This document shows, piece by piece, positions 1 to 51,784 of a DNA stretch of 51,784 nucleotides. The stretch covers positions 1-51,784 of the forward strand of contig UYFQ01000728.1 in NCBI GenBank assembly GCA_900617105.1, given 5' to 3'. This DNA is from Hydrurus foetidus. Taxonomy: Eukaryota. The notes under the pieces were generated by a model. That model worked only from the letters and a program-made list of their open reading frames with translations, ran no database searches and was not told the DNA's origin. The position numbers and the translations under genes are program-made. Position 1 is the first letter of the stretch; each line of letters starts with the position of its first letter.

Positions 1-1944
1 TTGGTCCATCTCTGGGAGTGCTCGAAAAACTCCCGTGCTGCCTCCTGTCCAATAATGCCTGACGCATTCACGTTGAGAAAGTAAAGTACCGTCTGAAGGG
101 CAATGGCGGATATAGGCCGGGAACCATCATCCACAGCACGGCCACCCACTACAAATGCTGTAGGGGTCGCACTGGGTGTGGCAAACTGTACCGCGGGTAC
201 GTTGATCGGTGACGCACGATCATGGATGTACCCTGGTATCGGTGGTCGTACCGGGTGCGCTGCATTGGGGACTGGACCGCCCCCTGCAGCTTGCGCGCGG
301 AACGCTGCTGTTTGCAGCTCGTAATCGATAATACGATCAGTTGCAGGCAGCACTACGATGTCTGGAGGATCCAGGGGGAGTGGGGTAGGAACCCGAATTT
401 CCCGTGGGATCTCCTGGATGACTCGTTGGGGCTGAGGGTTATAATCAGTGTCACCGGTGAACGTATGGACGGACGTAGGGCGTTCCGGTGACCCCGGTTG
501 GGAAGCTTGTCGCTTGCGTGACGCGGGACCCTCTTGAGGAGGTGACGTGCGTTTGCGAGGAGCGTCCGCTGTGCGGGATACTGTCTCCACATTTTCGGGG
601 ATGCGCGTATCGCGACTCTCGAGTAATCTAGAGTTGTCGGTAACGCGTACGGTCGCACGTGGAGTCGTACCACTCTCATTCGCACGTTTGTCCTCGTGTT
701 GGTTGTCGTTGTACTGACGATTGTCGGTATTACGATTACCCCTGTTTGAGGTATCTTGTTGGCGACGATCGTCCCCTTGATGATTTTCCCTTGGGGGACT
801 GTCATCGTAACCCTGTGAGGGTTCTCTACGACTTCTCCTGTTGGAGTTGTTATCTCCCTGACGGAAGTTGTCGTTGTTGTCGTCGCGAGAATTATCGAAA
901 TAACGAGTATTCGTCGCATAATTCCCTCGGTTTGTGTTGTCATTACGACGAGAATCCTCGTAATTACGATTATCCCTTTGGGGGTTATCGTTGTGACGTT
1001 GGAAGGTGTCTCTGCAATTATCCCTGTTAGGGTTATCGTAGTGTTGACGATTATCGTTATCGCGACGCCCGTCATTCTGACGTGGGTTGTCGTCGTTGCG
1101 ACGATTGTCGCTGTTGCGTCGATCGTCGTATTGACGTCTGTTATCGTCATTGAATTGGGTGTTGTACCCGCGACGTCCATCATTGTCACAGTTTTGACTA
1201 TCGTCATTCTGACGGTAATTGTCGTCATAACGACGACTATCGTTCTGACGTTGATTGTTGTCGTTGCGGTGATCGTCGCTATCGCGACGATTGGTGTTAC
1301 GGTGCTCCGTCCCGTATGAAGGGCCCGTATTACGGTTGTCCCTGGGGGGGTTGGAGTCATCATAGTTACGACGATTATCGTTGTAACGTTGATTGTCATC
1401 ATTAAAACGTCGATAATCGTTATTGTTTCGATTATCGTCGTTGTAATGACGTTGGTTATTATCGCTGCGTTGACGGTTATCGTAACGATTATCGTCACCA
1501 CCGTCTTCGCTACCACTCTGTTGATTTGGAGTGGGCGGATAATCGCCTGCGTCGTCTCCTTCTAAAGGATATCCTCGACGCGTCTTGGCCCTGACGACGG
1601 AGGTATCGTTGCGGGGGTGAATCTATACGGCGGCGAGGGTTCGTATCGCCGTCGTCATCATCCCGTTCAGCGTCGCTGTTAGGGCGCGTCTGTTGACGGT
1701 TTGTGTTGGCGTCTGACGAACGCAACGTGACACTGTTTTATTGTCGCGTTGTGTGCACATCAGTGTCGTCATGACGATTAGGCGGCGCCTGATTGGAACT
1801 GTTGGTAGGTCCCAGTATTGTTACTGGGAATACCATCTGTCAGTTCTATCAGACGCAGCTAACCGACGTCGCTGCCGGTACTGGCTGAGCAGTGAATTCG
1901 GCTAGCGACGGCGAGATCTCTGAAGAGTCATCTGATGAAGGCAT
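1..1944 (-). pseudogene. Degenerate retroelement-like ORF1/gag-like coding region with a long N/D/R/Q/Y-rich low-complexity domain, running off the window edge
   Basis: Hand translation gives a stop-free minus frame from 1622 to base 1 (about 540 codons: ...EGDDAGDYPPTPNQQSGSEDGGDDNRYDNRQRSDNNQRHYNDDNRNNNDYRR...SAIALQTVLYFLNVNASGIIGQEAAREFFEHSQRWT). The ORF track misses it because it has no stop in the window. Upstream pieces (ATG 1944, ATG 1836, ORF 1510-1725) are separated by an in-frame TAA at 1738-1740 and a frameshift near 1570-1620. Retroelement origin is inferred (no obvious introns, long repeat-containing leader); no RT or integrase is visible here. Confidence 0.5.
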
Positions 1945-2147
1945 CGTTAAATGACTTATTGCTTGACAATTTTAAATAGCGAGAATCGCCAAAAAAAATT
2001 GCAAGGGCTTCGCCTTGTGCCGTTTGGATGAAAATCAAACAGTCGATTAGGCGGAGCACAATAAGTCAAGAAGGTTATGGACGGATGAATGAATCAATCC
2101 GTACAAAATGAGCCGGGATTGGGAGACTTGCTCGACCAACCACGAGG

Positions 2148-2500
2148 ACGGCGTGGAAGACGAAGCTATCCACGGACGTCAGTCAAGCAAAGCTTGAAGC
2201 GAAATATGGGCAGAAGTTAACTGAGTTAACTCTGCACAAAGATATGGGATTGCTGAGATGAAACTCGAGCAACCACAAGATAGTCAAGTATTGGGAGATG
2301 AATCTCAACCCGAGTGACTAAGAGAACGGCGTGGAAGACAAAGCTATCCACGGACGTCAAACAAGCAGAGCTTGAAGTGAAATATGGGCAGAAGTTAACT
2401 GGGTTAACTCTGCACAATGGTATGGGATTGCCGAGATGAAACTCGAGCAACCACAAAGTAGTCAAGTATCGGGAGACGAATCTCAATCCGAGTGACTAGG
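2148..2500. repeat. Tandem direct repeat, 2 copies, period 178 bp, in the leader of the left-edge element
   Basis: ACGGCGTGGAAGAC..AAGCTATCCACGGACGTCA...GCAGAAGTTAACTG.GTTAACTCTGC...CCGAGTGACTA starts at 2148 and at 2326, with scattered substitutions. Confidence 0.9.
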
Positions 2501-3990
2501 TTTATGGCAACCAGACTTCGGAGACTTGCTCGCGACAGTAAGAATTGCCCGTAAACGAGAATTTCGAATTGAATTCGAGCTTCTCCACGCAGGGTAATCG
2601 GGAGAGTTAGGGCAGCAGGGTAGAGTAGAGGAGGGTAGCTTAGAGTAGGGGGAATAGAGGCTAAAGAATAGAAACTAAAGGAAGTAGATCTACTGTGACC
2701 TCGAGAGCAAGAAAGAAGGGAAATCTAAAGGCTAGAAGAAGCTGGTTAGTTAGGAAGGCAAACAGAAGGTACGCTAGTAGCTTCTGCGAAGCAGCACAAA
2801 CTAGCTAGTGACTAATAGTCGTGGCTGTGAACACGAAGATACTAATGTGGAAACAGCATCTAATCGGCTGAATGGGGTAGCAGACCCTGAGGGAGCCAAA
2901 GAGTGCCGCCGATGCAAATCGTGTCGACAACACTTTATATTTTATATCCACACATACTACCAAATCTTTGACGATGGATAGGCGTATGGGATCCCTGAAT
3001 AATTTGAAATGGCACCTTTTTCAAATGAGCTATACGTTACCACATGTATTTTCAGTCATATTCATTCTCTTTCACCTAACTTAAATTTTAAGGAGGAAGG
3101 AGTAGTGTAGCCTAGCGCGTACCTTCACCGTACACTTCATACACACTTGTATACAATTCACGTACCCATAGTCTATTTTCATCCACATCACATGTCCACC
3201 GGTAACGGACGCTCATCAGCATCAGCACCCTTGTAGTCTATCGTTTGTGTCTGTTGTTAGCTGCTTGCTCGCTTCTTTCATAAACTGTAACTTAACCAAC
3301 AGTTTACCCAGCATGCCGTCTTTACCCGGATTCTTCTTACTTGAATCCGACCGCGACTACAATTGTACCGCATGATATTTGTAACGATAACAATCATTCT
3401 TTATGGTACAATTTTGTGATTAGTTGACTATACAATTGCTCGCTATGTCTCATCAATTGTCTTGTTGAAAGCTGATAGCCAGACTACAACTCACGGAAGT
3501 AACCATATAGCAATTTTTGTCATATGGCATGAGGAAAAAGGAAAACTTCGCCCTCATAGGATAAAATTAAAAAAGAGAACCTTGCAATGAAACAATAATA
3601 AAGGAGAATCTTTTAGAGTTGCCGTAAATTGTAGCCTTAAGCTTAAATCGATCAAAAATCGAAAACGCGATTCCATCATACACGAAGAATCGAATTAATT
3701 GAAGAGTGCGTGAAAATCAGGACAATATTTTTCTTTTTGGAAAATTTTGACTCCAGAGATTGGTGCATTTTTAATCGATCGAGAGCATCGCGCGTAATCT
3801 CATTCATCGCCTTTTCGGTCCAACTGTGAATCAATTTGATCACATGAGATGGGCCTCCTACAACTCAAAATTTTCAAAAATATCCGTCTCTCGACTTCCG
3901 AAAAAAAACTGAAGATCTGGGATCAAACTGAAAAATTGAAAATAAAAAATTCGAGACCCGCAGACCCGCCCTCCTCCCCTCGCACCTATC

Positions 3991-6082
3991 ATGTGTCATG
4001 AAGCGGGAAGGTTCTTTCATTATATAAGCTCTCTTCTCATAATTCAATTCAATCAATTGTCTCGAAGTCGCGCAATCGACTTTGGGAACAGCTCCAACTT
4101 CACTTTCCGTGGGCCACCGCCGCCATTCGAAGAAACCATTCGAGTCTCTCAACTCTCAATGATCGCATCTGCTGACATTCTCATAATTCTATGCTATTCA
4201 GTCACCTGCAGTAGCTTCCAACACAGCCTTGTGGAAGGCGTGCATTTGCCATCCGATATCAGCTTCTCAGTCCTGTACTTCCCAAATTTGACAGCAGAAG
4301 CAGCTGTCATGACAGCACGATACATTGCTACCTACGCTCCCCTGATGCAGAATCTTAGCAGTATAAACAAGTCCGATCTAGTGGCCAGTGCAAATGATGA
4401 ATACACCACAAGCACGATCTGTCCAGTATTTCCTCTCGACTACCTGCACTTCGGCTACAGCCGAAATTATCTCAACGCTTTCATCATGGCATCCTTGACA
4501 TCGGGCCCAAGGATAACCTTTGAGATTGATCGCTTCGGCAAACGCGGGTCGACCTACTTCTCTCGATTCAGCGCATGCTTCACTTTCATGGCAGCAGAAG
4601 CAGCCATCTCAACCGCACGATTCTTTGCCATTCACGCTTCCGAGATAAAGACCCTCATCGGTATGAACAAGTCTGATGCAGTAACCGGACAAAACGTCGA
4701 TGAATTTGTGACTGCTGGATACGCCAAAACCGCGTTCAGTCCAGCATTTCCTCAGGACTGCATGCACTTCGGCTATGGCAAAAACAATAACAACCTTCCG
4801 GACACGTTCAAAACCAACCCTTTCTTCATGGCTTCCTTGAGATCGGGCCCAGGCATGACCTTTGAGATCGATCCCTTCGGCAAACGAGGATCGACATACT
4901 TCTCACGATTCATCGCATGTCTTGATCCCACGGTGCTTCGCGTGAGTGCCACATTCGATTATTCCATGACGATAGTAATTGACCTCAAAGTTTTCAACTC
5001 ATCGGATTCCAATAATGAGATGACTGGCTTTACTAAAGAGACCGCTGCCACTCTCCTTCTCCATCAATCCTCCTTCTACGCCCAAAATATTCACACACTC
5101 ATTCATGTAAGCAATTAGAGGCGCCCTTGCCACGCGGTCATATATTTACTTAATTGCCCCGAAAATTCCTAAACTGATGTTCCTAATCTGATGAAATTAC
5201 CTTCGCCATTCTTTATAGGTGTTCCACGATATCATGGGCTCAGCTATGGTCAATGCGACCGTGAATACATCACTTCACTCCTGGTCGACATCAAACATGT
5301 TTAAACGACAATTCGAACATGAGCAACACGAGGATATGAATTTCGATCAAGTGAAGTTCTTCAGAGAAACCACCCCGTTTCTAACTGGCTACAACACTCA
5401 AAATGCGACTCAACTTCTGGCGCTCAAGAAAGCGATGCTTCATGAATGGGCAACATACAAAACAGCGGATCAATTCGTCAGAAGGTTCCTGCTCGCTAAC
5501 GTCTCGCCGTATTCCTTTGGTATTATTGGTGAGATGTTTTTCAAACAGGCTGCCTTGATACCGTCCCACACATCTGCAATGGAAAAACAATACAAAAAGG
5601 ACCCCATGTACACAACAATCAACAACAATCTCAAGGCACTACTCCAACTCACTGGCGACAGCGTGTCTTCCATCGACAACATGACGTCTTGGCTGGCTAT
5701 GATGTCTATCACTCGTGTTCTGCACGGCTACACATTCAGCATGACCAGATTCTCGATGAAACACACTTTCTTACCCATCAACGCTTCTGAGTTTGAAAAG
5801 TTCACGACTCGTGACGCCACTCCAATGCGCGTCACACCAGGGACTGTTCTGGGCATTAATGAAGACCTTTACGTCTCCCCGTATTCTCCCCCTGTAACCA
5901 ACCCTTTCGACATCAATCGAGTTCAACTATCCTATGACTCAAAGATTGCGGCACTGAGAAATTACTACCAGAAGAGTGTCATAAAGGGCACCTCTGTTTT
6001 TAAGATCTTCGCATGGGCTCTATCCGACCACGGCCCGAACATCCTTAGCGGAAAACATCTTACCCTCATCGCCTACTCTTAG
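3991..6082 (+). CDS. Hypothetical protein with an internal ~100-aa duplication; two ORFs joined by a phase-0 intron (5107-5218); start uncertain
   Basis: A GTAAGC donor at 5107 and TTTATAG acceptor at 5218 join ...NIHTLIH to VFHDIMG... in frame. The unit AEAA..TAR...NKSD...FP.D..HFGY...MASL.SGP..TFEID.FGKRGSTYFSRF.AC occurs twice. Confidence 0.6.
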
Positions 6083-8239
6083 AGAGCACTTCCCTTTTAA
6101 AGCTTCCTGTCGGTCCTTCATTTCAGATGGTTTCATGCTGAATTGAATCGCGGCACCACTGTACTTCATTCCACAGAATTCAACAAACATAGTAGATAAT
6201 TAGTAAAGGATCTTGAAGAGATATGGTTATCCTTGCACTATAAACCACCGCAGCCTTTAAAAGCTTGCGCAATATGAGTATACTTTACATTGCATTATAT
6301 GGTGTATTTATGAAATTGCATTATATACTGCAGAATACATTGTAGAATCCGGAATTAGTTAAATTAGAGTCTCCCCCAACTGCGTTTTTGAAAATGAGTG
6401 CTTAGCTCTATTGCAATTTATTACTGTGCAACTCTTTACATAATATCTAATTACAGTATAAAAAATTCCCCAAATTACTTTTGATTATAGGAACGCATTG
6501 CTTATGAAGCAAAAATAAGAAATGAAATTGCAAGAAAGTTGCGTAGGAATACGATTGCTTGTATCAACATTATTTCGTGTACGTGTGTTTGAAAGTAGTT
6601 TGTATTGAGTAGTAATATGCATCGTATGCCTAAAAGTTTAAAAGTATTCTGATGATTTATCTAAGAGGAGTTCTTGTTCGACATAGCTGACGGAAATTAT
6701 CCTTTGACTTTAGTCCGCAAAAAGAAAAGCAACGTGTGACTCGCAGCTGGACAGTCACTGTTCTGCAGGGGAAAATGGTATGTCCTCCAGTTGAGAGAAC
6801 GCACAGACTCGATGCTAAAAATGACTCAGTATTCGCATATAATCTGTCCATGGCAATCAGATGTATGGACCCGACCTTTGAGTTTGGTTAAAGATACCAG
6901 GACAGCACTCCGAATCACGTGACCACGAAAAGATTATAGAATAAAGTCAACACAAAGTATGCGTGAATTGTACGCAGAGACGATGATATCCGAGGTGTAT
7001 GATATCCAAAGTGGAAGCGTACGGTATAAGTAGAAGGCATGAAAGTTCCCAATAAAGTAGCGTGATGTGCGTCACGGTGTATGTATAGAAAATACCGATG
7101 ACGATGCTGTGTGGATATACAGAAAGCCAGAGGTAGAATGTTAGTATTTCCACGCTCATTGTTATCGCATCGTATTTAAGTGGTATCATTGGGGGCTGTT
7201 CCTCAGGGAAACAGGCTTCTTACTCTCATTCATGTTGGCCATGGAGAAAGATCATAGAGGGACCCCAATAACGAGACGATCAATTATAACCTTAAGTAAT
7301 ATCCTCGGCCGGCTGACTGTAGCGTTGTCGTCATCAGTCAGCACGGCCAGATTCTCGATGCAGTTTCATATCTCTCGAAGTCTGTCCCGTCCCCAACTCG
7401 TGACATGCGCGTTGTATCGGGGACTGTTCTCACCGCATATGGAGACCTACACATCAATGCGTAACGCATTACTGCAACCAATAAACGTCTCATCGATTGA
7501 ATCCATTAAAATCTTGTGAATCAAAATCCGCGGCATTAAAGGATAATTACAAGAGAAGTGACAGCTCTCTCTCTCTTTTTCTGCCCCCAGTCAGCACTCT
7601 CTATATGATCGCATCTCTTCCAACGTCCACATTTTCCAGATGAGTTCACGTACTAGAACTCCCGAGAGCTGACTCAAAGTAAGAGAAATGATGAAGATAT
7701 AGCATCACCGCAACAGCACTGGATTTAAGTGAATTCAAAAAGATTTGAATCGCAGCTTTTAAAATACAGCGTACTGTTGCGCTCCAGCTTCCATTTGAAA
7801 CCGCAACAGCATTTCACATTTGGAATCTCTCAGATTTGCACTGTAGTGTCGAATGTATTTAGTTGATACTCCCCCCAACTCTCGACTCTCATCACAAATT
7901 TTTGGCTATTTATTTTGAAAATACCGGTAGAAATTTGAATTTCAATTTCTTCACGTCTTCCGTCTTCCAGTTGAGTTGTGTTGAGTTGAGTTCGAGTCGA
8001 GTTAAGCTGTCATACAGGACAGTAATAGGCGAAGAGTGACTTGGAGTTTGCAAATCATAGCCCCTTGTATGGACTCAAGATCACAACTTGCAGTTGCGGA
8101 TGCATTTGAGCGCAAATTATCCACTCGGATCGACTCGATATCTGCATAACCTCAGCATTGTCTGACATATGAACCTCGCTGGTTCTTCTGAGGGGACTAG
8201 GACAGCACTCTGAGTCACTTAAACAAGGAAGCATCGGAT

Positions 8240-11200
8240 ATGGCGAATTGTGCGGTCGATGCAGGCCAAGCGAGAGAGCAAATTTTACTGGAGATTGTCC
8301 AAATAAAACTGTCCAGTTTTGTCAACATCAGTAAAGCTGATCGGAAACTCCTTATTGGCTACGTCGAGGCGCGATACGCTCCAAAGAAAAAGCACCGCAC
8401 TAAAGAAAGCAAATTATATGGAGGTGCGACGCATCGAGGACGATTTATAATGTTTCAGTGAACACTTCGTGAAGTGTCATTGATAATTTATGCCGCAAGC
8501 AAACGTCTGCTCATGCAGCTTCTACCGGTTTCTGATCCTCTTTTGTATTGTTATTCAGGCACGAAATTTGGCATTCCTCTTGACGGATCTCTGTCAGGCG
8601 TGACCCTTTTTGTTTTCATCATGGATAATCACCCTGGCCTGACAATCGATATTGGTCGTAGTGCGATCAATCTACCCGACGGATTAGATTTAAGTTCCCT
8701 CGATTCAACACCAATAGACTGCTCTGCAATCATGACCAAGTTTAAAGGCAAAGAAAAAGTGGGAAGAGTATCTTACAGGATAAGTAGAATTTCACTTTTC
8801 ACAGATGGGAATAATAAGGACAGCTTCAATGATAGCAAAACTGTGCCCGAAGCAGAAGACATTAATGTCCTATGTCCTCTCCCTGACTTTCGATTTAACC
8901 GACTTGCAAAGCCAATTCATTGGGAGCGCCTGAAAGGACTCAATCTCGATAGGTACGAAATGAGATGCGAGAAACATTTAGATGTGCATGGGGGAGGAAG
9001 CCCTGAACTCTTGATTCCAAAGTCAAATGCAACGCTTGATCAATAACACCAATTCATTTTCTACAACAGAATAGTGCATGGAGTGGATCTCACCACCCTG
9101 ATGACTGTAGTGGATGACGTGGCGCTAGGGGACGTTTCTCAAGAAGGTGCGCACTAGTCATAGGATAGTAACATTCTACTACACTGTACTGTGATGCTGG
9201 GGCGAATTCGAAACTCACTATACCTTTATTTGTATCTGTATTCTCTATTATTGTTTGGAAAGTATTGTATTCGTTGTTATGAAGTAGAAACTTACTCAGT
9301 CGTTTAGCTAATCATTCTGACGTACTTCTGGTGACATGGTTTCGTGTTTGTGACTTGGTAGCCACCTCTGAGTCCGTCAGTGGATGAGATGGCAAATCAG
9401 TCTCCCACGCTATCGACATGATGACACGATACACGGGCAGAGAGATAATTGCGCCGATAGATAGATGTGATTAGACAGATACACAGATGCACACACTCAC
9501 ATACGCACTCTGATAGCTACGATTTAACAAATCAATTAGACGGATACTGACTGTTGCACCACAGCGGCAAGAGTGTCACTGCTAGATATTATCCGCATTT
9601 CAATTTGACAAGCGCTATTCTGCATATATCTACTGTTTTTCCTCTATTTCTGATGCCGAGAAAAAGATCTCAGTCCTTATGCAATTACCTCTACCCTATT
9701 TGATAAATCTTTGGCCTTGTGCCGTGATGTAATGCGACAGATGTTGACCATAAGCTACTGAAGACTCTGCAAATCAGTCAGTACTCAGTGCAGTACCTAC
9801 TGAGCTGTCAAAAAGCTATGAAGAAAAATAAATCGATTATCAATGACACTCTAAGAGTGTTTGATGACGAAGAAGCCATGCTGGATCTTCGACTGGCCCG
9901 CATGAGGTGTGCGGATCGTGGATTTTTATTTCGGAATTTTTTTCTTCGCCCCTTGTCCCTGCACTTGACTCTTTGTATGGCATAAATCGAATTTATAGCT
10001 CATCTTGCATCAGTCGTTGCATGTACCTCCCGCAGTCCCGTTCATAACTGCCACCCAGTCTGATCACTTTGCCCTCTAACCCGTCATATCTATTCACCCC
10101 TACTTTAGAACGCGTTCGAAAGCACTCAAGAGAGAGAGCGCTTCTTTAGACATGTTACACTCTGAATACTCAGAGCTTCTGTTGACTATCGATCCGATAC
10201 TGATGAAGGCTTACAAGAAATCTCTACACGCTGACTCGAGTAGCAAGAAAAGATTTCTTAACGATTTCACTACTGGGGTTGATGGTATTGCTCACACAGA
10301 TTTGAAGTCAAAAAGTTCTGTTCGATCTCAGAGCGGATTGAAAACAGTCGCCATTTCCGTAGAAGATGACATTTACGGAAATGGTGAACATGGATCTGAA
10401 AGGAAATCCTCATCTATAATTCCTGTTCAGAATTCATTGGACACATGGGCCACACACAACAGCAATGAGAGAAGTCAAGCTGACTCCTCGAATGTTAGAG
10501 GTGACAGCTACTCACCCTGCCTGTCCTGATGTGTTCTCTCCCTCAATGGGTGGCACCCTGTGTTGTTCCTACTTTCAGCAGTGAAATGAAACCATACCGA
10601 TCAACATACCGACACTGAATGCACTTCTCGACAGCGTCAAATGTTCCAACTGGCAAAATGAGATTATCCAACTAACTCATCGATCTCTATCAACCATATG
10701 TCACCGCACCTCTTCAGAAAATAAAAATAAATGGGCCGGAAACGGTACCTGGGAATCTGGGTCCACGGTCCCGACAGGACAGAGACTCCGGAAACGTTCC
10801 GAAGAAGATTCTGATTCTGTAGAAGATTCCGAAGAAGGTCCTAAGTCCCCTAGCTCACGAGTGAGAGTCGCTGCAGGTGCAGGTGCAAGTATAAGTGCTG
10901 AGGTGAAGGAGGGCGCAGACAGGTGAATCAGCTCATAGAAGATTGCGCATGTCATAACTGGTCTGTGGTGTGCTGTGCTGTAGAGAGTATCACAAACACG
11001 CTTATCTTGTTCTGTATGCCTTTATCCACATTGCTTTACATCGCATCTGATCTCCACACTGCTGTGTTTTCACATGGTCAGAATGCCATTGGAGAAAGGC
11101 CCGTCTGATAAAGATGTGGACAGGGAGAAGGGGAAGGATCGTATGTCAACAACGCTAGACAAGCCCAGAGTGACTTTTGATTCTAGTAGCAATTTCTCAA

Positions 11201-14200
11201 AATCAGAATTCGATTCAAAGCCAGTGCAGTCCAACAAGCATGCCAATGATGATGATGATGATGACGATGAAGTGTACAGGGACAGTCTGAATATATCACC
11301 GAGGAGAAGTCGAGGGGAATGGGGAGATATCGATAAGAAGAATGATAGAAAGAAGAATAATAGAAAGCAGAGTATGAGCGACAAATATGATGATGATGAT
11401 GATGATAATGGTGCGGATACCAATCGCATTGATAACGATTTTAAACGAAGTTCGGCATGGTCAACAATGGAAACGCAGCTCAGGTATGTGATCAACGCTT
11501 TCATTATATTAGATGGTGAACAATTGATTTTAATGTTAAAATATTTTTTTGTAGTGCAATGTCAGCGGATTCTCTGGGATTTACAGCCCTGAAGAGTCCT
11601 ACACTAGACCAGAACACAACAGTGGATATGAGCCAGAACGCAATGAAAAAGAAGGTTTTACAGGATCCTGAGATTTCGGTATCACCAGATTCAAGATCCA
11701 GTCCAAAACCGTATAATGATAACACCGATATTGACGGAATTGACGACATGGAGATAATCAGTCTGGATGGTCCATCTAATATCCCTATGAAGAGGGTGGA
11801 GAGATCTTCACTGAAGCCATTGAGAATAGATGTGGATGAGTCTGGTGCTAATTACAGTGCAGTATTTCCAGAGTTCACACCTGTAGCAGCGGTGGTAACG
11901 ACTAAGTGGAGAGAAAACGATATCGGAGAAGTCATCTTGAAGAGCAGGCAGTACGACTCTGACAGCTCACGTAACAGCCCCGCAAGTTCTCGCTCTGCTT
12001 CTCCTTCTCCATCCGGCCAGGTGCACACCATACCCCAGTCAAATGCAAATGCAAATAATGATGATAACAATGATAATCCCTCTAGGGGCTTTAGTCCTCA
12101 AAGCGAAAGTGACTCAGATATTTCCCCCCTAGTGGAGAAAGGGAGAAACAGAACATCACGATCATCCTATGACGTACGAGACGTACGTGATGTACGTGAC
12201 GATTTAGTAGCAGACTCATGGGCAGCAGGAAAAGAAACCAACAAGTTCAATGCCTTCTTTAGAAGTACCAGTGGAGGCATAGCTATGACTACAGAACAAG
12301 CAAAAGAAAATCAGACTGATAATCGAAAAGCAAGAGATAGTAACCAGTCGGAGGGTGAAGATGCTACCACTTCAGATATACATAAATCGGCTAGTATCAA
12401 AAAATCTGCATACGCCGACTTCATCAAGAACAGCGGTAAAGGAAATGTAGCAGAGAAAATGAGTGAAGAAGGCGCTTTCCCTCTCATCAACAAACTGCAA
12501 GTGGAACTTCGACCAAGTTCCGCTGAGATTCCACGCACAAGTTCTGGTTCTCGATCCCTTTCGATGGATGCCCTGGGAGAATACAAAAATTCCAGAATGA
12601 GTCTAGGGTCCAATCAGGGTCGATTGAATGAGGGAGAAAAAGAGGTAGTGAAGAGGAGGATGTCACAAATGCAGGAGCATGAAGATGCGTTTGAACGACC
12701 ATCTCGCAGCTCTCTCTCAAGCACATTCCCCATTCCCTTCAGAGATGGACAAAAGCAACAATTAGAGCAGATCAGACTCAGCGGTAGTAACGGCAGCACA
12801 TTTAACAGTGACGATGGTAACCTGTACCTTGACGATGAAAATGAGAATGAGGGGGAGGAGGAGGGTGATGTTATCGACACAAGTACAAGTGTGACTCTGG
12901 ATTTCTTCGCTATTGGTAAATCACCATCCCTCACTGACAAATCTAAAGGTGATCAGACAGGGAACAAGAAGGGGAACACTGTAGCCTTCATGCCTGCAGA
13001 GGAACCGACAAATAGAACACTATCGCCATCTGGTGATGGTAGGGGTGGGGAGGGAAAGGTTAGGGGACCAGGCGATGCCCTAGGTGGCACTGAACGACTG
13101 GAAGCCAAGAGAGCAGGAGCCTCGAAAGACCTCCACTTCACCATGCGGGACGGCGATGAGAGGAGTGGCAGCAGGGCGGATCAAGGGTCCTCCAATCGAC
13201 CCGACTCTAATGAAGAGCAGGATGACGATGTTCTGTACGGGACTATACGGTTTGGGGGGACTAGATCCGGCCAAGAAGATGGTGACAAAATGGTGAAATC
13301 ATCCTTAAAAGCGTCGGACGCGAAGCGCAACTTGAACTCCAGCACTCCATTCAGCACATTGTCACCTGCCAATTGGCAACGCCAATCCAGTGAAGTAAAA
13401 GTTAATGAGAGTAACTCCAACTCGTCGAACGGATCTAACTTCGGCACTGGGAGGCAGTTGGACGAGAACTTGGACTCATCATTCCAGCCATCAGAGTCCG
13501 CGAACTCTCTGAATTTCAATTTGTCCCAGTCCACTGTCCTTTGTGACATCGATAAACTCAACATCTTCATTGACAACAAACAGAAAAAACGCGAGGACAG
13601 TACTAAAACTGAAGATAACGATTTAGATGAAGATGGAGGGGAAGGGGAAGACTCAGGGCAGATGGATCAGCATACAGACGACACAGAGTCCCCTTCTCTC
13701 AATGACGAATTGTCAGGACTAGAGTGGCGAGCTGGTCGCGCCCCAACGGAACTGATCGAAACCGGGAGGGCTTTCGATGTGTTTGTCAGTGCGCTCAAAC
13801 TGCATGATGAGTCATTTCTATCGGTATGCACTATGCAATATCATATGACATACACGCTACACTGGACCTTCTCTTACTGGAAAGTCATCTCAATGTTTAA
13901 CGTACGTACATGTGTTTTTTACTAGGTCCGACTTCAACTGGAATTTCTTGGTCTTAGGTCCGCTCTGTCTCCCATGATTCCCCACACGGCAATCACTTCA
14001 GTACAACCGGTTAATTTCTCTTCACGTAAGTTTGACACGATTTTTGATGAATGATATCATCCGTTTGAGCGATGTGTGAGAAGTGTGTATCAACAGAAGG
14101 GGGAACAGTCGTGACACTTTTCGATATTTCATTTCTTTGCGTCTCATTTTCATGCTGTATATCTGCTAATCGTGACTGCTGTGTACCGTTTATCATGTCT

Positions 14201-14858
14201 CAAATTCACAGATATCAGTTCTGCACCGGAGATAGTGACTTTACTGACAGATGAAATTCAAGCAGAAGGAGAATATCTCTCTTTCCGTATAAATCTCAGA
14301 GATGTCAGTGAAGCGGGTGAAGCCGAACAAGAACAGTGCGATGAGGAGAAGGAAGATATTCTCGCGCAGGGCAGTGTTGCCCTCTGGGTCATGATTGAGG
14401 ATTCTTGCAGCATTCTTCGACAGGTGATTTTTCTTTGCTTTGAACGTACTCTCCTGTACTACTATATGCTGAAATGCATTCTTATCTTTACCTGTGTTTC
14501 AAATTTTAACTGCGTTCCATTCACTCCCCTTCCATTCGTTCGTGTGCCTCGCCACATTTGCATTTAGCAACGCATCTCAATCCAGAGCTAACTAGTCCTC
14601 TATCCACGTTAACAGTACTTCAAGATAATGTGCAATAATTGTCGACATTATCACATAATAATATCAGTTGAACTTTCCTCCCCGAACTATTTCATGAACC
14701 ACGTCGAATTTAGTACTATACCCCTATTCACTCTGAGCCTCACAAATTTTTCTTTAAATTCTTAGGAAGTCGATATTCTGGATTGCGTGTCGGAGGAGGT
14801 TATCGGTTTCGCTGTTGTGGATGTCCGCGGTCATCGTCTCTTGAAGGAATGCTCATGA
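8240..14858 (+). CDS. Multi-exon ciliary-type protein: DZIP1/Iguana-like N-terminal domain, long S/D/E-rich disordered region, C-terminal RPGRIP1-C-like C2 domain
   Basis: Exons 8559-8952, 9070-9146 and 9741-9906 splice to FRFNRLAKPIHWERLKGLNLDRIVHGVDLTTLMTVVDDVALGDVSQEDVDHKLLKTLQISQYSVQYLLSCQ, matching the Dzip-like_N pattern (F.F......DW..L...D.DR.....D...L...LLK...L.Q...YLL.SQ). Further exons include 10109-10500, ~10720-10922, ~11080-11483, ~11555-13823 and ~14212-14423; the last exon is 14766-14858 (EVDILD...KECS*). The start is either 8240 (in-frame via intron 8424-8558) or ATG 8621. Confidence 0.7.
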
Positions 14859-15344
14859 CAACAACAATGAGAGATCTAATACTGGTATCGAAATTGATGA
14901 TCTGCAGATATTCTGAACATTTGTATTTTTTTCCAAACTGTACTTTAGACAAAAGTGCTTGCTTAATAGATGACAATGTTTTAATGTTTACAATAAACTT
15001 TCACTGGTTTCGATAGAGATGCTGTCCATGAGCAGTGGAGATAACTCCTCTGACCTTGATTTTTTTGTCGAAAATTGTCATCTGGTCTGCGCTCTGAATG
15101 CTCATTCGAAGCTGTGTCACAATAAATTGTCGTGTCCTCGATCTGTGACTGAGGCGACACGTCATCGCTTTCGAAAATGGGGATTACCAGGAGTGAGTTC
15201 TTAATTCAAGAAGCTTCTGTGTCGCGTGTGACTCAATTGAAGAGTTCAGGAAACCAGCTGTACAGGCAGACATTCTGATACCATTGGGGGTAGTTGCGCC
15301 AACGTGGCCGAAGCGACGCATTAATGCAGTCAAAGGTCAGTGGG

Positions 15345-15800
15345 TTATTTACGCGTCTTCGGAGTACTGATGTACATCACTGTAAATGAAAAGATAAAGT
15401 GCAATTTAGAAAGGCCAATGAGTGATTTGAACGGAAGAGGTAAAGGAAAATTGGATCCACATGATGTAGATTCACTTTATTGCGTTAAAATCGATCGGTC
15501 GTCATAGACTATTTAGAAGAGATGATACACAGCATGGAGTGAAATATTACCATTGTTCCCCCTGATGAAGCAGTCACCGTAACGGTTTTTTAATTGGCCG
15601 TCGACGTATTCTTCGGTCTGTTCCATTGCTATGTTAAGGAATCCATCTAAGCACGCTAAGATCCCTCTGTATGTTACTCCCGAATTTAACTGAACAATAA
15701 CTGGTTTTCCAAGAACTTGCTTCAGGAAGTCCGACGGAGATTTCTTCGCGGCAACATCTACTTTTGCCTCGGCGGCTGCATGTGGAGCAGAATCTTCCAT
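15345..15800 (-). CDS. LSM6: U6 snRNA-associated Sm-like protein LSm6 (2 exons: 15800-15551, 15379-15345)
   Basis: PSDFLKQVLGKPVIVQLNSGVTYRGILACLDGFLNIAMEQTEEYVDGQLKNRYGDCFIRGNN spliced to VMYISTPKTRK*; canonical GT-AG intron 15550-15380. Confidence 0.95.
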
Positions 15801-17186
15801 GCCACTCAGACGCTGCTTCTTTGCTAGGTGAGAGTCCTTTCACTGATAGAGTATATAGAATGGAGTGGGGAGAGACAAGCACAAGCACTGTCGTCTGTCG
15901 ATGATCTGGGATCGATGATCGATGAGTCTTTGGCGGCTATAACTAGCATTCGTATTCCGTATGCCGTATTCCGTATGGTAGGTTCGAGATTCCATACGCC
16001 TTACGCAGTACCGTCGAGTGCCCTTTGTTTGTCCTCAAATGTGGTATTACGGTTTTTTATTTCCTTCGATATCAGCCAAAATATGATCATTTTTGCACGT
16101 TTCAAGAGTAGCAGTGAAGCGCAACTCAACTTTCTTCGAGAATCGTCAACTTTGGGATATGTGAGACATTATGATCTTGATAGATCTTGTAACTGATCTT
16201 TGGCTCAGCAGCTATTCGAGTTCAAAATCGCCCATTTTGGAGCGAAAACAGTGATTTTGACAGAGGTCAAAATTTCCCGCATGAAAACGGGGAGAAAGTT
16301 TTCCGTGATTTTCAGTGTATTTCCGATAAATCCTAATACCACATTTGAGGACAAACAAAGGGCACTCGACGATATGGTGTGTGTACTGTAGTGCTGATGT
16401 ATAACTACAGTATATCAGTATATCCTGTAATTAGTAGTACACAACTTAAGGCTACAATTCATGGCAACGTGAACACATGCGAATGATTAGAATCGTGGAG
16501 GGGACAATCTCGTTTTTCAGTTGGGGGATTTGAAGATACGATTCCGCATTAAATCGGAGTTTATCACTAATCACCCACATAAATCGACATTTCACATCTG
16601 AAAAGACTCTTGATACTACTGGGTACGGTGCTCTAAATATTGTTGCCGAAATGACGGGAGGCAGGACATCATGATGGATAAGTCATTGCAACTGTGTGCA
16701 CTTGAGCTCAGGAAGAGTGGCTGAAGTTGATGGTGTCGTGAGGTCTTCGCTTTCTTTGATAGGAGATGGTGGTGAAACTTATCATTTCTGTGCGACCCAG
16801 ATGAAATGACGGATATTACAAGTGGAGATAGTGTAGTGATGACTTGATTTGGTTACGTTGAAATGGCATGTGGTGCGTTTACTAGTGTAATGTTATTAAG
16901 TAATTTATGTAACAAATAAAGCCGAAAACCTCCTAACACATTACATGTCCTACTACTGTATAAGAGCCGGTACTCATAAAGTGAGGTTCTAACATTCTAC
17001 TTATCATAATCTACAGACCCGAATTTAGAAACGATATGACAGTAGAGCCACGAGTTTAAGAATCTGGGATGGTGAGTTGCAGTGACGACAAGAGATGTTC
17101 CGATTGACCAATACGGCCGCGTGGACTCCTCTGGGATAACTGTACATCGTAAATTAAAGTGATTATCTCTATGATACGAAAGTACA

Positions 17187-19464
17187 TTACACAGATCCTC
17201 CTACAAATGGTGGTGGGGCGTCAATTGGCTTCATCACAACGCCCTCGGCATCGAAGGTATCGAACATCACAAATTCTCTGGGTGCTTCCGTCTCGTTCTG
17301 GAAGTTGATGTCCTCCAAACTTCTCTGTGTGGTCAGGGGAAGTGCTAATGTGGAGATGGCGCCAGCGATGAGCAATGTTACTAAGACGCCCATGGCACCT
17401 CCTGGTCCCAGACCGAATCCGGCACATCCAGACTTGGAGTTCAAGTTGCATACGCACTCGGAGCCAGCTGGACTTCCTCCTGGGAGATCTCCTCCGGGCA
17501 CAGAGCGGCCGAGAGGGCAGAAGTTGAGCTTCTTGCAAGAGCCGTCGGCATTCAGATCCGAAGGAACGGCGTTGCCGTTGCATGGGTAGGCGTACTGTGT
17601 CTCAAGCATGCCAGGCTGACTCGCGTACAAGAAACCGAATATTCCAGTGATAGATCCAAGGATTCCGAATGCAGATGCCATGCCGTATCCCGTTCCTCTC
17701 CATCTTGTAGGGAAAATCTCAGCTGGAATGATGTACGTGGTAGTGAGTGGTCCCCATGAAGCGAAAAAGAAGGCAAACACAAACAGCAGAACCCAGCCGT
17801 TAGCCTTGTTCTTCCACATAGCATCAATTCCAGATTTACTTTGTCCGGCAGGGGTGTAGTCGTATTGTGACGCGTTGTTGGGCTGGAGGAGCGTTCTGCG
17901 ACCGCCTGCAACCGCTGACAGGAATAAGGCGAACAAAACGAAGCCAAGGAACTGAAGCAACTTGCGGCCAATAAGATCGACTGTGAGCACGGTAACATAG
18001 TAACCAAGGATGAGTGATGCCACGACGAATGCGATGATAGCTCTGGCGGTTCCGTCAGTTACTGCTTGGGCAGATTGGAACTTCTGGATGGGCACGAATC
18101 CGACAACTGCTGCTGCGTCTTTGATTGCGATGAGAAAAGCGTAGAATGCGGTGTTGAAGAGAAACCAGCAGAGAGACACAGTGATAAGGTTCCAGCCATG
18201 GAAGTACAAGAATCCGCAGCACGTAAGATCAGCCTCCGGGTACACTTCAATAGAGTTGTCAATCTCGATGACGTTTGTCACCATTTGGGCGTATGGCTCT
18301 CCCTGAGATGCAAGATCTGTGATGGCTCTTAGGTGGTCCTTCTTGATGTGTGCGGTGAAGCGAGGGGTCTCGACGAGAAGGTACTGAGAAAGAAGCAGGG
18401 CGATAACAGCTGGGACTGCTCCCATGCCAACAGTTGCTCTCCATACGAACTCAATAACATTAGGGCAAGATCCGATAACAGCTGATTCATAGGCGTTGAT
18501 AGACTCTGGGCTGCAATCCATGAAAGGGGTGCCCGCTGGGCAGCCGAAGCCGTATACGCCCACTATGGGAAAGTCGTTAGAGGGACCAAGCTGGGAGATG
18601 CCTGCGTTGGCAATACCGGCGACAAGGCCAGCGAAAAGAATGCCAGTGCCTGATGGAATGTGTCTGTTATCAGAGATATGTGCGGAGAAGTTACTACGTA
18701 TAAAAGTCATCATACCTTGCATCGCGAAAACGATAGCTACAAATGCTCCTCTGCTCTTTCTCGTTGAGTACTCCGACATGATAATGGCGGAGACAGGGTA
18801 CATCGCGCCGATGCCCATACCCAAAAAGAATCGCCAGAAAGAAAGGGTGCCAACAACCGCGGCACCACTGGCGCCGAAGGAGAAAGATGACAGGAATGCG
18901 AAGATAATCATTATGTAGCAGGCACTCTCGAAGATGAATTTGCGGCCATAAACATCAGCCAAAGCTCCACCGATAACACTGCCGATAACTGCTCCAACCA
19001 ATAGGGACGAAATGATGGCGGCTTCATAGTTAAGGGGCAGTATTCCTGGTCGGACGTTTTCTTTCATGAAGGTCGGGAGATCTTGGAAGTATCGGCGACC
19101 CATTGCTGGAGTCTGCGTGTCAACGAGGCGGAAAGTTAGTCCAGGTACATACAACGGTATTTCAATATTGCAGTTTTACGTGGCATTAATGACTTACCAG
19201 AAACAGGATGTTGAAGAGATCGTATGATGCTGCGAAGAAACCAAGGGCCGTGACCTAACATATCCGGCAGGTTTCGGAGGTGTCAGAAGTTATATTTCCG
19301 TGGGAATGATGATGCGTCTGGCGTTGTGATGCACTTACCGCGTAGACTTTCCATTGAAGATCTGGGCATGTGCTGCATGCACCGCCGCCGGGCACGCACC
19401 AAAGTCCTCTTTTCTCATCGAGGTTCTTGAAGACGTTTTTGCAACTTTCTTTAAGATCCGTCAT
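17187..19464 (-). CDS. MFS phosphate:H+ symporter family (PHO84/PHT1-like) protein with substituted core residues and Cys-rich loop insertions
   Basis: Exons 19464-19339, 19254-19198, 19112-18716 and 18649-17187. Family motifs: GFF..SYDLF, G.LAD.YGRK, FWRFFLG.GIG..YP.SA.IMSEY...SRGAFVA.VFAMQG, ETPRFTA, IGRK..Q..GF, GP..TT.IIPAEIFP.R.RGT..G...A.G. Confidence 0.88.
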
Positions 19465-20749
19465 TGTTGAAAGTTTGTACGAGGTGGTGACTTTCTGTCG
19501 TCAACTTCGCCAATCTTCTCACTTAATGAAAATGATGAAACGAACGACGCGTTTCGTGTATCTCTATCTATGGCTGTTATGTAGCAAGTCCATCGATTGT
19601 TTGTCAACGTCGATCAGTTCCGTGAATTTTTCACATGGACTTACTTTTTTTGTATTTCTGACGCCAATAAAAGTTCCAAAGATCTGGAGTACGGTTTTTA
19701 TTTTCTCCCTGTATCCACGTCACCTGTGAAACACAACTGCCGAAGGGAGGAACGAGGAACCGGATATTTTCTGTACGCACGTACAGAATACTGAGTACTA
19801 AAAATAAAGTAGCCAATATTTCTGTGTGTTTGTAACTAGGTGTAGTACAGTATCTTATGGATTCATGCTTTATGCACACCATCGACTTCGACTGCACACA
19901 TCAGCATTGTCCTTGCTGTCATACGAACTGTGATCAGGCAAGCATAAAATTTGTAAGGCACGAAATTATCAAATCAATGCTGTTGGATGTTGGGAAAATT
20001 CATGTAAAGAGAATTCTCGTGATATCAGACAAAAATTAATCTCTGGAGCCGGTTGGCTATCTCTTCTCGACAGGAAGATTAGCAATTCTCTTCCAATTCG
20101 GAGAAATTTGGAATAGCAATTAAAGCCGACTGAAGGCAGAAGTAACCTAAAAATGGTGTCTCATCTCTGCATACAGTGGATCCTAATTGAGATACAATAA
20201 GACTTCGATACGTACAGGGGAGGGGGACTCCTAAAATGGTCGGCCTTGCCCTCAAATATTGGGATTTCCTAAATTGCACAGTACTGTGGTAGCCTCAGTC
20301 TGGTTTGTTCTGTTCCATAAATTTGCTAATTTTCTCCATTATTTTCGTTATGTTTTCGTTGAATTGTAGTACAGAAGCAGGCCTGCAAAATTTCAGAAAT
20401 GAAATGATGTACCTTTCCAAAATGGATGGTAATTATCGATATAGCTGCTGGGATCTATATACTGTAGGGGATGTAATTGATGCAAATCTGAATGTTATTG
20501 GATCAGAATCCTGACCCGCGGAGCCCCCACCCCTCACACATCCAATAATTTGCTTCATTTGAATCCTATTTGATAATTTTCATCCATTTAGCTGACTCGA
20601 CAACTAGAACTATATTCCTTCCCTGAATAACCCGCCACCCACCCTCCGCCTCCGCCTCCGCCTTCCAATTCAATTATAAAAACTAGGGATAGGTAGCAAA
20701 GTGGGATCTCCAGCTGAGGATGACGTTTATTCTGTCCATTGCAGTCTAA

Positions 20750-22720
20750 ATGAAAGTCTTAGGGTTATGGTGCAATTTAAAGAGAAAATTCGCTCATGAA
20801 GGGAGGAAAACATTTTTGAGGAAGATTCACTCTCAGGGCAGCGGGCTTTTTGGTGCTCTTGGACAAGGGGACAGTTTGAAAGATTCAAAGCATTTTGAAA
20901 TTGTTAGCCGATCTGAGGTGGACTCTCGCCCAGTGATAGCCAAGCAGATATCTGCTGGCTGGGGTCACTCTGCAGCTGTCACTGAGGACGGTGAAGTTAT
21001 CGTTTGGGGTAGACCCTATGATTTCTCGAGTTTACTCCGGTTGAAGAAGTTGAGAGATTTTTCCGGTGGCCTTGCACGATTCGTCACCAAATTAAGCAAC
21101 AAACTTGGAGCTGAATTCGATGGAATCTACAGTACTCCGTTTCTTGTCAACGATATACAAAAGATTTCATCGGTGCACTGTTCCGGAGGTTTAACTGGTC
21201 GGTTCCTACTTTGTTTTTTACTTACGAACAAATGACCAACTGAAATGATTCCGCTATGTGTCGTTTATGTTGGCATATCTAGTGGCTCTCAGTGAATCAG
21301 GCGACCTCTATTCTTTCGGCCAGAATAGGTGGGGTCAATGCGGAGCAGGTATCGTCCTAGAGTTTCTCCTGTCCTTATTACTCTAAGCTAGCACTATTTG
21401 ATTGTCCTTTATTGTGGTTTGCAGGAGATGGTGGAGATCTTTGCTTTCACAGTCCACAAGAAGTTATGATAAATGTTAGAGTGAAAGCAGTCGACACCGG
21501 ACTACAGCACTGCATAGCCGTTTCGGAATGCGGGCGTGACGTTTTCGCATGGGGTAAAGCTGCGAGAGGTCAGCTGGGGAACATTGTATCAGATCAAGTT
21601 AGTTTTGGGATTCCCCAGGTAGTGCGGGGAATATCTGGACTTGTCCAGGGAGTTTCTGCTGGTTTGAATCACTCAGCAGCTCTCACAGCGGAAGGCATCG
21701 TTTACCTTTGGGGGAAAGGAATGTCAGATCAGCTAGACCTCGAAAATAAAAATGGTAATTTTTCTGTAATCACATGAAGGCTATTGAATGACTATGACAA
21801 GCCGTGCTATCTAATTCGCACTTCAAATCATAAGTCTTAATACTACTGTAATATGACTAAGGTTTCAATATAAATCTCATTAAGCACGAATTATGTAGTG
21901 CTGGTGTTAGTGAAAATACATTATCATTGTTGTTAAATGTGGTAGTATATCAATTGAATTACGCGCCTGCACGTACACCCTCAAAAGGTCGCTTGAAGTA
22001 CGTACGTACAATATCTAATGACCTATGCAAATCGAATTATTACAGCCAAATACGTTAAGATCTACAAAGATCAACTAGCACCTAGGATCGTTGAGATTCC
22101 AGGAGGAAGGAAAGCTCTTCAAATTTGTAGCAGGTGAGTGACTTGTGAGTCACTTTTAATAAATAGTGTTACTTTGTATGATATTCTGTAATCCGTTCAT
22201 CCGACTTATGACCACAATTTTTTTTGTATCCTGAAAGCTGTACTGTATCTTTGATTTGAATTTATTTCTTGACAGCAACTACACCCTTGTTATCCGATGT
22301 GATGACGATTCCCTCTGGGTATTGGGTACCGGGGAGTACGACCACATAGCGCACACGTCACCCATTCAAGTGCAACAGGCAGCAGAAGACTTGCTGGTAA
22401 CTCCATCTATTGAGACGTGGGTACAGAGGACATCCCCCTATGTAGTCATGCCCTCGGGGTCTGTGTTGAAGAAGGGGTTCACTAGAGTAGCCATTATAGC
22501 GCCTCACATGAAGGGGCTGTCCACACATGCGGACAGTAGTGACGATTCAGGGTCACAGTTATTTGAAGTTATTATCAATAATAGTGAGGCGTATTTAGTG
22601 GACAAACAAATAACAATCGGCGCGAATGGAGGAGACATTAAAGGCAGAACAATATTAGACTATTGCTCCGGTTGGACTCACAACATTTTGATGCTTGACG
22701 AGAAAGTAACAAACGCATAG
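20750..22720 (+). CDS. RCC1-repeat protein, possibly mitochondrial (basic N-terminal presequence), 5 exons
   Basis: RCC1 motifs ISAGWGHSAAVTEDGEVIVWG, LYSFGQNRWGQCG, VDTGLQHCIAV...FAWGKAARGQLG and VSAGLNHSAALTAEGIVYLWG. Approximate exons 20750-21197, 21282-21348, 21425-21754, 22046-22133 and ~22276-22720. Confidence 0.85.
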
Positions 22721-23245
22721 CTTTCACTACCATATGAATACGTCTCTAATGGTTTGCCTCCTGTATTATGTATAAATAAATTGTTACTGCTATATTTAAT
22801 TTCTTCCGTAAGTACATTTTAATTAATTTAATAAATAGTTTTCAGTACTGCCTCAGGAATGCTGATGAGCACTGGATATCAGATTTCATCGCGATAAATT
22901 CGGCTCAATGTGCGATTTGATTATTAATTATCACAGCAGTAAATGACATAATGGAATGAAAGGTTATCGTTTGTAACTCCAATCATGTGTGTAAGATGAT
23001 GAGATTACTTACCAGAAGCAGCTAATACATTCAGAAGCATTCCATACTCACTACGCGTCACAAAACACAATTCCTCAACTCAAGAAGAGATAGATGTGAG
23101 CATGAATTGGATGTGCAGTATAAGATGCCAGTTTAAAAAATAGAGAAGATTGAGGAAATACGCAGTAACACTCAGAAGTCAAAAACTCAATCCTGTAACG
23201 GAATGTCAAAAACAGATTTAAAAAACAATTATAAAAAACAAATAT

Positions 23246-26200
23246 CTAAATGTTGAGTCTCTCATACATTTTCTCTTCCATTTCATCTTTTCTTCTGATC
23301 TCATCTTCTATCAAATCAGCTTTTCTCTTCATTTTCAAGTCATGTATTTGTTTTGCATCAGCTCTGGCTTGCTTGGCCTCCTTCCCTCTCCTACCTGCCC
23401 TTGAAACACCCTTACCATGACCACCTCTACTAACCTTCATCCCAGCTTCTTCCTCACTATCACTACTAGACAGAACAGCTGTCGTGTGGAAGAAAGAATC
23501 AATTTCCTTTCTGATCCAAGACTTTTTAACCGGTGATGGAATGATGCCTTTTCTTACGGCTAACACGGTTAATGCAGTGCTAACTTTCAGCGCCTGTGTT
23601 GTGTGGGTATAATTCATGTTATATCATGTTATATCATGTTATATCATTTCATGTTACATCATGATATATCATCTCATTTCATGTAATGTTTTGACATGCA
23701 ACGTTATGTGTAACAATAGGTAAGACAGACTCCGCGTTATTTTTTTTACGCTTCAAGATACAAACCGAAAACACGCATTGCACAATTTACAATTTGTTGC
23801 TCACCTTGTATGCCAGTGCTGTTCGTGCATCCAAATTCTTCCTGTCTGATTTAATGATGTTCTTTGTGTCTGCTCCGTCTGCCGCTAGAATCAATAAATG
23901 CTCAGCTGGCACAGCCCCTTTAACTCTCTCCAAATTCGACAGGTCATATTTATACGGATTTAGTTTCAAATCCGCCTCAGCAGCTATCCTGAGTTTCTCT
24001 CGCACTTTGTCGTCTTCAGCTGCTAGGACTCTTCTGGCTTCAGCGATGGCGTCTAGTGTACGGGATTTTCCAGGTTTACGTAAATATGTGCACCTCCTCG
24101 CTGTCTCGGCAAGCTCTCTTTGCTACTCCATCAGAGAAAGAGAAGGAGAGAGATAAAGACTAAGAGAGAGATTTACATTAACGAAGAGAGAAAGATAGAG
24201 GGATAAAGATAGGGAGAGATGCGGAAACAAGTCATAGGACAACGACTTGCTCCAACTCGGGCATGCAAAACAATGCGAGATGTGGCAAGTATCGAAAACA
24301 TCCATTGGCATGAACCACCCCGCAAAAAACAACAATGCATTGCATTGAAGCCACGTCGTCTCATCTTATTACGGCGATAGGATACGTCTTACCCTAGCGA
24401 TGGATTTAGCAGCAGTAAAGCATTCAGTTGCGCATTTTTCTTTGAAAGATATGTCCCTCTCCAGGTCCGAAGGAGCTGTTTAGTTCAATTCAGTGCAGTT
24501 CAGACAAAGTGAGCGAGTGAGTGAGTAGGAAGGTTAAGTGGGTTGGTCGGGTCACGGTGACAGCATACTATGTGCATCAAGAGATGTACAGATCCGCGAT
24601 TAAGCATCGTATGCATGCATTGACTCACAGGATATCGGACCTGAGTTGTTTGCAATTCCATTATAGCTGTCATCTGCTCTATACTGGGCGTCTAGATATG
24701 ACTTCGCCTGTACGTAGCTCTTCTGCAGAACACTCAGCTCCACAGGTTTCACAGAGCATCCGTACGCACAAAGAGGAATGATATGCCCTGAGGGAATGTT
24801 CGCAGAACGTACGTACTGCACTAACGCGTCTCCTGCAGGCGTGTTCTTCAAGAGTGCCTTTGCAATGCGACCTTTCATACCGCTTCTCGGTATAGCATGT
24901 ACTGGTAGGAGTGCATACGTGCTGTTTACTGTATGCTGTCGTTCTGCATCGGAGCTACACATAGAGAAGTGAGGCATCGCTGCGATGCCTCTCACAGACT
25001 GATCCCCCATATTGAGAGCTTCAGGGGTAGTGGACAGGAGGGCATACGACAGCTGCGATGGAGCGTAGAACACCCTCGGCTCGGTGCTATGTGCTAACAC
25101 AGTGCTTTCAAATGTCGGATCTATGGCACCTTGAGTATGTAGACTTGACATCTGAAACGATTTCCTACGTTCCTTGCGTGTCAGATGCATGGTCAGTGAA
25201 TCATACTCTGTATCTGAGTGCACAGCACAACTCGTATCAGTGTCAGAGTGATCAACCGACCTCACACTAGCTCTCTTGATGACGTGTCCGATGGACTGCG
25301 CACTCTCGAGATCAGGAATCAAGGTCCGAGTTCCATTACCGGTCCCATTGCCCTGTCCCTCATTGATAAGATCGGAACCCACCCCACTCTTGCTCAGTCT
25401 CCTTCCAATGAGAGCCCTCGAACTGTGGGTCGAGATTCCGTTGTTGCTCCTCAACCATACTAGGGATCTCACACTCTGACTGGGGAGCTTGAACATGGAT
25501 GCAGTACGATATGCCACTGTACTCAGCTCTCCATCACTGTCCTCCTCCACTCGCTCAAGGTAATCGAACTCGTCATAGTCGCTTCCACTGTCATCCTCTC
25601 CATCTCCATCTCCATCTTTCTCTGCTTCTTTAGTGTCATCTTCATCTGCGTCGCCAGCAGTGTTCTCAATTCTCGTCAGATTCTTCTTGACCGTGTTAGC
25701 TGTCCTAGAACGTGTAGTCAGAGTCGCTGATCCATTTGGAACCAGCTCTGTGGAGTATGACCAACAGACCAGATTGTCAGTCATCAGATGTGGTGGTGTA
25801 TGGCTAATATGTACTCAATAGCTGTCATACAGCACACAGCGTGCAGCATACCTTGTGGCGTCAGGATCTTATCGGCTGCACCGGATTCTTCATCTAATCC
25901 GGCTACAACAAAAGGGTTGGTGTGAAGAATTGACACAAAAAAAATGTGCTGCAGGGCATGTCAGAGAATGATCAAAAAGGATTCAATGCTACTTACTGTC
26001 GAAGAGATTCAGTGGAGCAGAGGGTATCAGGAAATCTGAGGGTAGATATTGTTCCAGACATGGCTCCACGATTGATATCGCATTGGTCTCCGTGTGCTGC
26101 CAATAAGGCTTGATGAAGAACAGTAGATTTGGGAAATGTTGTCAAATGTAAATAGGTAGACTCACGTAGAATATTTCAAATTACCTTCTATCACAGCTCT

Positions 26201-29200
26201 ACGAGCGAGTACGATAACAGTCGCTAGGAATCAAATTGCACATTAGAAAGTTCTCAGGGGATTCTCTATATTGTTGCATCACGATAGTCTGTACTATATC
26301 ACACAACATTATTTGACGCGACGCATCATGCCCCTACCGCACATTGCATGGTACAACAGTAATTTACGATGCTGTACTGGCTAGCACTCGCATACACATA
26401 ATCGCACAATACAATACAATACAATACAATACAATACAATACAATACAATACAATACAATACAATACAATACAATACAATACAATACAATACAATACAAT
26501 ACAATACAATACAATACAATACAATACAATACAATACAATATAATACAATACAATATAATACAATACAATACAATATAATATGATACAATACAATACAAT
26601 ACAATACAATACAATACATTACAACACAGCACACCACCACACAGCACAGCACTACACTCCATCACACAACACAACACTACGCAACACCAAACAGCACAAT
26701 ACCACACAACACGACACAACACAACACAACACCATACGGTATTCTACATAGCGATCAAGAAGCACTTCGTCTTATCTGATCACCTCATCGCTATAGATGT
26801 CCACACATTTATTCCAGAAGCTAATTCTGTGTTCCGCGATCTGTACTGACGCCACAGCATTTGAAATCTGTTGACGTGCGTTCATGAGAAGGGTTTCTCG
26901 ATCTCTCTTGGCCCTGTCGCTTTTGTCACGCACCCACTGCTTCCAGGCGTAAAAAGTACTCTGAAGATAAAGATGCAGATAAGGATGTAGAGGCAATGCA
27001 TAAATGTAATTGTTAGACAGACGTGATCAGTGGATATTTTGGATTTGAAGACAAATGCAGACACATGTAGAGATATAAGTGCCTCATTCTGTAACCTTGA
27101 CACCGATGCCACTCATGTTTTGCCTGACGACATCGATAATATACAGGTCCCTCTCCGCTTTCTCTTTCGCATCTGCCACAGATATCTTGATGTACTGATG
27201 TCTATACTCATGGGACAGCTCACGCACCAGCTCCACTGCTGACCCTGCACTACTCCTGTGAAAATCAGTCAGAGAAGGGTAGGACAGTGTATTTCAGTGC
27301 GGTAGAGTGCAGTTCAGTATAGTGTAGGGCACTGTAGGGCAGTGCTTTTCAATGAAGAAGTGTGTGGTGTTACAAGTGAGCTATAAGTGAAGAAATAATG
27401 GCTGTGATCGCGACACAGTGAGATCAAGAATCCATCACTTAGTCAAAGTGCATCACATAACCCACAAGTCACTCACCTTAGGAACCTTTTGCCTCTTGCT
27501 TCCATGACGTCCTTCACTCGGCGGAATCGTCTGCGCAAGTAGCGATTCTCCCTCAATATCCGTTCCCTTTCTTCCGTCTTAGCTGCGATAGCTTCTTCTC
27601 TGTGTGCTTCAGCGTCAACACTGTCACTCCCACTGCCATTCCTCTCATCCGCTGATGAGAGAACATCTTCTGCAAACTCTTCTTCGAGAATCTTCTTCAC
27701 TCGCTTAGCGGTATCCACGGCTCGCCCTGCTAAATTCTTCGCAATCCCTATTGCCACGTCAATAGCGCTTTCCTTCTGAATAGGCACTAGCGTTTTGTCC
27801 GCACTGTCATGAGGGACGAAGGACCTTGCTCTGACTGCTGTGTACTCGATCTCTGCAGCTGATGCTGCCCGTAGCCGGGACCTTACGGCCAAGGCTTCTA
27901 TTGCGCGTAGACGTGCGTCCCTCTTATCCTGCTTAGCGTTATTTTCATCATCACTCTCTGGTTCGATATCTCCTGATAATTTGGCGAGTCGCCCATCTTC
28001 ATCACTTCCACTCGATTCGTCCTCATCTATATCAAATATGAAGTCATCAACGATGTCGCACTCATTCTCACATCTCAGCATCAGCCGCAGCAGCCTCACA
28101 TCCTCTTGCATGTTACCAAGCTGCATTGTGATATTCATCGCCTTTGCTTCTGTTTGCACTGTAAGAAATCCTCCAGGAATCATGGTGGGACACTTGAGAG
28201 TTTCTTCTAATACGCTCAGCTCGGATCGCATTCGTTCTGCATGTTGATCTCTCTCGATTCGAGTTCTGTAGAGCAACTTATCGTACTTCCTTGTTATTCT
28301 CTTCTTCCTTCTGTTAGCGACACGTAGTCTCCATCCCTTCTTGATGCCCTCTATACCATCTGCTGCGATAACTTTGCTGGATTGCTCTAACACAGCTGCA
28401 GAGAGCCACTCCTTGCCCTCCAGGGAATCCAAGTACGACTCTGCTTCATGTCGAGCTCTGTCTACCGCATCAGTCACACTGCTCTCTTTATATCTATCCC
28501 ATAGCCTTCCTTGACGATCAGCTTCAGCACACAATTTCATTTTAATCATGGTGCATAATCGTTCACACATAAATCCAATCTTAGGGGGCACACAGGGCTT
28601 TCTACTTCCCTTATCAGAACAAGAACAAATCCGAAAGCACGCACTCCTGACCTTCAAAACTGGACCGAAAGCATCTGAATAGTTAGCAAATGCCCATTGA
28701 ACATCTCTCTCGCTGTATGGATAGAAAGATGTTTTATACTTCATCTCGACAACTCTCTTCAAATCTTGTTCTTTCCAATATTCCTGTAGTTTGGGCAGAA
28801 GAACGTTCCAGAAATAAGGCATCTGTAACGCAAACCACACATCCACACTTTCATCCGTTGTGGCGTTGGCTTCAAATTCAGAGGGATCAACTATGTTTTT
28901 GTCCAAAGCCTGCAGTTCATGAGAGATAACGTAAATGAAATAATTAGTAGAGATACTATTTCATGATATAAAATAGAGCCGCAGTAAATTAGATGATAAA
29001 AGATAGAAGGGAAGATGAGAATACTATTCTTCAGCATTTTACTATGAACATTTCTCCAACAAAAGGAAATAACAAGTCGTATGATCCAGTCGTATGAGAT
29101 TTAATAGATTAGAGAAGAGTACCTGCTGTAAACAATCCTGAGTGCTAGTTATGATGTCTAAAATCCTGCCCTGCTCGTCATTTTTCACTTTATCTTGAAA

Positions 29201-30301
29201 GTACTTCACCACTCCTGCAGCGCCACTCCGCAGAATTTCAGGGGGTGGATCATTCAGTGAATAGTTTCCCTCTACTCGCAGTACATTCAAATTTACCAGC
29301 TTGTGCAGCGTAATAGGCAGTTTGAGAAGATTGTTGAAATCTAGTGACAGCTCCTTTAACTTTCTGAGATCACCAATATTATCCTAACACCATTCGAGTG
29401 AGATGTAATGACATTACAGTACACCAAATATTAAAACTGTGCAGTATTGCCGGCTTCTTACCGGAATTAGTCTAATTCTGTTTGCTGACAATCGTAAACT
29501 CCGCAAAGACTTACTGTTCGAAAGTTCCGAGGGAATGTAAGACAGAACATTTTTACATGCGCTCAGAACCATAAGATTGGGCATTCTTGCTAGACATCGT
29601 GGAAGATGGAGAAGCTCATTACAGTTCACATTAAAATACTTACAGCTACTCATTCTATCCAAATTCTCAGGTAGAATCTTCAGTTTGTTGCATTCTAAGT
29701 TAACCTTAACCAACAGATTTAGGTCCCCGAAAGTTGGTGGCAGCGATTCTATTCTATTATTGGCAATCTCCAATTTGAGCAAGTTTGTGAGTCGACCAAT
29801 CTGACCTGGCAGTGAAACCAACTGATTGTTCAGTAAATTCAGTATTTGAAGATTTCTTAGTTCAAATAAATTTCCTGGTAGCGTCACCAACTTATTGTTT
29901 GCTAATGAAAGAGCCTCGAGCGATCCCAATTTCATGCAGAAATCATCCGACAGATTATGAAGGGATAAGCCAACGAGTCGCAAACTGCGTAACTTCAAAC
30001 CGAATGTGTCATAAAAATTGAACAAAAAGGGATCTATGAACGTTAGCTCGCTCTTCCAAGAAAGATCAAGTTGCCCTCCATGAAGAGATGCCTCTAAGGC
30101 AGCGCTTTTCCAAAGTCCATGCAATCTTTTTGCTTCTGCGCAAGCCTCCTCTTCTTTTCGAAGTCGGAGTTCTTCAGTTTTCTCCCTATAAAGTTCTTCA
30201 AGTTGTAATTTACGTTGATGGGCTGGATCAAGTAGGACATTTCCATGGATTTCCTCCTCCGCATTGAAGCCACCGCCGTCGATCGGCAGAGGATGACTCA
30301 T
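23246..30301 (-). CDS. Large multi-exon leucine-rich-repeat protein with coiled-coil/low-complexity C-terminal part
   Basis: ATG 30301 (MSHPLPIDGG). Tandem LRRs (LEALSLANNKLVTLP, LQILNLLNNQLVSLP, LLKLEIANNRIESLP) and the cap GNYSLNDPPPEILRSG..GVVKYF. Downstream minus-strand ORFs (27473-28906, 26772-26996, 24600-25784, 23787-24005, 23246-23617) are flanked by GT-AG sites. Joining them into one gene is inferred. Confidence 0.7.
26406..26735. repeat. Intronic (ACAAT)n microsatellite grading into ACAAC/ACAGC units
   Basis: Near-perfect ACAAT array 26406-~26616 followed by degenerate pentamers. It explains the CIVLY/YNTIQ ORFs. Confidence 0.97.
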
Positions 30302-30756
30302 TGCGTCAGAGCATGAGCAAGGTCTGCGATGAGGATCATTTTGATGTGGGTGGATTCGATCGTCCGATTTTGAAAGTGCTTGGCATGAAAAAGTGAAGAG
30401 GGCAATTATTCTCAATTCTCAGGGCAATCCGTAATTTTCGTCTTCTGTGCTGCGAATTATGGAGTATGGAGTACGAATATTACGGGAATATTCCATCATT
30501 GATGACTGATGACTGATGACATTTGACATTGATGATGAACTTTATGATAACTATTCTCCAGCAGCCTCAGCAGAGCATATCTCCTCAATGGTGTCAACTG
30601 CAGCACGGGGGTATCTCTGAGTGGCTTCTTCACATGGACTAAGATTTGAGCGAAAATGCGTAGATCAGCGATGGAGGAGCTGAGAATGCCCGCCAGAAGT
30701 GATCCAATCAGGAGAGAAGTTTGACTTCGTTAAAATAACGCGTTTGTTGAGCCACG

Positions 30757-35853
<5,097 letters not shown>

Positions 35854-36106
35854 TTCTCCTTGCGTACATCGTTGATTTCAATTGCAACTTCCTCAAGATA
35901 TTATCATGCCATAAGGCTTGATCATTTGTCTAAGAAAATCGCAAGTAAAGAGCTCGCTTTCTGTTCTATAGAATGATTCATAACAGAGAAAATAAATCAG
36001 TTAACAATGTATGTGAGGCGAGCTGTCTAACAGAAGGCTCAAGCCGTATAAGAATATAAATCTATTTGAGTACTTCACTCGCTGTAGGGCAGAGTTGTGT
36101 ACCCGC

Positions 36107-36973
36107 TCAAAACATTTGACCGGTGCGCTCCAGAAAATTTTTCTTCGCTATTCCCCAGGCTATTTTTGCCTCTGGCTCACGATCAGTTACTGAAACCACG
36201 TCATACTCAGTAGTCCCCTTGACGAGGATTTCCCATTTGCCAGGATACACTCTTGTCAGCCACGCACCAAGTCGACTACCTCCAACTGCGATGGGACTCA
36301 GGAACACAGCCTGCACCGCTGACGAGTAAAACTCTTTGGTGACTTTTGTGAGGGCAGGGTAAATGAACCAAGGATAGTAGCCATTTCGTAGTCTGTCCAA
36401 ATTCCCATTAATAATTATCATCGGTGCGCCTCTATCCAGCTTAGGGATATTTATCCATTCATCGACGCTGAATCCAGGATTGATAATTATCATCAATTGA
36501 GGGATGGCCGCAGGTTTATTCTCCATGAGCCCCTCTATGGATGTCATGGTGAAAGGTAAGTCCTCCCCCCATTTCTCGCGGGCTAGAAAGCACTCTTTCT
36601 TGTCAGGAAATAGGACCCACAAATCTTTGCCATACGAGGAGAAAGAATTGATGAATTGCCGCGTAAACTGACGATTTGTGTCCAGAGTCTCTCCTAGACT
36701 AATATCGTTTTTTCTGTTCGCTGGAAACTCTACCTCGATAAGTTTAGATCCCTCGTCAATGCAAAGCTTACAACTATCGACTGATTTCCTCAGAATGGCG
36801 GAGAGGTAATTATTCTGATCACTATTAAATAGAAATCCTGTCTTGCCCTCCAGCGACATGTGTAAGATTGGCTGACGAGTTGAATGCTGAAGAACGCGGT
36901 AACTTCGTCCAAAGCTGGCCATAAGTAGCAGACAGGTAACGCAATTGACTAGAGATAATGAGAGGCGCGCCAT
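36107..36973 (-). CDS. DUF1995-domain protein, probably plastid-targeted (bipartite presequence), intronless
   Basis: Motifs LIEVEFP, VLFPD..E and IIINGNLDRLRNGYYP are typical of DUF1995. The N-terminus MARLSLSLVNCVTCLLLMASFGRS-YRV...LHMS resembles a signal peptide plus transit peptide. ATG at 36973 is preferred to the LTR-derived ATG at 37234. Confidence 0.8.
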   Translation of the reverse strand: MARLSLSLVNCVTCLLLMASFGRSYRVLQHSTRQPILHMSLEGKTGFLFNSDQNNYLSAILRKSVDSCKLCIDEGSKLIEVEFPANRKNDISLGETLDTNRQFTRQFINSFSSYGKDLWVLFPDKKECFLAREKWGEDLPFTMTSIEGLMENKPAAIPQLMIIINPGFSVDEWINIPKLDRGAPMIIINGNLDRLRNGYYPWFIYPALTKVTKEFYSSAVQAVFLSPIAVGGSRLGAWLTRVYPGKWEILVKGTTEYDVVSVTDREPEAKIAWGIAKKNFLERTGQMF

Positions 36974-37111
36974 CCTGTAGACTTCCTCAATTACAATGAA
37001 CCTTTGCTCTTCGAAAGAGCAATATTGTGGATGCACAGTTGCTACTGACCACCTTCGTATGCTGTATGTAGGTTGCAAACTGCAAACTCTGAGAAATAAG
37101 CAAGAACCGTG

Positions 37112-37477
37112 TGTCGGAATAACTGTGTGATAAGTAACCGTATAAGTTATTACGTATGTACATTTAATGACGTTTCGTACGTCGTGTGCCACGTGGAGGT
37201 CGCTACTCCACCGGTCCAAGTTCTTTTTCCACATCCAGGAACATTAAAAATGAAAGTACACCATGTTTGACTGTGCGGGACAGATCGAATTTCTCGACTG
37301 TCTCCATGAACGATGTAAGCTACGTTGCATTGTTAATTACTTTAAACTCCAAACCAAACCCACTTTCGCCTTGAGCCCGGGAAAGTGACCAGAAGCCAGG
37401 TTGAAGTTGCAGAAGGAGAGCGGACCCAGGAAGGATTTAGTTGCCCATTCAGTGGAACTAAAGCGTGGACTCCGACA
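37112..37477 (+). repeat. 5' LTR (366 bp)
   Basis: TGTCGGA...TCCGACA 7-bp terminal inverted repeat; no differences from the 3' LTR found by eye. Confidence 0.97.
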
Positions 37478-37488
37478 TAATTAACAAT
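37478..37488 (+). promoter_or_regulatory. Non-tRNA primer-binding site TAATTAACAAT, complementary to LTR 37329-37339
   Basis: Directly abuts the terminal CA of the LTR, lacks TGG, and is the exact reverse complement of ATTGTTAATTA in the LTR. Confidence 0.75.
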
Positions 37489-37502
37489 TGCACTTTCATC
37501 CT

Positions 37503-38615
37503 ATGAAAGGAAAAGTTGCAGACAAGAAACCTTCTGGCAAGGGCGGCCCTGCCAACGGCGGCAGAGGCAACGCCGGCCGTGGAGGCTTCAAGCCTCCACC
37601 CCGAACAGGAACGGTAGCGGCCATAGGCGCGTTCCTGGATTTGGGGAAGGAAATGAACCATGGTAGCGTAAGCGCATGGATGAGAAAATTTAGAGAGTAT
37701 ACGCGGACCAACTATAAATCAGACATTTGTGACATATTTGGGAACGAAGGCATACCGGGAGAATATCCCGTCCTAGTGGCTCCTGCCGATATAGCGGAGG
37801 ACGCGAACTTCATGCAAATTGCAAGATGGAAGAAAACACTGGACCTCTACGACAAGAAAATGACGGAGCTAGAAACCGACAAGAAGCAGGTCTTCGGCCT
37901 GATGCTAGGTCAGATAAGCGAGACGTCTAAGGCGACTATCCGCGAAACTGAACCGGGCCTGGCCGCGATCACAGCGGAGAACCCGCTGTTATTCATGAGA
38001 GCCATCATACTCACCCACCTGTCCGACCCGAAGCTGGGAGCAGACGAGAACCTACTACGGGTAAGGATGGCCTATGAGACCGTAAGAATGGAGCCCAACG
38101 ATGTCCTTAAGTACTACTACCAGCGCTTCAAAGCCCTGAAGACTGGATACGATGACACCAAACGGGTCCTAGGGATCGAGCCGGTGTATACACCGGCCAT
38201 GACCATACACGAGAATCTTCTCACGGGTATGAAGTTCATGAAGGGACTCAACTCGGGGTACAAACAATTCGTAGAATACTACGAGCATGGGATCAAGGAC
38301 TGGCCAGATTCGCTAGATGAAGCGTACTTAGAGATGGCTAAGGTGACTCCCAGAAAACCGGCCGGAACGGGCCCACCTAATCAATCTAATATCTTTGCAG
38401 TGAAAACAGCTGGAGGAGATAAATCAGTAGGTAGAGAGAAGGGAAAGTCAACTGGGGATGCGGGAAAAGGGAAGGGTGCACGTCCGGGATACGGCACCCG
38501 ACCCGGGATCTGTAATTCATGTAAGGAACCGGGACACTATGCATATGAGTGCACTGCCCAGGAGAGCCAATCGGCTGCATCAGCAGCCAGTGGACACTCG
38601 AAATCGGTAAACTAA
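37503..38615 (+). CDS. gag: Copia Gag with CCHC zinc knuckle
   Basis: ATG 37503; G/K/R-rich N-terminus; capsid-like core (FGLMLGQISETSK...YYQRFK); CNSCKEPGHYAYEC; TAA 38613-38615. Confidence 0.92.
   Translation: MKGKVADKKPSGKGGPANGGRGNAGRGGFKPPPRTGTVAAIGAFLDLGKEMNHGSVSAWMRKFREYTRTNYKSDICDIFGNEGIPGEYPVLVAPADIAEDANFMQIARWKKTLDLYDKKMTELETDKKQVFGLMLGQISETSKATIRETEPGLAAITAENPLLFMRAIILTHLSDPKLGADENLLRVRMAYETVRMEPNDVLKYYYQRFKALKTGYDDTKRVLGIEPVYTPAMTIHENLLTGMKFMKGLNSGYKQFVEYYEHGIKDWPDSLDEAYLEMAKVTPRKPAGTGPPNQSNIFAVKTAGGDKSVGREKGKSTGDAGKGKGARPGYGTRPGICNSCKEPGHYAYECTAQESQSAASAASGHSKSVN
38606..38612 (+). promoter_or_regulatory. Candidate -1 ribosomal frameshift heptamer G_GTA_AAC just before the gag stop
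   Basis: X_XXY_YYZ phase in the gag frame (TCG GTA AAC TAA); a -1 shift enters the pol frame (LNTLHYSS...). Confidence 0.6.
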
Positions 38616-41600
38616 ACACATTACATTATTCCTCACCCACATACGCACCCCCACACACACACACACCCGTACATGCACTTACCCCCACCGGTCCACGTTT
38701 GGCTGACTCCACTAGCGGGGTTGAATCGTGCGACCGTATTGTATTTAGTGCAAACACTTGTAATATATACAATGCAATTAAAACAAAACACATACTGCTT
38801 GATACTTGTGCTGGTGAGTCGGTATTCAACGACTCATCCCTGTTATACAATGTAAAATCTGCCACCACTCCCATGATTGTTAGCGGGGTGAATCCGAAAG
38901 GAAAACCGCTAATAGTCAAGGAGCGTGGCGAATCAGCGTTTGGCAATGTATATTATAGCCCTGACTGTGCTGGTAACATACTGTCTTTCGGTAATGCTGT
39001 ACGTGACTGTACTGATGTTATGTACTTACATGACCATGACTGTTACATAGTACAGGATGTCACTGGTAATTATTTCTACAGATTCTCACGAGATGAATCT
39101 ATGAATATATACCAATGCAACCTTGACACTATGGTGACTAAATGCATGCCACTATTAGTTACAACCGTAGAAGAGAAAAAGAAGAAGTATACAGTTAGAG
39201 AGGTCAGAGACGCTTCGCTAGCTAGAGACTATCAGCGTAGGCTAGGTTACGCTAGCGCAGCACAAACTATCAAGTTGATATCCCAAGGGAATTTGACTAA
39301 CAGTAAAGTGACTGCGCGAGACGTACACCGAGCAGTAGACATATGGGGACCAGACATTGGATCCCTAAAGGGTAAAACTACTAGCCACCAAGCTAAGCTA
39401 GAAGAGAAGTTACCTCTTATAGGCACAGAGTATAAGACAGAACAGATCATGTACATTGATATAATGTTTGTCAACCAAATACCTTACCTAGTATCAGTTG
39501 TACAGCCTATTGAATTCCTGTTTGTTAGCAAGCTAGCCAAGAGAGATCACAAAACACTATGGAATAGTCTAAAGACAGCCATAGCAGGCATGACTAAGTA
39601 TCACTTTAAGATTAAGATGATAAGAGTAGACGGTGAAGGCGCCATAAACACCGAATGGTTCCACAACAAAGTCAGTCTCAGAGGTATCATTTTAGATGTT
39701 ACCGGAGCCGGGGAAGCCGTAGCCGTAGTGGAGCGTAAGATTAGACATATCAAAGAGAGAGTCAGATCCGTTATTAACACGCTGCCATTTGAATTAAGCG
39801 AGAAACTTGAAGTGTGGTTAGTTAAGTATGCAGTCAGTAGAATTGTATTAGCTCCCACACGTAACTCTATAGATCACATCAGCCCACGAGAGAAACTCAG
39901 CGGTAGAAAGATTGATGTAGATAAAGAGATTAAGCACGGTTTTGGTGATTATGTCCAAGTGCACAATGATGTTATTGACAACTCTACCAAACCAAGAACA
40001 GCCGGGGCCATAGCACTTATGAGCTCCGGCAATCTAGAAGGTTCATGGTACTACATGCTGTTAGCAAATGAACAAATTGTTAAACGTACAAAAGCAACCG
40101 TACTACCCATGCCTAACGAAGTTGTGTTACACTTAAACAGTCTGGCAGCGAATAGAAAAACTGCCAATGTTAAACAACCTGTATTCGAGAATAGCCACAC
40201 CGTATTCGATGATGATGATGATGTTGACGATGACCCTGAATACATTGGTGACATTGAGTATGATACCATTGACGAATCTGCTGACGCAGAAGAAACCGAT
40301 GAAATCACTGAAGACAACCAACACGTTGACAATGACACATACCCTGAGCCACAACAATATATGTACGATGAAAACAACCCACCGACATTAGATGAGTATG
40401 TAGATGACACACTATATACGAATGACACCACTCATACTAATGACGAACTATATTACGATAACCACACACATGATGATGCGAATCAATACGAAACACATGA
40501 GCGTTCACCCAGATACGATCAAGCACTAATTGATGATATATTTGGAATAAGTGATGATGAAAATGACTTTGACGATGTAACTGCGCAACCCGAAGTATTC
40601 TCACCACCTTCAGTAATAGAAACAGAATATGATTTACCAGACAGTGTTTCACCTTTGTTGCGTAGAAGTGGTAGAAACCACCAACTAGGTAAATGGAATA
40701 GGAAATATGTTGGTAGCATATTTTATAAAAACACATCCCTATATAAGATGACTGTTAGTGAAGGAAATAATAAGTTAGGGGTGCTAGCTGTTGATTCCAT
40801 TACATCCGAATTAAAACAAATGTGCGATAAGGATGTATGGGAAGGTGTAACTTATGAATCACTTACACCTAAACAAAAACGCACCATCATACCGAGTAGT
40901 ATGTTTCTAAAAGAAAAGTACACGGCTGATGGTATGTTTGAAAAACTGAAATCTAGACTAGTAGCCGGTGGGCACCTACAAGATAGAGATGTTTATAACA
41001 ATGGTGCATCCCCTACTGCTAGCACATCCAGCGTATTTATACTAACTGCGATTGCTGCTAAACAGAACCGTGCTATTGCCACTGTTGATTTCCCTGGTGC
41101 ATTTCTGAATAGCGATATGCCGCTGACCGGTGACCATGTTGTATACATGCGATTAAATAAACAACTGACTGCTGCACTAATACAAATAGACGCAACATAT
41201 AACAAATACATAAATAAGAATGGAACATGTATTGTGAAACTAAAGAAAGCTTTATATGGATGTGTAGAATCTGCTAAGCTATGGTATGACAAACTATCCA
41301 GCGATTTGAATAAACTCAATTATACTGCAAACGAATACGACATCTGCGTATTCAATAGAACCGAAACTGATAACACACAAACCTCATTAGTAATTCATGT
41401 TGACGACATGATTATTACTGCTTCAACCGAATCCTGCGTGGATGAGGTTATAAAGCAGATTGAAACTATATACCCCGGTCTAACCAAACACCGCGGCAAA
41501 GTATTAAATTACATAGGTATGACCTTCGACTTCAATAACGAAGGAGTAGTCAAGATGACGATGGAAGGGTTTGTAAAAGATCTCATTGAGGGGTGCACGG

Positions 41601-51784: not shown

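Follow-up and report, generated by a model that had tools for sequence, protein, structure and literature searches.

The closest described relatives of the protein analysed here are the phosphate transporters PiPT, OsPHT1;11, AtPHT1;1 and Pho84 of the PHS family, in which the residues that bind phosphate (Pi) and relay protons are nearly invariant, from archaea-like metagenome records to plants. In OsPT11, Pi is bound by Q178, W310, D314, N425 and K453, and transport is impaired by D39N, D42N, D150N and D314N, as well as by alanine changes of the ligands. The AtPHT1;1 variants D35A, D144A, N421A and K449A gave no complementation in planta, D308A was partly active, and E504 is essential; modelling of this protein paired N417 with the Y328 network, T81 with K459 and R233 with D149 (the second residue of each pair in PiPT numbering). 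K492 mutants of Pho84 are active with lower affinity, and its D358N variant shows at most 20% of transport and full signalling. Among sugar porters, XylE has no ionisable residue in its pocket and couples protons via the pair D27-R133, and a TM7 Asn of GLUT1 binds sugar hydroxyls. The tails of Snf3 and Rgt2 have a common 25-residue signalling box, and known transporter-like sensors retain their ligand site. The statements on characterised proteins are drawn collectively from a common set of papers (10.1101/2025.08.04.668567, PMC6761603, PMC3824880, PMC8154325, PMC9762399, PMC5890159, PMC10876965, PMC5100055, PMC5451523).

The window, a stretch of 51,784 nucleotides of Hydrurus foetidus (contig UYFQ01000728.1), contains a minus-strand gene (17187-19464) encoding a PHT1/Pho84 homologue of 680 amino acids. 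The gene model derived from the sequence has four exons and no internal stop (Table 1). The original prediction of an intact frame is thus correct as to the encoded protein, but the presence of three introns makes this a spliced gene and not a single open reading frame. Intron 3 is in frame and carries no stop in the coding frame, so that gene callers read through it; the resulting 22 residues have a pLDDT under 50 in the fold predicted by AlphaFold2. The RNA evidence comes from two poly(A) runs of one sample, which bears the same species label as the best-matching DNA dataset; about 6% of each run was mapped on 15300-22800, and in both runs each of the three introns is skipped by between 95 and 202 reads. 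Read depth in exonic bins was 200-345, with the strand expected for a minus-strand gene, compared with about 130 for the neighbouring LSm gene and 3-21 for the RCC1-like gene; the rough RPKM values were about 160, 80 and 7, respectively. Splicing at these three sites is also seen in a related strain, in a contig from a freshwater metatranscriptome that ends with poly(A) at 16837. The gene is intact, spliced and well expressed.

Table 1. Features of the transporter gene and neighbouring genes, in window positions
Feature	Position	Strand	Basis or remark
5' UTR, approximate extent	19465..19534	-	RNA reads
Exon 1, residues 1-42	19339..19464	-	gene model; joint 19252/19337 in RNA reads
Intron 1, 84 nt, GT-AG	19255..19338	-	skipped by 113 and 112 reads
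Exon 2, most of TM1; A51 19230-19228, D54 19221-19219	19198..19254	-	gene model and alignments
Intron 2, 85 nt, GT-AG	19113..19197	-	skipped by 187 and 202 reads
Exon 3, TM2-TM5; motif A, E123 18929-18927, R155 18833-18831, M165 18803-18801, Y166, F190, Q193	18716..19112	-	alignments
Intron 3, 66 nt, GT-AG	18650..18715	-	skipped by 102 and 95 reads
Exon 4, TM5 end to stop; W355, N359 18155-18153, Y363, S491, L495 17747-17745, I523 17663-17661	17187..18649	-	gene model and alignments
Cys-rich TM11-TM12 loop, residues 538-608, six Cys	17406..17618	-	sequences; ordered in both AlphaFold2 models
Cytosolic tail box, residues 631-662	17244..17339	-	row comparison; distal half predicted disordered
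3' UTR	16837..17186	-	poly(A) at 16837 in field metatranscriptome contig, related strain
LSm protein	15513-15839		neighbour gene
RCC1-like protein	20750-22717		neighbour gene
LRR protein	29417-30418		neighbour gene
Vps16	31158-32809		neighbour gene
DUF1995 protein	36110-37243		neighbour gene

By descent and fold the protein is a member of the PHS family (TC 2.A.1.9). The best family match was TIGR00887 (E 9.6e-75), and the best solved matches were 9kmq (E 4.6e-50) and 7sp5 (E 1.2e-31), which are OsPHT1;11 and PiPT, respectively. The TIGR00887 scores, for a cut-off of 610, were 252 for the query without TM1 and 277 for the full-length relative P0008, with the canonical sister P0009 (513) below the cut-off too. 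AlphaFold2 models of P0008 and of the query without TM1 (pLDDT 86.4 and 85.1) have the 12-TM MFS fold; a Foldseek search with the P0008 model ranked OsPHT1;11 and PiPT first (TM 0.82-0.84 by target), and the ESM Atlas returned for P0008 generic H+/Pi cotransporter clusters and nothing else.

The nearest canonical relatives are chrysophyte PHT1-like proteins of Chromulina sp. UTEX LB2642 (P0126/P0127), Dinobryon divergens (P0141) and Chromulina nebulosa (P0362), which have extended loops and a Cys-rich TM11-TM12 loop as in the query, keep the Pi and proton residues where these are covered, and carry unconserved tails. The six-Cys loop, non-cytosolic as inferred from MFS topology, is a feature of the whole PHT1-like group that is absent from the plant and fungal structures; the solved PHS structures also lack the tail box of the query. 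Long inserted loops were observed in P0012, P0136 and P0147, and two metagenome records (P0037, P0041) are PHS transporters fused to a PF01865 domain, which we take to be PhoU-like.

All five motifs listed as substituted in the original prediction are found in the translated gene, and its by-eye mapping of residues agrees with the PiPT and OsPHT1;11 alignments. In a pairwise HMMER alignment of the query without TM1 to PiPT chain 7sp5 (chain numbering +2), D149, D324, N431 and K459 of PiPT are replaced by M165, N359, L495 and I523. Because TM1 sits in exon 2, outside the aligned part of the query, D45 has no direct PiPT alignment, and its apparent replacement by A51 is based on the TM1 family motif and the spacing of D39/D42 in OsPT11 and D35/D38 in AtPHT1;1. 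Both proton-relay residues (D45 and D149) and three Pi ligands (D324, N431 and K459) are therefore replaced in the query, so that three of the five OsPT11 Pi ligands are changed. The ligands Y150, Q177, W320 and Y328, correctly listed as kept, are aligned to identical residues (Y166, Q193, W355 and Y363), as is F174 (F190); these five are partly lost in relatives. The pair D48-R139 is kept as D54-R155.

The sites modelled as partners of these residues are lost as well (AtPHT1;1 numbering): in the clade described below, 22 of 23 rows have Ser or Ala at the N417 site and 15 of 15 have Ala at the T81 site, and the close subclade lacks the Arg of the R233 site. A polar stretch after the TM7 Tyr has turned aliphatic. 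The C-terminal PET-motif Glu, conserved in 99% of 142 homologues, is absent from all 21 covering clade rows and is L632 in the query; judging from an offset in P0018 and from published descriptions, it is probably E504 of AtPHT1;1. The query thus differs from PHS proteins at the five Pi and proton residues, the N417 site and the PET Glu, and shares with them the aromatic gates and A-motifs: all eight aromatic gate positions named for OsPT11 are kept (one Phe as Tyr), as are both A-motifs, the TM4, TM10 and post-TM6 Glu and the TM5 and TM11 Arg. In query numbering, no variation occurs within the clade at the motif-A Asp, R155, E175, R182, E287, R290, D418, E504 and R511; R422 does not vary within the close subclade, and three of nine deep rows have His at this position. 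Judging from these alignments, the phosphate and proton network is lost as one unit.

Protein searches revealed 42 rows with this pattern, 30 of them close (the query and relatives of about 59-93% identity) and 12 deep (about 38-47%). Most of them are partial sequences, in many cases one exon predicted from a metagenome, and rows therefore do not equal independent genes. Fragments outside the trees were grouped by similarity, and confidently aligned residues alone were counted; the weak non-PHS hits P0062-P0091, near-identical cluster members, P0203 and rows found later were excluded. Among the counted clade rows, the query and P0008 alone cover all sites. D45 is kept in 0 of 4 clade rows versus 130 of 137 other homologues, an acid at the D149 site in 0/15 versus 162/169, D324 in 1/20 versus 167/171, N431 in 0/24 versus 168/169 and K459 in 0/24 versus 169/169. 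The D324 site is Asn in 19 of the 20 clade rows, a specific change rather than drift. D324, N431 and K459 are all lost in each of the 12 clade rows covering them, and at most one is lost in all 161 others; among the 127 other homologues with all five sites covered, 115 keep every one of them, eight lost one, four lost two and none lost three or more. The ligands kept in the query vary among relatives, which can have Thr, Val or Phe at Y150, His at Q177 and Ser, Phe or Val at Y328; D48 can likewise be Ala or Asn.

Some individual records are worth mentioning. A close-subclade fragment, P0296, retains Asp at the D324 site. The records P0283 and P0295, with a longest contig of equal length to that of P0296, have the other losses, and one gene may thus have kept or regained this Asp. 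P0335 is a further clade row with Ala at the D45 site. Four unrelated homologues (P0145, P0061, P0195 and P0243) have lost two of the five sites each. P0145, of the canonical sister group, carries D324N and D149A, either independently or as an early step, and branches near the clade with modest support.

In a tree of 58 rows, 22 clade rows formed one branch (SH-aLRT 100). The possibility that this monophyly is an artefact of common substitutions was rejected: in a 33-row tree built without 21 functional columns, 12 clade rows were still monophyletic with a support of 100/100. Relatives down to 38% identity thus share the substitutions. The stem branch is long (0.61-0.71 changes per column). 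In midpoint-rooted trees, which do not fix the exact sister, PHT1-like proteins enclose the clade, which sits among loop-extended canonical proteins including chrysophyte records. The single named member is from Hydrurales sp. CCMP1899, and P0008 belongs to the Hydrurales; the clade is likely an old branch of phosphate-transporter copies of golden-algal origin. A search for relatives' DNA in metagenome contigs gave 73 and 156 pattern matches, none of which was confirmed.

The differences listed between related strains include at least 51 synonymous and at least 4 non-synonymous ones (30 of 33 and 21 of 22 are synonymous), and none of them alters the five sites. With 490 synonymous and 1550 non-synonymous sites, the ratio is near 0.03, an indicative value from the differences listed. 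This indicates that the protein is maintained under strong purifying selection. A decaying pseudogene, or an artefact of sequencing or prediction, might account for the long stem branch, but this explanation has a negligible probability, being refuted by the abundant spliced mRNA, the synonymous excess and the same changes in many independent records.

Given its defining residues, the query would fail as a working H+:Pi symporter, and we consider it very unlikely that it performs ordinary H+:Pi symport; the alignments and the clade-wide loss of the sites back the original prediction on this point. Features absent from that prediction are the clade-wide loss itself, the retention of D48-R139, the tail box and a Glu in TM3 as a possible partial compensation. 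The latter, E123, is found in 15 of 15 clade rows and in 0 of 162 other homologues. In OsPT11, TM3 lines the proton tunnel, and E123 together with D54 could in principle rebuild a proton path for a compensated H+:phosphate symporter. Such compensation is highly improbable, since a single acid close to the cytosolic end of TM3 is no substitute for the Asp, Asn and Lys of the site, and the helices of the pocket have gained no basic residue.

A passive low-affinity phosphate carrier, acting in export or vacuolar release, is another explanation. In this case, D324N would mimic the protonated, Pi-accepting state, the relay would not be needed, and in the absence of N431 and K459 Pi could be released without being deprotonated. 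The query retains Y150, F174, Q177, W320 and Y328, and residual activity is reported for Pho84 K492 mutants, AtPHT1;1 D308A and Pho84 D358N (up to 20% of transport). However, the pocket has no positive charge, OsPT11 D314N, N425A and K453A are each reported to impair transport, AtPHT1;1 N421A or K449A to abolish function in planta, and further Pi ligands are lost in deep members. Overall, this explanation seems unlikely.

Of the three functions offered by the original prediction (a non-transporting phosphate sensor, an uncoupled facilitator and a carrier for another solute), the last is the one we favour. It is possible, with a likelihood approaching but not reaching an even chance, that this PHT1/Pho84-family paralogue transports a small, uncharged polar solute by alternating access. 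As in sugar porters, no ionisable residue would be left in the central pocket, which would make it a poor site for an anion. A profile alignment to XylE paired D54 with D27, R155 with R133 and N359 with N294 (the last with a low column confidence of 1), as well as the TM10 Trp-Gly-Pro-Leu of the query with Trp-Gly-Pro-Val. The query thus shares with XylE and the GLUTs an uncharged pocket, the TM1 Asp and TM4 Arg, a TM7 Asn (at this low pairing confidence) and a TM10 Trp-Gly-Pro-aliphatic motif, although its weak sugar-porter scores show that sugar porters are not its family by descent. With the D54-R155 pair, N359 and the uncharged pocket, it would have exchanged the charged arrangement of PHS proteins for the uncharged one of sugar porters with its gates kept, and from this arrangement we infer a possible carrier of an uncharged polar solute. 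Any proton coupling would go through D54-R155, the pair that couples XylE, and the TM7 Asn would hydrogen-bond the hydroxylated solute. The cycling machinery appears to be largely kept, which we count for a carrier, although the lost PET Glu may mean impaired cycling. The retained Asp of P0296 speaks against it.

As for the solute, the drift of Y150, Q177, Y328 and D48 means that no single new pocket is common to the clade. The xylose ligands of XylE (Q168, Q288, Q289 and Q415) have no counterparts in the query, in which the C-terminal PET-motif Glu is lost as well; the pocket is thus not a hexose pocket, and a hexose carrier was set aside. A Git1-like carrier of organic phosphate was also set aside, because the fungal homologues in the set, taken together, keep D324, N431 and K459. 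By family precedent, a polyol such as inositol would be the first candidate: yeast Pho84 is reported to export myo-inositol (PMC13578697). The boldest candidate, silicic acid, an uncharged tetrahedral analogue of phosphate, is a long shot; Slc34a2, an unrelated phosphate carrier, is reported to export silicon, but chrysophytes, a silicifying lineage, already possess SITs.

In the C-terminal tail, 13 close rows have 90% identity to the query over residues 631-662, which makes this box the most conserved segment measured (0.69-0.84 for the helices). Within it, L632 takes the place of the PET-motif Glu. Over the 24 residues after the Leu-Glu motif, identity is 84% in 80 close-subclade pairs versus 26% in 138 canonical pairs at matched core divergence, with the pairs being non-independent. 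Residues 648-680 have a pLDDT under 50 in the AlphaFold2 model, and part of the box therefore looks like a linear motif. A C-terminal Val is present in all 14 close rows with a C-terminus and in 28 of 126 other homologues; a terminal Val can act as an ER-export signal. The box is restricted to the close subclade, and deep rows carry other tails of about 130 to 560 residues, while that of the query has about 50. If the protein is a carrier, the box would serve as a signal for sorting or for binding a partner. Its conservation above that of the helices may be explained at least as well by a receptor.

A receptor of this kind, barely transporting or not at all, would resemble Snf3 and Rgt2, with the core binding a ligand or a partner transporter and the box signalling to a cytosolic protein. 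The strong conservation of the box, which is predicted to be partly disordered, the long tails of deep members and the 25-residue box of the two yeast proteins are consistent with it, and a number of the changes fixed in the clade lie on the cytosolic side (E123, V286, Q309, E311, Y515 and L632; Y515 is present in 24 of 24 clade rows, and S526 is a further, mostly fixed gain). Signalling is retained in Pho84 D358N, and dead AtPHT1;1 variants are dominant negatives. On the other hand, the known transporter-like sensors keep the ligand site, which is altered here, and the tails of Snf3 and Rgt2 are long. The box is missing from deep subclades, the conserved tail could also be a sorting signal, and the high expression (rough RPKM about 160) suits a carrier better, as sensors are typically scarce. 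Taken together, a receptor function is conceivable but rather doubtful. With the same doubt, golden algae could have made a receptor from a PHT1 copy, a counterpart of Snf3/Rgt2 in the phosphate-transporter family, outside fungi. A sensor of Pi itself is doubtful given three changed ligands out of five, and the phosphate sensor of the original prediction, taken literally, fits worst. The Pho84 D358N variant invoked for it, which keeps signalling and up to 20% of transport, is a single change with the other ligands intact, whereas here N431 and K459 are gone too and relatives lose Y150, Q177 or Y328.

Literature searches, which did not extend to subscription journals or supplements, found no prior description of such a clade, and the subfamily is real, conserved and apparently undescribed. 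An old lineage has removed, as a unit, residues that are nearly invariant elsewhere in PHT1/Pho84 proteins and has stayed under strong selection; with the canonical sisters as controls, nature has thus set up an experiment on what determines substrate and coupling in the family. Whatever its role, the protein represents an abundant membrane function in a freshwater algal group that is common where phosphorus is scarce. Such genes carry the annotation 'inorganic phosphate transporter' and would be miscounted as markers of phosphate uptake in metatranscriptomes.

The five neighbouring genes in the window (Table 1) gave no hint of the substrate. At 3-1622 on the minus strand there is an open frame of 540 residues with Asp/Asn/Arg-rich repeats and without a Pfam match, and a second frame is also open. 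A short high-copy repeat lies between the LSm and transporter genes (15990-16400), where the summed contig depth in the best-matching DNA dataset is up to about 30,000, versus 130 in the flanking sequence. Copia-like retrotransposon ORFs (zinc knuckle, RVT_2) occupy 37485-42466, and a second partial Copia-like copy, resembling by eye the RNase H region, is found at the end of the window (50845-51721).

What the first reader, a model, noticed from the sequence alone, without database searches (positions are those of the whole stretch)
37326..37492. Ty1/copia element that appears to self-prime (Tf1-style) rather than use a tRNA
Seen: the sequence after the 5' LTR is TAATTAACAAT (37478-37488), with no TGG to pair with a tRNA CCA end. 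It is the exact reverse complement of ATTGTTAATTA at 37329-37339 inside the LTR, and pairing extends 3 more bp (TGC/GCA) after one bulge. The 3' end of that 11-mer would sit flush with the LTR boundary, where minus-strand synthesis must begin, and its first A lies in an initiator-like C-A-TT context. Known: S. pombe Tf1 (Ty3/gypsy) primes by annealing the first 11 nt of its mRNA to an 11-nt PBS followed by cleavage, whereas copia elements typically use tRNA or half-tRNA primers. To my recollection self-priming has been proposed for only a minority of plant copia elements, and I know of no report for stramenopile CoDi-like elements. Inference: transcription starts at ~37329 and the family primes without tRNA.
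Basis: partly seen in the sequence, partly recalled or inferred. Interest (0 to 1): 0.9.

Follow-up and report, generated by a model that had tools for sequence, protein, structure and literature searches.

The report
Self-priming copia retrotransposon lineage in algae
A young, intact jumping gene carries, where such elements normally bind a host tRNA to start copying themselves, 11 letters that pair exactly with a stretch of its own terminal repeat, and dozens of distant relatives keep this self-pairing with different letters, so the lineage likely starts copying with the front end of its own RNA.

Summary
An intact Ty1/copia element (identical 366-bp LTRs, 5-bp target duplication) has 37478-37488 flush with the 5' LTR and complementary to 37329-37339 (1 of 20,000 shuffles). 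The decisive test, covariation, is met: in 44 of 46 related families the first 9 bases after the LTR pair perfectly with their own LTR, with 45 different 9-mers among 47 representatives. A blind scan gives 14 or more bases in 32 of 60 loci against 0 of 3,482 swaps. The pairing ends at an initiator-like CA in 36 of 43 families (background 16%). Best reading: Tf1-like self-priming (0.85). Start site, cleavage and primer are untested: no RNA data and no host tRNA set were available. Tf1's flanking 'pretzel' helices were not detected. Self-priming is shown for Tf1 and predicted for plant TAR copia; seven searches found no report for this lineage. This scan noted it before on other DNA (31 findings, mostly diatoms); the host here is likely a chrysophyte.

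The parts
37107..37111 (.). left target-site duplication, CCGTG
   Evidence: identical to 43489-43493
37112..37477 (+). 5' LTR, 366 bp, TG..CA, 6-bp terminal inverted repeat
   Evidence: identical to the 3' LTR
37329..37339 (+). predicted self-primer: 11-mer complementary to the primer site, predicted first bases of the RNA
   Evidence: exact reverse complement of 37478-37488; begins at the A of G-C-A; relatives show CA at this edge in 36 of 43 families
37478..37488 (+). primer binding site, flush with the LTR end, no TGG
   Evidence: same geometry in relatives
37503..38615 (+). gag ORF, 370 aa, C-terminal CCHC zinc knuckle
   Evidence: (PF00098, just under the curated cut-off)
38549..42469 (+). 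pol ORF (stop to stop, 1306 aa) in the -1 frame: protease, integrase, reverse transcriptase, RNase H in copia order
   Evidence: RVT_2 E 3e-22; motif positions; domain names for the motifs from recalled knowledge and PMC5445492
43116..43120 (+). short polypurine tract AGGGG, two bases before the 3' LTR
   Evidence: similar motif before the LTR in relatives
43123..43488 (+). 3' LTR; holds the second copy of the 11-mer at 43340-43350; followed by host DNA with no self-pairing (3 nt)
43489..43493 (.). right target-site duplication
49837..50203 (-). 3' LTR of a second, related element whose 5' end lies beyond the window; its 11-mer (49987-49977) differs at position 3
50857..51783 (-). RT/RNase H of the second element, 74-83% identical, in three pieces (frame changes)

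Best explanation
This intact copia-type retrotransposon has an 11-base primer site that pairs exactly with an 11-mer in its own LTR, and it likely primes reverse transcription with its own RNA: transcription is predicted to start at 37329 (or one base on), the first 11 bases would fold onto the primer site, and a predicted cut after base 11 would free the 3' end from which minus-strand DNA begins at the LTR edge. The cutter is probably the element's RNase H, by analogy with Tf1. Plus-strand synthesis would then copy the attached primer, which regenerates the primer site as its exact complement and explains why relatives keep strict Watson-Crick pairing while the letters drift. Shown: anatomy, complementarity, flush register, covariation, initiator-like context. 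Inferred: start site, cleavage, priming, templated regeneration.
For: Flush 11-nt match in 1 of 20,000 shuffles. An RNA starting at 37320-37329 is predicted to form pairs 2-11 with probability 0.82-1.0. Relatives at 38-59% RT identity: 44 of 47 family representatives have a flush exact match of 9-25 nt to their own LTR against 12 of 2,162 swaps, with 45 different first 9-mers; over 46 families 412 of 414 positions are Watson-Crick, 1 G-U, 1 mismatch. Blind scan over every ACA end: 9 nt or more in 46 of 60 loci against 72 of 3,482 swaps; 14 or more in 32 of 60 against 0. Seven 3'-LTR/host junctions and the window's own give only 3-5 nt. L069, L011 and L027 hold both LTR copies, which fixes the boundary independently. 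Close relatives differ by paired changes: L039 1, L001 2, L005 4 of 11. CA at the arm's 5' edge in 36 of 43 families (background 16%), TCA in 32 of 43 (5%); stramenopile initiators are YCAYTYY (PMC3599244) and TCAHW (PMC4686930). 0 of 61 sites have TGG in the first six bases. All 58 such rows placed in the tree form one clade (support 100, quick tree).
Against: No transcript end, cleavage or primer was observed. The 11-bp duplex is A/U-rich and weak (-7.6 kcal/mol), and is largely lost if the RNA starts 40 bases further upstream (pair probability 0.08-0.38). The window's context is G-C-A, not T-C-A; 7 of 43 families have no CA at the edge. Tf1 needs two flanking helices (PMC10085805); my crude test found neither in the window (87 and 14 of 100 shuffles as good) and only 1 of 39 and 6 of 39 relatives passed. 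A common sister family has T>C at 37331, about half or more of the depth in four runs, while no matching change at 37486 was listed; its primer site was not linked to it, so a C-A mismatch there is not excluded. Two families (L015, L026) and one copy (L035) pair imperfectly. The 61 curated junctions were chosen after seeing matches; only one search is blind. Families are related, so the counts are not independent.
Confidence: 0.85

Rival explanations
1. The pairing is a structural 5'-leader helix (translation control, packaging or dimerisation), and reverse transcription is primed by something else.
For: Fungal GalEa elements have a conserved hairpin in place of a primer site with no known mechanism (PMC5445492, section 10). 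No direct priming data here. Tf1's flanking helices were not detected.
Against: The helix starts exactly at the first base after the LTR, where minus-strand synthesis must begin, in 44 of 46 families; it is almost free of G-U pairs (1 of 414 positions), which fits templated copying better than a structural helix; no other primer site is visible between the LTR and the gag start 25 bases on.
Confidence: 0.07
2. Self-priming with another geometry: the RNA starts a few bases upstream, or the primer is a fragment released from a second RNA copy or by a host nuclease, rather than an RNase H cut of an intramolecular fold.
For: Pairing extends 3 bp upstream after a bulge in the window and by C plus two G-U pairs in L039; arms of 17-25 nt occur in L032, L047, L051, L066, L071; no pretzel helices.
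Against: The arm's 5' edge sits at CA in 36 of 43 families and the length from that A clusters at 9-11 (13 families) and 15 (19 families).
Confidence: 0.05
3. A host half-tRNA primes, as in Drosophila copia, Osser, Bryco or Bianca; the LTR match is incidental.
For: The reverse complement of the window's site reads like an anticodon loop with GUU (asparagine) and two of three stem pairs. The host's tRNAs could not be searched (no genome; none in the window).
Against: Only 3 of 46 families fit a loop with all testable stem pairs; 45 different 9-mers would need dozens of tRNAs; a tRNA primer does not explain the match to each element's own LTR; L001 breaks the loop pattern by a paired change.
Confidence: 0.03

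Closest known systems
Tf1/Tf2 of Schizosaccharomyces pombe and the Tf1/sushi chromoviruses (Ty3/gypsy)
   Same: First 11 bases of the RNA complementary to a primer site directly after the LTR; RNase H cuts between bases 11 and 12 (PMC7175516, passages read). Same length and register here.
   Different: This element has copia domain order and a copia-type RT (RVT_2), so it is not a member. The two flanking helices of Tf1's pretzel (PMC10085805, passages read) were not detected. Primer length in the clade runs from 9 to 15 or more. Nothing is shown experimentally here.
TAR lineage of plant Ty1/copia (Houba, Osr-1)
   Same: Copia elements predicted to self-prime (PMC6317226, passages read; 12% of the surveyed plant elements of both superfamilies were predicted self-priming).
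   Different: Plant hosts. No TAR sequence was available to place in the tree; the clade here lies on a long branch (2.03 changes per column) away from seven conventional copia rows, four of which show a GGTTATG site directly after an LTR-like end. An independent origin is likely but untested.
CoDi elements of diatoms (Maumus 2009, PMC2806351; Llorens 2009, PMC2774666)
   Same: Divergent copia lineage in heterokont algae; TG/CA ends, similar length.
   Different: No CoDi reference sequence could be compared. The passages shown from both papers say nothing on priming (0 hits for tRNA in the first, 0 for PBS or primer in the second); the first paper's supplement could not be read. Host here is likely a chrysophyte.
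Fungal GalEa elements with a Conserved Hairpin Site (PMC5445492)
   Same: Copia elements with no tRNA site and an A/T-rich motif right after the LTR.
   Different: There the partner lies 12-41 bases downstream and the sequence is conserved; the authors found no LTR complement. Here the partner is inside the LTR and the sequence varies freely.

Membership tests
Ty1/copia LTR retrotransposon | LTRs with TG..CA ends and target duplication | tested here: met
   366-bp identical LTRs, CCGTG duplication
Ty1/copia LTR retrotransposon | integrase before RT and RNase H; copia-type RT | tested here: met
   D-D-E motifs at pol residues about 304/361/395, RT at 773-1015 (RVT_2), RNase H after
Ty1/copia LTR retrotransposon | primer site complementary to a tRNA 3' end (TGG...) | tested here: not met
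   no TGG in the window or in 0 of 61 junctions
Ty1/copia LTR retrotransposon | primer site complementary to a half tRNA | tested here: inconclusive
   pattern test only: 3 of 46 families fit; host tRNAs not available
Self-priming mechanism (Tf1-like) | primer site flush with the LTR and perfectly complementary to an LTR stretch | tested here: met
Self-priming mechanism (Tf1-like) | the complementary stretch is the 5' end of the RNA | not testable with these tools
   no RNA run listed; indirect support from initiator-like context
Self-priming mechanism (Tf1-like) | RNase H cleavage after the primer | not testable with these tools
   needs bench work; RNase H motifs are present
Self-priming mechanism (Tf1-like) | three-duplex pretzel structure | tested here: inconclusive
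   crude duplex test negative for the window; 1 of 39 and 6 of 39 relatives
Tf1/sushi group | Ty3/gypsy domain order (integrase last) with chromodomain | tested here: not met
   copia order; no chromodomain hit in Pfam
TAR lineage | RT groups with plant TAR elements | not testable with these tools
   no TAR reference held
CoDi lineages | RT groups with named CoDi elements | not testable with these tools
   no named CoDi protein among hits; Atlas gave no answer

The most novel reading that the evidence does not exclude
A deep, widespread branch of Ty1/copia elements in heterokont algae and probably other protists dropped tRNA priming altogether and evolved self-priming independently of Tf1/sushi and of plant TAR, without Tf1's pretzel scaffold, with subclade-typical primer lengths (about 11 and 15 bases) set by the distance from an initiator; this identical-LTR copy is an intact candidate for the first direct test of self-priming in a copia element.
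Probability: 0.6. Interest if true: 0.72.

Novelty: new variant of a known kind. Interest (0 to 1): 0.6.

Why it matters
Self-primed reverse transcription is shown experimentally for the gypsy-type Tf1 and only predicted for a few other groups. A large copia clade doing it would mean that a copia RT/RNase H also cuts an RNA-RNA duplex to make its own primer, a likely independent invention. It explains why these abundant algal elements lack a tRNA site, gives a simple annotation rule, and predicts start sites to the base. The window's copy has intact frames and identical LTRs, so it is a ready test substrate.

Tried and rejected
No whole genome was held, so no family survey or tRNA search in the host. 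No RNA holder listed; this says nothing on expression, and contigs cannot show a start. Viral collection: no relatives. Metagenome scan with the gag alignment: 95 pattern hits, none confirmed; the pol alignment was used instead. Laying contigs of four runs on the second element's LTR and on 37300-37530 did not reveal the sister family's primer site; a further variant site ending in G-A after 10 shared bases was seen as loose ends but not linked to its LTR. Rfam: no match at 37000-37700. ARAGORN: no tRNA in the window. The ESM Atlas gave no answer. The careful tree did not finish; the quick tree is cited. Primary Tf1 papers and the 2015 Tf1 review were not held, so Tf1 details come from passages of PMC7175516 and PMC10085805. 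Rows left out: 65 of 125 loci were not in the curated set (too short, no LTR-to-gag junction, too little LTR as in L091 and L093, only a 3' junction, or distant outgroups). Rejected: chance, full-length tRNA priming, membership of Tf1/sushi.

Full report
Observation. The bases after the 5' LTR, 37478-37488, are the exact reverse complement of 37329-37339 and there is no spacer. The LTRs are 37112-37477 and 43123-43488, identical over 366 bp, with 6-bp terminal inverted repeats and a CCGTG target duplication. A flush match of 11 or more arose in 1 of 20,000 dinucleotide shuffles, and in 14 of 20,000 when the start could slide by up to four bases.

The element. Gag (37503-38615) ends in a CCHC knuckle; pol (38549-42469, -1 frame) has protease, integrase, RT and RNase H in copia order and hits RVT_2. 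Both frames are open and the LTRs identical, so the insertion is recent. A neighbouring host gene (DUF1995) has as its only hits with a visible organism name an Ochromonadaceae and a Mallomonas protein at 50-51% identity, so the host is likely a chrysophyte; this rests on two names.

Folding. An RNA starting at 37320-37329 is predicted to form pairs 2-11 of the duplex with probability 0.82-1.0; starting at 37290 this falls to 0.08-0.38 and from the LTR start to 0. The bare duplex is weak (-7.6 kcal/mol). The pairing therefore depends on the 11-mer being near the RNA's 5' end.

Relatives. A pol alignment fetched 77 metagenome loci and 48 contigs from genome bins (the latter are presumably eukaryotic contigs binned with bacteria). 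Many are collapsed or circularly permuted elements holding one whole LTR. A scan for self-complement after CA ends and three loci with both LTR copies (L069, L011, L027) showed the same geometry. I curated 61 junctions (60 loci and the window; 65 of 125 loci left out, see Tried and rejected), grouped at 80% RNase H identity into 47 groups, 46 after merging a duplicate; L033 and L090 could not be compared and count as their own. 44 of 47 representatives have a flush exact match of 9-25 bases to their own LTR, against 12 of 2,162 swaps, four of which are the duplicate pair or two families sharing one site; the first 9-mers number 45 different sequences. With L056's arm taken from its other LTR copy, 412 of 414 positions over 46 families are Watson-Crick, 1 is G-U and 1 a mismatch. 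Because these junctions were chosen after seeing matches, I ran a blind test: the best match over every ACA end in the 950 bases after RNase H. It reached 9 in 46 of 60 loci (72 of 3,482 swaps) and 14 in 32 of 60 (0 swaps) (loci not de-duplicated). Of the 14 misses, seven are 3'-LTR/host junctions where no site is expected (3-5 bases), two are imperfect copies (L015, L035), four show no LTR end followed by gag by inspection, and one (L105) is a conventional copia. The nearest relatives differ from the window by paired changes on both sides: 1 (L039), 2 (L001), 4 (L005) of 11.

Start-site signal. The 5' edge of the paired stretch falls at CA in 36 of 43 families (background 16%) and TCA in 32 of 43 (5%); the length from that A to the end of the arm is 9-11 in 13 families and 15 in 19. 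Oomycete initiators are YCAYTYY (PMC3599244, abstract and passages) and a diatom TCAHW motif places +1 one base after the A (PMC4686930, passages). Pairing that stops at an initiator is what one expects if the arm is the RNA's first bases. The window has G-C-A, a weaker match. Families are related, so the binomial values overstate significance.

Tree. In a quick RT-RNase H tree, 58 rows from the curated set form one clade (support 100, branch 2.03) apart from seven conventional copia rows and five more distant rows; the window sits in a 10-row subclade (99) with arms of 9-14 bases, and a 21-row subclade (100) has 14-15 apart from two imperfect copies (L033, L076, L081 left out). No named CoDi, GalEa or TAR sequence was available, so the lineage name is open.

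Results against. No RNA holder was listed, so start, cut and primer are untested. Tf1's two flanking helices were not detected by a crude test (window 87 and 14 of 100 shuffles as good; relatives 1 of 39 and 6 of 39). A sister family, including the second element in the window, has C at position 3 of the arm; in four runs this is about half or more of the depth, yet no compensating change was listed in the primer site. Its U5 differs from the window's and its own site was not recovered, so this is open. The window's site also resembles an asparagine anticodon loop, but only 3 of 46 families fit such a pattern; host tRNAs could not be checked.

Mechanism. Most likely Tf1-like: start at 37329 or 37330, fold-back of the first 11 bases onto the primer site, cleavage after base 11 (RNase H by analogy), minus-strand synthesis from the LTR edge. 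Copying of the attached primer during plus-strand synthesis (general retroelement knowledge, recalled) would regenerate the site as an exact complement, which accounts for covariation almost free of G-U pairs.

Literature. Tf1's 11-base primer and RNase H cut: PMC7175516 (passages). Pretzel requirement: PMC10085805 (passages). Prediction for Tcn1 and plant TAR copia: PMC6317226 (passages). Fungal GalEa hairpin: PMC5445492 (passages and section 10). CoDi: PMC2806351 and PMC2774666 (passages; no statement on priming seen; supplements not seen and could list primer sites). PMC3601003 (passages) only speculates on ancestral self-priming. Seven searches (listings seen) gave no report of self-priming for algal copia; subscription journals, Repbase and GyDB entries are not covered. 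This scan holds 31 earlier notes with the same reading in at least six genomes, mostly diatoms (eight shown, unchecked AI notes); none by sequence or in this genome. My reading and the first covariation scan came before that look-up.

Verdict. Real and well supported by comparative evidence; a known kind of mechanism in a lineage where I found it not described; experimentally unproven.

Noticed in passing
window 38606-38615: Gag ends in G-GTA-AAC followed by the stop, in the overlap with pol (-1 frame); most close gag relatives end in KSVN or similar. Likely a -1 frameshift site, with no folded structure in the 78 bases downstream.
   Followed up: partly
window 39233-39400: The integrase N-terminus has no cysteines or HHCC zinc finger (residues 229-285) although the D-D-E triad is invariant in 57 relatives.
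   Followed up: partly
window 36107-36973 (-): A host DUF1995 gene starts 139 bases from the 5' LTR on the opposite strand, so the insertion sits in its likely promoter.
   Followed up: partly
window 49837-51784 (-): A second family member lies 6 kb away in opposite orientation, with frame changes in RT/RNase H; the family is abundant and diverse in the runs laid.
   Followed up: partly
window 42477-42790: The long 3' untranslated region has short repeats with C-rich runs, shared with the second element.
   Followed up: no
L047, L051, L071, L066, L032: Arms of 17-25 bases, longer than the 11 and 15 classes; three lack CA at the edge or extend beyond it.
   Followed up: no
L006 and L007: LTRs end in TTTTCA rather than ACA and start TGTGT, yet keep a 14-15 base self-complement.
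   Followed up: no
L078-L125: Contigs of eukaryotic retrotransposons lie inside bacterial genome bins, presumably as contamination.
   Followed up: no
window 353-1561 and 26296-26755, 32600-32800: A repetitive low-complexity ORF region and two simple tandem repeats.
   Followed up: no

Follow-up and report, generated by a model that had tools for sequence, protein, structure and literature searches.

Two related retrotransposons in the window analysed here (the whole stretch of 51,784 nt) carry, in the R/U5 part of their LTRs, a short predicted stem-loop whose loop is identical and whose stems are not, which raises the question of whether this hairpin is a selected RNA element and, if so, what recognises it. 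Element 1 (37112-43488, + strand) is an intact Ty1/copia LTR retrotransposon of the RVT_2 type. It has two identical TG...CA LTRs of 366 nt (37112..37477 and 43123..43488, both +), a 5-bp target-site duplication flanking the element (37107..37111 and again 43489-43493, +), and gag and pol in between. The gag ORF (37503..38615, +) encodes a CCHC zinc knuckle, with a Pfam match slightly below the curated cut-off. The pol ORF (38549..42469, +) lies in another frame and is open over 1306 aa; it contains an RVT_2 reverse transcriptase (PF07727, E 3.1e-22), with RT and RNase H located in its C-terminal half, and its domain order is PR-IN-RT-RH as judged by eye from motifs, the integrase having no Pfam match at E 0.001. 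Pol overlaps gag in different frames at 38549-38615 (+) and is probably reached via frameshifting. A short polypurine-tract-like run (43114..43120, +) lies 2 nt upstream of the 3' LTR, and no tRNA genes were found within the window. Membership of the Tf1/sushi group, which has a Ty3/gypsy chromovirus pol, was ruled out, since the pol of element 1 is of the copia RVT_2 type. LTR contigs with variants numbered 315 in sequencing run X1 and 342 in run X3, and these hundreds of variant contigs in two runs indicated that the family has many copies. The DNA of element 1 occurred chiefly in sequencing runs from freshwater biofilm, sediment and water, and the only organism-named homologues of the neighbouring DUF1995 gene were proteins of Ochromonadaceae and Mallomonas (50-53% identity). 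The window is eukaryotic, and these two findings make a freshwater alga of chrysophyte-like type its likely source.

On the minus strand, element 2 represents the 3' end of a copy from a sister subfamily; its pol is frameshifted in RNase H and continues past the window end, and its 3' LTR (49837..50203, -) is 83% identical to the LTR of element 1. Between the two subfamilies, U3 (37131-37320, +) is 89% identical, versus 56% for the R/U5 stretch that bears the hairpin. U3 includes identical runs of 35, 30, 27, 23 and 21 nt, which probably serve as promoter or integration signals. Two adjacent hairpins at the U3 end (37273-37334, +; also in the LTR of element 2) folded with z -4.9 against shuffles, and the differences between elements 1 and 2 fell mostly in their loops. 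The second of these hairpins reaches 6 nt into the putative primer described below and could mask the primer's 3' copy; a U3 hairpin in this position was present in elements 1 and 2 and was not general among relatives. Between pol and the 3' LTR, both elements contain imperfect 75-90-nt repeats with a C-rich sense strand (42330-42830, +; 50540-50840, -).

The hairpin in question is predicted in the 5' LTR of element 1 at 37361..37387 (+), with 7 bp, a bulge and 2 bp below a loop at 37371-37378, and an identical copy lies in the 3' LTR (43372..43398, +). In element 2 it is predicted at 49929..49955 (-), with 5 bp, a bulge and 4 bp below a loop at 49945-49938. The sequence and coordinates originally given for both hairpins were confirmed, as was the spacing between hairpin and putative self-primer in element 1, estimated beforehand at about 20 nt and measured as 21 nt after the primer 3' end (37339). 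In the context of the 5' RNA, the nine stem pairs of element 1 were predicted with probabilities of 0.92-0.98 and those of the element 2 core (49955-49929) with 0.81-0.96; the two outer pairs tested from the proposed GCA/TGC extension of element 2 had a probability of only 0.05. In element 1, the hairpin was the sole confidently predicted one in the R/U5 region. The opposite strand also folded into a mirror hairpin under RNA parameters.

That the stems differ and still pair, as the original prediction had it, was borne out by the comparison of the two elements. Although 10 of the 19 arm positions differ, all nine pairs are kept: four changed on both sides, one changed on one side (A-U to G-U), four stayed the same and none was broken, while the single bulge shifted by two pairs down the stem. 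When 10 random changes were placed in the 19 arm positions (5000 trials for each element), the loop was closed with at least eight pairs in only 0.42% and 0.22% of trials, figures whose significance is somewhat overstated by the post hoc choice of the site. The folding of the hairpin region was unremarkable against shuffles (z -0.03 and +1.65), and the case for the hairpin therefore rests on covariation. Contigs from natural populations supplied further arm variants, including a change of the closing pair from U-A to C-G at high depth and a change from G-U to G-C. Some population copies were mosaic, combining the outer stem of element 2 with the inner stem of element 1, as seen in variant rows and loose contig ends. 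The arm variants derive mostly from the single split between elements 1 and 2 and do not represent independent events. Taken as sequence evidence, the four two-sided changes, the null rate of 0.2-0.4% and the population variants support the view that a leader hairpin in R/U5 is selected and maintained by compensatory change.

Two further features of the leader were noted. The heptamer of the hairpin 5' arm recurs at 37491-37497, and a separate predicted hairpin contains the gag start codon (37491-37509, +). A leader switch was considered and found no support: the alternative pairing would cost about 12 kcal/mol, and 28 leaders had no excess complementarity (5.71 versus 5.75).

The loop had been described as invariant, and this held for elements 1 and 2 and failed in the contigs of natural populations, where variants occurred; its conservation was, moreover, limited to the family. 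Two sequences do not suffice to establish invariance, and their shared loop is not shown to be special: permutation gave P=0.16 for an identical run of at least eight letters within 37340-37398, and elsewhere the two LTRs share 11 identical runs that are longer. At loop position 2, five contigs of run X1 (with depths adding up to 402 of 5980) and one contig of run X3 carried C in place of U, and one contig of run X4 had a different sequence over the loop and the 5' arm. Among 115 contigs of four runs aligned to the hairpin of element 2, listed variants affected 1 of 8 loop positions versus 9 of 19 arm positions, the variant table leaving out letters close to contig ends. Multi-read consensus strings from loose ends (agreement 0.63-0.9) hinted at more loop variants; they come from mixed contigs and were excluded from the counts. 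Roughly, then, the loop appears more conserved than the stem within this one family, though not invariant.

Across families, no such conservation was found. The loop motif had no plus-strand match among 86 loci of relatives, and in the R/U5 regions of 28 relatives the best match had at least two mismatches; in RNase H these 86 loci reach about 60% identity at most, the closest relatives (65-83% in RT-RNase H) standing outside the set. A covariance model built from two sequences found only the three window copies, its next match (E 0.047) being without the hairpin. Viral contigs contained no LTR 20-mer and no relative of pol, and 121 loop-plus-anchor matches in them showed no similarity to the LTRs in blastn and were taken as chance. 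A search of Rfam returned no family in 36900-37700, apart from one weak minus-strand match (E 1.2). Patterns of hammerhead, twister, pistol and hatchet ribozymes were absent, the only find being an HDV-loop-like 7-mer on the antisense strand. With regard to a pseudoknot or long-range partner, the RNA of element 1 held no exact complement of the loop; the best candidate partner (-9.6 kcal/mol, a raw energy) lay in gag.

The hairpin lies in a leader that appears to be organised around self-priming. The putative self-primer (37329..37339, +) starts at an initiator-like C|A and would represent the first 11 nt of the RNA, and the primer-binding site (37478..37488, +), directly after the LTR end, is its perfect complement. 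The resulting 11-bp duplex has counterparts in relatives. A perfect duplex of at least 13 bp right after CA was found in 19 of 86 loci, whereas each of five shuffles gave 0-1 of 86 and the reverse strand gave 7. One of at least 10 bp was present in 26 of the 52 relatives able to hold the junction, a rough criterion. After removal of 3 cases inside pol and 1 duplicate from the 36 loci with at least 10 bp, 32 duplexes remained; 25 of these start at, or 1 nt past, C|A, as that of element 1 likewise does, with CA making up 5.6% of dinucleotides; since the loci are related to one another, a binomial P for this excess is indicative at most. C|A is the usual initiator pattern for a transcription start. 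The duplex is retained in relatives with different letters, 30 of the 32 primer-site 10-mers being distinct, and its length ranges from 10 to 18 bp. The self-primer that had been assumed from the start is thus well supported by the 11-bp complement and the covarying duplexes of relatives, and element 1 is probably self-primed, with a Tf1-like signature in the copia superfamily. In Tf1, the primer-binding site pairs with the first 11 bases, which RNase H cuts off, a cut that requires RNA structure as well as RNase H, according to the available text of PMC7175516. Self-priming was predicted earlier for plant TAR copia elements, as stated in the part of PMC6317226 consulted. No description of self-priming or of this hairpin in algal copia elements was found in the literature searched, which left most subscription journals outside. 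Eight copia-like loci (L079-L086) were located in bacterial genome bins and are most likely eukaryotic contamination.

Adjoining the primer-binding site is a predicted, U5-IR-like U5 terminal stem (37421..37474, +), for which z against shuffles was -0.4 in element 1 and -4.0 in the counterpart of element 2 (49895-49840). Folding was compared over 30 R/U5 regions, those of 28 relatives and of the two window elements; 4 further loci, with a duplex unlike an LTR junction, had been dropped. The U5 terminal stem reached z < -1.65 in 12 of these 30, and no loop was common to them. Repeated loops specific to a family occurred in 7 of 30 versus 3.6 expected, a weak excess that was striking only in L001, in which 11 loop pairs share a 5-mer; in L036, two UUAUU loops sit on different stems. 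The R/U5 region of L001 (about 5357-5606) has seven predicted hairpins, each with an AGG(A)-type loop or a nearby motif of this type, and in the folding model they look like an array of repeated binding sites.

What reads the hairpin can be proposed tentatively. Our preferred explanation, which we hold with less than even confidence, is that the Gag protein encoded by the element itself would bind it, as a site specific to the family, during packaging and RNA folding. Transcription would start at 37329; the first 11 nt would fold onto the primer-binding site and then be cut off as in Tf1, priming DNA synthesis; and the 138 nt looped out between primer and primer-binding site would fold into the hairpin and the U5 stem. 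The exposed loop would be read by the zinc-knuckle region of Gag, and loop and Gag would drift together, which would leave the loop conserved inside the family but not between families. The choice of Gag is an obvious one because a family-specific exposed loop on a kept stem fits a co-evolving protein of the element, and the Gag of element 1 does carry a CCHC knuckle. The available portions of PMC4974528 and PMC6844567 describe binding of Ty1 Gag to structured sites within the first ~500 nt. Against recognition by Gag, the accessible text of PMC4974528 places the major Ty1 packaging determinants further in (nt 237-380) and reports no demonstrable packaging role for the Ty1 5' pseudoknot. The hairpin sits in R/U5, upstream of the primer-binding site, and if it lies within R it would also occur at the RNA 3' end, which counts against this explanation. 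The chance level of loop identity (P=0.16), the loop variants, the weak enrichment of repeated loops and folding no better than that of shuffles point in the same direction.

Several of these observations would be expected if the hairpin were a structural spacer, in which the stem alone is selected, compacting R/U5 and stopping its own bases from pairing wrongly with primer, primer-binding site or gag start, and the loops are alike through common descent and recombination between subfamilies. This is a real, if rather unlikely, possibility. It accords with the permutation result for the loop, with loop variants that include one wholly different sequence, with relatives that lack a shared loop and with mosaic copies joining the outer stem of element 2 to the inner stem of element 1; the consulted part of a review states that in Tf1 the loop sequence does not affect function (PMC5445492). 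A stem selected alone does not account so readily for a loop that stayed unchanged while 10 of 19 arm positions differ, and 7 of the 8 loop positions have no listed variant. A pure chance fold in a variable stretch would fit the unremarkable z values (-0.03 and +1.65), the comparison of just two full sequences and the post hoc site, yet the null of 0.2-0.4% and the preservation of 9 of 9 pairs despite 10 arm differences make the absence of selection highly improbable.

Other explanations assign the hairpin to reverse transcription or dimerisation. As a TAR-like helper of strand transfer, the hairpin would lie in R, and the mirror hairpin in the strong-stop DNA of the minus strand would dock loop-to-loop on the 3' R copy, a common loop allowing template switching between subfamilies. 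The opposite strand does fold the mirror hairpin under RNA parameters, strong-stop DNA would, by our inference, end 21 nt from the hairpin after primer removal, and mosaic hairpins exist; however, a donor loop complements its acceptor with any sequence, so that a fixed loop is not needed by itself, and we regard this as unlikely. It is distinctly unlikely, in our estimate, that the loop is a shared dock for Gag or RT/RNase H that sets up tRNA-independent priming while co-packaged subfamilies swap strong-stop DNA. If true, this would be a first for a self-primed copia lineage, a cis-element additional to the primer duplex, and it could be tested directly in element 1, which is intact. It had also been suggested that the hairpin positions the cleavage of the primer, in the sense of placing RT/RNase H for a cut after nt 11. 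The hairpin is the first stable structure past the primer, and the Tf1 cut needs both RNA structure and RNase H (PMC7175516, in the text available), but over 31 R/U5 regions (the 30 above with L003 added) the first confidently paired base lay anywhere from 1 to 47 nt past the primer end, at 22 nt in element 1 versus 10 nt in element 2. Such variable spacing makes it unlikely that the hairpin measures out the cleavage site as a fixed ruler, and the U5 terminal stem, with z < -1.65 in 12 of 30 regions, is a more general candidate; a role in the priming machinery is accordingly disfavoured and appears quite improbable. Finally, a kissing hairpin that initiates dimerisation is suggested by the confident R/U5 hairpins of L006, L029 and L051, whose loops are palindromic as in dimer-initiation sites, by a 6-nt GC palindrome over the loop end and 3' arm of element 1 (37376-37381) and by the dimerisation of Ty1 via 5'UTR palindromes (PMC6844567, in the portion consulted). 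This role is nevertheless very improbable for the hairpin of elements 1 and 2: the loop is not self-complementary, its self-duplex reaches only -1.3 kcal/mol, and the palindrome is missing in element 2.

By itself, the hairpin adds one more selected stem-loop to those of retroelement leaders, and handles for Gag are an already known kind of signal. Its value lies in the test system that element 1 provides, with identical LTRs, open reading frames and a Tf1-like self-priming signature in copia. In the accessible parts of the literature searched, self-priming has been shown experimentally for Tf1 only and is a prediction for the plant TAR elements. Mutants of element 1 in the hairpin, in the U5 stem and in the primer duplex would reveal which RNA parts a self-primed copia element requires.

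Retroviral psi stem-loops and TAR are structured elements in the 5' leaders of LTR retroelements that Gag binds. The hairpin resembles them, and also the 5' pseudoknot and Gag sites of Ty1 as far as these are described in the available text of PMC4974528 and PMC6844567, in its location less than ~60 nt from the start of the inferred genomic RNA, its compensatory changes and its exposed, more conserved loop. It differs from these leaders in having no sequence likeness to them, a non-palindromic loop of 8 nt, no pseudoknot partner that we found and a function that is so far putative; furthermore, it sits inside a loop closed by a self-primer, not beside a tRNA primer. With the self-primed Ty3/gypsy elements Tf1 and Tf2 of Schizosaccharomyces pombe, Tj1 and the Tf1/sushi group, element 1 shares a primer-binding site after the LTR that complements the inferred first 11 nt of the RNA and a predicted U5 stem adjoining it. 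Unlike Tf1, Tf2 and Tj1, it is a Ty1/copia element with RVT_2 and, judged from motifs, the integrase before RT; its relatives have duplexes of 10-18 bp, and cleavage is putative. The plant TAR lineage (Houba, Osr-1) is likewise of the copia superfamily and has a complement of at least 10 bp between LTR and primer-binding site, whereas the host here is probably a chrysophyte-like alga and the part of PMC6317226 consulted describes no leader hairpin for TAR. The fungal GalEa elements, with their Conserved Hairpin Site, are similar in having no tRNA-type primer site and an AT-rich, partly palindromic sequence just past the LTR (PMC5445492, in the portion consulted). As described there, the GalEa hairpin follows the LTR and is without an LTR complement, whereas here it is the LTR that contains the complement, and the hairpin is inside R/U5.
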